Origin: Promethearchaeota archaeon
GTDB lineage: Archaea; Asgardarchaeota; Lokiarchaeia; Sigyniarchaeales; SOKP01
Assembly: GCA_008080735.1 (NCBI GenBank)
Contig: SHMW01000007.1
Coordinates: 1-64,000, forward strand
DNA: 64,000 nucleotides
Reading direction: 5' to 3'
Made by a program: the position numbers and the translations under genes. Numbering within the stretch: position 1 is the stretch's first letter; the number at the start of each line of letters is the position of its first letter. Below, piece by piece: positions 1 to 64,000 of this stretch. The notes beneath the pieces were generated by a model. The model searched no databases. It saw nothing but the letters and a program-made list of their open reading frames with translations, and had not been told where the DNA came from.

Positions 1-36
1 ATTATAATATTTTTTTATTCATTTTTATATCTATTT

Positions 37-807
37 TTAATCTCGGAAGCCATAATAAACATTGACTAGGAGCAATAATGATTCTCTCAGTGAAAAGGTA
101 TAAATTGGGATATCAAAACTAATTTGATACATTATTAAGGATATAGCAATTGCCGTAAACATAAGTATAGAGAATATTCCTTTTCCAGTTAATTTCCACT
201 TCTTTGTTTCATTTTTCATAAGCTGCTCAATGATTTCTACATCAGATAAATGCTGATAATTCTTTAAATTCTTAATCTTTTGCTTAATTTTCTTCTCTTC
301 TCTTCTGTTTTTAATGGTTCTAAAGAAAGTACCAATAATGTAAAGAACGATTATAATTACGATATCTAAGATCGTATTTGTGTACGAAAAGGCGACATTT
401 GGTCCGAAATAATTAATCACCAAAATAAGAATCAATATAGTAAACAAGCTTATTCTAACCGAATATTTGGGCAAATAGAGAGGATAAATTTGTTTGTCGG
501 TTTCAATGTGTTCTAATTCACCCGTCATTTTTATTTCACTGATTATTTTATCCATTTTTTCTTTCGGACTCTTTCTTGCTTCAAAATAGAATGCAACTAA
601 GATAAAAATCGCATTAATTATTAACCCGGGGATAGGTTTTCCTTCAAACAAAAAGTAAAAGGGAAAGGAAACAACAAGAATAGTTGTTAAAGCCCTCACG
701 CTTCCTCGCGGCAAACCCAATGGATACTCTGGTACCTTCCGCTTATTTATTATACGACTAACAAAAAGCCATAGGATTATGAATCCTCCAATTATCCAGT
801 TTATCAT
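37..807 (-). CDS. Multi-pass membrane protein with internal tandem duplication, function unknown
   Basis: 256 aa, several hydrophobic helices; repeated motif YPLGLPRGSVR / YPLYLPKYSVR. Confidence 0.75.
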   Translation of the reverse strand: MINWIIGGFIILWLFVSRIINKRKVPEYPLGLPRGSVRALTTILVVSFPFYFLFEGKPIPGLIINAIFILVAFYFEARKSPKEKMDKIISEIKMTGELEHIETDKQIYPLYLPKYSVRISLFTILILILVINYFGPNVAFSYTNTILDIVIIIVLYIIGTFFRTIKNRREEKKIKQKIKNLKNYQHLSDVEIIEQLMKNETKKWKLTGKGIFSILMFTAIAISLIMYQISFDIPIYTFSLRESLLLLVNVYYGFRD

Positions 808-973
808 TTTTAAAAATTACCTTATTTTTTCGTTTTATATGAAAAATATTGCATCTAGAAATATTAATACGATGCTATGTAAATGTGTTTGCTATATAGA
901 TATATATATCTTATCGGAACGTTGCCATATCACTTGAGATTATTCTAAGAAAGATTTAAAAAATATCTGTATT

Positions 974-2089
974 TTGATTAATATAGTATTTGAGAGGAAA
1001 AATATGTTGTTTGAACTTAATATTCAGAGAGATATTCTTTTGCTCCTTCATTATTTTGCCATTTTCTTTGTTGCTTATTTAGTAATACAGATTGTGATGA
1101 AGATTCGAGAAGGTAAAGTGATTTCTACCACGACCGGTCTTGCGATTTATATGATAACTTATGGTATCTTCGTATATTTTATGGGTCTTCCGCTCATTTA
1201 TCCTGAATTAGAAAGTTTCTTTCAAGATACTATTATGTCCATTATGATAATCTATATAGGAGGAATGGTGGGATACATCTTTCTCTCTGAATTAGATGAT
1301 AATTTACATACAAAAGGGGGTAAAAACAGCAATAAAAATTCCTATCTTCTCACTCTTATTTCTTTAGGTGGATTTATTATTTTTATACTCCTAGGATTTG
1401 CTGGATTGTATGACCCCTTTATTACGTTCTCAATTGTATTAATTCCATTCATTATTGCCACTGATAAGATTATCAAAAAGTTTCGAAATCTTGAAGTGGT
1501 GAAGCGAGAGAATCCTGGTCGCTGGTTTTATGCGGGATTAACTATTACAGGTTTGTCTAATGCTTTTTCAAGCTTTTGGATGTTATGGGGGGAATGGTTT
1601 ATGTATATTCGTTATGCCACTGTTATCTTGGGGTCCCTTTTTATGGTTCATGGTTGGCGACTTCTCCCAAATTTATCTGAATTGGATTGGATGAGAAAAA
1701 TGGACAATTTATTTGTCATTCACAGCGAAAGCTCTTCTTTATTATATCAATATAGTTTTAAAACTGATGATGTACAAAAAAAGTTTGATTCCGACTTAAC
1801 GGGAAGTGCGATGGGAGGAGTTGATATGCTTCTCTCAGAAATATTAGCAGAAAAGGGTCATATACGAGAGATTGAACATGAGGATAAGAAGCTGTTTTTT
1901 AGTCATGGTCTTTATACCACTTCAATTCTTATAACGGAAGGTGATTCTCCGGAATTTCGATATCGCTTAGATTTGTTTGAAATTAACTTCGAAAATGATT
2001 TCAATCAAGACGAATTGGCTCATTTTTCAGGGGAAATCACTAAATTTCAACAAGCCGATAAGCTGATCCGAGAATATTTTTCTCATTAG
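974..2089 (+). CDS. About 7-TM membrane protein fused to a C-terminal longin-like domain
   Basis: Seven hydrophobic segments, then LFVIHSESSSLLYQYSF..DSDLTGSAMGGVDMLLSEI..IREIEHEDKKLFFSHG, resembling Asgard longin-like domains; true start may be the ATG about 10 codons in. Confidence 0.65.
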   Translation: MINIVFERKNMLFELNIQRDILLLLHYFAIFFVAYLVIQIVMKIREGKVISTTTGLAIYMITYGIFVYFMGLPLIYPELESFFQDTIMSIMIIYIGGMVGYIFLSELDDNLHTKGGKNSNKNSYLLTLISLGGFIIFILLGFAGLYDPFITFSIVLIPFIIATDKIIKKFRNLEVVKRENPGRWFYAGLTITGLSNAFSSFWMLWGEWFMYIRYATVILGSLFMVHGWRLLPNLSELDWMRKMDNLFVIHSESSSLLYQYSFKTDDVQKKFDSDLTGSAMGGVDMLLSEILAEKGHIREIEHEDKKLFFSHGLYTTSILITEGDSPEFRYRLDLFEINFENDFNQDELAHFSGEITKFQQADKLIREYFSH

Positions 2090-2260
2090 AAATAAAGTTT
2101 CATTATAATTATGAGAATTTATATTTTCATTACATAAAAGTTAAAAATACTCAATCCTCATTCCAATTGTAAGACATATTTGTAAAAGAATGTGTTTTTA
2201 AGTAAATTAGGAAATTGATATATTATTTTTTTACGTTAAATCTCAGATTGGGGATGTATT

Positions 2261-3412
2261 ATGTCAAAAAGTTTAAGAAGAGAAATTAAATCGAATGAAT
2301 TTCTTTCGATTTTATTTGACAATATGGAAGCTGCGGTATTTTTGGTTGATAAAGCAGTACGCATTCAAAATATTAATCGATCATTTACAAAATTATTTCA
2401 TAAATCAGAGGAAGAGGCTTATAATGAACTATGTGGAAATGCAATAGGGTGCATCTTCCCCGTAAAGGAGGAAACGGACTGTGGGAAAACCTATCATTGC
2501 AACCAATGTAAGCTCCGAAAAGCAATCTCAGAATTGTTTGAGAATAAAAATGACGTTCAGAAGATGGTTATAAAACGAGAGTTTTTAATCGATAATCAAG
2601 TTCATTTAAAATATTTTTACACAATTGCAAATTATTTCAATTTTAAGAAAAATGATTATGTTCTTATTATGATCAATGATATTACTGAATTAGAAGAAGC
2701 AAAAGAAAAATTAAAAGAATTAGATAATATTAAAAATGAATTTTTGGGAATAGCGGCTCATGATTTAAAAAATCCTATTTCTATTATCTCGATGGCCTCC
2801 TCCTTTTTACGAAATGAGGAAAATGAAAAAGGAAATGAGGAAAATATAACACTCATAGAGATGATCCAGAATTCAAGTAATTATATGTTAGATTTAGTTA
2901 ATAATTTGTTGGATATTTCAAAAATAGAAGCTGGAAAACTAATACTTAACAAAACTGAGCAAGATTACATAGAATTTGTAAATGAAGTTCTTGAATTAAA
3001 TAGGATCACAGCAAAAGACAGATTTATTAATATTAACCTTGAAAGGGAAGATGATTATTATCCACGATTAATATTCGATAGGAATCGCATTAGGCAAGTG
3101 ATAAACAATCTCATTGATAATGCCATAAAATTTTCTGCCGATGGCGCTCAAATAATAATTAATATTAAGAAAGGATATACAAAAGGTGTAATGACAGAAA
3201 TTACTGATTTTGGTCCAGGTATTCCCGAAGATGATTTACCCAAATTATTTAAGGAATATCAGACAACAAGCGTAAAAACTACGAATGGAGGGAAAAGCAC
3301 CGGTCTCGGTCTTGCGATATGTAAAAAGATTATTGAAAAACATGATGGAGAGATCGGAGTTAGGAGTCAATTAGGAAAGGGGACAACGTTCTATTTCTCT
3401 CTTCCTGCGTGA
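2261..3412 (+). CDS. PAS-domain sensor histidine kinase
   Basis: H-box AAHDLKNP, N-box NLIDNAIKFS, G1 DFGPGIP, G2 GLGLAI; N-terminal PAS with Cys-rich insert. Confidence 0.92.
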   Translation: MSKSLRREIKSNEFLSILFDNMEAAVFLVDKAVRIQNINRSFTKLFHKSEEEAYNELCGNAIGCIFPVKEETDCGKTYHCNQCKLRKAISELFENKNDVQKMVIKREFLIDNQVHLKYFYTIANYFNFKKNDYVLIMINDITELEEAKEKLKELDNIKNEFLGIAAHDLKNPISIISMASSFLRNEENEKGNEENITLIEMIQNSSNYMLDLVNNLLDISKIEAGKLILNKTEQDYIEFVNEVLELNRITAKDRFININLEREDDYYPRLIFDRNRIRQVINNLIDNAIKFSADGAQIIINIKKGYTKGVMTEITDFGPGIPEDDLPKLFKEYQTTSVKTTNGGKSTGLGLAICKKIIEKHDGEIGVRSQLGKGTTFYFSLPA

Positions 3413-3538
3413 TTGTGAATTCTAAATAGGTATATATAGATCTATATAAACCAAAACTATAGATATGCTTTCTCGTTTTATTTTATTACTCTTTTGTATA
3501 ATTTACAAAAAAGTAATATCTAATAACATGCGTGAAAA

Positions 3539-5740
3539 ATGAAAGTAAGCAAATTTAAGTTATTTGGATTTAGTTTGATATTTTTTGGATTGATTCTACC
3601 TCTCTTCTTGAGCATTGTGGGATATATTCCGACCTACGATAATTTTAAGCAAGATGGAGAGAATAGATATCTAATTGAGGAGATTTACTCACCTAAGCTA
3701 AGCTATATTTCGGATTCCTATCCTAGTAATGAAACTATTGCTATCATAGTCCAAATGGGTTTATCTGGAGTTTCCACTGCAGTTACTAATTATGAAAATG
3801 ATTTAAAAGCTACTGGATATAATGTTTTGAAATATTCAAGCAATATAACCGATGCTAAATCTTTAAAAAACTTGCTTAAGGGATATTATGAAAATAACGG
3901 TTTGGTCGGGGCAGTATTCATTGGGAAATTACCTTATGTTTGGTTTAAAGACCCCGCTATAGGGTATAACGAAATATTCGAATGCGATATGTTTTTTATG
4001 GACCTTGACGGGAATTGGATTGACACTAATAGCGATGGAATATATGATGTTCATAATGCATCATCTGGGGCTGACGTGCATCCAGAAATATATATCGGCA
4101 GGATTGATGCCTCTAATAGAACCTTAGGAACGGGACAGAGTTCTGACATCTCAAGTTTAATTAATCGATTTCATAACTATCGCAAAGGTAATTTGAATAT
4201 TGAACATAAAGCATTAATGTATATAGATGACGACTGGCAAGGAGATGCAAATGGAACGTGGAATGATTGGCCTGCTTGGTTAAATAATGCTTATCCCAAT
4301 CATGATGATATTCATACTCCAACAACTTGGACTAATAAGTCTGATTGGCTAAATCGGTTGGGAAATAGTAGTTATGAATTTGCTCATCTAGCTGTTCATA
4401 CTTCCTCATCATCAAGTGGGGGAAAACACTATTTTGGTTCTGGATATGCGGGATCAGAAGGTAATATCACTGCTGCAGAAATTCATAATAAAGGTGGAGG
4501 ATTTGCTTTCTATAATTTATATTGTTGTTGGGGAGCTGATTATAATACTTCTGATTGCATGGGAGCTACCTATTTATTTTCTGGAACATATACTCAAGCC
4601 GTGATTGGATCGACTAAATCGGGAGGGATGATTAATGGAGCTTATTTCTATGATAGTCTAGCGGAAAATAATACAATCGGCCGAGCATTAATCGATTGGC
4701 TTGAATCAAATCCAAATTTGGATGATATTAATAACCAATCGTGGGTTTATGGGATGTGCATATTAGGAGACCCTTTCGCAACTATTCATTATGATTGCTC
4801 TGTCCCAAAACCAACTATAACTTCAAGTACACATACAGAAGATCAATGGAGCACAGTGAAGTCTTTAGTGAGATTTAATTGGACGTGCTATGCTGATTTA
4901 AACGGATTGGACGGATCTTATTATATATTAGATCAGAATCCGAACACGATACCCACAGCTACTACGGGTATATACACAAAAATAAATGGTACCTCATTCT
5001 CCAATCTTGATGACGGTATCTGGTATCTCCATGTTGTTGCGAAAGATGATCTCGGAAATATTGGGAAAAGAGGTGATCATTTCACTCTAAAGATTGATAC
5101 TACTGGTCCAGATATTAGTCTATTAACTCCAACCATCAATCATTACTCACCGACCATTTCAGTATTTATCTCTTGGGACGCTGTTGATGAATATAATTCT
5201 TTAAATCCTTTTTGTATATTTAATCGAACGGGACAATCCATCTATACGGGAACAACAAAAAACTTTACCATAAATGGAATGATAGCGGGACTCAACTTAT
5301 TTAATATCACTTGCACCGATTCACTAATGAATCCTGGAATATTAGAAATTTCAATTTTTGTTGATTTGATTGATCCAAGTGTGAATGTGACCAGTCCATT
5401 AGTAAATCAAACCGTAGAAAATACATTTACAATTACTTGGGAAGCACTCGATGGCGAGAGTGGGATAGATCATACCGAAATATACAGTGATAGTAAACTC
5501 ATAAAAACTGTTGATGGAAATATTAACAGTACCACCATCTCAGGATTAACAGCAGGAACTCATAGTATAAATGTTACTACTTATGACAAATCAGGTCGAT
5601 CAGCATCTCAGACGATCTCTATCAATGTTAAGCCTGGTGAGAATAAAATCCCCGGTTTTCCACTTGGAATATTTATAATTGGCTCAATATTTATTTCAAT
5701 AGCATATGTAATTTCCAAGAAACAAGAACTATACAAATAA
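3539..5740 (+). CDS. Secreted/surface C25 (gingipain-like) cysteine peptidase with Ig-like domains and C-terminal PGF-like anchor
   Basis: N-terminal signal/TM; FIGKLP, DMFFMDLDG, PEIYIGRI, ILGDP motifs; His (AVHT) and Cys (YCC) candidates; beta-rich repeats; C-terminal IPGFP + TM + KK. Confidence 0.75.
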   Translation: MKVSKFKLFGFSLIFFGLILPLFLSIVGYIPTYDNFKQDGENRYLIEEIYSPKLSYISDSYPSNETIAIIVQMGLSGVSTAVTNYENDLKATGYNVLKYSSNITDAKSLKNLLKGYYENNGLVGAVFIGKLPYVWFKDPAIGYNEIFECDMFFMDLDGNWIDTNSDGIYDVHNASSGADVHPEIYIGRIDASNRTLGTGQSSDISSLINRFHNYRKGNLNIEHKALMYIDDDWQGDANGTWNDWPAWLNNAYPNHDDIHTPTTWTNKSDWLNRLGNSSYEFAHLAVHTSSSSSGGKHYFGSGYAGSEGNITAAEIHNKGGGFAFYNLYCCWGADYNTSDCMGATYLFSGTYTQAVIGSTKSGGMINGAYFYDSLAENNTIGRALIDWLESNPNLDDINNQSWVYGMCILGDPFATIHYDCSVPKPTITSSTHTEDQWSTVKSLVRFNWTCYADLNGLDGSYYILDQNPNTIPTATTGIYTKINGTSFSNLDDGIWYLHVVAKDDLGNIGKRGDHFTLKIDTTGPDISLLTPTINHYSPTISVFISWDAVDEYNSLNPFCIFNRTGQSIYTGTTKNFTINGMIAGLNLFNITCTDSLMNPGILEISIFVDLIDPSVNVTSPLVNQTVENTFTITWEALDGESGIDHTEIYSDSKLIKTVDGNINSTTISGLTAGTHSINVTTYDKSGRSASQTISINVKPGENKIPGFPLGIFIIGSIFISIAYVISKKQELYK

Positions 5741-5753
5741 GAATAATCTCTTC

Positions 5754-5780
5754 TTTTTTTTTCTCATTTATATTTTTTTA
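5754..5780 (+). terminator. Oligo-T tract, probable archaeal terminator
   Basis: T-runs immediately after the stop of the 733-aa gene. Confidence 0.4.
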
Positions 5781-5873
5781 TTTAAATAATTATAATTTCT
5801 AACCAGTTTAGCCAAAAATTGGCACCCTCTCAAATTTAAATTTGCGTGAATGGTTTAATAAAAGTAGATTACA

Positions 5874-6173
5874 ATGATGTTAATGAAAAATATATTGAAT
5901 AATGGCCGAGAGCATATTTTGACGTTAAATAATTATCCTAATGGTCAATTAGCTGTGTATTTGAAAGATAATAATGGATATCCAATGGCAGAACTCTCGA
6001 TTATGGAGGATGATATTCATTTAAATCGTAATGAATTCATCTTTAAAAATTATTCCGAAAACAACGATCTCTCCCAAGAATTATTGAATACAAATATAAT
6101 TAAACCAACCAATAAATTTGTTATTATAGGTTCTCATCTTTGCCCAATATGTTATATTGCGAATTATGTTTGA
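5874..6173 (+). CDS. Small hypothetical protein (DUF4313-like)
   Basis: YPNGQLAVYL..GYPMAELS..FIFKNYSEN pattern resembles DUF4313. Confidence 0.5.
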   Translation: MMLMKNILNNGREHILTLNNYPNGQLAVYLKDNNGYPMAELSIMEDDIHLNRNEFIFKNYSENNDLSQELLNTNIIKPTNKFVIIGSHLCPICYIANYV

Positions 6174-7945
6174 AGTGGTTTAATAATTTCGATAAATTTA
6201 CTGCCTCCATTAGACTCATTCCCGCTTAATATCAATCTTTCCTTTGAACGTGTCACACCCACATAAAGTAATTGTCTCTCCTTATCAGAAGTATATGTGT
6301 CCAGTTCGGGAATGATTATTGTATCAAATTCTAATCCTTTTGTGCCGTGAAGAGTTCCGATCAAAACTCCGGGAGTCTCATAATTATATTTTTCTAAATC
6401 TTTCCATTCTATACCAAAATTTGTTAAAAATTCAAAAAGCGGGTGTTCAAAACCTCGTTTTATGAGATTTTTTTTAAACAAAATTAATATTTTCGCATTC
6501 TGTTTCAGCATTCGATCAATTTTTTCTGTTAATTTCATATATTCATCTTGCCGTGAATTGCTTAGTATGATTTCTACGATTCCACGTTTTCCAATAAATT
6601 CCTTAGTAGGGATAAATTCATCAAACTGACCAATAAGATTGGTAAGGCTTTCAGGGAGAACTTTTTGAGCGACCATTCCGATCTCGATTGGTGTGCGATA
6701 TGATTTTTCAAACCGTTTCACGCGACCTCGTGCTTGGATTCCGACACTTGACCATGTGAATCGTTTTCTGGCATAAATGCCTTGTAGTCCATCGCATGTG
6801 ATTAGGAGGGAGTTAGTCTCAGAATTTAAAAGAGGGATGACGGAGCGAAACCAATCTTCTTCAAAATCTTGAGCTTCATCTATTAAAATTGCGTCATAAA
6901 GTACTTTTTTCTCGCTTTCTGCTTTCAATTTATCTATGAGGAGATTAGGAACGAACTCTTGAAAAAAAATCGACATCTTTCCTCTCTTTTTTGCATTTTC
7001 TTCTCCTTCCTCATACAGTCTTGAGAAGTGGTCATTTTCACTTAATAAATAATGGCGAGCCCACGAATGATAAGTAGTAATTGTAATATCAGCTTCAAAA
7101 TCTTGGGGATTTAATAAATGAAATAAAAGATTTTTTAGTAATCTATTATAACAGAGAATAAGAATTTTCCATTCTGGATGTTGTATTGCCAAATATCGGG
7201 CACGTGCAATTAATAAGATAGTTTTTCCACTTCCCGCAACGCCAAATATTAATCGATGTCCCTCTCCCAATTCGCGTGCCAATTCCTCTTGCTCATCATC
7301 TAATAGTTTTATTTTATCCTCTGGTTTTAAAAATCTCTTCAAATCTCCTTGTCCAATAGCGGGTAATCGACAAGTGGGTATGATATTTGCACGAAGGATT
7401 TTAAAATATTTTGGATCCAACCTGTATCCACACGGAATAAGGTCATTCAGAAATCTGTGGAAATTGTCATTTCTACTGACAACTTCTTTAAAACATAGAA
7501 ATATGTATTTTGGCAAAAAATGCTTGATTTTTTTTGCAGTCTCTCTCTCATTAGAAATTTGGCTAAAGGCAACGATACGAATGATGGGAATATTAACATC
7601 CTCGGGAAAATTGGTACGATCTATTATACTTTTGACTGCTCTCCAATATTGATATATTTGGTCAAAAGGATTTGATACCAACTTATTTTGCCCGTCTTTT
7701 ATGATTTCCCATGAGCCTGATTTTGAAATGATCTTTAAAGTTTTGTGAAAATAATCCTTCACCTCCACAATAATAATGCCAAACTTAGGTGAAAGAATTA
7801 AAAAATCTGGTCTTAAGGTGTTTATATCGGGTTCAAAATAGACATACACATCACTTTCCTTAGCAAAATAGTTCTCAATTCGATAAAAAAACGATCTTTC
7901 CCCGGGCATTGAATTAGAATTCGGTTTACTGAGAAATTTTGGCAT
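6164..7945 (-). CDS. NERD nuclease domain fused to a UvrD-like SF1 helicase
   Basis: N-terminal RPDFLIL..IVEVKD..NPFDQ; Walker A GVAGSGKT; DEAQD; SYRT; KGLEFD; YVGVTRS. Confidence 0.9.
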   Translation of the reverse strand: MPKFLSKPNSNSMPGERSFFYRIENYFAKESDVYVYFEPDINTLRPDFLILSPKFGIIIVEVKDYFHKTLKIISKSGSWEIIKDGQNKLVSNPFDQIYQYWRAVKSIIDRTNFPEDVNIPIIRIVAFSQISNERETAKKIKHFLPKYIFLCFKEVVSRNDNFHRFLNDLIPCGYRLDPKYFKILRANIIPTCRLPAIGQGDLKRFLKPEDKIKLLDDEQEELARELGEGHRLIFGVAGSGKTILLIARARYLAIQHPEWKILILCYNRLLKNLLFHLLNPQDFEADITITTYHSWARHYLLSENDHFSRLYEEGEENAKKRGKMSIFFQEFVPNLLIDKLKAESEKKVLYDAILIDEAQDFEEDWFRSVIPLLNSETNSLLITCDGLQGIYARKRFTWSSVGIQARGRVKRFEKSYRTPIEIGMVAQKVLPESLTNLIGQFDEFIPTKEFIGKRGIVEIILSNSRQDEYMKLTEKIDRMLKQNAKILILFKKNLIKRGFEHPLFEFLTNFGIEWKDLEKYNYETPGVLIGTLHGTKGLEFDTIIIPELDTYTSDKERQLLYVGVTRSKERLILSGNESNGGSKFIEIIKPLQT

Positions 7946-8145
7946 CTGTTTATACCCAATAGAAATATTTCAATTTATTGTGCACAATATTCTTTACTTA
8001 AAGAATTGTAAAGGTTATAAATAAATCTAACGCCCATATCACGCAGAGGATAACAAATATAGACTTAAATCGAATAGTTCGAATCATCCATAAATATCAT
8101 ATTATAAAAATATGGAGAAAATCAAGAAATGTTTCTGAAATAGAT

Positions 8146-8406
8146 TTACTTCCCATTAGGGTGATTCATTCTTGAATTTTCTGCCATATTTTTGAGGTTA
8201 CGGTGTTCTTTCAGTTCTTTTTTTGCCAACCTAACTTCCTCTTCAATATCTAAATATTCTACGAGATTTTCAATTGCCTGCCATACATCAGCAATTTCAT
8301 GTGCAATTAATAGCTTATTCGATTTACCTCTGAAGTAATTCTTACAAACTTCGAAGGTCAACTCGCTCATTTCCTCAAATAATCTTCCTACCACTTCATT
8401 AATCAT
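8146..8406 (-). CDS. MazG-like nucleotide pyrophosphohydrolase family protein (short)
   Basis: EEMSEL...HEIADV, the all-alpha NTP-PPase signature. Confidence 0.6.
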   Translation of the reverse strand: MINEVVGRLFEEMSELTFEVCKNYFRGKSNKLLIAHEIADVWQAIENLVEYLDIEEEVRLAKKELKEHRNLKNMAENSRMNHPNGK

Positions 8407-8539
8407 ATTAAATCATATTAGTAATAGTTTTATCGTTTAAATAGCTCACATTTTAGTCATGAAAATTAACATCTCTAATTTTTAAAACTACTCGAATCAA
8501 ATTTTTTTGGTAAAAAAAGGAACATTAGAATAAGATTTA

Positions 8540-9127
8540 TTATTGATTTTCAGCCCAACCAAGACAAGCCGCAACTACAGCCCCTAGAGCTGAGAGCATT
8601 AAGCCCAATCCAAAATATTCACTATAACAAGTTGCAAAAGTTAATGATGATGGGCATGTTGCTCCGATTATGATTGAATAGATAAATAAGAAAAATATGA
8701 GAGTTGCTCCAAAGGCCAATAAATAAGTGTAACCTTCACTTATGCTAATTTCTTTTACTACTTTTACGATTCCGGGAATAAAAAATGTAAATGTGAAAAA
8801 TAAGATGGTCTGGAGTGAAAAAATAGTGATTGTTATAGGTTCAGATCCAAATAAATTGAGTATCGATAAGGTAGTAATAATAATTGTAATAGTAAATAAG
8901 AGACCTCCTAAGGTTAATAATAAATACCCTTGATTTTTAGTATCCAAGGTTTGATAGACTAGGAGCAATCCCGGTAAGGTACATACTACGAGTATTCCAA
9001 AGCCAATAATAAAAACTCCCGCCCTCGAAGTTAAAAACATTAGAAATAATCCAAAAATGCCCCCAATAAAGATTATAAGCAACCCTACTTCTTTTTTTGT
9101 TTCTTTCTCCATTGTTTTTTCCACCAA
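8540..9127 (-). CDS. Hypothetical multi-pass membrane protein
   Basis: 195 aa, about six hydrophobic helices. Confidence 0.7.
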   Translation of the reverse strand: MVEKTMEKETKKEVGLLIIFIGGIFGLFLMFLTSRAGVFIIGFGILVVCTLPGLLLVYQTLDTKNQGYLLLTLGGLLFTITIIITTLSILNLFGSEPITITIFSLQTILFFTFTFFIPGIVKVVKEISISEGYTYLLAFGATLIFFLFIYSIIIGATCPSSLTFATCYSEYFGLGLMLSALGAVVAACLGWAENQ

Positions 9128-9293
9128 ATTGAAAATTAAATAATATCAAGAAAATTGGCGTAATTAATAATCAGAGTGAATTATTTAAATATTACTTCTC
9201 TAGTATTTAGTTTGACTCTGTAATTATGATTCCTTTCCTATTGCTGAAACAAAATAAATATGAATAAACTTAAATATGAATGAATTTTATATA

Positions 9294-9324
9294 TTCTCAT
9301 ATGAGAACATTCCTAAGTGGGAAT
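9294..9324. promoter_or_regulatory. Tandem palindromic operator, probable PadR site
   Basis: Perfect TTCTCATATGAGAA (9294-9307) and imperfect TTCCTAAGTGGGAA (9310-9323), 16 bp apart, between a TATA-like TTAAATA (about 9270) and ATG 9350. Confidence 0.6.
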
Positions 9325-9349
9325 ATTGAATAATAATTCTAAATCTACA

Positions 9350-9952
9350 ATGTCATCGACAGACGCTGAATATCAACTGAATCATTCAGAATTTATCGTA
9401 TTAGGATTAATAGCAGAGGAGCCTTCTCACGCCTATCAACTAAATGAAAAAATAGAGGAAAGAGGGATGAGAGATTGGACTTCCATCGGAAAATCTTCTG
9501 TATACAGAGTTATAAAGAGTTTAAGAAAAGAAGGCTATGCAGACAGGTGGATCGAAGAGGTTGACAATCGAGTTATAAAGGTATATCAAATAACAGAGAA
9601 AGGTCTAAAGACTCTAAAAAAGCATTTATATAATGTTTTGAAAAATTTTCATGGCAGAAACGACGAAGATTTCTATGTTGCTTTTTCGATGCTTCCGCTG
9701 CTTACTAGAGAAAAGCAAATTGAGGCGCTTAACTATTCTATAAAAAATATGAAAATCCATATTACCGAATTAAAACATATGCTCGAGGAAAATTCTCATA
9801 TGCCATTAAATGTTACTGGTCTATTTATCCATCCAATTGAGATACTCAAGACGGATATTAAGTTCTTAGAATGGGTATTAGAACAAATAAAGAAGGGAAA
9901 AGGTAATGCGGTTCCCAAAGATTACATAAACCAAGAGGAAAAAGAAAAGTGA
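9350..9952 (+). CDS. PadR-family transcriptional regulator
   Basis: IVLGLIAEEPSHAYQL..SSVYRVIKSL..KVYQITEKG; ATG 9350 preferred over GTG 9317, which lies inside the operator. Confidence 0.9.
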   Translation: MSSTDAEYQLNHSEFIVLGLIAEEPSHAYQLNEKIEERGMRDWTSIGKSSVYRVIKSLRKEGYADRWIEEVDNRVIKVYQITEKGLKTLKKHLYNVLKNFHGRNDEDFYVAFSMLPLLTREKQIEALNYSIKNMKIHITELKHMLEENSHMPLNVTGLFIHPIEILKTDIKFLEWVLEQIKKGKGNAVPKDYINQEEKEK

Positions 9953-11088
9953 GTGAAAAGAAATTTGTACAAGGGTTCTCCCATAAAATCGGAGTTCATT
10001 GCGAATCCTCCTCGATGCGAGATATGTTCGAATTCTACGGGTTTCCCATGTCAGAGGCGAGAGCATTCGGATTGGATGGAACAATGGGTTTTGGATTCTT
10101 CGATTATTCAGAAACATTTACAGGAGGAAATCTGGCGGAACTACCTATGTTTGTTGGAGGAAAACAAGATACTATAAATCCTAAATCCCTTGCATGTCGA
10201 CTACTAGGAATCCAATTACGCAAGCAATCATTCACAAGCGCGGATAAGGCATGGCAAGAGAGTAAAAAGCTGATCCAACAAGAGAAACCCTTAATGCTTC
10301 AGGTCGATCTGGGATACCTTGAGTATATGAACCCGGGTGAGGATGAATTCCATTTTGGAGGACATTTCATTACGCTCGGAGGATATGACGAAACGAATGG
10401 TATTGCGCTCGTGGGAGAATCTGATTTGGAAGGTTTTCAGGAAGTTAGAATTGAAGAACTTAAAGAAGCAAGGGTTTCAGAACATGGTCCTTCGTTTATG
10501 CATCCAAAAAATACACAATATTCTATGAACGTACGGCCCGATGGAAAACATCCCCCCATTAATGCGGGATTAAAATTAGCGATTAAAAAAGTAGTGGATC
10601 ATATGCTCAGACCCTCTATGAATAATAATGGGCTACAGGGCTTAAAAAATTTCGCTACCAATATCCTTGAATGGAAAGAAAAGCTTAAAGATACCGTAAA
10701 GAACCCCTCCAACGATAAGGAGATATGTTTCGCCAGGCTTACATTTGAATTGCTCCATGGCTATATTGAAGAGTGGGGGACTGGCGGAGCTCTATTTAGA
10801 AATTTATATACAGAATTCTTGGAGGGTATTTTAAATGATCCAATTGTTAAAGAAGGAAAAATGGCTTGGAATGCCTCTGAGATTGAGATTCTTGAAGAGA
10901 GCTTGCCCTTACTTTTGGATTCTGCTCATCATTGGACTCTTTTTGGACGCATCTTAAAGGATTCAGTAATGACTCATAAAGATGAATGTTTGGATAATGT
11001 CAATCTTACGGAATTATCAGAACTCATTCAAGCTATTTACATTACAGAAGAAAAGCTATTCTCAAAATTGCGTCACATAAAAATCTAA
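9949..11088 (+). CDS. BtrH-like papain-fold peptidase (BtrH_N + DUF4872)
   Basis: HCESSSMR (Cys), HFGGHFITLGGYD (His), GTGGALFRNLY; overlaps the padR stop. Confidence 0.8.
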   Translation: MSEKKFVQGFSHKIGVHCESSSMRDMFEFYGFPMSEARAFGLDGTMGFGFFDYSETFTGGNLAELPMFVGGKQDTINPKSLACRLLGIQLRKQSFTSADKAWQESKKLIQQEKPLMLQVDLGYLEYMNPGEDEFHFGGHFITLGGYDETNGIALVGESDLEGFQEVRIEELKEARVSEHGPSFMHPKNTQYSMNVRPDGKHPPINAGLKLAIKKVVDHMLRPSMNNNGLQGLKNFATNILEWKEKLKDTVKNPSNDKEICFARLTFELLHGYIEEWGTGGALFRNLYTEFLEGILNDPIVKEGKMAWNASEIEILEESLPLLLDSAHHWTLFGRILKDSVMTHKDECLDNVNLTELSELIQAIYITEEKLFSKLRHIKI

Positions 11089-11189
11089 CACATATAATGA
11101 GAAATGAATGGAAAAAAGGCGTTTATAGAAAATATGGAAGAAAATCAATCAGAAATAAAATAAAACAACAAATAAAATAAGGCTGGAAA

Positions 11190-11630
11190 ATGGATAAAAC
11201 AAAATTAGTTGCCCGATGTGGATTGTGGTGTGGTGCATGTAGGGCTTATTTACTTCAAAAAAAAGATTTATTTGAGGAAAAGGGATATAAGCGAGGTTGT
11301 AATGGTTGCTGGATTCAAAATAAGAATTGCGCGTTCTTGAGAAAGAAATGCGGTAGACTAGGGAAGAAAATAGATTTTTGTTTTGAATGTGATGAGATAC
11401 CTTGCGCAGCATTAGAAAAATTAGATGATGGATATAAAAAGAGATATCACGTTAGTTTAATTGGGAATCTAAGCCGAATGAAAGAAATTGGGCTAGAAAA
11501 TTGGATACTAGAACAAGAAGAATTATACAAGTGTCCAGAATGCGGCGGAGAAATTTGCGTGCACGATTTTGAATGTTTTGATTGTAATCTAAAACACGAC
11601 CCAAATTTAGAGAAGGGTGAAAATAATTAA
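11190..11630 (+). CDS. DUF3795 Cys-rich metal-binding protein
   Basis: CGLWCGAC, CNGC, FCFECDEIPC, C-terminal CPEC..CFDC. Confidence 0.85.
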   Translation: MDKTKLVARCGLWCGACRAYLLQKKDLFEEKGYKRGCNGCWIQNKNCAFLRKKCGRLGKKIDFCFECDEIPCAALEKLDDGYKKRYHVSLIGNLSRMKEIGLENWILEQEELYKCPECGGEICVHDFECFDCNLKHDPNLEKGENN

Positions 11631-12081
11631 GAAACAAAACAATTCTATGGAGCTGTTTTCATATTGCGGGCTTTTTTGCGGGGCATGTCCTTCTTATCAT
11701 AGAGGAACATGTTTGGGGTGCAGAAGTGAAGATCACAATCAAAAACGCACTTCAAAATGGAGCTGTAAAATAAGGAAGTGTTGTGTTAATGAGAAAGAGG
11801 TATTGTATTGTGGAAAGTGCTCAGAATTCCCATGTAAAAAGATTTCACAAAAATTAATCGATTCACACCCTACTGATCTCCGATTTTATTATAGACATGA
11901 GATTCCTGAAAATATAAATGAGTTGAATAATATGGGAATTTCCAAATGGATTGATAAACAAAGAGGGAAATGGTCATGTGATAAATGTGGAGGAACTATT
12001 TGTTTTTATGAATATACATGTAAAAATTGTGGAAAAAAAATTAATCCTAAAAACTACAAAAAAGGCACCTTAAATGAATGA
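11617..12081 (+). CDS. DUF3795 Cys-rich metal-binding protein
   Basis: CGLFCGACP, CLGC, CKIRKCC, CGKCSEFPC, CDKC..CKNC. Confidence 0.85.
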   Translation: MKIIKKQNNSMELFSYCGLFCGACPSYHRGTCLGCRSEDHNQKRTSKWSCKIRKCCVNEKEVLYCGKCSEFPCKKISQKLIDSHPTDLRFYYRHEIPENINELNNMGISKWIDKQRGKWSCDKCGGTICFYEYTCKNCGKKINPKNYKKGTLNE

Positions 12082-12742
12082 AACAGATAATGATGTTATT
12101 GATGTGGATATTTTCCGTGAAGGATTTCTTAAATATACAACGGAAGCATTTCAATTAATTCCAATCATCAAGAAACCAAGAATTCTGGATGTCGGATGCG
12201 GTACAGGTACTCCAACCATAGAGTTAGCACATTTAAGCGGTGGAAAGATTATCGCAATGGATATCAACAAAAAAGATCTACAAATATTAAACCAAAAAAT
12301 TAAGAAGAAAAAATTGAGTAATCAGATAAAAACATTGAACGCATCCTTTTTAAAGAACAAATTTGATAAGAATTCTTTTGATATAATCTGGGCAGAAGGA
12401 GTGTTTCATATCATAGGATTTGAGAAAAGTTTTAAGGCATCTCAGAGAATATTAAAAAAGATGGGATATCTTGTATTAAATGAATCGCTAAAGAAAATCT
12501 CACCATATTTGCGTGATATTGCTAAATTTGGCTATAAAGAATATAAAAAGTTAAAATTACCTGAAAGAGTTTGGTGGAATGAATTTTACAAACCCCTCGA
12601 GAAAGAAATCAATGGATTATTGGTTGAAGATCCAAAATTAATAAAGAATAGGCAAATCCGCAGATATCGAAGGGAAATCAGTATGGTTAAACCGAATCCT
12701 AAGGAATTCGATACTGCGTTTTATGTCTTACAAAAAATCTAA
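12074..12742 (+). CDS. Class I SAM-dependent methyltransferase
   Basis: ILDVGCGTG, FDIIWAEG. Confidence 0.9.
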   Translation: MNETDNDVIDVDIFREGFLKYTTEAFQLIPIIKKPRILDVGCGTGTPTIELAHLSGGKIIAMDINKKDLQILNQKIKKKKLSNQIKTLNASFLKNKFDKNSFDIIWAEGVFHIIGFEKSFKASQRILKKMGYLVLNESLKKISPYLRDIAKFGYKEYKKLKLPERVWWNEFYKPLEKEINGLLVEDPKLIKNRQIRRYRREISMVKPNPKEFDTAFYVLQKI

Positions 12743-12759
12743 GAAGGAGTAACTATAAA

Positions 12760-15258
12760 ATGGATAAAATAAAAATAAGAGGAGCCAGAATTCATAATTT
12801 AAAAGATATTGATGTTGATATACTTAAAAATCGATTAATTTTGGTAACTGGTCTGTCTGGTTCCGGAAAATCAAGCTTGGCATTTGATATTATTTTTGAA
12901 GAGGGAAGGAGCAGGTATTTGCATTCCATTGGATTTCCTCCTAAATTCGAAGACGAGAAACCATTTGACCTAATTGAGGGCCTGAGTCCTACCGTTGCGG
13001 TCGAGCAGCGAACCTTGAGAGCAGTAAATCCCCGATCAACTGTAGGAACAAGGACAAAATTATATAATTTTTTGAGAATGCTCTACGCAGCAGAGGCAGA
13101 ATTACTCTGTCCTATCTGTAAAGAACCAGTAGGAAAAAATCTTGAATGCGAGATATGCGGAATGTCCGTTGATCGATTACAAATAAAACATTTTTCCTTT
13201 AATGAACCAAGCGGGATGTGTTTGAATTGTAAGGGGCGGGGTTACACCCGTTATTTCACTGAAGATTTGGTAGTTCCGGATAAAGAGAAAACATTGGTTG
13301 AAATAACAGAGGATGGATCGGGCTGTTTTGCCGATCAATTACGTTTTGTGGAACAATTGCATCGTTTTTATGATTTTAATCCCGCTTCAGCGTACAAAGA
13401 TTTACCCGATGAGGTAAAAGAAGTTTTCTTGTATGGAAGTGGGAAGAAGTTATCCTTTAAATGGGAGTCTAAACGATTTTCTGGTGAACTAGAGCGAGAA
13501 TACGAGGGAGTCATACCTCATATGGAACGAGCACTCAAGGAATCCAAAAGCAGCTATCGGAGAAAAAAAATCTCCAGTAATTATATGTCTAAAAAGGTAT
13601 GTGAAGAATGTCATGGATATCGAATAAATGAACAAGCGAGAGAAACGAAGATCAATGAGAAGCATATAGGGGAATTAGCAATGATGCCTATTGATGATTT
13701 ATTCATATTCATTGAGCGAATAAAAGAGAAAAATATCCAGTCTCCTCAAGGTAAGGCTTTATTAAACGAAATAATCAATGGTTTACAGCAGATGATTGAT
13801 GTGGGATTACCCTATTTGCATTTGAATCGTAGGTTGCCCAGCTTGAGCGGAGGAGAACTACAGAGACTCTCGTTGATGACTCATTTGGATGCGGGTTTAG
13901 ATTCACTGATCTACGTGCTTGATGAGCCCAGTATGAGCCTTCATGAGCTGGAGAAAGCATCTCTGATTAAAATTTTACAAAAGCTTAAAAAATTGGGAAA
14001 TACTGTTATTGTGGTTGAACATGACAAGAAATTTATCGAAATAGCCGATGAAATTATTGATATTGGCCCTCGTGCGGGAAATCACGGGGGAAAAATAATC
14101 TATCAAGGAGATTTGGAGGGTATAAAAGAGATAAAGGTCTCATTAACAGGTCAATTCCTCAATGGGAAGATTAAACTTCCAGAAAAAGCAAGCGAGAATC
14201 GCCGCAAAATTGATGATAATACCCAATTTCTTAGAATTAAAGGAGCATCTACCAATAATCTAAAAAATGTCAATGTAAATATCCCTCTGGGGATGATGGT
14301 AGGAATATGTGGTGTTTCGGGTTCGGGGAAAAGCTCTTTAATACAAGAGACTCTAGTCCCCTTGATTAAACCTTATTTCAAGAGAGGCGCCTCACATAAG
14401 AATAGGTCGTCTGAAGATGAGTTAGATTCAGAAGAGAATGGAGAAGATTTATTAGAATATTCGGGTATTATAGAAGGATGGAATAATCTTGATGAGGTGA
14501 TCATCGTAGATCAAAAACCAATTGCCAGGGTCAGAACATCTACTCCCTGTACATATACGGGTATCTGGGGGCGTATTAGAAAGATATTTGCTAAAACAGA
14601 CCTCTCAAAGGAAAGAGGGTATTCTACTGGGCATTTTTCATATAATTCAGATAAAGGAAGATGTCCTACTTGTAGAGGACAGGGAATCCAAGATTTAGAG
14701 ATTTCATTTCTCAGTAATTTCGAAATGCCGTGTAGAGAATGTAAAGGAAAACGCTATAAGCCGGAGATCTTGGAAGTAACTTACAAGGGAAAAAAAATCT
14801 CGGATGTTTTGGATATGACGGTTTCTGAAGCGTTGGACCTTTTTGCCAGCAATAATCGAATTGCAAATGTATTAAAAATATTGGAAGATGTGGGAATGGG
14901 ATATATCACACTCGGTCAACCATCACCCACATTGAGTGGTGGAGAGGCACAGCGAGTAAAACTTGCAAAGCGATTGGGGAGTGCCCGAAAATCGAAAACA
15001 CTGTATATTCTCGATGAACCGACAGTAGGACTTTCATTTTATGATGCGGTAAAGCTCATGGAACTATTGGATAGATTAGTCGAAGAGGGAAATACCGTGC
15101 TAATCATTGAACATGATCCCGAAATTCTGTCATATGTGGACTATCTAATCGAATTAGGGCCTCAAGGTGGTCCAAGAGGAGGATATATAATTGCAGAAGG
15201 TACTGTAGAAGAAGTGAAAAGAAATAACAAGTCAAAAACCGCAGCATTCTTAATTTAA
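12760..15258 (+). CDS. uvrA: UvrA-like ABC ATPase, class II (no UvrB-binding domain)
   Basis: GARIHNLK, GLSGSGKSS, GVSGSGKSS, two LSGGE motifs, zinc fingers; 832 aa with only a short segment where the UvrB-binding domain normally lies. Confidence 0.88.
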   Translation: MDKIKIRGARIHNLKDIDVDILKNRLILVTGLSGSGKSSLAFDIIFEEGRSRYLHSIGFPPKFEDEKPFDLIEGLSPTVAVEQRTLRAVNPRSTVGTRTKLYNFLRMLYAAEAELLCPICKEPVGKNLECEICGMSVDRLQIKHFSFNEPSGMCLNCKGRGYTRYFTEDLVVPDKEKTLVEITEDGSGCFADQLRFVEQLHRFYDFNPASAYKDLPDEVKEVFLYGSGKKLSFKWESKRFSGELEREYEGVIPHMERALKESKSSYRRKKISSNYMSKKVCEECHGYRINEQARETKINEKHIGELAMMPIDDLFIFIERIKEKNIQSPQGKALLNEIINGLQQMIDVGLPYLHLNRRLPSLSGGELQRLSLMTHLDAGLDSLIYVLDEPSMSLHELEKASLIKILQKLKKLGNTVIVVEHDKKFIEIADEIIDIGPRAGNHGGKIIYQGDLEGIKEIKVSLTGQFLNGKIKLPEKASENRRKIDDNTQFLRIKGASTNNLKNVNVNIPLGMMVGICGVSGSGKSSLIQETLVPLIKPYFKRGASHKNRSSEDELDSEENGEDLLEYSGIIEGWNNLDEVIIVDQKPIARVRTSTPCTYTGIWGRIRKIFAKTDLSKERGYSTGHFSYNSDKGRCPTCRGQGIQDLEISFLSNFEMPCRECKGKRYKPEILEVTYKGKKISDVLDMTVSEALDLFASNNRIANVLKILEDVGMGYITLGQPSPTLSGGEAQRVKLAKRLGSARKSKTLYILDEPTVGLSFYDAVKLMELLDRLVEEGNTVLIIEHDPEILSYVDYLIELGPQGGPRGGYIIAEGTVEEVKRNNKSKTAAFLI

Positions 15259-15303
15259 CATATTAATAAGTCTTTCTTATGTTTCTTTGATTTAAACCTC
15301 GGA

Positions 15304-15390
15304 TAGGGTATAACTGCTTGAGTTTAGTGATTTTTACATGCCTTCATCTATACCCTAAAGGACTTGGCTTTCTCCGTGAAAAACGGTAAA
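15304..15390 (-). mobile_element. Possible degenerate IS200/IS605-family terminal hairpin remnant
   Basis: Minus strand TTTACCGTTTTTCACGGAGAAAGCCAAGTCCTTTAGGGTATAGATGAA resembles IS200/IS605 ends as I recall them; 9-bp inverted repeat TAGGGTATA/TATACCCTA; no transposase nearby. Confidence 0.35.
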
Positions 15391-15557
15391 TTTGTGATAG
15401 ATTTGATTATAAAAAAAACTTTAAGTTCCTTTTTAAATCCATAAGGACCAAATTTTTACAGAGTGAACTAAGATTCTCTCTTATATCTAATATATACCCA
15501 AGGACTCCAAATGGAATGGCCTTATTAATTCACAACATTTTTAAGATCAAATAAGAT

Positions 15558-16544
15558 CTACATATACCCTTTTTGATAAAATCTTTTAAATATTAGGCAC
15601 ACATGGTAATGAACCCACCAATGTAGATACGGAAATGATTTTCCTTTAAGAATATAAAGATTCCATGAACCGTCCTTGTTTTGGGTCCTTCTGAAATAAT
15701 TTAGAGCACGATTTATATCTGGATGATCATATGAAAAGTTCAGAAGAGTTAACGAATCTAATGCTGATATTAGATCAGTCCACCAGAATGGATAGGAATA
15801 TTTTGTCCAATACTCGGCAGCGCTCCGTGCAGAATATTTGTCTTTCTCAAAAAATCTAGTAGCCAAAAGATTTCCCGCGAGTTTTGCAGAGGGATGTTGT
15901 TTATATTTAGGATGTTGAGAAAATGCTCTGAGTACAATACCTGTAACCCAATGGGAAAAAGGAAGTTTTTTATCTGGTGGAATAGGATCTTCATTATATA
16001 GGTCAGTGGGTTTCTTAGAAATCTGAGGCATCTGCATGGGTAAAATCCATCCACCGCTATTTTGCTCAAACGAAAGTAACCACTCAAAGGATTTAATCAC
16101 TCTCTTATCATCATGATATCCTAGTCTACATAATAATTCTAACACGGCAGCACTATAATTGGGAGTATATTGATTCCCATAAATTCCTCTAAAATCTCCC
16201 TCCCCGGTTTGAGCAGTAAAAAGGAATTCGGCTGCTTTTCTCATAGGAGGGAAGGATTTGTCCATATCAAAAAAGTAGATTAATTGTGCCACATAGCGAT
16301 AAGTTTCCAATAATTCATAATTTGTATTGATATTTTTATGCTGCTTTTTTCGTTTATCTGGCCATGAACCATTGTCTTGTTGATAGCGCAAAATCTCGTT
16401 CGCTCGATCATGTTTCGACGGGAAATGAGGTGTTCTAATGGTTTTATCAAGCAGATATTTTTCCATATGATATTGGATAAGATCATCATCGATTTCTAAT
16501 AGTGGTTTGAGTGAATCATATTCAAACTGTCTTATCCATTTCAT
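15558..16544 (-). CDS. Prenyltransferase/squalene-cyclase-repeat (alpha/alpha toroid) protein
   Basis: QW-like repeats QQDNGSW, AQTGEGDF, EQNSGGW, TQNKDGSW. Confidence 0.7.
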   Translation of the reverse strand: MKWIRQFEYDSLKPLLEIDDDLIQYHMEKYLLDKTIRTPHFPSKHDRANEILRYQQDNGSWPDKRKKQHKNINTNYELLETYRYVAQLIYFFDMDKSFPPMRKAAEFLFTAQTGEGDFRGIYGNQYTPNYSAAVLELLCRLGYHDDKRVIKSFEWLLSFEQNSGGWILPMQMPQISKKPTDLYNEDPIPPDKKLPFSHWVTGIVLRAFSQHPKYKQHPSAKLAGNLLATRFFEKDKYSARSAAEYWTKYSYPFWWTDLISALDSLTLLNFSYDHPDINRALNYFRRTQNKDGSWNLYILKGKSFPYLHWWVHYHVCLIFKRFYQKGYM

Positions 16545-16676
16545 TTAATAAACCTACATTCTATAAGAAGAGTTAATTACTATAATAGTCTAAAGTAATT
16601 TTAATTAAGTAATTAATTTTAATCAATATCTACTCAAATAATCCAAATCATTAAATCATATAATATTGGTGTTCAG

Positions 16677-17810
16677 ATGAGCAAAATTAGATATGCATTA
16701 GCAGGATACGGATTAAATGCGATGGGCCATAAGATGGAACTTGAGTCTCATCCGCTTTTAAAAGGACGAACCAAATTGATTGCGGGATTTGATCCCGATT
16801 CAGAAACTAAAAAAAACCTAAACAATGAAGATGGGGTAAAAGTTGCAGATTCGTATGAGGATTTGCTAGATACTAAGGGTCTTGATGCTATAGTGATCTG
16901 TAGCCCTCCGCAAGTCCATGCCGTACAAGCAATCGCAGCGTTAGAGACAGGTTATCATGTTTATTCAGAAATCCCTATGTGTTTAAATGAAAAAGATATC
17001 GAAAAAATTATTAGTGCGGAAGATAATTCGGGAAAAGTATATCAATTAGGTGAAAACTATTGTTTCTATCCCGAAGTCCTTTATGCGAGTTATCTCGTGT
17101 CTTCTGGAAAAATCGGTGCCTCTGTCTATGCGGAATCAGAATATTTGCATGATGTGACTTATCGATGGAGAGAGAATTGTCGGGGAGATATAGATACTCC
17201 GAGAGTTGATTCATGGTATCAATTATTTGATCCTTTAATGTATGCGCATTCGATTGGACCCGCTCAAGCAGCATTGGGAGGAATAGAAAATCCTATGCCA
17301 TTTACAAAGGTCGTTAGTTTTGCGAATGATATTGGGGGACATGAGGGCAAGCCTATATGTGCCCCTGCAAAATCTTTTCAGGTAGGACTTTTTCAAACAC
17401 AAACGGAAGCTATTGCAAAATGCGCGAATGCTTATGTGTTTGCCAGAGAACCTACACGAACGATGATTCAGGTCGTTGGCCGTATAGGAACCTATGAATG
17501 TTATGAAATCGGGAGTCCTGGACGACTATTTCTCGCAGAAGGACACAAGATTACCCGATCACGGCACCGAAAGGGAAAGTCCCAGACAATAGACAAAGAC
17601 GCGCTTGCTGAAGTAATTGATCCTGTAGAAGGATTATATTATGGTGGACAAGCCAGGGTTGTAGACAATTGGCTCACATCTATTGAAAACAATGAGAAGC
17701 CACTTCTTCATGCGAAAGTTGGTGCCAATTTTTGCAATGCGGGAATCGCTGCCTCGAAATCGGCTCAGGCAGGGGGAATCCCAGAACTGATTAAAATTTA
17801 CACGGAATAA
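16677..17810 (+). CDS. Gfo/Idh/MocA-family oxidoreductase
   Basis: AGYGLNAMGH, LDAIVICSPPQVH, HVYSEIPM. Confidence 0.85.
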   Translation: MSKIRYALAGYGLNAMGHKMELESHPLLKGRTKLIAGFDPDSETKKNLNNEDGVKVADSYEDLLDTKGLDAIVICSPPQVHAVQAIAALETGYHVYSEIPMCLNEKDIEKIISAEDNSGKVYQLGENYCFYPEVLYASYLVSSGKIGASVYAESEYLHDVTYRWRENCRGDIDTPRVDSWYQLFDPLMYAHSIGPAQAALGGIENPMPFTKVVSFANDIGGHEGKPICAPAKSFQVGLFQTQTEAIAKCANAYVFAREPTRTMIQVVGRIGTYECYEIGSPGRLFLAEGHKITRSRHRKGKSQTIDKDALAEVIDPVEGLYYGGQARVVDNWLTSIENNEKPLLHAKVGANFCNAGIAASKSAQAGGIPELIKIYTE

Positions 17811-17817
17811 AATATTT

Positions 17818-18390
17818 TCAACCTGTATCCTTCAGTTCTGAATAACGATAGCAATAGGTAAGATGATCATTGACCATCCCAACCGCTTGCATATAGGCAT
17901 ACATAATCGTTGGTCCTATAAAGGAGAATCCGAGTTTTTTCATTTGTTTGCTTATCGTTTTTGATAACTCTGTCTCACCGGGAATCTCTTCTAATCCGTT
18001 CCAATGATTTTGAATTGGTGTATTATCAACAAAATTCCAAATATAATCATTGAAAGATCCATATTTTTCTCGTACTTGTTGAAATATTTTAGCATTATTG
18101 ACTGTTGACCGAATCTTGAGCTCATTTCTGACAATTCCTTTGTTGTTTAGCAACTCTTGAATTTTTCTCTCATCATAGGTTGCGATCCTCTCAAAATCAA
18201 AATTATCAAACACCCTTCGATAATTCTCTCGCTTTTTAAGTATAGTAATCCAACTCAACCCTGCTTGAGCACTCTGTAGAACAAGTTGTTCAAATAAAAG
18301 CTTATCATGATGGACGGGAACACCCCACTCTTCATCATGATATCTCTTCATCAGCTCACTATGGTTTGCCCAACTACATCGTTTTGGCAT
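17818..18390 (-). CDS. tag: DNA-3-methyladenine glycosylase I
   Basis: RCSWA, YHDEEWG, QAGLSWITILKKR, MQAVGMVNDHLTYC. Confidence 0.95.
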   Translation of the reverse strand: MPKRCSWANHSELMKRYHDEEWGVPVHHDKLLFEQLVLQSAQAGLSWITILKKRENYRRVFDNFDFERIATYDERKIQELLNNKGIVRNELKIRSTVNNAKIFQQVREKYGSFNDYIWNFVDNTPIQNHWNGLEEIPGETELSKTISKQMKKLGFSFIGPTIMYAYMQAVGMVNDHLTYCYRYSELKDTG

Positions 18391-18639
18391 AATTTTATTT
18401 CTGTAAAAGAGATTTAATTTATTTATCTTTCCGAGAGTTATTTATTAAAGGAAAAGATGATATATAAGTAAAAGAGGTTTATCAAATCAATTTCATAATG
18501 AACGGAAGAAATATGAGTACCTAAATATTGTAAAAGCCACTTAGATTAATTTAAAATTCACATCTGTTAAATATTCATATTTAAATAGGAAAAAATTCTT
18601 ATTTGTTTTAATAACCCAAATTCTTAAGAGAGAAGGAAA

Positions 18640-19347
18640 ATGGCTTTAGACCCTATTATAGTTGTTAATGGTGTATCCAGCTTAATTTTTGTAATAATTA
18701 GCATATTGGTTGGTATTTTTATTATGGCAAACTATTCCCAACATAAAAACGTTAATTTGATTTATGTTGGTTTAGCGTGGATAGGATTATCGGAACCATG
18801 GTGGCCCTCTTCAATTTCGTTTCTGGTTTCTCTTTCTAACGTGGATGGGCTTGATAAAGTGACCTATTTCTTCATAGGAAATGTCTTTATTCCGATATTT
18901 GTGTTACTATGGTTGCTGGCGATGGCTAATTTGTTAGATTGGAAACTAAAAAAGCAAATGTCTATTTTATATATCATTGGCTCGGTTATCTATGAAATAG
19001 TATTCATATATTACCTGTTTACTTCTCCCGATTTTATTGGTACAAAAAACGGACCTGTTGATGTCGATTATGAATTGTTTACGATTTTATTTCAATTTAT
19101 TAACTTGGTAATTGTTGTTGGAACAGGATTATGGTTTGCGATAAACTCATTAAAATCGGACCAGAAGCGGGTGAAATTAAAGGGGGAATTCTTATTGATT
19201 GCTTTTATCTCATTTGTTGTTGGAACGGCTTGGGATATTGTTGCTACACATCCATTGTCAAGGTTGATACTTGTTATCAGTGCGATAATATTTTATATCG
19301 GTTATGTCCTACCTCCAAGTATTGAAAAAATACTTATCGAACAATAA
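18640..19347 (+). CDS. About 7-TM membrane protein, function unknown
   Basis: 235 aa, almost entirely hydrophobic helices. Confidence 0.75.
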   Translation: MALDPIIVVNGVSSLIFVIISILVGIFIMANYSQHKNVNLIYVGLAWIGLSEPWWPSSISFLVSLSNVDGLDKVTYFFIGNVFIPIFVLLWLLAMANLLDWKLKKQMSILYIIGSVIYEIVFIYYLFTSPDFIGTKNGPVDVDYELFTILFQFINLVIVVGTGLWFAINSLKSDQKRVKLKGEFLLIAFISFVVGTAWDIVATHPLSRLILVISAIIFYIGYVLPPSIEKILIEQ

Positions 19348-19435
19348 GAAGTCCTAGAAAATATATAAAAAACCTTTCTATTTTTCTTTTTTTGTTCTAC
19401 TCTCATCCATTTTTGGGATGTAGATTAGAAAAGAA

Positions 19436-22294
19436 TCAAAAAATGATATTTTTCTTTCTTGAATGCAATTTAAAGATTTCAATACCAACAATTCCAGGCA
19501 GAGCACATATAATACAAAGGAACCAATCTAAACCTGATAGAAACATGAAGTTAAGCTGAAAATTAAGCTTAAGTACATCGTTAATTGTATAATTTACCGA
19601 ATAAGAAAAAATAATAACTAATATGTGAAGGATTAGCGGAATGAGACAGATAAATAAAACAAGTATGGAAAACTCTTCCTTGAGACTTTTGACTAAAGAT
19701 TTATTAGGACGCCTAAATGTCCAGATGAAATTGGTCTCCACAATCATAACAGTGGTAATGAGCATCGTCCGTGCTTTCTGGGCAATCAATTGATCTAGTG
19801 TGGACCCAATTGGAATATAACTTAAAGAGGGATTGACATTCAGATCATTGAGAGGGATTATTTCCATATAAGTAAATTGGAAAATAACCACGAGTGAAAT
19901 TCCCATTAAAAATGCTTGAATACATAACATCAGCCAAATATTCTTATTTAATATTTCTTCTCCGTCTCGCGGGGATTCTTTCATTATATCTATTGGTTTC
20001 TTATCGATTAATAAAGCCAGAGCGGGAAATGTATGAGCTAAATTGACAAGATAAAGGATTTGCCAGTTTGAGCTAAAAATCTCAAACATAGGAAAGAATT
20101 CATAGCCAAAAAAGATAACAGCTTCCATTATATTCAGACATATGAAAAAATATATTATTGTTCTTATTTTTGCAAATAATGATCTACCAATCTCAACCCC
20201 ATTTTTTATCGACGCAAAATTATCATCAGTTATGACTATATCTGAAACATCTTTAGCGACATCAGTACCAGTGATCCCCAAAGCAACTCCCGCATCAGCT
20301 TTTCTCAAAGCCAGAGAATCATTAATTCCATCTCCGGTCATAGCAACAATTTTATTATCCCCTTGGAAGTGATCTACAATTATTTCCTTATCTGAAGGAT
20401 TTACGCGAGAAAAAACCGTGATATATTTAAAATCTTTATTTTTTAGGGTATGAATTTTATTACCTTCAATTATTTTATCTCCCTCATTAAATATCCCCAC
20501 TTCAGAAGCAATTGTTTTTGAAGTAGCTGGATGGTCTCCAGTTATCATAATCACTCGAATTTGAGCAGACTTACATTGACTAACAGCGTCTCTAACTTCC
20601 TCTCGCGGTGGATCCATAATACAAATAAGACCCAAAAAGATGAGGTCGGTTTCTATTTCAGCCCTTTCTTGATTTTCAAATTCCTCAAGGTGTTTATATG
20701 CGACCCCTAATAACCTATATCCCTTTTCGGCATAGCTGGTAATTTTTTCTGACAATTTCAATTTTATCTCTTCAGTTAATTCTATTACATCTCCTTGAAT
20801 AAACATTGAAGAACATATTTCTATTAGTTTCTCTGGGGCTCCTTTACAATATGCTAAAATATCGGCATTAGACTCTCTCTTTTTGCAGACAGTTGTCATC
20901 ATTTTTGTCTCCGAACTGAAGGAATATTCAAATAATATCTCATACATTTTCCTAACCTTTTCGGGATTATAATCCGCTTTTTCTGCTAAAACAAGTAGAG
21001 CCGCTTCAGTAGATGAACCAATTGGTCTTCTGATGCTCTTTTTTTCTACATTCCTCCCCTTTATTTTTACTTCTTCAAATGTTAGTTTTGCATTATTATT
21101 AAGAATGAGAGAATGGAATAACGTCTGAGTAAGAGAATCATTAGTTTTGTCAATTCTTTTGCCATCTATACTAATTTCTCCTTGATTTATATAACCTGAG
21201 CCAGATACATTGTATTCATCTAGTTGAAATATGATTTTCTTTACTGTCATCTCATTTTTAGTAATCGTACCTGTTTTATCAGCACAAATCACAGAAACTC
21301 GTCCTAAAGATTCTATCGCCGAGAGATTTTTTATAATCACACCTCTTTTTGCCATTTCTAGCACGCCCGTAATAAGAACAAGAGTTACTAATAATGGTAG
21401 ATTAACGGGAAACACATTTATCGCTCTGATTAGAGCATTGGAAACAATATCAATAACCGATATTTCGATAATCTCAGTTAGTAATAAAATACTTTTATAA
21501 GTGATTAAAATTGTAAGCAGAATTATTGCTATTATCCCTAAAATATATCCTAATCGATTGAGCTTTTTTGTGAGAGGTATTTGCTCAAGTGTCCCCATTT
21601 GATTTAATGATTCTGAGATATGTCCGATTTCTGTTTGAGCGCCGGTATATATTACCATTATTTTCGCTCGACCGGTATGCACAAAAGTTCCCATGAAAAC
21701 CATATTTTGCTGTTTTTGAATGGGAAGATCGGTATTTTTCAAGGTTGAATCAGACTTTTCCACAGATTCACTTTCTCCCGTCAATGGTGCTTCATTTATT
21801 GATAAATTCACGGTGGAGAAAATTCTTCCATCTGCAGGTACTTTATCTCCTTGACTGAGTAATACAATATCACCGGGAACGATTTTTTTAGTGGAGATTT
21901 CTTGTTCTTCTCCATCTCTGAGAATATTAGCTTTTAATGCTGCAATTTCTTGTAAAGATTCTAGCGCCTTCTGAGCACGGTATTGTTGAAATATCGCAGC
22001 AAATGAATTTATGAAGATTACGATGAAGGTTATTATCGTTTCCTCGATTGAACCAAATACAGAGATTATGATACCCGAAATGATGAGGACCACGATTAGA
22101 AAATTAAATAAAGGAGCAAGATAAACTTTCCAGATGGATTTATCGATCTTGGGCAATTCATTTTTTCCATATCTCTCTAATCTGCTTTGTGCTTGTTCTT
22201 GAGTGAGACCATTTTTTAAGTTCGTTCCAAGTGTCTTGCTTAAATCCTCGGGAGGTAAGCTATATGGGTTCTTTATATCTTCTGTTATGCTCAT
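19436..22294 (-). CDS. P-type ATPase (P2-like scaffold) with atypical membrane binding site
   Basis: TGES, DKTGT, KGAPE, DPPR, TGD, GDGIND; TM4 PVNLP instead of PEGLP. Confidence 0.92.
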   Translation of the reverse strand: MSITEDIKNPYSLPPEDLSKTLGTNLKNGLTQEQAQSRLERYGKNELPKIDKSIWKVYLAPLFNFLIVVLIISGIIISVFGSIEETIITFIVIFINSFAAIFQQYRAQKALESLQEIAALKANILRDGEEQEISTKKIVPGDIVLLSQGDKVPADGRIFSTVNLSINEAPLTGESESVEKSDSTLKNTDLPIQKQQNMVFMGTFVHTGRAKIMVIYTGAQTEIGHISESLNQMGTLEQIPLTKKLNRLGYILGIIAIILLTILITYKSILLLTEIIEISVIDIVSNALIRAINVFPVNLPLLVTLVLITGVLEMAKRGVIIKNLSAIESLGRVSVICADKTGTITKNEMTVKKIIFQLDEYNVSGSGYINQGEISIDGKRIDKTNDSLTQTLFHSLILNNNAKLTFEEVKIKGRNVEKKSIRRPIGSSTEAALLVLAEKADYNPEKVRKMYEILFEYSFSSETKMMTTVCKKRESNADILAYCKGAPEKLIEICSSMFIQGDVIELTEEIKLKLSEKITSYAEKGYRLLGVAYKHLEEFENQERAEIETDLIFLGLICIMDPPREEVRDAVSQCKSAQIRVIMITGDHPATSKTIASEVGIFNEGDKIIEGNKIHTLKNKDFKYITVFSRVNPSDKEIIVDHFQGDNKIVAMTGDGINDSLALRKADAGVALGITGTDVAKDVSDIVITDDNFASIKNGVEIGRSLFAKIRTIIYFFICLNIMEAVIFFGYEFFPMFEIFSSNWQILYLVNLAHTFPALALLIDKKPIDIMKESPRDGEEILNKNIWLMLCIQAFLMGISLVVIFQFTYMEIIPLNDLNVNPSLSYIPIGSTLDQLIAQKARTMLITTVMIVETNFIWTFRRPNKSLVKSLKEEFSILVLFICLIPLILHILVIIFSYSVNYTINDVLKLNFQLNFMFLSGLDWFLCIICALPGIVGIEIFKLHSRKKNIIF

Positions 22295-22331
22295 AAGCAG
22301 ACCTTATTCACTTATAAAACTTTAATTTCAT

Positions 22332-22943
22332 CTATTTCATCTCATGGTTAATCTCTTGCTTGGCTTCTTTATAAAACGCCTCAACTATTCTTAAGCGTTT
22401 TGTCGCTAATTCTTTAGATTCGTCTAAAAATAATTTTTGGTCCAACTTCAAGATTTTATTATCCAAGTGTTCTATTACCTCATTAAAACTTCCCTTATTC
22501 TTAACCGTAAATCCAATCGTTCTATAAAGTCCAATGGCGCCTAATGCGTCCAATTTATCCACATCGGACAACACCATTGCCTCCAATGTTTCCGGTCTAA
22601 GATTATATGAAAATGAGTGCGCTTTTATTGAATGTATAATATTTTCTATCTCATTCTCTTTTAGTTTGATATTTCCATTCTTAAAAAACTCAAGGGCCAT
22701 TTCTGCAGAGATTTCAGCATGATTTTTTACTGAATTTTCATCTTCTTTGGTTCGACCGATATCATGCATTAAGGCAGCTATTCTAAGTATGAATAGATCT
22801 GCTCCAACTGTTTTTCCAATTTTGAGGGATAAATTGCAAACTCGCTTAGTATGTTTAAAACCGTGGATATCATCCTTGAAGGAATTATCAGAAGAGAATT
22901 GCTCGACTCTTTTTAGGATTTTTTTTCTTTCTGATTGTTCCAT
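22332..22943 (-). CDS. HD-domain phosphohydrolase
   Basis: HGFKH..RV, ALMHDIG, AHSFS, DVDKLDALGAIG. Confidence 0.9.
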   Translation of the reverse strand: MEQSERKKILKRVEQFSSDNSFKDDIHGFKHTKRVCNLSLKIGKTVGADLFILRIAALMHDIGRTKEDENSVKNHAEISAEMALEFFKNGNIKLKENEIENIIHSIKAHSFSYNLRPETLEAMVLSDVDKLDALGAIGLYRTIGFTVKNKGSFNEVIEHLDNKILKLDQKLFLDESKELATKRLRIVEAFYKEAKQEINHEMK

Positions 22944-23109
22944 ATTATTCTAAGCACCGAAATGATAATAGATCTAATATATATGAATAATTCATTACTC
23001 GTTTAATCTATAACTATTGATTGCTCAATAGAAATATTTAGATAAAGGATCTCTTAATGTTGCTTTTAAAAAGCTGGATAGCGTTTAAAGGAAGCAAATT
23101 AAGTGAAAG

Positions 23110-24054
23110 TTAAAACTTTTCATTGAATCCATCAAATTGGTCTATTAATAAATCGGAATCTTTTCTATATAATACATTTAGCGCATAAGCCTGATTCGAC
23201 AAATAGGTTTCTCCTAATAGTAGAGATACTCGTATATGATGGTCATTTTCACTAAATATTGGTACAATTGAATCCCATTTAGAAAAAAAGGAATAATTTT
23301 TGGTCAACTCTAAAGTTTTATCAAGAAGAACCATTTTTTTGGAATTTTTATCGATTTGAGTATCAATTAATTTCTGTTTTTGATTTTTAAAATAGGATTT
23401 TTTGAATAATTGGTATCGTATACAAGACTCTTCGTTAATGTATTTGTAAATATAATAATCAAATGGATATAATCCGGGAATATATTTGGAATTCTTGGAT
23501 AACTTGAATTTGAATATAATTTTGGATACAAATTTATTGAGAAAATATATTGAATAGAACAACACAAAGCTGGGAAATAGATAAAAAAGTAATATGAAAG
23601 GATTTAAAAACCTAAAGAAAATTGAGACAATAAGAATACCTATTGAAATGAACATTAAGAAAGGATTTACCGCTCTATCAATGAAAAAGCGATATTTCTT
23701 CTTTGAAAAAGGATACACGATTGGAATCTTTGAGGCAGTGAGAAAATCAAAGAAAATATGGAGAAAATAAAATGCAGTCCCGATAATCCAAGTAGCAATT
23801 AAATCTGCTCCCATTAGAAAAAAAAGAAATACACTAGGGAAGAATGAAATTAGAATAGCACCCACAATAGAATGAGAAACGCCTTTATGCGATAACAATT
23901 TAGAATTCCTAAATTTGGGGATTATTTCAAGAAAAACATCCAAATCAGCTAAAATTGCCATAAATACCGCGTAGTAAAAAAAAACTATATCCATTCCTTT
24001 TAACAGATAACTAGCGAATAAAATAGCAATAATAAAGTGCGAAAAAAAGTCCAT
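23110..24054 (-). CDS. Membrane-bound metal-dependent hydrolase (YdjM-like)
   Basis: MDFFSH, ADLD, HKGVSHS, HIFFD motifs. Confidence 0.8.
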   Translation of the reverse strand: MDFFSHFIIAILFASYLLKGMDIVFFYYAVFMAILADLDVFLEIIPKFRNSKLLSHKGVSHSIVGAILISFFPSVFLFFLMGADLIATWIIGTAFYFLHIFFDFLTASKIPIVYPFSKKKYRFFIDRAVNPFLMFISIGILIVSIFFRFLNPFILLFYLFPSFVLFYSIYFLNKFVSKIIFKFKLSKNSKYIPGLYPFDYYIYKYINEESCIRYQLFKKSYFKNQKQKLIDTQIDKNSKKMVLLDKTLELTKNYSFFSKWDSIVPIFSENDHHIRVSLLLGETYLSNQAYALNVLYRKDSDLLIDQFDGFNEKF

Positions 24055-24222
24055 ATCTCATTTAGGAAAATTGATATAAGAATTTTAAGTTAGTTCTAAT
24101 ATCTTATAATAATTCAGCACAGAAAATTTAGAATTAATAAAAAAATTTCTCTTATGTATTTCAAAACAAATATTCAAGCAGATTTCAAAACATTTTACGC
24201 TTTTTGACTTTGAAATCCATCT

Positions 24223-24654
24223 TCAATATGAGATATCCCGGTCCTCTAAAAACGATTTAATTTTTTCTTCAAGTTCATCCCGTGCAGATCTAAATCGTTC
24301 AATTCTTTCTTCCTCAGAACCTTCAAATGCAGCGGGATCTTCAATATTCCAAAATAACCTCGTGCTCACTCCTGGCAGGGTGGGACATAATTTTTCAGCC
24401 TTTTGACATACGGTAATAACAATCCCGAAATGCTTCTCTCCTAAATATTGATCCAAATCTTTAGAGTAATGATCACTCATATCATATCCCTTTTCTTCCA
24501 TAACTTTTTTAGTAAGAGGATGAATTTCCTTTGGCTCAAACCCCGCGCTGAATACATTGAAATAATCTCCAGCAAGTTTGTCCAAAATCGCTTCTGCCAT
24601 CTGACTTCTTGCTTGATTATGAGTACATAAAAAAATTACACTCGGCTTTTTCAT
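24223..24654 (-). CDS. arsC: Arsenate reductase, thioredoxin-coupled LMWP family
   Basis: CTHNQARSQMAE, TVCQKAEKLCP, WNIEDP. Confidence 0.88.
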   Translation of the reverse strand: MKKPSVIFLCTHNQARSQMAEAILDKLAGDYFNVFSAGFEPKEIHPLTKKVMEEKGYDMSDHYSKDLDQYLGEKHFGIVITVCQKAEKLCPTLPGVSTRLFWNIEDPAAFEGSEEERIERFRSARDELEEKIKSFLEDRDISY

Positions 24655-24749
24655 AAATCAATCATCATTGAATTTAATTTAAAAATTACTTCTATATAAT
24701 ATATATTTTTAGGCGATTTACTCAATACAAAAATTTTTGAGGAGGCGAT

Positions 24750-24796
24750 CCTCATGTCGATCTCTTACTAAGATTTATTAAGAGATTTCATTCATT
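24750..24796 (-). promoter_or_regulatory. Candidate SECIS-like / kink-turn RNA hairpin
   Basis: Minus strand ATG-AAT-GA-A-ATCTCTTA-AT-AAA-TCTTAG-TAAGAGAT-C-GA-CAT: tandem GA core, 3-nt bulge, 8-bp stem, AAA 11 nt after ATGA. Confidence 0.45.
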
Positions 24797-24905
24797 TTTA
24801 TTATTAATCAAAATAATGTCCAAAGTGTTCGTGGTTTTTTCCATATCTTTTATCTAAGCTATTTTTAAATTCAGCAATGTCTAACCTTTCCCGAATCTTT
24901 TCTCA

Positions 24906-25256
24906 TCAACAACCAGGGTCAAGTTGAATATTAATGTCACTCTCTGGTATTAAGGAATAATCGGGATTTTCATGTAAAGGCATAAATTCTCTATTAGGGC
25001 CGTAGGCCATTATTCCCACATCATCATATATTTTATTGGTTTTCGGATTCCAGATTAATTGTAAATAGTTATAAATATATCCTTCGAAAATGGGGAAGAT
25101 ACAATCTTCTGGATTATTTTTTATGTATTTGTCGACTTTAGCAATGGCTTCAGCTAGATTCGCATCGTCTTTAATTTGGACATTAAAAGATTTTCCTTGA
25201 GACAACCCACTATAGGGCATGCTTATACTAATTTTGATGGTTTTAAATTCAATCAC
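24906..25256 (-). CDS. Beta-grasp/ubiquitin-like protein ending PGC, possibly extended by selenocysteine
   Basis: MoaD/SAMP-like pattern (IKISI, FNVQI, NLAEAIAKV, LIPESDINIQL); ends GGT TGT TGA TGA. Confidence 0.6.
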   Translation of the reverse strand: MIEFKTIKISISMPYSGLSQGKSFNVQIKDDANLAEAIAKVDKYIKNNPEDCIFPIFEGYIYNYLQLIWNPKTNKIYDDVGIMAYGPNREFMPLHENPDYSLIPESDINIQLDPGC

Positions 25257-25319
25257 CTTAAAGTTTCTTGGAATTCAAATAATTCTGTTTCTTTAACAAG
25301 TAAATAAAACTAATTAAAA

Positions 25320-25745
25320 CTATTTGCTTGACCATAATTTGACCTTACTTTCTATTTGGTCACGTATTTTTCTAAAAAAAGCCAATTTTTCCTCCTCGGA
25401 GCCTTCAAACGCTGCGGGGTCTTCGAAAGGCCAATGTAATTCTTCTTGTACACCCAGAATAGTGGGGCAGGATTCTTTAGCACTCGAACAAACAGTAATA
25501 ACAATATCAATATCAATTTTCTTCATTAATTCTCTTATATGCTTTGAGTTATGACCACTCCAATCGAATCCTGCCTCTTCGAGCACTTTTATAGTATATG
25601 GATGTATGGGATGCGGTTCTGTTCCTGCACTATAGGCATTATATCTATCATTTCCATATTTATTGATAAATGCTTCCGTCATTTGACTCCTGCATGAGTT
25701 CCCCGTACATACGACTACTATATTTTTTTTACCCATTTGAATCAT
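25320..25745 (-). CDS. arsC: Arsenate reductase, thioredoxin-coupled LMWP family
   Basis: CTGNSCRSQM, TVCSSAKESCP, HWPFEDP. Confidence 0.9.
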   Translation of the reverse strand: MIQMGKKNIVVVCTGNSCRSQMTEAFINKYGNDRYNAYSAGTEPHPIHPYTIKVLEEAGFDWSGHNSKHIRELMKKIDIDIVITVCSSAKESCPTILGVQEELHWPFEDPAAFEGSEEEKLAFFRKIRDQIESKVKLWSSK

Positions 25746-25776
25746 CTCTCGTTGAATGTAATTTTGGGGGTATGTT

Positions 25777-26055
25777 TTAATTTATGAATCCTCTTTCCTT
25801 TAAAATCTTGGGTAATTGTTTTTTTAAAGCATAAACTGAGGATATTTTTTTTTTTTCATCAATTATAATACATTTTTGAAATAATTTCATCTTCGCAGCT
25901 TTTTTGGAATGTAATGATTTTGTATCGTGTTCAATATATTTTATATATGGTGTAAGGACTTCAAAAACGCGATTCATAAAATTTTCCCATTCACATGCAC
26001 AAACTTGAAGCGGAACATAAATATCTACTTTAACTTTTTCATTCTGGTTTGACAT
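25777..26055 (-). CDS. Small CxC protein, possibly an ArsD/thioredoxin-like metallochaperone
   Basis: VDIYVPLQVCAC resembles the ArsD N-terminal motif; lies inside the ars operon. Confidence 0.5.
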   Translation of the reverse strand: MSNQNEKVKVDIYVPLQVCACEWENFMNRVFEVLTPYIKYIEHDTKSLHSKKAAKMKLFQKCIIIDEKKKISSVYALKKQLPKILKERGFIN

Positions 26056-26082
26056 AAAAATCCTTCTTATGAATAATTAAAA

Positions 26083-26418
26083 TTAACAACAACATTCATT
26101 ATTATTTTTCTTCGAACGTTTTCTAGCATCCCATAAGCACCCACACCCTTTTTGTTCTTGCATTATTATCGCGTGGGTTGGACAATTTCTCTCACATGCA
26201 CTACATTCAGTACATTTTTCAGGCTCACCGATATTATATGTCCCATCGTTTTCCTCTTTTAGAAGTCCAAATGGGCATATCTCCTCACACAAACCGCAAC
26301 CGATACATTTTGAGGGATCTATAGCTATCTTTAAGTTTAAATTCTTCAAAAAACCTTCAATAACACTGCTAGAGTCACAACAGCTATTGTTTTTTTCTAA
26401 TTTTGTCATTTTTCTCAA
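26083..26418 (-). CDS. hgcB: HgcB-like 2[4Fe-4S] ferredoxin
   Basis: CIGCGLCEEICP and CTECSACERNCP, then GCGC, C-terminal CCC; directly follows the hgcA-like gene. Confidence 0.75.
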   Translation of the reverse strand: MRKMTKLEKNNSCCDSSSVIEGFLKNLNLKIAIDPSKCIGCGLCEEICPFGLLKEENDGTYNIGEPEKCTECSACERNCPTHAIIMQEQKGCGCLWDARKRSKKNNNECCC

Positions 26419-26435
26419 AACATTATAGATTCTTA

Positions 26436-28100
26436 TTATAATATTATTATACTCAAAAGGGTAAGAAATAACCCAACACAGAGTAAAATGTAATTTAATT
26501 TTTTAAATAATGGATATTCATTTCTAATTTCTCTTGGGTTTGTTGACATAGTATATCCGCTAAAAGACATTGTAGTGAAGAATCCAATCCATAGAAAAAA
26601 GATTAAATTTAGAATAACGTAGTATAACGAAAAACTAAGAAACCACGTAACTATTCCAAGGGAAATTGTATTAATAATACCAAAAAACATACTTTTTAGA
26701 ACAAAATTACGCGTAAAGTTAGAGAGAGGGTAAAGGAGAATTAATAAAAGATTTGGAAAGAGTATCCAAATTAAAAGATCGGCAGCCATCCAAGTTTTAT
26801 TGATGATATTCGCAAGATCTAGGGCAAAAAGGATAAAAAATAGAATAATTAATGGAAGAAGAAATATTTTTCTCAAAAGAAATGTCGTATGTGTTATTCC
26901 CGCAGGAATCCGATGTCGGAAAGTAAATTTGGCTCTCTTCATTTGCTTAGACTTCTTCTTTGGTTTTTTAATAAGGTATTCCTTCAAGTACCGTGACCAT
27001 ACTGGACCATATTCAATCTTAAATGGAAATATTTCTGAATGCTCTGGTAAATTGGGTTTTGAAAGCCCTCCGGCAGAAAGCTGGGGTAAAATGATAGTAT
27101 TATTGTCAGTAATATGTTTCACGCCTGTCGCTTCAACCGCTTCAAGTAATTGTTCATTACCAAAATCATCTCCTCTCGCAGCACACCAGACATTAATACC
27201 ATTAGAGTCAATACATAATATCCATGCATCAATACCTTCTAAATCTCTCATAACTTTAATAAAAGTATATGCATAATTAGCAGTTGCAATAATCGGAGAA
27301 TAATTATTTGGATTACCCGATTTATATAATCCAGGTTCAATCGGAACATTATCAACCTGACCTGTCAATAGGCATCTCCAAATTTTTAGTTGTGATGAAA
27401 TACCTTTTATTTTTGGTTTTTCTGGTTTATAATAACCCGGTTCATTCTTTTCTTCTTCAAATGATTTTTCTAATTCTATAGCTTGAATTGATCCGTGAGT
27501 CCATTTTTTTATGTCGGCTATTTTGAAACCAATCGGTTCTAAATAATCTTCAAAATACTCTAAAGGATTAGTTCTCTCAAGTTTTAATCTTCTTAATTTT
27601 TTATTATATAACCACCTTTTCACCCAGAATGGAACCTTCCAAACTCCAGAGGGAATAAACTCTGCTGCAATTATTAATCGACCATCAGATTTTAATGCTT
27701 TCCACGCATTACGAAGAAAGATTTGTTGTTCCAACGGTCTTAGTTCTGATAACATAAAGGTACTAATGATTAAATCCTGAGAATCCTCTGGAACTTTCAA
27801 ATCTTTAATTGTACCAATTTGATATAGCAAATCTATATTATCTTTTTTTGGCATATTTTTCAAAGCATAGCTAATCATCTGATAATTTTCATCAAGAGCT
27901 CTGACTTTAGCGCCTTTTAACGCAATCTTTAAAGCCAAAATCCCAGTGCCGCACCCAACTTCTAAAACAGATTGATCATATTCAATCTTTTCTAAGATCC
28001 AGTTCTGAATTTTAATATTTACTCCTTTTGTGAGATTAGTAAACTTTGAATCGTAATTTGCAGGTTCCTGCTCCAATTTTTGCATGTAAGTAACAGCCAT
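26436..28100 (-). CDS. hgcA: SAM-dependent methyltransferase fused to an HgcA-like corrinoid protein
   Basis: N-terminal VLEVGCGTG, DLIISTFMLSEL; then IEPGLYKSGNP..SPIIATANY, GINVWCAARG, IILPQLSAGG, YGPVWS; about five C-terminal TM helices. Confidence 0.8.
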   Translation of the reverse strand: MAVTYMQKLEQEPANYDSKFTNLTKGVNIKIQNWILEKIEYDQSVLEVGCGTGILALKIALKGAKVRALDENYQMISYALKNMPKKDNIDLLYQIGTIKDLKVPEDSQDLIISTFMLSELRPLEQQIFLRNAWKALKSDGRLIIAAEFIPSGVWKVPFWVKRWLYNKKLRRLKLERTNPLEYFEDYLEPIGFKIADIKKWTHGSIQAIELEKSFEEEKNEPGYYKPEKPKIKGISSQLKIWRCLLTGQVDNVPIEPGLYKSGNPNNYSPIIATANYAYTFIKVMRDLEGIDAWILCIDSNGINVWCAARGDDFGNEQLLEAVEATGVKHITDNNTIILPQLSAGGLSKPNLPEHSEIFPFKIEYGPVWSRYLKEYLIKKPKKKSKQMKRAKFTFRHRIPAGITHTTFLLRKIFLLPLIILFFILFALDLANIINKTWMAADLLIWILFPNLLLILLYPLSNFTRNFVLKSMFFGIINTISLGIVTWFLSFSLYYVILNLIFFLWIGFFTTMSFSGYTMSTNPREIRNEYPLFKKLNYILLCVGLFLTLLSIIIL

Positions 28101-28124
28101 TTAAACCTCTCTGATGTATCTAAA

Positions 28125-29189
28125 TTATTTTTTATTTATCCTCCAAAAGCCTTTTCTTCCGAGGAATTTCCCTATATATACAATGGAGAGCATTATTGGA
28201 ATCTCCCAAAAAAGCCCCATAGTTGTCCCAAGGGCAGCTATGCTTCCAACCCCGTATAATCCCACTGCAGTTGCGATTGCAATTTCAAAATGCGACGATG
28301 AACCTATTATTACGCTGATTATCGCCTCCTTATAAGCGAAGCCCAGAATTTTCGTAACCATGATGTTGTATAAGACAACGATAAAAAATCCCACCAACAA
28401 GGGGATAGAAACGATGACCATTAATTGGGGATTGTTCAATAATACTTCTCCATTTAAGGAAAACAGAATAATTAATGTTGTCAATAAGGCTACGATAGAG
28501 ATCTTTCCTACAGCAGGTTTATAGGTATTTTGAAACCAACTTTCACCTTTCGATTTTATTAAAAATTTTCGTGAAAGAATGCCTATTAAAAGTGGAAGTC
28601 CAATGAAAACTATTCCAGAAATTAGAAGTTGAGTCCAATCAATAGGGATATTCTGTATTCCCGTCAATAAAGACACCATAGGTACATATCCAATTATTAT
28701 TGTAATCGTGTTTATGCTAGTTGTCAATACATTCTGTTCTTGATTTCCTTTTGCCATCCAACCCCAAACTAGGACCATCGCGGTACATGGAGAACTGGAT
28801 AAAAGAATTATTGCAACAATGAGCTGCTGATCCACTAAAAAAATGTTAGCCATTGCCAATCCGACAAATGGGGCAATTAACCAATTTGAAACTAACGTGG
28901 CGATGACGGGTTTTGGATCTCTTCCTATCTGTTTTAATTCTGAGTATTGAAAATTTAACATCGCAGGATACATCATCAAAAATAAGCAAATGCCTATAGG
29001 AATTGAGATCCCACCTATTTTGATTGATTCGATGAATTCTCCTATTCCTGAAACCACTTGAGAAAGTAAAATCCCAATGAATATACATAGAGCAACCCAC
29101 GCAGGAAGAAACTTTTCAAAATAGCCAAGTTTTTTTTCTCTTTCTTTTAGCTCTTCCTCAATAGTTACTGAATTTCTTTTTTCAGACAT
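28125..29189 (-). CDS. acr3: ACR3-family arsenite efflux transporter
   Basis: LFLMMYP, SNWLIAP, PCTAMVLVW, SSHFEIAIA, WEIPIML. Confidence 0.93.
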   Translation of the reverse strand: MSEKRNSVTIEEELKEREKKLGYFEKFLPAWVALCIFIGILLSQVVSGIGEFIESIKIGGISIPIGICLFLMMYPAMLNFQYSELKQIGRDPKPVIATLVSNWLIAPFVGLAMANIFLVDQQLIVAIILLSSSPCTAMVLVWGWMAKGNQEQNVLTTSINTITIIIGYVPMVSLLTGIQNIPIDWTQLLISGIVFIGLPLLIGILSRKFLIKSKGESWFQNTYKPAVGKISIVALLTTLIILFSLNGEVLLNNPQLMVIVSIPLLVGFFIVVLYNIMVTKILGFAYKEAIISVIIGSSSHFEIAIATAVGLYGVGSIAALGTTMGLFWEIPIMLSIVYIGKFLGRKGFWRINKK

Positions 29190-29408
29190 AATTTTTTCAG
29201 ATTTTCGATATATATTTTCTGTTTATGAGTTTCATATTAGGTGAATTTATGCTCAGATTTAAATCTATCGATTTGAAATACTTGAGAAACTATAATGTTG
29301 AATATTTTAATCTATGGTACTTATTCAAGAATAGTAAGAGCTAAGGTTAAAAAATACTCCATTATCAAACAGCAATTGAGGGAAAACGATCTATTGATAA
29401 TAGGATTC

Positions 29409-30194
29409 TTATTCTAAATGAGAATGTGGAGATCCGAGAGGAACCAATGTATAATCGCCTCCAGATTCAAGTAAACCTTTTTTAAGGAGTTCTTCACAGA
29501 AGGGATTACCATAAAGATTTATATACAAATTTTTATTATGAATATAAGGGAGGATATCATCAGGGTTTGCGAGGAGATTACTTGAGAGTTCGACGGTGAG
29601 AAGATTTGGATGGCTAGTAAGATCGGGAAGCCGAGTTATTTGATTATTGAAGAGTAAAAGCTCATATAAATCAGGGAGAGAATAAATTTCACGAATTTTA
29701 TCTATCTTATTACAATTTATAGAGAGAGATCTTAGCTTTTTCAGTTTTTCAAGTCCTTCCATTTTAATAATATTATTCCAACCTAATGAAAGTCCTTCTA
29801 AATTTATATTTTTTTCTAACCCTTGAATAGTTCTAACTTGATTTAATTGGAGGGATAATCTTTTCAGTTTTGTTAGATTTTCGAGTCCTTTAATTTTAGA
29901 GATCTTATTTCTTCCTAAATTAAGAACTACAAGATTTTTGAGATGATTGATTCCTTTAATCTCACTGATTTGATTGTTACATAAACTTAGATATCTTAAG
30001 TTAGAAAGATATTTAATTCCTTGGATTTTAGATAACTTGCATCCAGAAATATCAATTCTTTTTAATTCAGTTAGACTTTCAAGCCCTTTTATTTCTGTAA
30101 TATCTTTAAGTGTCGGAGAATTATTTATTATTAGTGAATTATTGCTAACATAGAATTTTTGACCATCAAACTCTACACACTGATTTTCTGTCAT
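29409..30194 (-). CDS. Leucine-rich repeat protein
   Basis: 22-aa LxxLxLxxNxIxxIxGL repeats. Confidence 0.92.
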   Translation of the reverse strand: MTENQCVEFDGQKFYVSNNSLIINNSPTLKDITEIKGLESLTELKRIDISGCKLSKIQGIKYLSNLRYLSLCNNQISEIKGINHLKNLVVLNLGRNKISKIKGLENLTKLKRLSLQLNQVRTIQGLEKNINLEGLSLGWNNIIKMEGLEKLKKLRSLSINCNKIDKIREIYSLPDLYELLLFNNQITRLPDLTSHPNLLTVELSSNLLANPDDILPYIHNKNLYINLYGNPFCEELLKKGLLESGGDYTLVPLGSPHSHLE

Positions 30195-30299
30195 TTTATA
30201 TTAAAAGAAAGAAAAATGTGTATTTAAAAATACTCTCTGTGGAATTTTTTAATTTATGATTGCTCGATTATATTGAATAATCAGAAAAAAAATCTCTGT

Positions 30300-30743
30300 T
30301 TAATTCTTAATTATAGAGACCCCACCATAAATTGCTGCATAGGTGCCTAAAAAGGACATAATTTGCATTAATGTCGCTATCGCCATTAAACTCATAAATT
30401 TAATAATCGTTTGCTGAGAAGGTTCAACTTTTTTTATGTCTTTACATTCATATCCTCCTACTTTAGAAATCACCCAGTTCATCGAGGCAGCACAGCAATC
30501 AATCGCATTATTTAAATTATATTCCAAAGTGTTGAAAAATTTATATTGGGGAGAGTTAGGATTTGTCCAATGTTCTCTCCATCCATCTTTTGTTGTAGCA
30601 GCCGAAAAGAAAGTGTCACGAGCAACCTTAAATGTTAGAGTCTCTGGATTCCAAAATTTAGTATTTAATAGATTAGGTAATATTTTTTGAGAAGGAATAT
30701 TAGCGAAAAAGTATAAAAATCGAAAATTTGTGATATTCTTCTT
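30300..30743 (-). pseudogene. Probable 5'-disrupted gene
   Basis: The frame of the 75-aa ORF stays open back to 30743 (about 147 codons) with no ATG/GTG/TTG before 30527; ATGATG at 30808-30813 is in another frame and stops after a few codons. Confidence 0.4.
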
Positions 30744-30908
30744 TTATCAAAATTTTGTGTGATTTGAAATCTTTAAAATATTCTCCTAAAATTTATCGAT
30801 TCGGATTCATCATGGTCAATCTGAAATCTATAATTACTTTATAACACTATATTGATATAGAGAAAGGAATATTGGTGATTTAATATAGATAGAGAAAGAA
30901 AAAAAGAA

Positions 30909-31298
30909 GTGATGAATACTTTAGAGAGTTGCGTGGATATGGAGGGTGTTAATATGGTCCAATATTTTAATGAATTGAGGGAATTAGGAAAATCTATTCA
31001 AAAAAATAAAAAGTTTAGAGAAGTCTTGGACTTCTGCAACACTCTGGGCAATGAAGAACGTTTAAAAATCGTTGAGAGTCTTAAAAAGCAAGACCATTGT
31101 GTATGCGAATTAGAGGTTATTTTAGACAAATCTCAACCAACCATTTCCCATCACTTACGGGAACTGGAAAAGATTGGACTCATACGAGGCTGGAAAAAAG
31201 GAAAATTTACTCATTATGATATTGTTGATGAGAAAATGGAGCATTATATAAGTTTATTGACATCACGTTTTAAAGAGAAGGGAAAATCCTCTAATTAA
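30909..31298 (+). CDS. arsR: ArsR/SmtB-family transcriptional repressor
   Basis: LGNEERLKI, HCVCEL (As-binding-type box), SQPTISHHLREL. Confidence 0.9.
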   Translation: MMNTLESCVDMEGVNMVQYFNELRELGKSIQKNKKFREVLDFCNTLGNEERLKIVESLKKQDHCVCELEVILDKSQPTISHHLRELEKIGLIRGWKKGKFTHYDIVDEKMEHYISLLTSRFKEKGKSSN

Positions 31299-31363
31299 AA
31301 TTTGAAGTAGCATTCTTAGTTATTATTATAAATTGGAATAGAATAATATAAGTATACATAATA

Positions 31364-31903
31364 ATGTCTGAAATTAATATTAGTAAAGAGGATATCTCGT
31401 TCTTCGGAAATGAGGTACCTCAAGAGAAAGATATTATATTTAGTGGTTATGCACTAATTGCAAATAAAGTCGGCAGGATATATAGATGGCATTCACCCAT
31501 TTTTATTACAACGGAAGAGATTATATTTTATCAACCTCTCCATTCTCGATTTAAAGAGGGGATAAATAAAGTAGAGCTCTATAAAACTCACGTATTTAAA
31601 AATTATAAGCATCTCTATGTTTCTTCTTGGGATATCCGACCGAAATATAATGAACGATCACCTGAAACAAAAGAGGAGTTTAAAGCACGATGGAAAAGGT
31701 TTCAAAAAACGGTCCTCCCTCATGTAATTAGGAGTATGAAGGAACATTTGAAATTCATCGAAGTAAATAAGGATGATCCTGAATTTTATAATGATAAAGA
31801 TAATATGGAAATGCCTTGGTTTGGGACTGAAAAAAAATTAGAAACACATATTCAAAAAACATTGCCTAAACTCGAAAAAAAGTTAGCAAAAATTTCTAAA
31901 TAA
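31364..31903 (+). CDS. Hypothetical protein
   Basis: 179-aa ORF, no recognised motif. Confidence 0.65.
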   Translation: MSEINISKEDISFFGNEVPQEKDIIFSGYALIANKVGRIYRWHSPIFITTEEIIFYQPLHSRFKEGINKVELYKTHVFKNYKHLYVSSWDIRPKYNERSPETKEEFKARWKRFQKTVLPHVIRSMKEHLKFIEVNKDDPEFYNDKDNMEMPWFGTEKKLETHIQKTLPKLEKKLAKISK

Positions 31904-31930
31904 TATCTAAAAACAAGAAGGTGGAGCGGA

Positions 31931-32707
31931 ATGGAAAATAAGTTAGATCAACCACTTTGGCTGATTGTTTGTCAATCTGATTTAATTGCCAAAGCTAACC
32001 TTGCTTCAGAGCTTAATCAGAATGATCTTACACTAGATTCATATTTTAATTTTGATATGTCTATTTCAGAGATATACAAAGGTACGGATATGCCAGAGCT
32101 CATCCCAATGAGACAATATATTTACGAAGACACACACTTTCCTTTACAAAAAATGAAAAGTAATGATATAATCATTTTTGCGATAGATTATCGCCATGAT
32201 AAATATAATAAGTGTTTTTACTTCACGGAAAATAACAATAATCCTTCTTTTATAATTTTTGATGATAATGTCGTACAAAAAATCAGATCGGAATTAGATC
32301 TGCAAAATAGATTGCTAAATAACTTTCTGGAGAATCCTAAGAAAGTTCCAAACGAAGATAAGATAAAACAATTCATCACGAATATTCTTAATCCAGAAAA
32401 AGCAGAAGAAACGTATGAAAAAATTGAATCATTTAATTCAAAAGATGTTCCCGCACTGACTAAGCATATGAATGATCGACGGGAATTACCAATTCAACAC
32501 ATTCAATTAGCCAACAAAAGTGAAAACGCATTCGAGGCATATCGACATTATAGTCCACAGCAAGTTATTGATCTTATCGCAGCTATTCTCAATCATATCA
32601 CGGGTATGACATTTGGGTTTATTTATAACGGTGAAATCAGCTCAGAACGAGATAAAACCTATAAAAAATGGATTATTTGGCTTGAGAGACAAAACTTCAA
32701 AAACTGA
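31931..32707 (+). CDS. Hypothetical protein
   Basis: 258-aa ORF preceded by GGAG, no recognised motif. Confidence 0.65.
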   Translation: MENKLDQPLWLIVCQSDLIAKANLASELNQNDLTLDSYFNFDMSISEIYKGTDMPELIPMRQYIYEDTHFPLQKMKSNDIIIFAIDYRHDKYNKCFYFTENNNNPSFIIFDDNVVQKIRSELDLQNRLLNNFLENPKKVPNEDKIKQFITNILNPEKAEETYEKIESFNSKDVPALTKHMNDRRELPIQHIQLANKSENAFEAYRHYSPQQVIDLIAAILNHITGMTFGFIYNGEISSERDKTYKKWIIWLERQNFKN

Positions 32708-32717
32708 AATGGAACTC

Positions 32718-33554
32718 TCACAAATTTTCTTCAATTTTTCTAAATTCTTTATTAACCAGTCTATCTATCCACCTTTCGGGTAAAATTTTGATTAATCGAT
32801 ATTTCAAGGTGCTGGGAGCAATCAAATAGCGTAATTTGGGTTTCTTTTTAATTAATGCTTCATAGACCACCTTACCAACTTCTTTTGGATTTAATCCTTC
32901 ACTCTTTCCTTTTTCAATGGCGTGTTCTCCCAGTTTTTTAGCATACGGAGTGAAGATTGAGTTGGTTTCCCGTTTTAATAATTTCTTTCCTTTATCCCAA
33001 ATAGGAGTGGCAACTCTTCCTGGCTGAATAAGAATCACTTTCATATCGCAGAGGAGTAACTCTCGTCGTAATGAATCGCTATAACCTTCCAATGCAAATT
33101 TACTCGCGCAGTAGGGACCGAAAAACGGAGTCGCAAAAAACCCACTATCACTACTCATCATAATTATTCGCCCCTTTGACTTTTCCAGCAGAGGAAAAAA
33201 TGTTTTAGTCACCATATGAATTCCAAATAAATTTACTTCAAATTGTTCCCGAAGATCTTGAATTGGAAGATCCATAAGTGGTCCTGCACGAGCGATACCA
33301 GCATTGTTTACGAGGCCATAGAGCCCCGTTTTTTGTTCTTTAATATTATTAAATGCGTCTTGAATTGTCTTTTCAATAGTAACATCGAGATATATCGGGG
33401 AGATATTTGGAATATTTACTAACTCTTGAAAGTCTTTACCATCCCGGACCCCACCATACACAGAAAACCCGTTATATGCAAGACATTCTGCTGTTGCGCG
33501 CCCAATACCGCTACTCGCTCCTGTAATTAATATCGCCTTTCGATTTTCATTCAT
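32718..33554 (-). CDS. Short-chain dehydrogenase/reductase
   Basis: TGASSGIG, NNAG, YCASK. Confidence 0.93.
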   Translation of the reverse strand: MNENRKAILITGASSGIGRATAECLAYNGFSVYGGVRDGKDFQELVNIPNISPIYLDVTIEKTIQDAFNNIKEQKTGLYGLVNNAGIARAGPLMDLPIQDLREQFEVNLFGIHMVTKTFFPLLEKSKGRIIMMSSDSGFFATPFFGPYCASKFALEGYSDSLRRELLLCDMKVILIQPGRVATPIWDKGKKLLKRETNSIFTPYAKKLGEHAIEKGKSEGLNPKEVGKVVYEALIKKKPKLRYLIAPSTLKYRLIKILPERWIDRLVNKEFRKIEENL

Positions 33555-33746
33555 AATTAGCCTAATTTCTTTTAATTATGTATTTTATCAATCTTTAACT
33601 AATGAATGAATCGCTATATATGAGCTCTATTGATGAATAGCTAAAAAGAAATAGAAAATGAATATTTAAAATAAAAATTGAAAATAAGCGAAATAAAAAA
33701 AACTTTAAATTAAAATAAAGGAGATTTTGTTAAACATTCTGTTTTA

Positions 33747-33833
33747 CTATGTAAGACCATACTTAATTAGGATTATAATTATCACAACTATTATTAAAAC
33801 TAATACACCTATAAAGATCCAGAATGGGTCCAT
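33747..33833 (-). CDS. 28-aa single-TM micro-protein (not in ORF track)
   Basis: MDPFWIFIGVLVLIIVVIIIILIKYGLT, ATG to TAG. Confidence 0.55.
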   Translation of the reverse strand: MDPFWIFIGVLVLIIVVIIIILIKYGLT

Positions 33834-34114
33834 TTTAGCTATTCAACTCTAATTGATTTCTATGTAGTAATATTTAAATTCTCTATAAATACTTTTTCAA
33901 AGTCCACTTTCCGATCTAATGAAAAAAATGAAAAAACTTCAGATGGTTAGAATTGCCAAAATCTAAAATTTGATTTATATGTATAGATTATAAACTATTT
34001 CTTGAGATTCCCTTAATTTAGGAACTGTTTTTTAGAAAACCCTTATAGAGTGAAGAGATAAGATATATTTAATTAGATCGACACATAACACTAAAACCAA
34101 ACGAGGTGTAAATT

Positions 34115-34231
34115 ATGCCTAAGGTTGAATTGGAATGTCCTATGTGTGATGCGACTTTTACTGGAGATACCGAAGAAGAGGCGAGGAGAAAAAAGAAGGA
34201 GCATGGTAGGACTCATCACAGGAGTAAGTAA
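34115..34231 (+). CDS. 38-aa C2H2-type zinc-finger micro-protein (DUF1059-like; not in ORF track)
   Basis: MPKVELECPMCDATFTGDTEEEARRKKKEHGRTHHRSK; SD-like GAGGTG at 34103-34108; T-rich tract after the stop. Confidence 0.8.
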   Translation: MPKVELECPMCDATFTGDTEEEARRKKKEHGRTHHRSK

Positions 34232-34461
34232 TTAGTTTTTTCATAAATACTCCCTTCTTTTATATTTTTTAAGGAAGAATCTAATTTTTTTTATTTACAA
34301 TAATTAACTCATCTTAGAAATAGATTCTATTTTATTCTAATTTCATAAAATATGGAAACTCCCTTCCTTTTTATAGGGTAGAACAAGAATACATTTATTA
34401 TGATGGATTTCCATAAAATTAATGTTGAACCAATTTTTATCTTATTCGGGGAGATACCACT

Positions 34462-35727
34462 ATGAACGATTTTAACCGCAAAAAGAATTTAATAAAGTTT
34501 CTGAATATAATCAACCCATCAGAAATTAATATTAAGAAGGAAGAGATATTTTATCGGGAAAAGTATAAAGAAATCATTAATTATTTGAAGTTAATTTTAA
34601 CGGAATCCAAGGATTTGGAAATTTATAATTATGTTAACCCAAAAGGATTAGTATTAATTCACGCTCATCCAGGAATTGATTTATTAGATTATCTAAAATT
34701 AATTTGTTCAAACTTTTATATTCATTGCGTACAATTTAAAGAATCTGAAATTGCCGAAAATCCTAAGGAATTTTTAGAGGATTTTACTAGTATTTTTAAC
34801 TATTTTGATGAGATTCTAATAGAAGAATCGGGCAAACAGAGTAAGGATAAAAATCAAAAGGAAGATAATTCAAAAGAAATTAATAATCAAAAACTACTAA
34901 TAGTGAATCAAAACCAGCGTTTGGAACAGCTTGTAGGGGTTAATAATTTGCTCCAGAAGTTCTTGTTTTATTATCAAGAAGAGGATAATTTAACTAAAAT
35001 AATAAAAAATAATCTGGTAATCATATGGGTTATTTATAATTATGAAGGCATTTTAAACGTTTCAGACCAAATTTACAAAGTGTTTGATTTTATAATTAGA
35101 GTTCCGATATTAAATAAGATGGAGCGACAACAGGTTTTTAGGGAATTCATGGAAAAGAATCCAAAAATCTCATTTGATATTAATAAACTTGTTGAATTGA
35201 CAGAAGAATGGGAAGTTGAGGAGATTAATCATTTACTTAGAACGGGGATCTTAAAGCATCATATAAATGCCGATTTGAATACAACTAGCAATGAAATCAC
35301 GGATATCATTATAGATTTAGTGGAGTCCAGAGAATTTATTCCATATGGTAAAAAACACCTTGAAAAGAACAAAAAAGAACAAAAAAGCATCCCAGAAGGA
35401 TCTTCTACAGAGAAAAACATAACAGAACGAGACTTGAAAGAACACATACCGATAGAGTCAAAAGAAGAGATTCTTAATCAAATTAAATCTGAAAATTATT
35501 CTGAGTTTATGCTCAACCAATTATATGAAAACGCTGCTTCGGAAAATTATAATGAATTGGTTTTGATTATTGATAAATTAGACAAAAAAGAACCTTTGGA
35601 AGATAACGATAGGAAATTACTGTCGAAATATCCATTTATATTAAATAATTCTCCATCCCGAGCCCAAATATTTCTCGAGAAAGCAAAAAAAAGAATTGAT
35701 ATGATTACCAAATCATTCGGAAAATAA
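34462..35727 (+). CDS. Degenerate AAA+ family protein, likely catalytically inactive
   Basis: KEIINYLK..PKGLVLIHAHPGIDLL (eroded Walker A); FDFIIRVPILNKMERQQVF..DINKLVELTEEW lid pattern. Confidence 0.6.
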   Translation: MNDFNRKKNLIKFLNIINPSEINIKKEEIFYREKYKEIINYLKLILTESKDLEIYNYVNPKGLVLIHAHPGIDLLDYLKLICSNFYIHCVQFKESEIAENPKEFLEDFTSIFNYFDEILIEESGKQSKDKNQKEDNSKEINNQKLLIVNQNQRLEQLVGVNNLLQKFLFYYQEEDNLTKIIKNNLVIIWVIYNYEGILNVSDQIYKVFDFIIRVPILNKMERQQVFREFMEKNPKISFDINKLVELTEEWEVEEINHLLRTGILKHHINADLNTTSNEITDIIIDLVESREFIPYGKKHLEKNKKEQKSIPEGSSTEKNITERDLKEHIPIESKEEILNQIKSENYSEFMLNQLYENAASENYNELVLIIDKLDKKEPLEDNDRKLLSKYPFILNNSPSRAQIFLEKAKKRIDMITKSFGK

Positions 35728-35745
35728 GATAAGAGTAGATATTAA

Positions 35746-38700
35746 ATGAGTGATAATTCTAAAGAGACCATGGAAATAGGGAGGAAAAATCCATTGGAGA
35801 GACCAGTTCATATCCAGAAAGTCATTTTAGAAAACTTTCTCTCATTTAAAAAAGATGAAGTAAATATTGGAGATAATAAATTTATTATTATAATCGGACC
35901 AAATTGGAGCGGTAAGACATCAATATTTCAAGGAATAAAATTTGCGCTCGGAAGTAATGAGCGAGGAGAACGTTACCCCAAATGGTCAGATTTTATACGC
36001 CATGGACAAGACCATACGATGGTTGAGATACATATTTTAGATAATTCTAACTTATTAAAAATCAGAAGAACTGTTGTAAAAGGTCATTCTCCGTTTTTCG
36101 AATTGAAAACACCTAAAGATAAAGAATTTAGAAAAGTTAAAGCCAGTGAAATTCAAGAGATCGTTTCAGAGCTACATTATAATCCTGATAATCAATTTGC
36201 GTTTGTGAGTCAAGGAAAGATCGATGCTATCAAGGATCTCAAACCTACTGAACTTTGTACTTTTCTTGAAGAAGGAATCGGATTGATTGGATTAAGAAAG
36301 GAAATTTTACAAAAAAAGGATGATATCGAGATTCTAAATTCAGAATTATTATCTCTAAACACAAAAAAGAATTCTTTAAATATCAATTTAGAGCTCTTGA
36401 GGCCAAAATTAGAAAGATTAGAGGAGAAAAAGAAGCTAGAGAAGAGAAAACGAAACTTTGAGGATGAGTTGTTATGGGCGAACCGTCAAAAATTATTATT
36501 GGAAATTGTGGATCTAACAGATGAGGTTAAAAAACTAAATTCTATGATACATACGGTTGAGACTCAAAAGCAAGAAAACCTCGAAGAAGCTGAATCATTA
36601 TCAAAAGAAATTGAACAAATAGAGGACGAAATTAATAAAATATCAAAAGAACTTGGGCAAAATGAATATCGTAAACAAGATTTAGTAGGGAAAATTAAGA
36701 GATGGCAGAAAGCAAAGGTTCAAATGAAAGAAGAACTGGACAGAATTTCTGAAAAAAGAAAAATTCAAGAAAAAAAGCTAGAAAACCTTCAAAAACAGAA
36801 AGTAAGCATTCACAGCAATTTATCTGCGGTAGATAAAGAGGTTTCTGATATTGAAGAGAAAATTGAAGAATTAATTAAAGAACAAGCGGAATTATCAGAT
36901 AAAATCGAGGAAAATAAAGTATTTTTAGAACAATATAATCAATTAGCCTCTGAAATAAAGCAAAAAGAAAGACAAATTGAAAAGAATAGAACTATAATAC
37001 AAGATCTTGATAGCCAAATTAATCAACTGTTTCAAAGTTTCAAAGATATCAAACATAAACTGGATAAAAACAAATGGTTTTTAGAAAATCCAACTAAAAA
37101 TTTATTAAAAGAGCTTGATGTAAAATTAGAAAAAACTTCATCGAGATTATTCGCTATTGAAGAGGAATTAAAGAAATTAGAACATGAAAAATCACGGAAA
37201 ATTAATGAATTTAAGCGTTTGAGAGGATCCTTGGACGAAAGGAGAATTGTATTGCCAACGAATATAAATATTCTGAAAGATGAAATCAGAAAAAGAGATT
37301 TGGCTGTTAAGGGGCCTATTATTGAATATATTAAATATGATGATAAATTAAGTTATGCAATTGAATCTGTATTAGGGGAAAAGCTCCTATATAGTTTTGT
37401 TGCCTCCGATTGGGACACATTAGATCTTTTAAAGAGGTTAAAAGAAAAATATAAAGCCTATTGTAATATCTATGTTCCTAAATCAGCAAATATTCACCCT
37501 TTAAGAACTTTTGAAGCCGAAGGGGCTGTTGGATATTTAGCAGAACTTATAAAAACCAATGATATTGAGATCAAAAAGGTAATTTACTCTAAAGTTAAAA
37601 ATTGCTTGGTGGTGAAAGACTACAGAAGCGGGAAAGATATGTATAAGAAATATAATTTCAAAGGGAAATGTGTCACGCTTAAGGGAGAACAGATTATTTC
37701 ATATAAATATGTCTATGAGACTCCATATCGTAAACAATTAAAAGGATTATTGAGCGCAGGAACTCAAAAGGAGCAAGCAGATAAGTTAGAAAATCAGATA
37801 AAGCGTCTTACAGATAATATTTCAGATTTAAAAGTGCAAGCATCAAAATTGGACAATATCCAAAAAGATATTTACAATAAAAAGCGTGCATTCAATGACC
37901 TCCTCTACAATTTTAACCAGAAACAGAGAATCACTTCAAAGAAAAACCAATTATATGAACAAAAGGCGAATTTAGAAGAACTAAACACTCAACTTTCTAA
38001 AGAGATTGATATTCTTAAAACTGAATTGAAAGAATTAGAAAAAGAAAAATCTCCCGATTTCTTCAAATGGAACGAACGTTTAAACAAAATACCTAACCAA
38101 TTAAAAGATTTGAATAAGGAAAAGAAAGAATGGAACAAAAAACTTGCCGAAAGTAGGGAAATATATTCTGCTGTTGACGCGAAAATAAGTAAGGTCGATA
38201 GCAAAATAGAACTCTTGAGTACAGAGTTTGAGACTAAGCAAGAAAACTTCCAAAAGGCGGATAAAGAAGCGTTTGAGATCTATCGGGAATTAGATGATGT
38301 TGAAACAAACATCAATGAACTTAATGAGAAGATTTACAACTTAAAAGAAAAAAGAAAAGAGAAACTAGCGGACAAATCAATTTTAGATAAGAAAAGAATT
38401 GAATTAGAGTTAAAAATTGAACAAGAAACCATAAACTTAAAACATACTAAACAAGAACTTAATTCTAGAAATGAAGACTTGGCGCGTGTCGATAGGGAAA
38501 TTGGTGGAGAGAAAAAGGAGGAGGAAATCGAAACACGACCCGTTCAAGAAATTAAAGACGACATCTTCCAAATAGACAAAGAATTATTGAAATATTATGA
38601 TGTAGATGATTCTATCTTAGTGGAGCGCGACCAAATTATGTCATCACTTAAGAAAATCGCAAAGAATCAGAAAGATTTGGAAAATGATATCAATGCTGCA

Positions 38701-39207
38701 AAAGATACGGAAAATAAGTTAGAAAGTACCTATTATCGAAAGTTTGAGTCCGTCTTAGAGGAATTGGAATCAAAAATCAATTATAAATTTGAGGCATCTG
38801 AGATTAATGTCTATTGTGCCTTAGAACTCATCGGAAATTTTGAAGAATTGGGAGTCGATATAAAAGCGGCGACTTCGAATAAACCTCTAATATCATGTAC
38901 TGCTTTGAGCGGAGGGCAAGTCTCGATGGTATCCATCGCATTAATATTATCACTTCAAGAAATGCGACCATCACCCTTATGCATGTTTGACGAGGCTGCG
39001 ATGTTTTTGGATGATAAAAACGCCGAAATTACATATGAACTAATAAAATCGACCTTAGAACACAATCCTATTCAAATGATTATGTTTCTTCCCAAATCTT
39101 CTAATGCGTTATATAAATTAGCTGAGCAATTAATTGGAGTCGCTCGAGTGGGAAAGGAAGAAGTATCAACAATATTTAAACCTAAAATAGTTGAACATAA
39201 AGGCTGA
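35746..39207 (+). CDS. smc: SMC protein, SMC5/6-like
   Basis: Walker A GPNWSGKT, DFIRHG, NPDNQFAFVSQGKI, coiled coils, hinge GPIIEYI..AIESVLG, LSGGQ, MFDEAAMFLD. Confidence 0.92.
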   Translation: MSDNSKETMEIGRKNPLERPVHIQKVILENFLSFKKDEVNIGDNKFIIIIGPNWSGKTSIFQGIKFALGSNERGERYPKWSDFIRHGQDHTMVEIHILDNSNLLKIRRTVVKGHSPFFELKTPKDKEFRKVKASEIQEIVSELHYNPDNQFAFVSQGKIDAIKDLKPTELCTFLEEGIGLIGLRKEILQKKDDIEILNSELLSLNTKKNSLNINLELLRPKLERLEEKKKLEKRKRNFEDELLWANRQKLLLEIVDLTDEVKKLNSMIHTVETQKQENLEEAESLSKEIEQIEDEINKISKELGQNEYRKQDLVGKIKRWQKAKVQMKEELDRISEKRKIQEKKLENLQKQKVSIHSNLSAVDKEVSDIEEKIEELIKEQAELSDKIEENKVFLEQYNQLASEIKQKERQIEKNRTIIQDLDSQINQLFQSFKDIKHKLDKNKWFLENPTKNLLKELDVKLEKTSSRLFAIEEELKKLEHEKSRKINEFKRLRGSLDERRIVLPTNINILKDEIRKRDLAVKGPIIEYIKYDDKLSYAIESVLGEKLLYSFVASDWDTLDLLKRLKEKYKAYCNIYVPKSANIHPLRTFEAEGAVGYLAELIKTNDIEIKKVIYSKVKNCLVVKDYRSGKDMYKKYNFKGKCVTLKGEQIISYKYVYETPYRKQLKGLLSAGTQKEQADKLENQIKRLTDNISDLKVQASKLDNIQKDIYNKKRAFNDLLYNFNQKQRITSKKNQLYEQKANLEELNTQLSKEIDILKTELKELEKEKSPDFFKWNERLNKIPNQLKDLNKEKKEWNKKLAESREIYSAVDAKISKVDSKIELLSTEFETKQENFQKADKEAFEIYRELDDVETNINELNEKIYNLKEKRKEKLADKSILDKKRIELELKIEQETINLKHTKQELNSRNEDLARVDREIGGEKKEEEIETRPVQEIKDDIFQIDKELLKYYDVDDSILVERDQIMSSLKKIAKNQKDLENDINAAKDTENKLESTYYRKFESVLEELESKINYKFEASEINVYCALELIGNFEELGVDIKAATSNKPLISCTALSGGQVSMVSIALILSLQEMRPSPLCMFDEAAMFLDDKNAEITYELIKSTLEHNPIQMIMFLPKSSNALYKLAEQLIGVARVGKEEVSTIFKPKIVEHKG

Positions 39208-39866
39208 TGATGAAAAATATCGACTTTTCAGAGGATATACGAAACAAGATTAGGGGGATTTTTGATAAGGTCCATTCAGGCGAGATTTCTTTACTTAATT
39301 ATGAATTAGTCCCGATTTTTCAAGAATTAAAAGATTCTCTGAATACTTCAAATCTGAATAATTATTCCAAGACCTATGTGGAAGCATGTAATCTTCTCGA
39401 TAAAAAATTTGAAGAATTAAAAGAATTACTATACTCATTGGATGAGGAGAAAAAGTTTACAGAATACCTCGAATCAGAACCATCCGATAGTGAAATTTCA
39501 GCATTATTTACAGATTGTTGGATAAAAACGTTTCATTCTCCGATCTTATCATATAATTTTCTTGAGGAAAGTAAGGATAGATTAATACGAGAAAGAACTT
39601 CTCCATTGGTAATTGAGCATTTACAAGCAGAGAAATCTAATGAGAAATTCATCTTAGAATTACCTAAGCACAAATTTACCGAAAAGATGATGAATTTTTT
39701 TGATGCTATTAAAGATAAATTACCGTGTTCTTTCTATGAGGTTTTTGAGGAGGAAACCAACCAATTAGAATTATATAAACAGTTTGTCTATCTCTTGCAT
39801 CTTCTTCAGATAGGAAAGATTCAATATCAAATGGAGACTAACACACTCTATTTAGGAGGCGTATAA
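39207..39866 (+). CDS. Kleisin (ScpA/Nse4-like)
   Basis: N-terminal ScpA-like helices (EACNLLDKK); C-terminal winged helix SFYEVF..FVYLLHLLQIGKIQYQ; TGATG coupling to smc. Confidence 0.7.
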   Translation: MMKNIDFSEDIRNKIRGIFDKVHSGEISLLNYELVPIFQELKDSLNTSNLNNYSKTYVEACNLLDKKFEELKELLYSLDEEKKFTEYLESEPSDSEISALFTDCWIKTFHSPILSYNFLEESKDRLIRERTSPLVIEHLQAEKSNEKFILELPKHKFTEKMMNFFDAIKDKLPCSFYEVFEEETNQLELYKQFVYLLHLLQIGKIQYQMETNTLYLGGV

Positions 39867-39867
39867 T

Positions 39868-40392
39868 ATGAATGAGTTTTCTATATTGATGAATCTCCTT
39901 AGTAATAGGATTAGTAAAAATCAAATAGGTGCCACCAAGCAAGAACTTATGGAAGCTCTAAATTTGAGAAAAGATAAGGATGCATATTATTTTCAAGAAT
40001 TGCTTTCGCAATTATCGAATTATATCGAGCCCCTAGGACTTTATGTTCGGTTCAATCCAGTGGATCATCACTGGTTTATATCCCATGATTTTAAAACCTC
40101 TAACCTATTGTCAGCGAATCCATTTCAAGATAAACCGAAATTAGCTGCAACTTTATTCTGTGTTTTGGTTGCATGCTTGAAAAGCTCGGGTTCCGCGAAA
40201 GTAAAGGATATAAAGGAGTTGCGGAAAAAAAAGGGGGTACTCCGTGATTTAAAGAAATTAGAAGAGGAGGGATATATTTTACTTGACGATGAAGAAAAGC
40301 AAGTTATATTAACGCCATTAATCGGATATCAATTAGATATTCAAAAATTATTTGTTAAGCTCTCTCTCAAATTAAAAGAGGAAAAGGAATAA
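39868..40392 (+). CDS. Kite subunit (ScpB/Nse1-3-like tandem winged helix)
   Basis: 174 aa, two winged-helix-like units (VKDIKELR..LKKLEEEGYI..LTP); 1 nt after the kleisin. Confidence 0.65.
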   Translation: MNEFSILMNLLSNRISKNQIGATKQELMEALNLRKDKDAYYFQELLSQLSNYIEPLGLYVRFNPVDHHWFISHDFKTSNLLSANPFQDKPKLAATLFCVLVACLKSSGSAKVKDIKELRKKKGVLRDLKKLEEEGYILLDDEEKQVILTPLIGYQLDIQKLFVKLSLKLKEEKE

Positions 40393-40417
40393 AAACTATA
40401 AAAAATCTTAGCTTGGC

Positions 40418-41056
40418 TTATTTGACTGAGATTTGTAGGATCATCTCGGCGACATGATCGTTGTAGGTCTGAACATCTTCAAATCCTTCTATTTGCTCGG
40501 CGCAAGTTATAAAGAATTCCTTCACATTGATTTTCCTTTTCGAAAAGAAATCGGTAATTTTTCCTTTCAGCTCCTCTAGTTTTTCATTCCGATTAGGATC
40601 ATCTTTCAATAAGTCAAGCTTGTTAATAGCAATATATATATTTTCCGGAAAAAACCTGACATCGTTAAAAAATTTAAATTGTTTCTCAATATCTCTGTCA
40701 AGGGCAAATACAGCTATAATTTGCGTAGCTATTCTGCTAATGGTTATTACGCCCATTTTAATTACTGCACGCGACACGTCCCCGCCCGGAGCAAAGATCG
40801 TATGAGCTTTATTGGTGTCATCTTCCCTAAATACAACACGGTTGGGATGGATTGTTTTTGTTTCTTTCTCATTCAATTTGTTTTCTTTATTTCCACCTGG
40901 AAGTGTTGCCTCTCCCGAAAAGTCCGTTTTTACTACAATACATTTTTTTCCTCCCTCTACATTTTCAATATCTCCTTTATTAAGATACCGGACAAACATA
41001 CGTAATATAGAGGTTTTCCCCACACTCACGTCTCCTAATAAGCCAATATTTACCAT
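40418..41056 (-). CDS. Ras-superfamily-like small GTPase with atypical G3
   Basis: G1 GDVSVGKTS, G4 NKLD, G5 TCA; G3 region reads FAPGG. Confidence 0.75.
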   Translation of the reverse strand: MVNIGLLGDVSVGKTSILRMFVRYLNKGDIENVEGGKKCIVVKTDFSGEATLPGGNKENKLNEKETKTIHPNRVVFREDDTNKAHTIFAPGGDVSRAVIKMGVITISRIATQIIAVFALDRDIEKQFKFFNDVRFFPENIYIAINKLDLLKDDPNRNEKLEELKGKITDFFSKRKINVKEFFITCAEQIEGFEDVQTYNDHVAEMILQISVK

Positions 41057-41105
41057 ACTATTATACCTCCTTTTGTCCTTGTTTTTTTAAGTTTATTTCT
41101 TATCA

Positions 41106-41930
41106 TTATAACTCATCTCCGAGAAGTTTTCTTAATAATGTCTCATAATCTTCAATGAGAAACTGTTCGAGAAACGCATTGTTATGAGCATGAATGAGCG
41201 CGATGAGAACTTCCTTTAGGTTTTTTGCTTTTTTTACATACTTTACAAGATTTTCTGGAGAAATTTCCCTATCAAATTCTCTTGTGGCTTCTTCGAATCC
41301 AAAATTTTCTCTTGGTGGCAACGAATCGAAAAATCCAAACGCCGTATATCCTTCAAATTGGAAAAATACAAAAAACCTTGATTTGATAGATTTTATAATA
41401 TTTGTAAGATATACTGAGGGATATAATTCTCCCAGAATAAGCTCATCATCTTGTTGGATTACGAAGTAGGGTGAGATCGGAGAGACTTGCTTTCCATACA
41501 TTTCTTTAGGGGGCAATGAGATAAAAGGAAGTTTTTCGGAAATTATCGCCCATAAATCTTCTCGCTTTTTTTCAAGTAGAATTTCCTTTACCTCTTGATA
41601 TGCATAATAAAAATCTGATTGTAATGATAATAAAGAACTAAGATATACGGAAAGAGAAGCGAAGGTTGCCTCTAAAAGTGGGCGTCTTCCACTGTCCTTT
41701 GCTGAGGGTTTCGCTGCTCCTTTCCAAGCTCTTAAAGCAGAGTAAGCAAATCCTTGGACGTCGAAGAACCCGCCACTCAGAAAGATAAATGAAGGAGATT
41801 CTCCTTCCTCGTCAGTGAGAATCTCGCTGGCTTTTTCAGTTAAAGCGTTCTCCAAATCGTCAACATTATACTCACTATGTATTTTCGGCATAATTAAGTA
41901 TGTATCATCTTTTTTCGCCAAGATAAACAC
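41106..41930 (-). CDS. Hypothetical protein
   Basis: 274-aa ORF, co-oriented and 49 nt upstream of the GTPase. Confidence 0.7.
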   Translation of the reverse strand: MFILAKKDDTYLIMPKIHSEYNVDDLENALTEKASEILTDEEGESPSFIFLSGGFFDVQGFAYSALRAWKGAAKPSAKDSGRRPLLEATFASLSVYLSSLLSLQSDFYYAYQEVKEILLEKKREDLWAIISEKLPFISLPPKEMYGKQVSPISPYFVIQQDDELILGELYPSVYLTNIIKSIKSRFFVFFQFEGYTAFGFFDSLPPRENFGFEEATREFDREISPENLVKYVKKAKNLKEVLIALIHAHNNAFLEQFLIEDYETLLRKLLGDEL

Positions 41931-42196
41931 AACCTTTAGTGTTAATAGAGTTTATATTTACATTTAATAATACTTTATTGATTTTAAAGAACTTGTATTA
42001 TTTTGATTAAACATAATAATATTATATAAGAAGAATAAAAGCAACTCTATTTAATTTTTATTATCATAATAAAGAATCTAAAACGATTTGCAGCATACCT
42101 AAAGCCTTAAAAAATCGGAAGCTTAGCATTCACTCATAGTGAAATTTTGAGGGATATTTTTAATTCTAAGTGAGGAGTATGATTAGCATTAAAAAA

Positions 42197-42769
42197 TTAG
42201 GTTTCTATCAATTCTTTCACTTTTTCAGTGATTAAGTCGTAATTTTTTATTGATTTGAGATTATTTACAAGTATTCGCTCGATAATGTCGGTATTCTTAA
42301 AATATTGATATTCGAGAGATAAGTCGGGGTTATTTTCTTTAATTTCCAATAATGCGCCTTTTAAGAATGTTTTGATAAATTTTTCCGAGGTCTCTTGAAT
42401 GTGGAGATCCTCGGGGTTCAAGAATTTAATCTCGACTTTATTCATATCAACTAAATTTAATATTGCTAAGAGCTCATCTTTTTGATCTTTATTACAGAAT
42501 ATTTTTCGTTTTATCTTCGTACCTTTCATTTTTTCTTCCGGAACAGACTCTGTAAAATAATCATCTGCGGTTTTTGATAAGATTTGATCTGCACTCTTAA
42601 ATGACTTATCAGAGATAACGGTATTGAGATCGTTTAGTATTTCCCGAATTTCTTCAATTTCTTCTTTTAATTCTTCAAGTTGTTCTTTCTTTTTATAATA
42701 GAGTTCGCGAAGAGCAGAAAGCACTTTTGTAAGATGTTCCATCTCGTTATTTTTTTCTTGAGGCAACAT
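42197..42769 (-). CDS. Hypothetical protein with N-terminal coiled coil
   Basis: 190 aa, heptad-rich N-terminus. Confidence 0.7.
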   Translation of the reverse strand: MLPQEKNNEMEHLTKVLSALRELYYKKKEQLEELKEEIEEIREILNDLNTVISDKSFKSADQILSKTADDYFTESVPEEKMKGTKIKRKIFCNKDQKDELLAILNLVDMNKVEIKFLNPEDLHIQETSEKFIKTFLKGALLEIKENNPDLSLEYQYFKNTDIIERILVNNLKSIKNYDLITEKVKELIET

Positions 42770-42870
42770 TATCAGTGAATATCCTTTAGTTAAATTAAAA
42801 ATTTAATTATTTATAAAAATACACTTGTAACAAAATAAGTAATTTATGAATAATTTTACCAGTTGATGCT

Positions 42871-43737
42871 ATGAAAAAAACAATGATAATAACGCCCAAA
42901 CCAGAAGACCCCGAAGTTCAACTCTTAACGCATGAATTACAGCAAAGAGGATATGAAGTCATTCATTTCATTCCCGCAAACGTAAGAGCTAATATTTACC
43001 ACTTCCACGAACGATTTGAGGATCTTAATCCTCATGCAGCATTGGTACGGGGATTCGGTGCTGCCGCCACGCAAAAGATCTTTTTTCGCCTTGATTTACT
43101 AAGTGCAATGGAAGAGCTTGGAATGCGTTTGATAAATTCCCGTGAATCGTTAGAGATCGCCAGCGATAAGTTCCTCTCGTCAATCTTTCTACAAAACCAT
43201 CAAATCCCCACACCAGAAACAATTATTTGTGAAGAAGCCGAGGATGCACTAAAAGGATTTGAAGAATTAGGGGGTGATGTTATTTTGAAACCATTATACG
43301 GGTCCAAGGGGATTGGCATCACTCGTTTAAATGATAGAGCATTTGCTGAGAATGTGATCTATGCATTAAGTGAGCTTAATGAAGTATTCTATTTACAAGA
43401 ATTTGTGGAACACAATAACAGGGACATACGTGTTCTCGTGTTGGGAGATAGAGCTGTTGCTGGGATGTACCGCATAAGTGATAATTGGAAGACCAACATC
43501 TATGCAGGGGCTACCATGGAACCTATTGAATTAAACAGCGAATTGATAAAGCTTTCAATTAATGCGGCTCAAGCCGTAAAAACGGAAATCGCCGGAGTTG
43601 ACATTATTGAAAGTGAGGAGGGGTATCAAGTACTTGAAGTTAATTCGATACCTGGATTTACGGCGCTTCAGAAAGTCACAGATATAGATTTGACAAAGGA
43701 AATAATCGATTACTTTCTAATCCATGCTATAGAATAA
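42871..43737 (+). CDS. RimK-family ATP-grasp alpha-L-glutamate ligase (MptN/CofF-like)
   Basis: SDK, ILKPLYGSKG, YLQEFV, DIRV, WKTN, GVDII, EVNSIPG. Confidence 0.88.
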   Translation: MKKTMIITPKPEDPEVQLLTHELQQRGYEVIHFIPANVRANIYHFHERFEDLNPHAALVRGFGAAATQKIFFRLDLLSAMEELGMRLINSRESLEIASDKFLSSIFLQNHQIPTPETIICEEAEDALKGFEELGGDVILKPLYGSKGIGITRLNDRAFAENVIYALSELNEVFYLQEFVEHNNRDIRVLVLGDRAVAGMYRISDNWKTNIYAGATMEPIELNSELIKLSINAAQAVKTEIAGVDIIESEEGYQVLEVNSIPGFTALQKVTDIDLTKEIIDYFLIHAIE

Positions 43738-43791
43738 GAGTTTAATTAAAAATAAGAAATAGAGAAAGAAAATAAAAATTAGAGGTTATGT

Positions 43792-44151
43792 TTAAAGTTC
43801 ATCGATTATACCGATAAGCGAAGCGATAATCGTAAGGGCGCAAGCCCAGATTCCCGCCCCGAAAATGATTAGTAGGACGCCGAGAATGAATATGAATAAC
43901 CAATGAAACGGTAAAGGGTCATCGGGTTTGATAGCAGTCAAAATAGTCGCAAAACAGACGAGTATACCGATAATTCCAATGACGACCGCACCTATTACAT
44001 CTCCAAATTGAACACCTTGATATATAGGATATAAATTAAATGAAGGCAGTCCAAAAATTGCTGCTAAGGCAAGAATAATCGTGGCAAGGCCAACGAGACC
44101 TCCTACAATCATCAAAAATTTCATTATTCCATCATTTTTATAATGTGCCAT
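43792..44151 (-). CDS. Small membrane protein
   Basis: 119 aa, about four TM helices. Confidence 0.7.
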   Translation of the reverse strand: MAHYKNDGIMKFLMIVGGLVGLATIILALAAIFGLPSFNLYPIYQGVQFGDVIGAVVIGIIGILVCFATILTAIKPDDPLPFHWLFIFILGVLLIIFGAGIWACALTIIASLIGIIDEL

Positions 44152-44292
44152 ACAAATACCCTCTTTTATTTGAAATCTGTTGTATTATTGAATTTTAAAT
44201 TTTAAAGACATTTAAGATTTTCCTTCAAAGAATTTAAATCTTCTTTTTAACATTAATGTATAATCGAATATAATCCTGTATTAGAAATCTTT

Positions 44293-44847
44293 TCATTCAT
44301 AGAGGCTTTTATTAATACGTGGCAAGAGGGCACAAATCACAGCATCTTTTAATATATCAATTCGGTTGATAGCATTTTTGCTCAAATATCCTATAGCGCC
44401 ATTTTCTCGCTTAAGATTTTCATTATTAGCTATTTCTCCCATGATATGTCCAATTTCTTTTTTATTGAAAAGAACTTTATTAATTACTTTTTTGGGATAT
44501 TCAAATCCAATTCCCGATCCAATAGTAATTTTCCGATGTTCGTCCATAATAACGCAAAATTGAAAATCCATATAATTAGAAGGTGCTATTGGAATCTTAA
44601 CTAACCCAGCTTCAATCCCAATTCCATAATGTGGTGGACTAGCGTTAGAATCCTCTATTAGAGGGGTTAGGGCTTGTTGAGCGCGGTTTTGGGCTCCTAA
44701 AAGTATGCTGTCTAATCCGATGGGTTGATTGGGAACATTCGATTCAGCCTCAATATAAGATACTCTAAAGTCCTCAAAATAAAGCCCAAAAGCTAGTCTT
44801 ACCGCATCGATCTTAACCGGATTAAGAGATCCCACGCAAATATTCAT
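44293..44847 (-). CDS. yjjX: Inosine/xanthosine triphosphatase
   Basis: GSLNPVKI, QP..GAQNRA, GIGIEAG, GAIGYLS. Confidence 0.9.
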   Translation of the reverse strand: MNICVGSLNPVKIDAVRLAFGLYFEDFRVSYIEAESNVPNQPIGLDSILLGAQNRAQQALTPLIEDSNASPPHYGIGIEAGLVKIPIAPSNYMDFQFCVIMDEHRKITIGSGIGFEYPKKVINKVLFNKKEIGHIMGEIANNENLKRENGAIGYLSKNAINRIDILKDAVICALLPRINKSLYE

Positions 44848-44867
44848 ATAATTATCAAATGTGTAAA

Positions 44868-45482
44868 TTATATATTATATTTAAATAGATTCACATTAAA
44901 TTCTTCTTTAAGAATTGCGTATAATTTTTGCACAGGTAGCCCAAGAACATTCGAATAGGAACCTTTGATAGATTCTATAAATAAGCTTGCCCTCTCTCTT
45001 ATTGAATATGCTCCTGCTCTTCCTTTCCATTCTCTTGTTTTGATATAATCCCATATTTCTTCATCATTCAAATTTAAAAATGTCACTTCTGTCTCATCAT
45101 AATCTACAATCAGCCTATTGCTGCCAAGCTTAAGAACCGCCATACCCGTGATAAGGAGATGTGAGCGCCCCATTAATTTTTGCAAAATTGAGAATGCTTC
45201 CATATCATCTTGAGCTTTTCCCATTATATCTTGGCCTAAAACAACGACAGTGTCCGCCGCGATAATGAGAGAATTTTTATTTTCTTTTAAAACCTTTTGT
45301 TCGACAGCTAACGCTTTTTCTTTTGCTAATTTTTGAACTAGTATATAAGGATTTTTGATTTTTTCCTTATAATGAGTTTCGCTAATATTTGATGGAATTA
45401 TTTTAAAAGGAATTTTAATCCTTAATAATAATGCTTTTCTATCAATTGAATGTGATGCTAAAATTATGGTTTCAATAGTCAT
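44868..45482 (-). CDS. maf: Maf-family nucleoside triphosphate pyrophosphatase
   Basis: IILAS, LAKEKA, IIAADTVV, RAGAYSI, NVLGLP. Confidence 0.92.
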   Translation of the reverse strand: MTIETIILASHSIDRKALLLRIKIPFKIIPSNISETHYKEKIKNPYILVQKLAKEKALAVEQKVLKENKNSLIIAADTVVVLGQDIMGKAQDDMEAFSILQKLMGRSHLLITGMAVLKLGSNRLIVDYDETEVTFLNLNDEEIWDYIKTREWKGRAGAYSIRERASLFIESIKGSYSNVLGLPVQKLYAILKEEFNVNLFKYNI

Positions 45483-45637
45483 GCCCTTCTGCGTTTATTG
45501 TTTATTCTTAGTTAAGGAATTCCCAAATCTAAATGTTTTTAATTCTCCCATAAAAAACGTTTTACTTATTTGGCAAGGTCAAAAACCAAATATGATATTT
45601 AGAAAAAGAATAAAACTATAAAATACTGAAAATATGG

Positions 45638-45931
45638 TTATCCTCCGAAATAGATATAAAGAAACGTCAAATCATCACCATCTTGTAAAGTTTTATATAA
45701 AAATTTCTCATCTCGAAAATTATGCCCGTTTACGATAATTGATAAAAATTTACTTAGTTCTTCTTTTTGGTGTTTGTCCCATATGAGCTTTGCAAATTCT
45801 TCTCCATATTTTTCTGTTAAAAAATCAATAAGTTCCTTTATAGTAATTTTTTCATCAAAATCGATTTCCTCCTTTAATTTTTCCGTAAGTTCATTAAAAG
45901 GGGGTTCGTAATTTAAATCTAATGAAATCAA
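45638..45931 (-). CDS. MoaD/SAMP-family ubiquitin-like protein
   Basis: ITIKELI..IIVNG..LQDGDDLTF, C-terminal GG. Confidence 0.85.
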   Translation of the reverse strand: MISLDLNYEPPFNELTEKLKEEIDFDEKITIKELIDFLTEKYGEEFAKLIWDKHQKEELSKFLSIIVNGHNFRDEKFLYKTLQDGDDLTFLYIYFGG

Positions 45932-46116
45932 TTTACCTCATCCAATTCGCTAATTTAATTTCTATTTTTAAAAGTTTGTAAAAATTTAAATTTTTTACCT
46001 AAATCAGCTATAAGTTGTTTCGCAGATTTTTTTCTAAATAATCAGTCTTTATTAAGTCCACAATAGACAAATTATAAAACTTAAGGTCATGTAATTAAAT
46101 AGTTGAAGGTGAAGAT

Positions 46117-47124
46117 ATGGCAAAAGTATTTTTTGTTTCAAAAGATAATGTCCGGGATGCCTGGCTAAGCGCGATTGGGAAGGTCCTCTTCGAAGGGGAT
46201 GAGATTAAAACAGAATATGACAAACTAGAAGATCCTCCCTCTAAGGATGCAACGGTTCTAATTGAAATAAAAAAGCCCATGAGTAAACCGATTAAACGCA
46301 GAGATAAATTAGTGAAGATTAAATCCAAGTTTGGAAATTCCTACGAGGTCTACGGTTGTATGGCAGATACATATTTAATCGGTTCTATACAGAGTGGCTA
46401 TATTGAAGAGATTCTGGAAGGAATTAATGATCATTTCCTCTATGAGTCTGGGTTAAGCTTTCCCTATTCTTATCATGACAGAGTTTTTAATTATGTCCCC
46501 TATTCTTTGGAGGATACCATTCATATGAATTATGATGTGAGCATAATTGACAAAGATTCGGTTAAAAGACATCAAAAATTACATGAAACTGACAAGATTA
46601 TAAAAAAGGAAGATTCAATCATTTGGAAACTAAAGAACGGATTGGAGTTCGATCTTGGCAAGGAGATTTCTGAACAAATTGGTATTGATAAGATCCCAAT
46701 AGGAATTTTGAATTTTCCGAAAGTAAACCAAATGGAGTACATCATAAATAAACTTAAAGAGAAGCCGTATAGTAGAAGGGCTCAAGCGATAACGTGGCGC
46801 CCTTTAATAGATCCATATCATCACGATCCTCCTTGTCTCCAAAGAATCTGGATGCGAATTAAGAATGAGCGACTTATCATGCAGACTACATGGAGGAGCC
46901 GAGATCTATTCCGCGCTTGGGAAGCAAATGTGAACGGAATGATTCGATTCCAATATATGGTTGCTGATAGATTGGGGGTGGAAATGGGGCATTATTTAGA
47001 TTTTAGTAATTCACTTCACATTTATGGAAATACTATAGCGGAAATTAAAGATATTCTTACAAGAATGCGCAATAAAGATGAATTACCCGAAGAAGTTATT
47101 AGATTAATCGAGAATAATAAATAA
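46117..47124 (+). CDS. thyA: Archaeal-type thymidylate synthase with insertions
   Basis: YSYHDR, SRRAQAITW, PPCLQ, WRSRD, N in AWEAN, SLHIY. Confidence 0.85.
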   Translation: MAKVFFVSKDNVRDAWLSAIGKVLFEGDEIKTEYDKLEDPPSKDATVLIEIKKPMSKPIKRRDKLVKIKSKFGNSYEVYGCMADTYLIGSIQSGYIEEILEGINDHFLYESGLSFPYSYHDRVFNYVPYSLEDTIHMNYDVSIIDKDSVKRHQKLHETDKIIKKEDSIIWKLKNGLEFDLGKEISEQIGIDKIPIGILNFPKVNQMEYIINKLKEKPYSRRAQAITWRPLIDPYHHDPPCLQRIWMRIKNERLIMQTTWRSRDLFRAWEANVNGMIRFQYMVADRLGVEMGHYLDFSNSLHIYGNTIAEIKDILTRMRNKDELPEEVIRLIENNK

Positions 47125-47127
47125 AAT

Positions 47128-47883
47128 TTAGAAGATTCTTGGAAAGACTTTTTTGGTGTTTTTTTCGATTTGCGACTCTAAGACTCCTATATCAATTTTT
47201 TTTATAGCGGCAATTTTTGCTAATACATCCTTTATCATTTTGGGAGTCCCAATCTGTCCGGAATATTTTACGGGGCCATCACTTTCCAAAAGTAAATGCT
47301 TCTGGTCGACTAATTCTACAACCTTTTTTACAGGTGGGGAGTATGAGATTGCTGGAGTAATTGAGAAATAATACCCTCGTTCGATACCCAATTTTAACAA
47401 TTCATCTGGACCAGAGTACCAATGAATATTAACTTCGGGGAGTTTATAAGAGGATAATAATTCAAAAATTTCCTTTTCCGCTCCTTTCGTATGGAGGTTT
47501 ACGGGTAATGTAAGTTCTTGAGCTAAGGAAAGCATTTTTTTAAAAATCTTCGTTTGGATGGGATAAAGAGACCTATCCTTGACGAAATAGTGGTCTAAAC
47601 CTATCTCACCAATGGCACATATCTTATTGCTGTTTTCCCTAATAAATTCAATTACTTTATCCAAATTTTGGTCGATTTCCTTATTCATTTTAACCTCTTC
47701 GGGATGAATTCCTAAAGCAGGATAGATCGTATCATAATTCTCAGAGATCTCTATAACTCGAGCCAAGCTCGTTTGACTCATTCCAACAGAAATAATTTTA
47801 TGTACTCCCGCTTTTTTAGCGTCTGCCACTATCTCATCTAAATTAAGATACAAATTCGCATGGCAATGGATATCTACTAGCAT
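47128..47883 (-). CDS. tatD: TatD-family hydrolase
   Basis: DIHCH, GIHP, IGEIGLD, NLHT, LESDGP. Confidence 0.93.
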   Translation of the reverse strand: MLVDIHCHANLYLNLDEIVADAKKAGVHKIISVGMSQTSLARVIEISENYDTIYPALGIHPEEVKMNKEIDQNLDKVIEFIRENSNKICAIGEIGLDHYFVKDRSLYPIQTKIFKKMLSLAQELTLPVNLHTKGAEKEIFELLSSYKLPEVNIHWYSGPDELLKLGIERGYYFSITPAISYSPPVKKVVELVDQKHLLLESDGPVKYSGQIGTPKMIKDVLAKIAAIKKIDIGVLESQIEKNTKKVFPRIF

Positions 47884-48013
47884 TTTTTACTTTTCGCGTT
47901 TTTTTATGATATTGCTAATGTAGGGTGTCAAATAAGCTTCTACTTAAAAATAATTTAAAAATGGAGAATTAAGTCCTCCTTGAAGGGTTTTGAGTTAGTC
48001 TACCTATAAACTA

Positions 48014-48349
48014 TTAAAAATTATTTACCTTCTCTCGTAATTGAGTAATCTGCATTACGAGTTGAAACTTTTTGCGTTTATTATAATTATTGGTTTCCAA
48101 AATATCTCTCAGATCATTTAATTGTTTAATGAAATAATTCTTTAAATCTTCCTTGGTTACATGACCTAAAAGCTTAGGAAGGGGTTTTATTTTATCTAAC
48201 TTTTTTTCTCGCAATTGAGAAATTGCTTTTGCCATCTGTGCTTGAATTCCCTTGGAATCTGTTGATTCATTGAGTTCTAAAGAATCAAAAGAGACTTGTA
48301 ATCCATCTATAAATGCTTGAAGATCCTCGATTTCGACCTGATCAGACAT
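48014..48349 (-). CDS. Hypothetical helical protein
   Basis: 111-aa ORF. Confidence 0.6.
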   Translation of the reverse strand: MSDQVEIEDLQAFIDGLQVSFDSLELNESTDSKGIQAQMAKAISQLREKKLDKIKPLPKLLGHVTKEDLKNYFIKQLNDLRDILETNNYNKRKKFQLVMQITQLREKVNNF

Positions 48350-48501
48350 CAGTAATATATTCTTATCAATTAAAATAAATTAAATTTCTTATTTATTCTT
48401 AAGAAATTCATTAATTTAATTTTTGTTAAATCTAGCTAAAGCCTTTTTTGTCTTTCATAAATCAAAATTAAAGAAATTTTTTTTTTTTTAACAAGAGCGG
48501 A

Positions 48502-49239
48502 TTATTGCCGACTAGCGTTATTATTATCTTTAATTCTCTGTTTTATTTGGGGTATTAATTCGGGAATTTGAGCTACGGAAGGGATGATAAAATCCGGATT
48601 ATATGCTTTAAATTTTTTTTCAGAAAACACACCTGTTAAAACTCCAATAGTTATTGCGTCCACCTCTTTTCCCATCTGAATGTCTGTATGCATATCACCA
48701 ACCATTACCACCCTATTTAAAGATGTTTTCATTAATTTAGCCGCTTTAGTTATACTCTCTGGATGGGGTTTTAAATGTTTTACATCTGACCGAGTTATAA
48801 TCTTCCCATCCAATTTATTATATAGGTCAGAAAATTTAGTCAGTCTATCATCTGCCTCATCTTTGGAAGAAGTAGTCGCTATCGCATAATTATAATTATT
48901 TTCATCTAAAAAAGTGAAAAGGTCACTCACGCCATCATATAAATCTACTTTTTTATTCTCTTCTTTGAAAATTTTGGATGAAATATATAGCGCGCGTACT
49001 CTTTGAAAAAAATTCAATCCTAACTTCTTAAAAATTGCCCACATCAATTTGATTCCAAGGTTTTTTCGATTCTCTCCCTGAATAATTTCATAGGTGAGTT
49101 CTTCGATTTCTTTCTCAGTTTGTTTATCAACTTCAATATTGAAGGTTTTATAGATTTCTCTTTCTATCTTATCCCCGATTTCTGTTGAGTTTATGAGGGT
49201 TCCATCCAAATCAAATACAAAGCTTATTCCATTATCCAT
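48502..49239 (-). CDS. HAD-superfamily hydrolase (phosphoglycolate phosphatase-like)
   Basis: FDLDGTL, ATTS, KPHP, VGDMHTD. Confidence 0.92.
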   Translation of the reverse strand: MDNGISFVFDLDGTLINSTEIGDKIEREIYKTFNIEVDKQTEKEIEELTYEIIQGENRKNLGIKLMWAIFKKLGLNFFQRVRALYISSKIFKEENKKVDLYDGVSDLFTFLDENNYNYAIATTSSKDEADDRLTKFSDLYNKLDGKIITRSDVKHLKPHPESITKAAKLMKTSLNRVVMVGDMHTDIQMGKEVDAITIGVLTGVFSEKKFKAYNPDFIIPSVAQIPELIPQIKQRIKDNNNASRQ

Positions 49240-49451
49240 ATTATGACGTCAAAATGTAGTATTTGATTAAAAAATTGCCATTCAATTAGCTAAAGAAATT
49301 TCTTACCTTTTTATAATATTGAAAATTTAATATGTTAGTCTAAAATTTTAAAAATTTTTAATAAGCATCTAGAATAGTCTAAACTATATTTTCGTATTAT
49401 TAAAATAGTAATCATACAATAAATAACAATTCTTTCGAATATCCTGGTAGA

Positions 49452-50036
49452 ATGCCGGACTTATATAGTATAGGAATGAGATTAACTTTTATAGGAAAAT
49501 TCAGAAAATTTCCGGAGCAATGGAGAAATAAATTCAATTGGGGAGATTTAGCTTTAGAAATTGGATGCGGTACTGGGGAGTGGTCTAAGATTCCGAAAGA
49601 AAAACATAAGATTGTAATAGGACTTGAAATTTCTGAAGAATTTTTAGAAACTCAATTAGATTGCAGAAAGAAAAGTGTTAATAATGATTTTTGTGACCAT
49701 CTCGTATGCGCAAGCGCCGATTTTCTTCCATTTAGAAATAATTCTATTGATGTGGGCTACAGTTGTGATGTAATTCATCATATACCCATCAAAAGACAAG
49801 CAAAATTTTTTAAGGAATGTAAAAGAGTAATTAAGAAATATTATATGCCCTTGGAAATGAAATTATACGGATTTCCACTAGTTTTCACAACTATTGCTGA
49901 TGAGCTCCAGAAAAGAATTTGGGGTTATGGTTATAATTATGATCGTTCAATATTCTTAAGCAGCTTTACAATAAGAAATCATACAAAAACTTTCATGTAT
50001 GACTGGTTTATTGCTGAATGTAGTGAACATTTATGA
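49452..50036 (+). CDS. Class I SAM-dependent methyltransferase
   Basis: LEIGCGTG, LPFRNNSID, VIHHI. Confidence 0.85.
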   Translation: MPDLYSIGMRLTFIGKFRKFPEQWRNKFNWGDLALEIGCGTGEWSKIPKEKHKIVIGLEISEEFLETQLDCRKKSVNNDFCDHLVCASADFLPFRNNSIDVGYSCDVIHHIPIKRQAKFFKECKRVIKKYYMPLEMKLYGFPLVFTTIADELQKRIWGYGYNYDRSIFLSSFTIRNHTKTFMYDWFIAECSEHL

Positions 50037-50081
50037 AATAATTTCTCTATCTAATCTATATAAGCCTTCAGCTTTTCTTCA

Positions 50082-50855
50082 CTATTGATTTACAATATCA
50101 TTGACTAAAACTTTAGATATTCTTTTAAGCACTTGTTTTTGAAGTCTCAAATTATGGACTCTAATTCTATCGGAAAATTCAATTTGGATAGTCTGGTTGT
50201 GATCTATATTTTGAACCCCATATTTTTTGGTGATAAAACCTCCTTTAAGAACATATTCCCTTCGTCGAGGATGACCCGGAGCTATGGGAATGTCAAGTTC
50301 TAGTAGATTTTTTATTAATCGACCGCGAATATTTTTGTCCCAATCTTTTTTGGGAATCGAATAAGGTATCAAAGATTTTAAATTATTAGTTCCGAATATA
50401 ACATCAACATCTCGATAACCTTTCGGACGCTTTTCAGTTTCGTAACCATGAATATCTAATAGAATTGATCTTCCAAAAGTCTGTATAGAATTGTTGACAT
50501 AGTCATTTAGTTTGTTGTGATAAAGATCATAAATTTTTCCCGCCAATTCTGAGGAGCTTAAGAATGCTTTTTCTTTTTTTCTGTTGATATCTATTCGGCT
50601 TCTATGAATTTTCGAGATAACATAATATGGTTTTTTCAGCTCAGAATGTTTTTTTTTAAACGCAAGTTCAATTTCTTTTATTAATTCTTTTCCTAATTGT
50701 ATTGTGTATTTATCTATTCCAAGCACTCCATTATTACGCTCAGGTATATCTTTAAGTTTGATTGTACCTCCATGTGGAATAGAAATAATCAATGGAATGG
50801 TTCCCTTTTGAAATTCAACATAATTAGTAAAATCTGTCATGATCGTCGCAGTCAA
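50082..50855 (-). CDS. N-formylglutamate amidohydrolase-like protein
   Basis: IISIPHGG, HRSRIDINR, YH, LDIHG, IQIE. Confidence 0.8.
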   Translation of the reverse strand: MTATIMTDFTNYVEFQKGTIPLIISIPHGGTIKLKDIPERNNGVLGIDKYTIQLGKELIKEIELAFKKKHSELKKPYYVISKIHRSRIDINRKKEKAFLSSSELAGKIYDLYHNKLNDYVNNSIQTFGRSILLDIHGYETEKRPKGYRDVDVIFGTNNLKSLIPYSIPKKDWDKNIRGRLIKNLLELDIPIAPGHPRRREYVLKGGFITKKYGVQNIDHNQTIQIEFSDRIRVHNLRLQKQVLKRISKVLVNDIVNQ

Positions 50856-50894
50856 TAAAGAAGAATTATAAATAAAAAAAGAATTTAACTATAC

Positions 50895-51353
50895 TTACCC
50901 AAGAGTAGTATATCTCCAAATTACAAATACACCCAGCCAGAGAATCACATTTATGATGCCAAAAACGTAGTAAGGCCAAGGAGATTTATGATATCTGAAG
51001 AGTAAATGGGCAAATACCCAAGAACTGGCCGCTCCAACCGCAACAAATATAATATCCATTACTAAGTTTTGGAGGCTATCCAATCGAAATTCAAATTTGA
51101 GTCCTAAATCATACAAGATTGTATTTTCAAGAAGCTCCCAAAGTATTCCTATTGCAACTGTTATTATCCAGACTGCCCATAAGGGCAAGTAAACCTGGGA
51201 GGTTCCCTCTTCTTTCGACATTGGAATGGTATATAGTAGAGAAAAGAATAAGAAAATCGCAATTCCCCCACAGAGATGCCCGATTGAAAAAAAATCTATA
51301 TATGATTGTCCCACTTCACCAGGTATTTCTGCGATAAACCAATTTCCGATCAT
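50895..51353 (-). CDS. Membrane protein (DUF2585-like)
   Basis: DFFSIGH, WELLEN, DSLQNLVMD within TM helices. Confidence 0.6.
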   Translation of the reverse strand: MIGNWFIAEIPGEVGQSYIDFFSIGHLCGGIAIFLFFSLLYTIPMSKEEGTSQVYLPLWAVWIITVAIGILWELLENTILYDLGLKFEFRLDSLQNLVMDIIFVAVGAASSWVFAHLLFRYHKSPWPYYVFGIINVILWLGVFVIWRYTTLG

Positions 51354-51494
51354 TTTTTATTTGAAATTATAGATGGTAATTTTAGATTCTAATGTAAAGA
51401 TTCTCTAATAAATTTGATTTAATTTCATGGATTGTATTATATATAGTTTTCAAGCATCAAATTCAAAATGATTTATTTAACTGGTTAAAATTAA

Positions 51495-52766
51495 TTGACA
51501 AAGAGCAAAATTGGTTTTGTCGTCTATTATGAAAGAAATTCTCTCTACAGCTTTAATGCTATTGTGGCGGCACTCGAAACCGATGAAAAAACACAAAACG
51601 TTGATATATATTATGTTAAAAGCTCCGACACCCTCTTGTCAAGTATTAAAATCGCTTTAAATCATAATGGATTTGTGGTGGTTGGATTTTCTATATATTC
51701 AACTGAATTTTGGGAATATAGACAAATATTGAGAAAAATAAAAAGAAAATTCAAAAATCAAGTCTATCTAGTTGCGGGTGGACCTCATCCATCAGGAGAT
51801 CCGCGCGGTACATTAAAGTTGGGATTTGATTATGTATTTGTGGGAGAAGCAGAAAAATCAATTATCAGATTCTTTTCCAAACTTCACAATGGAGAAAAAC
51901 CCAAGAATATTCCTGGAATCGCTTATATAGATAAAAATGGAAGATATCATTTTGAAAAACACCGAGATCTCATAGATTTAAATGATTATCCTCCATTTCC
52001 GCTAAAAAATACACAATATGGAGCTATTGAAATAAGCCGAGGATGTCCTTATAAATGTTATTTTTGTCAAGCATCTTATACAATGGGTAGCATGCCAAGA
52101 TATAGAACGGTAGATGAGATTTGCAAATATATTAGAATTTTAGCAAATGAAGATTTAGTGGATATACGATTTATCACTCCAAATGCTTTCTCATATGGCT
52201 CTAAAGATGGAAAAAGCGTAAATCTTGAAAAAATCGAAGAATTGCTTTCACGAGTGAAGCAGATAATCGGAAAAAAGGGACGGATATTTTACGGTTCTTT
52301 TCCTTCAGAGGTGAGACCAGAACATGTGTCGCCAGAAGTTTTAAATCTAATCCTGAAATATGCAGATAATGATAATATCATTATAGGGGGGCAATCGGGA
52401 AGTCAGCGAATGTTAGATATTTGTAATCGTGGACATACTGTAGAAGATATATACAAAGCAGTGAAAATCGTAATAAATTCGGGATTGAATGTGAATGTAG
52501 ATTTCATTTTTGGTTTGCCAAAGGAAAATGACCAAGATAGAAAAATGACCCGAGAAGTGATGAAAGATTTAATTGATATTGGTGCGAAAATACATGCTCA
52601 TACCTTTATTCCATTACCTAAAACTCCATTTTCCAATGCTAATCCAAAAAAAATTGATAAACTCACTAAAGAATTCATTAAGAAGAACATGGCTGATATC
52701 TATGGAAATTGGAAAAAACATGAGAAGATCTCATTTCAAATTCAGAAAAAATTAAAATATAGCTAA
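51495..52766 (+). CDS. B12-binding-domain radical SAM protein (TIGR04013-like)
   Basis: AGGPHPSG, GEAE, RGCPYKCYFCQ, FPSEVRPE. Confidence 0.88.
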   Translation: MTKSKIGFVVYYERNSLYSFNAIVAALETDEKTQNVDIYYVKSSDTLLSSIKIALNHNGFVVVGFSIYSTEFWEYRQILRKIKRKFKNQVYLVAGGPHPSGDPRGTLKLGFDYVFVGEAEKSIIRFFSKLHNGEKPKNIPGIAYIDKNGRYHFEKHRDLIDLNDYPPFPLKNTQYGAIEISRGCPYKCYFCQASYTMGSMPRYRTVDEICKYIRILANEDLVDIRFITPNAFSYGSKDGKSVNLEKIEELLSRVKQIIGKKGRIFYGSFPSEVRPEHVSPEVLNLILKYADNDNIIIGGQSGSQRMLDICNRGHTVEDIYKAVKIVINSGLNVNVDFIFGLPKENDQDRKMTREVMKDLIDIGAKIHAHTFIPLPKTPFSNANPKKIDKLTKEFIKKNMADIYGNWKKHEKISFQIQKKLKYS

Positions 52767-52792
52767 GATAGAATAAGCTTTACAATTACTAT

Positions 52793-53662
52793 TTACTTGG
52801 AAACGATAATTATTCTATCTTTCATTGTTAAAAACCCCTCTTTTTCTAACTGTGAAACAACCTCATTAATTTTTTTTTTCTCAAAATTTAATTTTTGGTA
52901 TAGTGCCTCTAAATTAATCTCGGATTTTTCCAACACCAATTTTAGAACTTTTCCTCTTAATTGTCTGGTTGAGCCTTTAAATTTTTTTTGTTTACGATAG
53001 TGTTTTGAACGTTTATTTAATCCGGGATGTGATTTTTTAAGCATAACTCCATAATCCATTAGAGCATAATACCATTTTCGGGGATTCTGAGTATCGGTTG
53101 TTTTTTGTAATAATTCCATAATTTCTTTATCATCTACATCGTCCCTTCCAGGAAAGAAAAAGTAAATATACACACGACGGATATTTGTTTCGATAAAAAA
53201 TGTGGGCTTATTAAACGCAAACGACACGATGGAAGATGCCGTGTTATGTCCAATTTGGGGAAATGTCTTTAAAATCTTCACTTCTTCCGGAAGTTGTCCA
53301 TTATATTCATTAATTACCATATCAGAGATATTCTTTAGTGCTACAGCCCTTCTGTTATAACCTAATCCTTGCCATTCTTTTAACACATCATCTAACTCTG
53401 CGTTTGCTAAAGCATTGAAATTTGGGAACTTTTTGATGAAGTCTAAAAATTTTTGAGAAACTCTGCTCGTTTGGGTTTGTTGGAGCATTATTTCTGAAAC
53501 CAAAACATAATAAGGTGAGATTTTATCTCTAAACGGAAATTTCCGTCCTTTTTTATGATAATACTCGTATATTATATCTCTAAATTTCTTAATAACTTGA
53601 TCGGATAACCCTTTTTGTTTGTACAGATTATGAAATTCTGAGATTAAAATATAGAACACCAC
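52793..53662 (-). CDS. mutY: MutY-like HhH-GPD adenine glycosylase, short form without Fe-S motif
   Basis: VSEIMLQQTQ, WQGLGYNRRA, ETNIRRV, ALMDYG; no CX6CX2CX5C. Confidence 0.85.
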   Translation of the reverse strand: MVFYILISEFHNLYKQKGLSDQVIKKFRDIIYEYYHKKGRKFPFRDKISPYYVLVSEIMLQQTQTSRVSQKFLDFIKKFPNFNALANAELDDVLKEWQGLGYNRRAVALKNISDMVINEYNGQLPEEVKILKTFPQIGHNTASSIVSFAFNKPTFFIETNIRRVYIYFFFPGRDDVDDKEIMELLQKTTDTQNPRKWYYALMDYGVMLKKSHPGLNKRSKHYRKQKKFKGSTRQLRGKVLKLVLEKSEINLEALYQKLNFEKKKINEVVSQLEKEGFLTMKDRIIIVSK

Positions 53663-53799
53663 ATTATTTTTTGTTATTAGAAATATGAGTGGAATAATGA
53701 AATTTGGTATTATTTTTTATAACTGGAATAAAAATAAGAAGCGAAGCCAAGGATTAAGTATAAGAATTGAAACTAAAAGAATCCCTAATAGCCTTTAAT

Positions 53800-55710
53800 T
53801 CATTCTTTTGTAATGTCCATCTTAAATTCAGTCACACCACCCTCAATTCGTCTTACTGTAAGAGGATAATCGGCACTGTCGATAATGTGGAGCATTGCTT
53901 TATTTTCTAGTAAAATGGTTCCTGTAAAAGCTTTATAGTTTAGTTCTCGAGCGATTTGTACAAGATAATTCAATAAAAATTTTGTTATTCCTAAACCTCG
54001 CCAATCTGGATGTACGGCAAATGCAATTTCGGCGACAGAAGGTTTATTTGTGCTAAAGAAGCCTCCTTCAGCAATAATTTTTTTCACTTCATTTTTTTCA
54101 TGGACTCCTACAAGGATCATACTGGTAGAATAGTCTATGATCACCATAGGAGAAACGGTTTTATGGCGAAATGCCTTTACGGGCGTAAAAAACCGATAAT
54201 ATCTGTCCTTTTCATTTAACGAATAGAGTAATTCTTGAATTAGCCGTTCATCTGTCGGCTTGATTGGTCGGATTTTAATAGTTTCTTCGTTAGATAAGTC
54301 CAAAGTAGTTTCATATTTTTCGGGATATACACTAATCCGTCCTTCTACTGATTTGGGTAATTTCTGATCTGAATAGATATAATTCCACTCTTTAGCTTTC
54401 TGTAATAATTCATCTCTAAAATCAGGATGGGCAATGTTAATCATCTGTAGAACACGTTCACGAATATTTTTCCCATACAAATAGGCTATACCCCATTCAG
54501 TGACGACATAATGGACCTCGTGCCGAGGAATAACCACCCCAGAACCGGGTTGGAGATTAGGTACGATCCGAGAGACAATCTCTCCATCTTTAAGTTTTGC
54601 TGTAGAAGGTAACACCATAATAGGTTTTCCTTCGGGCGCTCTCCCCGCACCGCGTACAAAGTCTGCTTGCCCCCCAATTCCGCTGTAGAATTCATGCCCA
54701 ATTGAATCTGAGTTTACTTGGCCTGTGACGTCTACAGAGAGTGCAGCATTGATTGCAACTTGCTTTCTATTTTGACTAATTATGTATGGGTCGTTAACAT
54801 ATTCTACGGGATGGAACTCAATCATCGGATTATTGTCAACAAAATCATAGAGTCTACGTGAACCCATCACAAACGAACAAATGATTTTTCCTTTGTGTAA
54901 TGTCTTCTTTTTACATGTAACTATTCCCTCCTCCACAAGGTCCACTACCCCATCAGAAAAAACCTCACTATGAACCCCTAAATCCTTTTTATCCATAAGT
55001 GCTTGTGTGACGGCGTTTGGTATCTGACCGATACCCATTTGGATCGTGGATTCATCTTCAATAAGAGAAGCTACATAGTTAGCAATTTTTTTGGCTATAT
55101 CGTCGGGTTCATCATATGAGAATTCGAGAATATCTCGATCAACAACCACAAACGCGTCAATATCCGCTATATTTATAAAGGAATTTCCTAACGTGCGTGG
55201 CATATTTGGATTTATTTCCGCAATTACATAGTCCGCAGCTTCCGCAAGAGGTTTAACAATGTCTACATTAATTCCATAACTACAAAAACCATATTGATCC
55301 GGAGGAGATACTTGGATTAATGCTGTATCTAAATGCATTTGACCGCTTAAAAAGAGCTTAGGTATTTCTGATAAAGGCATTGGTGTATAGTCTGCTTGTC
55401 CTCGTTGTACTGCTCCTCTCAAACTCTTCCCGATGAAAAACGCATTATGTCGGAATAAATCTTCGATCCCCCCTGCCTTTTTATAATATTCAAGGTCAGA
55501 TAAGCTTAAAAAGTGGATTATTTCAATGTCAGGTAATTCTGGACTTAGTTCGATCAATTTTTTAGTGAGATCCAAAGGCTCTGATAATCCAGAGTCTATG
55601 AATATCCGATCTGCAGGATTAATATAATCTCTAATAGCTTTCTCAAGCGGGACTTGTTTATCTTGATATTTTTTTATATATGAATTACTATCCATTTTCT
55701 CAGAAACCAT
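53800..55710 (-). CDS. Acetyl-CoA hydrolase/transferase fused to a C-terminal GNAT domain
   Basis: QMGIGQIP, HSEVFSDG, SGIGGQADF, VVTEWG; C-terminal AFAVHPDWRGLGI. Confidence 0.9.
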   Translation of the reverse strand: MVSEKMDSNSYIKKYQDKQVPLEKAIRDYINPADRIFIDSGLSEPLDLTKKLIELSPELPDIEIIHFLSLSDLEYYKKAGGIEDLFRHNAFFIGKSLRGAVQRGQADYTPMPLSEIPKLFLSGQMHLDTALIQVSPPDQYGFCSYGINVDIVKPLAEAADYVIAEINPNMPRTLGNSFINIADIDAFVVVDRDILEFSYDEPDDIAKKIANYVASLIEDESTIQMGIGQIPNAVTQALMDKKDLGVHSEVFSDGVVDLVEEGIVTCKKKTLHKGKIICSFVMGSRRLYDFVDNNPMIEFHPVEYVNDPYIISQNRKQVAINAALSVDVTGQVNSDSIGHEFYSGIGGQADFVRGAGRAPEGKPIMVLPSTAKLKDGEIVSRIVPNLQPGSGVVIPRHEVHYVVTEWGIAYLYGKNIRERVLQMINIAHPDFRDELLQKAKEWNYIYSDQKLPKSVEGRISVYPEKYETTLDLSNEETIKIRPIKPTDERLIQELLYSLNEKDRYYRFFTPVKAFRHKTVSPMVIIDYSTSMILVGVHEKNEVKKIIAEGGFFSTNKPSVAEIAFAVHPDWRGLGITKFLLNYLVQIARELNYKAFTGTILLENKAMLHIIDSADYPLTVRRIEGGVTEFKMDITKE

Positions 55711-55861
55711 TATTATTACTTAATGTATTATAAAAGAAAAATAGCGATTAAACTTTATTTATAGGAAGATTTGGGATTCTTAAAGAAAGGCGTGTATTTC
55801 GAATTTAAACCGTGAAGATATGAAATATCTCAACATTAAAATGAAAAAATGAAAAAAGAAA

Positions 55862-56257
55862 CTATATTTTGTTGAATTTTTTCTTAATCTTTTTTACTCG
55901 ATTTCTGTTTTTGCCCCAATCATATCCTCCAATGCGGGATTGTGATCTTAGATGGATTAAGTTATTCTCCTCATCAAAATAGACCTCAACATCATCATCA
56001 AATCGGAATAAAAATGTGGTGAATTTTGCGCGGAGATAATTTTCTTTATTCTCTAAAATCTCCGTACGGCTCATTGAATTAATAACTTCAAGCATTTTTT
56101 CCTTCGCCTCCTCTATCGATGTATTTAAGGAGAGCGGTTCAATATAGTGCTTTTCATCGTCTTTTGGTGCTTGAGTTGACACGCATACATGTTTTTCTGG
56201 ACAAGGGTAAAATTTTCCATCTTCCACTAGCCCTACTTTTCTCTCTTCAGAAGGCAT
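55862..56257 (-). CDS. DUF1499 family protein
   Basis: PCPEKHVCVSTQ, FDDDVE, RSQSRIGGYDWGKNRNR. Confidence 0.85.
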   Translation of the reverse strand: MPSEERKVGLVEDGKFYPCPEKHVCVSTQAPKDDEKHYIEPLSLNTSIEEAKEKMLEVINSMSRTEILENKENYLRAKFTTFLFRFDDDVEVYFDEENNLIHLRSQSRIGGYDWGKNRNRVKKIKKKFNKI

Positions 56258-56433
56258 ACTAATATGTCATCTCTAAATTGGATTGATATTAATTAACTTA
56301 GGCAGATATTAAAGATTTGAGTCTTTAAAAAATAAACTTTTAATAAATTTTTTCTATTTTATAAAAATTAGGTTTAAGTAAATAGGGGAGATAATTTTAA
56401 TAATAAGTATTTAACAGATGGAAACTGAGTTCA

Positions 56434-56907
56434 ATGAAAGATAAATTTGATATGGTCGGAACTAAAATAGAAGAGTTTTCATTGCCAAATTCACGTGGAG
56501 AGAAATTAAATATCCGAGACCTTCAAGGAAAGAATGTAGTAGTGGTCTTGCTGAGAGATATTAAGTGACCGTATTGTAGATGGCATATCGGGCATCTTCG
56601 CAGAGATTATGACAAATTCCAAGACAAAAATACCGAATTATACCCTATTTTAGTAGACGAGGAAGAAAACGCTCAAAAGATGGAAGAAAAATATGCACGT
56701 AATAAATATCCCATTTTTTACGATAAGGAAAACCAAGTTGCGGAAATGTTAAACCAAGAGAAAAAGCTATTGAAGTTGGGGAGATTACCCGGATTACTCA
56801 TACTCGACAAGGAAAATGTCATACAATATGCATATTATAGCGATTCAATGAAAGATATTCCAGAAAATGAGGAACTTTTTGAAGTTATAAATAATTTGAA
56901 TGAATAA
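56434..56907 (+). CDS. Peroxiredoxin-like (AhpC/TSA) selenoprotein with UxxC; the ORF track shows only the C-terminal part
   Basis: ATG 56434 in frame; FSLPNSRGEKLNIRDLQGKNVVVVLLRDIK-TGA(56566-56568)-PYCR continues without other stops into the 75-aa ORF (PGLLILDKENVIQYAY); 157 aa. Confidence 0.85.
56835..56890 (+). promoter_or_regulatory. Candidate SECIS element inside the 3' end of the selenoprotein CDS
   Basis: TTATAGC-GATTCA-ATGA-AAGATATTCC-AGAAAATGA-GGAACTTTTT-GA-A-GTTATAA: 7-bp lower stem, GA core, 10-position upper stem with two mismatches, A-rich loop. Confidence 0.45.
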
Positions 56908-57077
56908 CCGATTTGGAGGGAATAAAGAAAAAAATGCTGGTCTTTATTCTTAAAAGTTAGCCACACTTACCAAATTAATCCTTTTTTTTTTAATTTCTTA
57001 CCATACCTTCCTTTCCCAATATTATTAGGCGAGCGATTAAATCACTATATTAAAGAAGTAAAAATAGGAGATTAAAG

Positions 57078-57875
57078 ATGCCGATTTTCCACTATAACGA
57101 TATCAAAATCAATTACATCGATAAAGGAGAGGGAGTGCCGTTAGTGTTATTAATGGGATTTGGAACACAGATGCGTGCATGGACTTTCCAAATCACGTAT
57201 TTTAAAAAACGAGTGCGGGTAATTAGCTTTGACAATCGTGGAACGGGAAGAAGTTCGCGACCCGATTATCCCTATTCGATGGAGATATTTGTTAAGGACT
57301 TGGATTATTTATTAAAGCACCTAAATGTAAATGAGAAGGTTTTTCTCTGCGGAATATCGATGGGTGGGATGATTGCTCAGCAATTTGCTCTGAAATACCC
57401 GAAAAGAGTAAAGGGATTAATATTAATTGCTACCTCTGCGATAGCTGACCCCAAGGATTTGGTGGAAAGAATGAAAATAATTAGCTCCTTCTCTCCAGAA
57501 CAACAACTCAAAGCGAGAACTTCCTTATTATATTCTAGATCATTCCAGAAAAGGATTTTTGAGGATGAACAACTCCTAAGGTTCTTTTTGAATGGTATGG
57601 ATAAAAATAGGACGACACTTCAGGATTATCACAACCAAGCGGCAGCTATTAAGAAGCATGATACAAGAAAAAAGCTAGAAGAGATCCCCCATCCTACTCT
57701 CATAATTGTTGGATCAGAAGATAGAGTGATACCACCCTCACACTCAAAATATTTAGATAAAAACTTGGAGAATTCTAAACTTATTATTTTTGAAGGATTT
57801 TCACATGGATTAATTGTCGAAGCAGCTCACAAAGTAAATCGAACCATATGGAAATTTATACAAGACTTTGTTTAG
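57078..57875 (+). CDS. Alpha/beta hydrolase
   Basis: FDNRGTGRS, GISMGG, GSED, SH. Confidence 0.92.
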   Translation: MPIFHYNDIKINYIDKGEGVPLVLLMGFGTQMRAWTFQITYFKKRVRVISFDNRGTGRSSRPDYPYSMEIFVKDLDYLLKHLNVNEKVFLCGISMGGMIAQQFALKYPKRVKGLILIATSAIADPKDLVERMKIISSFSPEQQLKARTSLLYSRSFQKRIFEDEQLLRFFLNGMDKNRTTLQDYHNQAAAIKKHDTRKKLEEIPHPTLIIVGSEDRVIPPSHSKYLDKNLENSKLIIFEGFSHGLIVEAAHKVNRTIWKFIQDFV

Positions 57876-58039
57876 TGATTTATTTAAACAAGTATATATA
57901 TTATATTCATCAAATTCTTATTTTTACTTGGGTTAATAAATAATTAAGTTTTTTATTCTAAAATGCAATATAAAAGGTAATGAAATCTTTTTAGAAATTT
58001 ACTAAACAAAAAATCTAAAATAAATTTATGTGATGTCAA

Positions 58040-59749
58040 ATGGGACTAAAATTAGCTTCATTTTTATCCGTAACAGCATTATTTGCTCTGGTCTACGCGG
58101 TAGTTTTTGCTATTATGTTTTGGTTTCTCGGAACTGCGTGGTGGTCATTACTCTTGATGATAGGTTTTACAGTGATGATTATTTTAATCCAATATGCAAT
58201 ATCGCCGTATCTGATACAATGGATATATGATATTGAATGGATAGATTATAATCAATATAAGGCACGTTATCCTCATTTAGCCAATACTCTTGATAAAGTT
58301 GTTAATATTAACAAGATTGATATGCCCAGAATGGGAATCATCCACGATAAGAATCCGAACGCGTTTACGTTCGGGCATACGAAAAATAATGCTCGAGTTG
58401 TATTAACGCAAGGTATCTTGGAATTCTTAGATGAAGACGAACAAAACGCAGTATTAGCTCACGAACTTGGTCATGTTATCCATTCTGACTTTATTCTGAT
58501 GACCATTGTATTCGCTATTCCTATGATCCTCTATACCATTGCCCGATGGGCATATTATGCCAGCTTTTTTAGGAGAGGACGTGGTAGCGACAGTGATGAG
58601 GCAGCTGCGGTAGGTTTAGCGCTCATTGCGATTGCGGCTCTTTCTTATCTGGCATATTATATTGGATCTCTTATAGCCCTGATAGTTAGTAGGATTAGGG
58701 AATATTATGCCGATGAGCATTCTGCAGAACTCTTGGAAAATCCTAATCATCTTGCTACTGGTCTTGTGAAAATTGCTTATGGTTTAGTAGCGGATCAAGG
58801 CATAAGTATAGAGGAACGTAATAAATCACGAGTTCGTGGTTTGAAAGGGTTAGGTATTTTCGATCCGAGTGATGCGAAACACCTTGCTGTTGAATCTGTG
58901 GGAAAGGGTGGAACCTATTCGATGGATGCGATCGAAGCAGCCGCAGCATGGGATCTCTATAATCCTTGGGCGAAATATTACCAAATATTCAGTACACATC
59001 CTCTACCAGCAAAGCGAATTCAACGTTTAAATCAACAATGCCAAGATTTCGGAATTCAACCAGAAATCGATCTCTCAAAGTCAAAGAAGATTAAAGAAGA
59101 ACAAGCGGGAAAATCGATGGCCGGGGAATTTTTGACCGATTTATTCTTCAAATATCTTCCTACCATCTTATTCATCCTATTCATCTTCTTCACTATATTT
59201 TGGTTATTAGATCTTGTAGGATTGATAGTTCTACCTTTTGGTTTGGGAGTTTCAGTGAATAATTTTCTTTTGATTGCGGGAGTATGGTTTTATGTGATTG
59301 GTTTCGGTTATATCGCACGGACTCAATTCATGTATAGAAGCGGATTCAAACCGATGAAAGTAGTGGATTTAATGACTAAAGTAAAAGCTTCCCCCGTTCG
59401 AAGTATACCCGCAATTATAGAAGGGAAGATCATTGGGAAGGGAATTCCGGGCTATTATTTCAGCGATGATATATACTTCCAAGATGAAACAGGCCTATTA
59501 TATATAGATTATCGTTTTGGAATAGGTCTAGTAGATTTCTTCTGGTCAATCCGGCGTGTTCCTCAACTTATCGGACAGAATGCCCGTATTAAGGGTTGGT
59601 TTAGGAGGGGTCCATCTCCGTATTTACAAGTGGACACAATAGAGGCAGGGGGTCGAAGTTTTAGGAACTATAGCAAACATCTGACTTATATCGGAGCAGT
59701 GATTTGCTTTATTATTGGAGCAGTGCTGTTTTATTTCTGGTTTATCTAA
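58040..59749 (+). CDS. htpX: HtpX-like M48 membrane zinc metalloprotease with C-terminal extension
   Basis: PNAFTFG, AHELGH, SRIREYYAD, FSTHP. Confidence 0.9.
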   Translation: MGLKLASFLSVTALFALVYAVVFAIMFWFLGTAWWSLLLMIGFTVMIILIQYAISPYLIQWIYDIEWIDYNQYKARYPHLANTLDKVVNINKIDMPRMGIIHDKNPNAFTFGHTKNNARVVLTQGILEFLDEDEQNAVLAHELGHVIHSDFILMTIVFAIPMILYTIARWAYYASFFRRGRGSDSDEAAAVGLALIAIAALSYLAYYIGSLIALIVSRIREYYADEHSAELLENPNHLATGLVKIAYGLVADQGISIEERNKSRVRGLKGLGIFDPSDAKHLAVESVGKGGTYSMDAIEAAAAWDLYNPWAKYYQIFSTHPLPAKRIQRLNQQCQDFGIQPEIDLSKSKKIKEEQAGKSMAGEFLTDLFFKYLPTILFILFIFFTIFWLLDLVGLIVLPFGLGVSVNNFLLIAGVWFYVIGFGYIARTQFMYRSGFKPMKVVDLMTKVKASPVRSIPAIIEGKIIGKGIPGYYFSDDIYFQDETGLLYIDYRFGIGLVDFFWSIRRVPQLIGQNARIKGWFRRGPSPYLQVDTIEAGGRSFRNYSKHLTYIGAVICFIIGAVLFYFWFI

Positions 59750-59755
59750 CTACTA

Positions 59756-59797
59756 CATTTTTTTTGTTTTTTTTATTTTATCCTTCTATTTTTTTCT
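59756..59797 (+). terminator. Oligo-T tract, probable archaeal terminator
   Basis: Multiple T-runs just after the htpX stop. Confidence 0.4.
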
Positions 59798-59882
59798 CGC
59801 CTCGTTTGATTAGAAAAGTTTCTTCACACCATATTACCTAATATATAGAAAAATTATTCTTTTTAGACAGACTGATCCAATT

Positions 59883-61136
59883 ATGGCACAAAACAAAGAT
59901 AAGCATGTAGAATTAATGGCTCCTTTAAAAAATCTGAAGTCATTGAATGCTGTATTGAACTCTGCTAATGCGATATATTTCGGAGTGGAAGATTTAAATA
60001 TGCGATCATTCGCGGATAATTTTCAGTTAAAAGATTTAGCTTATATAGTTCAGAAATGCCATGATAATAACCTTAAGGCTTATCTTACTTTAAATACAAT
60101 CGTTTATGAGAATGAATTTGACCTTATAGAAAAAATATTAGACAAAGCCGTGGAAGTAGAAATTGATTCGATTATAGTTCACGATATAGGGGTAATTAAT
60201 TTAATCAAAAAAAGAGGACTGGAATTTCATATTTCTACACAAGCAAATATTTCTAATTCTTATTCTGCGATGTTTTATGAGCAACTTGGAGCCAAACGGT
60301 TGATCCTTGCACGAGAATTATCGCTTGACCAAATTAAAAAGATCAAATCAAAAGTAAATAAAGCAGAAATAGAGACATTTGTACATGGAGCCCAATGTAC
60401 CTCAATTTCCGGGCGTTGTTATTTTTCCGCGGAAATATGCGGTGCACAAGACTATTCAGCGAATCGTGGGAAGTGTGTTCAACCATGTCGCGGCAAATGG
60501 AGTGTTTATGATGAAAATGAGAATGAATTTCTTTATGATGGAGTATTTTTTATTAATACTAAGGATCTGTGTATGATTGAACATATTCCAGAATTAATAG
60601 AAGCTAATATTGATGCGTTCAAGATAGAAGGAAGGATGCGCGATCCAATTTATATCGAGACCGTTTCTCAATGTTATCGAGAAGCCATAGATGCATATTA
60701 TAACTCTTCATTTTCAGAACAAAAAGTCGAGGGCTGGCTAATTAAACTCAAACGAGTGTATAATCGGGGATTTTCCACCGGATTCTATTTCGGTATGCCC
60801 GACGGAAAAGAAATTGTTAGGGAGAAGCACGGAAATATCTCGGAATATAGAAAAATGCAGATTGGAAAGGTGATTAACTACTTTCCGGAAAAGAAAGCTG
60901 CGAAATTATTACTCCATAGAGGGAAATTGAAATTAGGAGATGAGATCTTCATTATAGGAAAAAATACAGACACTTATCTACATCAAACGATTTCTTCAAT
61001 TCAGATTAAAAAGAAAAGAAACCTTGTGGAGACTCCGCCTATATCAAAAGGATCTCATTTACGGGTTGGAATAACTGTTGATGAAGAAGTGAAGAAAAAT
61101 GACGGAGTATATTTGTTAACAAACAAAGGAAAATAA
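59883..61136 (+). CDS. Peptidase U32 family protein (Fe-S, TrhP-like)
   Basis: ELMAP, HISTQAN, ILARELS, HGAQCTSISGRC, NRGKCVQPCR, FKIEGR. Confidence 0.9.
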   Translation: MAQNKDKHVELMAPLKNLKSLNAVLNSANAIYFGVEDLNMRSFADNFQLKDLAYIVQKCHDNNLKAYLTLNTIVYENEFDLIEKILDKAVEVEIDSIIVHDIGVINLIKKRGLEFHISTQANISNSYSAMFYEQLGAKRLILARELSLDQIKKIKSKVNKAEIETFVHGAQCTSISGRCYFSAEICGAQDYSANRGKCVQPCRGKWSVYDENENEFLYDGVFFINTKDLCMIEHIPELIEANIDAFKIEGRMRDPIYIETVSQCYREAIDAYYNSSFSEQKVEGWLIKLKRVYNRGFSTGFYFGMPDGKEIVREKHGNISEYRKMQIGKVINYFPEKKAAKLLLHRGKLKLGDEIFIIGKNTDTYLHQTISSIQIKKKRNLVETPPISKGSHLRVGITVDEEVKKNDGVYLLTNKGK

Positions 61137-61274
61137 GCAACAATAATAAAATTTTTTAAAATTATTTCTTTCTAAGCCTGTTGTATTTTTAAAGATTAAT
61201 TTATAAATTATTGACGATATGAATAAGAATCAATTAGTCCTCTTTATATTCAAAAAAAAGGAGGGAAAGAAAGG

Positions 61275-62099
61275 TTGAATAGTCTTTTTAAAGATTCTAT
61301 TAGAAAAATTTTAGATCTAGATGGGAAAGTAGCTATAGTTACGGGAGGTGCTGTAGGAATAGGAGAAGCTATAGCATATAGGTTAGCAGAACTTAACGCT
61401 AAAGTTTTAATTACTGATGTTGACGCAGAAAACGGAAAAAAAACAGCTAATAAAATTACTGATAATGGTGGTATTGCCGAATTTAAAATCGTTGATGTAA
61501 GCGATTTAAATATGGTAAGAGATTCCGTGGTTTATTGTGTTGAACAATTTAAGAAAGTGGATATTTTAGTTAACAATGCAGGAATCTTTCCGATGAGACC
61601 TATTTGGGATATCGATCAGGAGTTATGGGACAGAGTTATGGATATCAATTTGAAAGGATCTTTTTTTTATGCGAAAGAGGTAGCAAAAATGATGAAGAGT
61701 AATCAAATCGGAGGTAAAATTATAAATATAGCCTCTATTGATGCATTCCATCCAACAGGAAGTCTTATTCATTATGATAGCTCCAAGGGAGGAATGATAA
61801 TGATGACTAAAGCATTGGCTCTTGAACTAGCGCCTTTTAAAATTAATGTGAATGCAATAGCTCCAGGTGGGGTCTCCACACCAGGTGCAGATGAGGTCCA
61901 GTCAATTGCAAAACAACAGATGGAAAAAGCAGGGATGCAAGAACAAGCAATTCAAGATGCATTTACCGCACGCATTCCATTTGGCAGAATGGGTCAGCCT
62001 GATGAGATTGCAAGAGCAGTTATATTTTTAGCCACAGATCTATGTAGTTATGTAACAGGAGAAACTATAATCGTAGACGGAGGATACTTGCTTTCATAA
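61275..62099 (+). CDS. Short-chain dehydrogenase/reductase (FabG-like)
   Basis: TGGAVGIG, NNAG, YDSSK, VDGG. Confidence 0.92.
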   Translation: MNSLFKDSIRKILDLDGKVAIVTGGAVGIGEAIAYRLAELNAKVLITDVDAENGKKTANKITDNGGIAEFKIVDVSDLNMVRDSVVYCVEQFKKVDILVNNAGIFPMRPIWDIDQELWDRVMDINLKGSFFYAKEVAKMMKSNQIGGKIINIASIDAFHPTGSLIHYDSSKGGMIMMTKALALELAPFKINVNAIAPGGVSTPGADEVQSIAKQQMEKAGMQEQAIQDAFTARIPFGRMGQPDEIARAVIFLATDLCSYVTGETIIVDGGYLLS

Positions 62100-62150
62100 C
62101 GTATTGAATCTAATAAAAATCGGGATGAAAGCTTTGGAATCAAACAAGTC

Positions 62151-62948
62151 CTATCTTCCCATAAACTTACCAGCTACCTTTCCGACAAATTTCCGGGGTA
62201 ATAATCGTACGAGAGTAGTCATGAGTTTGTAGTGCCATCCTGGCACTGAAACGTCATCTCCTCTCATTGTTGCTTTGTAAGCTTTCTTAGCCACTTTTTC
62301 AGCATCCATAAGGATCAACTCTGTGATAACATTACCAGATTCCGACATAGTTTCCGTCAATTCTGTTCTTACAAAACCTGGACACAAGGTTGTTACGGAC
62401 ACACCCGTTCCTTCTAGCTCAATACTTAGAGACTCTGAAAAATTAAGAATATATGCTTTTGATCCAGCGTAAACTGAAGTGGTTGGAGTAGGAACTATTC
62501 CAGAGATCGACGAAACATTGAGAATTCGTCCGAATTTTCTCTTAATCATTTGAGGGACAAGTAATTTCGTTAGTCGGGTGGTTGTTATTATGTGAAGGGT
62601 AATCATGTCAAGTTCTTTTTTCCATCTTGTGGAATGATCAAATTTCCCAAATTCATTGAAGCCCGCATTATTGACTAATATATCCACTCTTAAAGAATTC
62701 TTTTCCAATATTGAAGCTACATCATCCGCCGCTTGAATTGATGCCAGATCTTTAGAGATGATGTATGTATCTGCTCCATAATTTTCTTTGAGATTAGATG
62801 CCAGTTTATTTAAAAGCTGTTCGCGTCTCGCAATGATTATCAAATCACACCCATTTTTCGCAAATATTTTTGCGAGTTCTCTTCCGATTCCACTTGAGGC
62901 GCCTGTGATTAAAGCTCTAGGTTTTATTATGGATCCATTTGAGGTCAT
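62151..62948 (-). CDS. Short-chain dehydrogenase/reductase
   Basis: TGASSGIG, NNAG, YAGSK, LCPGFVRT. Confidence 0.92.
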   Translation of the reverse strand: MTSNGSIIKPRALITGASSGIGRELAKIFAKNGCDLIIIARREQLLNKLASNLKENYGADTYIISKDLASIQAADDVASILEKNSLRVDILVNNAGFNEFGKFDHSTRWKKELDMITLHIITTTRLTKLLVPQMIKRKFGRILNVSSISGIVPTPTTSVYAGSKAYILNFSESLSIELEGTGVSVTTLCPGFVRTELTETMSESGNVITELILMDAEKVAKKAYKATMRGDDVSVPGWHYKLMTTLVRLLPRKFVGKVAGKFMGR

Positions 62949-63026
62949 TGTAAATTTCTCTCTTGATTTATTAATTTTGGTTTAAAAGTTTAATTATTAT
63001 ACAAATTTCACAAAAATATGCTAAAT

Positions 63027-63356
63027 TTAAGATTCCAATTTCAAACCTGCATGTTGCCAACCCCTTTTCCCCGCTTTAAAATCATATACGTTTTTATATC
63101 CCATCTCAATCAATTTCCTTGCCGAATTGGTACTCGAATGACATGAATAGCTAGCACAATAGACTACTATCGGAAAATTTTTATCAAACTTTTTAGGTAT
63201 AACCTTCTTAATCCTTTCTTCGGGAATATTGATTGCGCCTGGAATATGCTCCTTTTCATATTGATCTTCGCTAAGGACTTCTACTAAAGCAAAATCTTTA
63301 TCATTTTCTCTAAATTCAATTAGAGACTCAATCGGAATAATTTTTAAATCAGCCAT
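63027..63356 (-). CDS. Rhodanese-domain protein
   Basis: HIPGAINIP, VVYCASYSC, GW. Confidence 0.9.
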   Translation of the reverse strand: MADLKIIPIESLIEFRENDKDFALVEVLSEDQYEKEHIPGAINIPEERIKKVIPKKFDKNFPIVVYCASYSCHSSTNSARKLIEMGYKNVYDFKAGKRGWQHAGLKLES

Positions 63357-63497
63357 AATTTAACTCCATATTTTTATTTCAAATAATAAGATGGTTTATA
63401 TAACACTAATCTATATAAATTAGAAATCAAATCTCAAATCAGACTATTATTGTTAGCTTTTTAACATAAAAGTATTAAAAAAATAAGGACAGAATTA

Positions 63498-64000
63498 TTA
63501 AAAATCCTTATACTCGAAAGTTGAGAAGATTTCTTTAATTTTCTCCTTCTCCTCCTTTTCCAACCAAGTAGAACGACTATATTCCCTTATTTTTCCTAAT
63601 TTGGAAATTTTCGAAACCCATAAAGGATTATAGGGTAAGAGTTCAATCTTTTTTATTCCCTTTTTTTGGAGATATTCTTTCCAATTATTTAAATTCTGTT
63701 CCGTTGCGGTGATCTCCGGAATTAACGGGATACGTGGTAATAGCTCAATATCCTCTTTTTTTAATATTATTTCAAAATTCTGCAGAATCGTAGTGTTATC
63801 CTTCCCGCAATATCTCTTATGGTCTTTTGAGTCAAAGATCTTTAAATCGAAATATATTAGATCTAAATAGGGTAATATTAATTCGTAAAATTGTTCATAA
63901 GCAAAATGTCCACATGTTTCCAAGCAAACATGTATCTCATGTTTCTTTACTTTCTTTAAAAATTCATTTAAAAATTTCATTTGCATTGTCGCTTCACCCC
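63498..64000 (-). CDS. Glycyl-radical enzyme activating protein, 5' end outside the window
   Basis: Frame open to the window edge (..GEATMQ); ETCG, FDLK, RIPLIP, ELLPYN. Confidence 0.85.
   Translation of the reverse strand, partial: GEATMQMKFLNEFLKKVKKHEIHVCLETCGHFAYEQFYELILPYLDLIYFDLKIFDSKDHKRYCGKDNTTILQNFEIILKKEDIELLPRIPLIPEITATEQNLNNWKEYLQKKGIKKIELLPYNPLWVSKISKLGKIREYSRSTWLEKEEKEKIKEIFSTFEYKDF

Follow-up and report, generated by a model that had tools for sequence, protein, structure and literature searches.

The fusion gene and its operon

The minus strand of the window (the whole stretch of 64,000 nucleotides of Lokiarchaeal DNA analysed here) carries a single open reading frame of 554 amino acids that begins with ATG and, when translated, contains no internal stops (26436..28100). 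It joins an N-terminal SAM-dependent methyltransferase to an HgcA-like corrinoid domain plus a transmembrane domain, and lies in an operon of the order acr3, fusion, hgcB-like, CxC protein, arsC, Sec protein, arsC, with gaps of 17–31 nt between the genes from acr3 to the first arsC. The features of the locus are:

24223..24654, minus strand: ArsC copy 2, of the LMW-phosphatase type (Pfam)
24804..25256, minus strand: small protein (Sec protein), its N-terminal part conserved at the same operon position in relatives
25320..25745, minus strand: ArsC copy 1, an arsenate reductase of the LMW-phosphatase type (Pfam)
25777..26055, minus strand: 92-aa CxC protein (VCACEW), probably thioredoxin-like, conserved right after the HgcB-like gene
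26083..26418, minus strand: HgcB-like 2x[4Fe-4S] ferredoxin with GCGCLW and a C-terminal CCC (ORF, Pfam, NCBIfam)
26436..28100, minus strand: fusion gene of CpaM and HgcA-like parts, 554 aa (ORF, Pfam, NCBIfam, AF2 model)
26442..26921, minus strand: five-helix transmembrane domain, residues 394–553 (AF2 model, Foldseek)
26931..27365, minus strand: HgcA-like corrinoid-binding domain, about residues 246–390 (Pfam, NCBIfam, structure match)
27159..27200, minus strand: cap helix, GINVWCAARGDDFG
27456..28100, minus strand: CpaM-type class I SAM methyltransferase domain, residues 1–215 (NCBIfam, conserved residues, methyltransferase tree)
28125..29189, minus strand: ACR3, a permease for arsenite efflux, lying 24 nt upstream of the fusion (ORF, Pfam, relatives)
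30909..31298, plus strand: ArsR repressor with an arsenite-type cysteine site (HCVCELEVIL), divergent from the operon

Both halves were recognised by Pfam (Methyltransf_25 at residues 42–146, E = 2.5e-13; CdhD at residues 240–343, E = 2.2e-13). The AF2 model (pLDDT 89.9, pTM 0.84) showed five long helices at residues 394–553, and its full-length pTM suggests a fixed packing between the domains. Foldseek matched it to the HgcAB model 9a0b_A (TMt 0.66), residues 250–340 matched the CFeSP structure 2h9a_A (E = 1.7e-6), and identity to a canonical HgcA representative was 33% over 288 aa, transmembrane domain included. A methyltransferase of about 215 aa in frame with an HgcA-type corrinoid domain and membrane anchor, as described in an earlier note on this DNA, was thus borne out by the reading frame, Pfam, NCBIfam and the AF2 model.

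The same architecture recurs at a length of 545–597 aa in more than 600 database proteins from independent assemblies, with a conserved linker between methyltransferase and corrinoid domain. Of the 134 species with genomes in the family to which the window belongs (f1), 107 carry it, and so do two cultured archaea with closed genomes, Promethearchaeum syntrophicum and Ca. Lokiarchaeum. Because hundreds of assemblies, closed genomes of cultured strains among them, share it and the frame is unbroken, a merger of two adjacent genes during assembly or gene calling, an artefact that the earlier note had allowed for, is vanishingly improbable: the fusion is a real, widely conserved gene.

The HgcB-like gene, for which the ATG at 26409 is probably the true start, lies directly 3' of the fusion in 20/20 and 24/24 Asgard loci. 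Its product scored 55.9 bits vs. 99 with the HgcB HMM (NF040864). It retains the equivalents of HgcB C73, C94 and C95, which are required for Hg methylation (PMC11588087), and GCGC[LIV]W together with a CC tail was found in 20/20 Asgard partners.

Affiliation of the two halves

The top-scoring methyltransferase family in NCBIfam was CpaM (NF043040), with residues 4–211 aligned to positions 3–215 of the 216-position profile (E = 4.6e-41); despite this end-to-end coverage the score, 140.6–143.6 bits, stayed below the 180-bit cut-off. The N-terminal string YMQKLEQEPANYD fits the invariant CpaM signature (M6, L9, E10, P13, Y16), and the SAM-binding residues (G49xG51xG53, D70, E119, E147) were invariant in 58–130 fusions. 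In the methyltransferase tree, 16 of 17 fused domains formed one clade (support 94) nested within stand-alone CpaMs, which supports the likeness to CpaM given for the N-terminus in the earlier note. When short proteins related to the fused domain and standing alone were sought, the hits were all contig-end pieces of the fusion apart from one possible protein of 217 aa (P0138). Our literature search found nothing on CpaM as a corrinoid-linked methyltransferase, and Haft's selenoprotein preprint contains no description of CpaM or HgcAB-like proteins.

The corrinoid half matched the HgcA_corrinoid model (NF040863) over residues 248–550 with an E-value of 1.5e-49, but its score of 168.9–170.6 bits fell short of the 275-bit cut-off. 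The canonical HgcA clade of the corrinoid tree (SH-aLRT 100, branch 0.82) left the fusion out; the latter sat in a methyltransferase-fused clade (96). Translation of the cap helix gave exactly the variant that the earlier note had described: against the canonical N(V/I)WCA(A/G)GK, the fusion reads NVWCAARG, so that Cys306 is kept and the lysine is gone. Cys306 (in GINVWC), the presumed lower axial cobalt ligand, was invariant in 58–130 fusions. The Arg-Gly that replaces Gly-Lys includes an arginine (R309) whose conservation across the family is at least 90%, and the conserved cap-helix lysine was missing from all CpaM-linked proteins. Judged from these sequence comparisons, the fusion is not a canonical HgcA and is a member of the 'CpaM + HgcAB-like' paralogue group. 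A grouping with CdhD/CdhE, the other outcome contemplated for this domain, was rejected, the match to NF003195 being partial (59.9 bits vs. a cut-off of 306, over about 95 residues only). The model of the HgcAB-like fusion protein (NF043039) gave 168.4 bits vs. a cut-off of 285, over profile positions 12–270 only. A separate CdhE-like gene was observed on contig 32 of the window's genome.

The concern that the variant motif would escape strict hgcA screens holds for those demanding the GK motif or the 275-bit cut-off, both of which reject the fusion. Published loose filters, however, demand only N(V/I)WCA(A/G) and would accept it as hgcA (PMC12484752), so over-calling is the greater risk: surveys that stop at this short motif will count abundant Asgard genes of marine sediments as Hg methylators. 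Among 80 loci compared, having CpaM (as a gene or a domain) and lacking the cap-helix lysine cleanly told the two groups apart.

The three-module arrangement

Across these 80 loci, a CpaM gene or domain lay upstream of 68 non-canonical genes and of 0/10 canonical 'GK' HgcA genes. The order of the modules, methyltransferase (MT), HgcA-like (A) and HgcB-like (B), was always the same while the point of fusion shifted: a separate MT before a fused A–B, a fused MT–A before a separate B (Asgard archaea, Anaerolineae), and one single MT–A–B reading frame. A further candidate for the triple fusion, locus L123, was rejected as an over-extended reading frame on a high-GC contig. The HgcA-like protein was the only constant partner of the CpaM clade. 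Co-folding of a stand-alone CpaM with an HgcAB-like protein gave an ipSAE of 0.36 vs. 0.00 for the best control, weak support for the pairing: among solved complexes 58 of 80 attained the ipSAE mark, against 2 of 110 mismatches, but just 7 of the 80 complexes, and both mismatches, did so with values no higher than 0.60. At least 40% of the contacts agreed between runs, and the pLDDT of the partner was at least 74.

The covalent tie between a SAM methyltransferase and a corrinoid protein, together with the shifted fusion points elsewhere, defines a three-module machine. The earlier note had taken the fusion as a Rosetta stone pointing to the enzyme that loads or unloads the methyl group of HgcA. 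Since CpaM accompanies the 68 non-canonical genes and none of the 10 canonical ones, the idea holds for the paralogue system and not for canonical HgcAB, which when purified takes methyl directly from SAM without a partner (PMC11588087). As to direction, only loading suits a class I SAM methyltransferase.

Among the closest known systems is CpaM ('corrinoid protein-associated methyltransferase', a hypothetical equivalog) with the HgcAB-like fusion protein, i.e., the paralogues called 'fused HgcAB' that Pyrococcus furiosus, Methanococcoides methylutens and Kosmotoga possess and that serve as outgroups in the Hg literature. Both systems comprise, in the same order, a SAM methyltransferase, a Cys-cap corrinoid protein with transmembrane domain, and a 2x[4Fe-4S] ferredoxin; both have a cap helix without lysine, and the Asgard domains nest in CpaM and group with non-canonical corrinoid sequences, respectively. 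They differ in the fusion point (separate MT and fused A–B there, fused MT–A and separate B in Asgard archaea), in the sub-cut-off Asgard scores (140.6 of 180 and 168.4 of 285 bits), in the GCGC motif and terminal Cys pair, which the Asgard ferredoxin keeps and most fused forms lack, and in the ars operons surrounding the Asgard pair. With canonical HgcA/HgcB (NF040863/NF040864; Pseudodesulfovibrio mercurii ND132) the Asgard pair shares the NVWC cap cysteine, five transmembrane helices, the C73-equivalent and terminal Cys pair of the ferredoxin, and SAM as ultimate methyl source, but it has an additional N-terminal methyltransferase and a cap with RG(D/G/N) in place of GKGT. CFeSP (CdhD-CdhE of the Wood-Ljungdahl pathway) has a homologous corrinoid-binding fold (2h9a_A; Pfam CdhD) and lacks the cap Cys ligand, the transmembrane domain and the methyltransferase fusion.

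Arsenic setting and probable function

The placement in an ars operon under ArsR control, absent from the earlier note, is the most informative feature of the fusion. In dozens of species of Lokiarchaeia the pair is flanked by acr3 and arsC, cultured P. syntrophicum and Ca. Lokiarchaeum sharing the arrangement. Among 29 related species, 23 had ACR3 within 1.5 kb of the fusion and 28 had either ACR3 or ArsR at that distance; all 11 adjoining ArsRs, including those at loci without acr3 and one from a Thorarchaeote, carried the As(III)-type site CVCE[LI]. Links of hgcAB with ars genes have been published for canonical methylators as well (PMC7438021; bioRxiv 10.1101/2022.10.17.512643), some of which often have ArsR, acr3 or arsC adjoining.

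Given the location of the fusion and its ferredoxin inside an arsenite-export operon, the probable target of methylation by the pair is arsenic or a metalloid like it, and not mercury. We hold it to be probable, though only just, that the two proteins form a membrane-anchored corrinoid machine of three modules that is fed by SAM, transfers methyl groups to As(III)/Sb(III) and is paralogous to HgcAB, whose first two modules would be encoded by the fusion gene. In the sequence of steps that we infer, the neighbouring HgcB-like ferredoxin would bring the cobalamin in the HgcA-like domain to the Co(I) state, the SAM-bound CpaM domain would methylate this to CH3-Co(III) with Cys306 as lower ligand, and the methyl group would pass to a thiophilic metal(loid) bound by the ferredoxin's vicinal cysteines (GCGC motif, C-terminal CCC). 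Arsenite or antimonite would most probably be the substrate in this Lokiarchaeon and in its relatives. Since the machine stands in arsenite-regulated operons, including those of the cultured P. syntrophicum and Ca. Lokiarchaeum, B12-dependent methylation of As/Sb is directly testable.

No ArsM above cut-off was found in the window's genome, and CobS was not found there either (the genome is 93% complete). ArsM resembles the fusion in its class I SAM methyltransferase fold, its residence in ars operons and the methylarsenical products proposed; it differs in its As-binding cysteines, whereas in the fusion the methyl group would travel via cobalamin. Although missing here, ArsM stands beside the fusion in the same operon in some relatives (L043/G170, G145), which argues against simple redundancy between the two. 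Among 400 Asgard genomes, ArsM was present in 48 and the fusion in 107 of the 134 genomes of family f1, and in 0/6 and 6/6, respectively, of genus g1; overall the two showed neither clear complementarity nor dependence.

To our knowledge, Hg methylation brings the cell no benefit, and no activity is known for the 'fused HgcAB' paralogues; the fusion bears on the old question of what the HgcA family does in nature. A wider proposal, tentative and on balance doubtful, is that the pair represents a second, ArsM-independent and cobalamin-dependent methyltransferase of arsenite (or antimonite); ArsR-controlled metalloid methylation would then be the original task of the HgcA family, and Hg methylation by canonical HgcAB a side-reaction in a descendant whose dedicated SAM methyltransferase was lost.

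The arsenic setting was limited to Lokiarchaeia-like families (f1, f3) and scattered cases (L058, L104). No ars genes were found at more distant Asgard fusions or at about 65 bacterial CpaM + HgcAB-like loci, and clustering of 80 bacterial and archaeal loci of this type yielded TetR as the sole recurrent neighbour and with it no hint of function, so the family overall may act on another substrate and arsenic may be a lineage-specific recruitment. Bacterial HgcAB-like proteins of the fused type, moreover, mostly have no C-terminal Cys pair, which counts against the machine as proposed. The distribution of the ars genes would suit a corrinoid system that is fed by SAM, performs methyl transfer or Co(I) chemistry and has a non-metalloid substrate (a C1 compound, organic or halogenated, or some housekeeping acceptor), linked to ars genes by co-regulation or hitch-hiking. 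The neighbours at such loci, besides TetR, include FMN reductases, nitroreductase and glutaredoxin/FTR; HgcAB is reported to dechlorinate halomethanes in a preprint of 2026 (10.64898/2026.04.26.720869), and ArsR-family regulators of hgcAB respond to SAH too (10.1101/2022.10.17.512643). We regard it as unlikely for the Lokiarchaeal pair, however, which is internal to the ars operon, tightly spaced in dozens of species and adjoined by ArsRs of the arsenite type, and whose ferredoxin, like both of the small proteins encoded downstream, has many vicinal Cys/Sec residues, as suits the handling of soft metal(loid)s.

That the pair is instead a true but divergent Hg methylase, orthologous to HgcAB, with the fused methyltransferase merely hastening SAM loading, appears improbable. 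The cobalt-ligand cysteine, the five-helix domain, the C73-equivalent and terminal Cys pair of the ferredoxin and the HgcA HMM match agree with it, and short-motif surveys would list the gene accordingly; the sub-cut-off score, the position outside the long, fully supported canonical branch and the loss of the cap-helix lysine in all CpaM-linked proteins speak against it, as does an operon context that is one of arsenic and contains no mer genes. The sole non-canonical relative assayed for Hg methylation, as cited in PMC10083202, was negative.

Very improbable is a division of labour in which the halves act independently, the methyltransferase methylating arsenite or another acceptor in the manner of ArsM and the HgcA-like half performing separate Co(I) chemistry, e.g., anaerobic demethylation of methylarsenicals. 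We know of no enzyme for this demethylation, and the methyltransferase domain does give weak matches to the ArsM and TehB HMMs (35.8 and 29.3 bits). The former, however, compares with a cut-off of 263 bits (NF008823), and the domain holds a single cysteine, inside GCGTG; direct ArsM-like binding of arsenite was ruled out, the As(III)-binding cysteines of ArsM being absent. The pTM of the full-length model suggests one packed unit, and by descent the domain is a CpaM, a clade with one constant, HgcA-like partner.

Architecture of the fusion gene

The gene at 26436-28100 on the minus strand is a single unbroken open reading frame of 554 aa with an ATG start. In the Pfam search, residues 42-146 matched class I methyltransferase domains and residues 240-343 a corrinoid domain of CdhD type. 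Three NCBIfam matches were informative, each under its curated cut-off: CpaM ("corrinoid protein-associated methyltransferase," NF043040; residues 4-211, E 4.6e-41, 140.6 bits vs. 180), HgcA_corrinoid (NF040863; residues 248-550, E 1.5e-49, 168.9 bits vs. 275) and HgcAB_like (NF043039; 168.4 bits vs. 285). The AlphaFold2 model (58 homologues) was confident (mean pLDDT 89.9, pTM 0.84), with five long helices at residues 394-553. Its top match in the PDB library was the integrative HgcAB model 9a0b_A (E 4.4e-13, TM 0.66 on target), while its N-terminal part matched generic Rossmann-fold methyltransferases. SAM-binding residues were invariant in the CpaM domain of the fusions. All parts of the methyltransferase::HgcA-like architecture described in the earlier note were thus present in the reading frame, the Pfam and NCBIfam matches and the model. 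The resemblance to CpaM, which that note had also named, extended over profile positions 3-215 of 216, and the variant cap helix was confirmed by translation (GINVWCAARGDDFG).

Residence in an ars operon

The fusion belongs to an ars operon containing the following features:

28125-29189, minus strand: acr3, first gene of the operon
26083-26418, minus strand: HgcB-like 2x[4Fe-4S] ferredoxin (Pfam, NCBIfam), next gene after the fusion
25777-26055, minus strand: p92 (92 aa), in which a CxC (VCACEW) is conserved, directly 3' of the hgcB-like gene
24804-25256, minus strand: small protein after p92 and arsC; its N-terminal 116 aa recur at this place in the operon in relatives

On the minus strand the genes run acr3, fusion, hgcB-like, p92, arsC, small protein and a further arsC, the first five spaced by 17-31 nt; the opposite strand encodes an ArsR with an HCVCELEVIL site. 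In the window, acr3 is separated from arsR by a 261-aa LRR protein and an ORF of 75 aa (29409-30527, minus strand); these look like an insertion, since arsR is directly divergent from acr3 in most relatives.

Inspection of 1.5 kb on each side of the fusion in another 29 species of the family (f1) found ACR3 in 23 of them and at least one of ACR3 and ArsR in 28. All 24 loci with enough downstream sequence had the ferredoxin, and 21 of these 24 had p92; the N-terminal part of the small protein occurred at its position in 17/29 species and in 5/20 loci of a broader set with 8-kb flanks. Within this broader set, eight of nine f1 loci had the ars link, as did the two f3 genomes (P. syntrophicum, Ca. 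Lokiarchaeum). Families f2, f4 and f16 lacked it, and so did most of f31; there the neighbors were FMN/flavin reductases, glutaredoxin with FTR, nitroreductase and others. All 11 fusion-adjacent ArsRs carried a CVCE(L/I) site, including those of two acr3-less loci and one Thorarchaeote. A Victivallaceae locus with CpaM and HgcAB-like genes (L104) also contained acr3, two arsC and arsR.

In the closest relative, of the same genus (G277, 74% identity), acr3 was reduced to a 28-aa remnant upstream of the fusion (L041:9692-9775), with arsR, fusion, hgcB-like, p92 and arsC all intact. Two Lokiarchaeial loci without acr3 (L044:9710-10279; fam-15 gene in L048) had an NADPH-dependent FMN reductase directly upstream of the fusion (PF03358, to which ArsH also belongs). 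A 314-aa YdjM-family membrane protein (23110-24054, minus strand) followed the cluster in 5/20 loci.

Proposed reaction and candidate substrate

For the hgcB-like gene, the listed TTG is probably not the real start: the alignment of orthologues begins at an ATG three codons downstream (26409; MTKLEKNN...), which gives 108 aa. In all orthologues from 20 Asgard loci, both CX2CX2CX3CP motifs, an invariant GCGC(L/I/V)W where canonical HgcB has GVGCA, and a C-terminal CC or CxC were present. Residues C73, C94 and C95 of HgcB are necessary for Hg methylation in ND132 (PMC11588087), and the GCGC motif and terminal Cys pair are their counterparts. Unlike the Asgard ferredoxin, most bacterial proteins with the corrinoid part fused to the ferredoxin have no terminal Cys pair. 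The p92 protein had no Pfam match; some orthologues carry Cys-rich N-terminal extensions (SCCTQSTSCCGS), and an Atlas hit (score 0.90, a lead only) suggests a thioredoxin-like (Thioredoxin_3-like) fold. The protein could serve as a metalloid chaperone or a redox partner.

In the proposed mechanism, Co(I), formed from Co(II) by the ferredoxin, would be methylated by the CpaM domain, and the methyl-Co(III) ligated by Cys306 would pass its methyl group to a soft metal(loid) held by the vicinal thiols of the ferredoxin. Methylcobalamin and thiols methylate arsenite non-enzymatically. With the gene inside an ars operon that has an arsenite-type repressor, the leading candidate substrate in Lokiarchaeia would be As(III), or Sb(III). 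Canonical hgcAB has likewise been linked with ars genes (PMC7438021) and with an As/SAH-responsive ArsR (10.1101/2022.10.17.512643). A non-metalloid substrate such as halomethanes, which HgcAB is reported to dechlorinate in a preprint (10.64898/2026.04.26.720869), would make the ars co-regulation incidental; set against operon membership and repressor, we consider this rather unlikely.

No ArsM above cut-off was found in the 93%-complete genome of the window. As ArsM occurred in 48 of 134 f1 genomes, sometimes beside the fusion, the two are neither strictly alternative nor dependent. An ArsM-like 293-aa methyltransferase with an N-terminal SSSSCCAP lies between acr3 and the fusion at L043:7079-7960 (G170), and in G145 some 0.9 kb separates ArsM from the fusion. 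A single operon can therefore hold both ArsM and the corrinoid system. CobS (PF02654) was not found in the window's genome, but a CdhE-like corrinoid protein on its contig 32 indicates that corrinoids are needed; these may be scavenged.

Relation to canonical HgcA and linkage with CpaM

With the corrinoid and TM part as query, exhaustive HMMER searching of representatives of 50%-identity clusters returned 917 matches. Among the best 150, cap helices split cleanly by architecture: canonical HgcA (330-370 aa) had NVWCAAGKGTFGT(D/E)EL, and the cap Lys was missing wherever an N-terminal methyltransferase (524-576 aa) or a C-terminal ferredoxin was present; these proteins read ARG(G/D/N)(D/E/N)FGN if from the Asgard group and GGGHFT, TGGHFT and the like elsewhere. 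In a quick single-model tree rooted on the CdhE-like protein of the window's own genome, canonical HgcA formed one clade (SH-aLRT 100, stem 0.82) and the query fell outside it, among methyltransferase fusions that made up a clade of their own (SH-aLRT 96); C-terminally fused HgcAB-like proteins clustered with other methyltransferase fusions. A CdhD/CdhE identity, the outcome that the earlier note had held fatal to its reading, was thereby rejected. The position agrees with Lin et al. (2023; PMC10083202), who placed Asgard sequences in a "fused-HgcAB" subtree after trimming the first 327 poorly aligned columns, without mention of the methyltransferase domain. Judged by its sequence, the fusion is an HgcA relative outside the canonical Hg-methylating clade. 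Its corrinoid and TM part shares 33% identity over 288 residues with a canonical HgcA representative, and given its placement a true Hg methylase is improbable.

An alignment of HgcAB-like fusions, scanned against the species genomes of GTDB, hit 80 loci in Bathyarchaeota, Heimdallarchaeota and many bacterial phyla. In 68 of these, the same strand carried a CpaM-like gene or domain upstream (67 within about 300 nt). The GK cap helix occurred in 10 of the 12 CpaM-less loci, six of these ten having a short separate hgcB (the remaining two gave no cap-helix ORF); none of the ten GK loci had CpaM. The order methyltransferase, corrinoid protein, ferredoxin was constant and the fusion point variable. 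Most bacteria have a separate methyltransferase and a fused corrinoid-ferredoxin protein; a 591-aa ORF on a 2.7-kb contig of a Desulfobacteraceae MAG (L065:152-1927, plus strand) is a candidate triple fusion. The methyltransferase-corrinoid fusion with separate ferredoxin was found in Asgard archaea, one Abyssubacteria protein and six MAGs:

L098, L101, L114, L121, L129, L132: Anaerolineae/Chloroflexota CpaM-HgcA-like fusions in the same reading frame, 537-569 aa, cap NVWCAAGGG[YF]FT; HgcB-like sequence downstream in four (L114, L121, L129, L132)

It follows that this arrangement extends beyond Asgard archaea. In a tree of the methyltransferase domains, likewise from a quick single-model search, the fused ones were nested inside stand-alone CpaMs, 16 of 17 in one clade (SH-aLRT 94), a topology compatible with one or few fusion events. 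Co-folding a stand-alone CpaM with its HgcAB-like neighbor (ipSAE 0.36, best control 0.00; at least 40% contacts in agreement between runs; partner pLDDT at least 74) lends weak support to physical pairing; the mark was reached by 58/80 solved complexes and 2/110 mismatched pairs, at 0.60 or below by 7 of the 80 and both mismatches. Beside this conserved linkage, that the two halves work independently seems still a little less probable than Hg methylation.

The earlier note's view of the fusion as a Rosetta stone is well supported for the CpaM/HgcAB-like paralogue system. It does not extend to canonical HgcAB, which lacks CpaM and, when purified, takes SAM directly (PMC11588087). NCBI curators have evidently recognized the association, as the family name says so, and some Hodarchaeales fusions already carry the CpaM label; the kind of system is thus in curated databases, its function predicted. 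A literature search found no paper describing the association, nor, in the searchable literature, a description of the methyltransferase-corrinoid fusion, the family-specific cap helix or the ars-operon residence.

A word-indexed protein search with the fusion returned 607 proteins. The best 120, named as Promethearchaeota, Lokiarchaeota, Hermod-, Hod- and Heimdallarchaeota, had the same architecture at 56-77% identity, nearly all with 545-578 aa (one 485-aa partial). Among 400 species genomes of the phylum, fusion matches occurred in 107 of 134 f1 genomes, and full-length ones (31-36% identity) in two families beyond; one locus belongs to a Thorarchaeote. The fusion is also encoded on the closed 4.32-Mb contig of cultured Promethearchaeum syntrophicum (WP_147664869.1) and a 6.04-Mb contig of Ca. 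Lokiarchaeum (UYP44054.1). Conservation over hundreds of assemblies rules out a chimeric join, the assembly artefact that the earlier note had allowed for, and leaves an artefact of any kind a negligible prospect. The names on the cultured-strain orthologues (WP_147664869.1/QEE17993.1, UYP44054.1), "Acetyl-CoA decarbonylase/synthase complex subunit gamma," "methyltransferase domain-containing protein" and "Ubiquinone biosynthesis O-methyltransferase, mitochondrial," are all three misleading.
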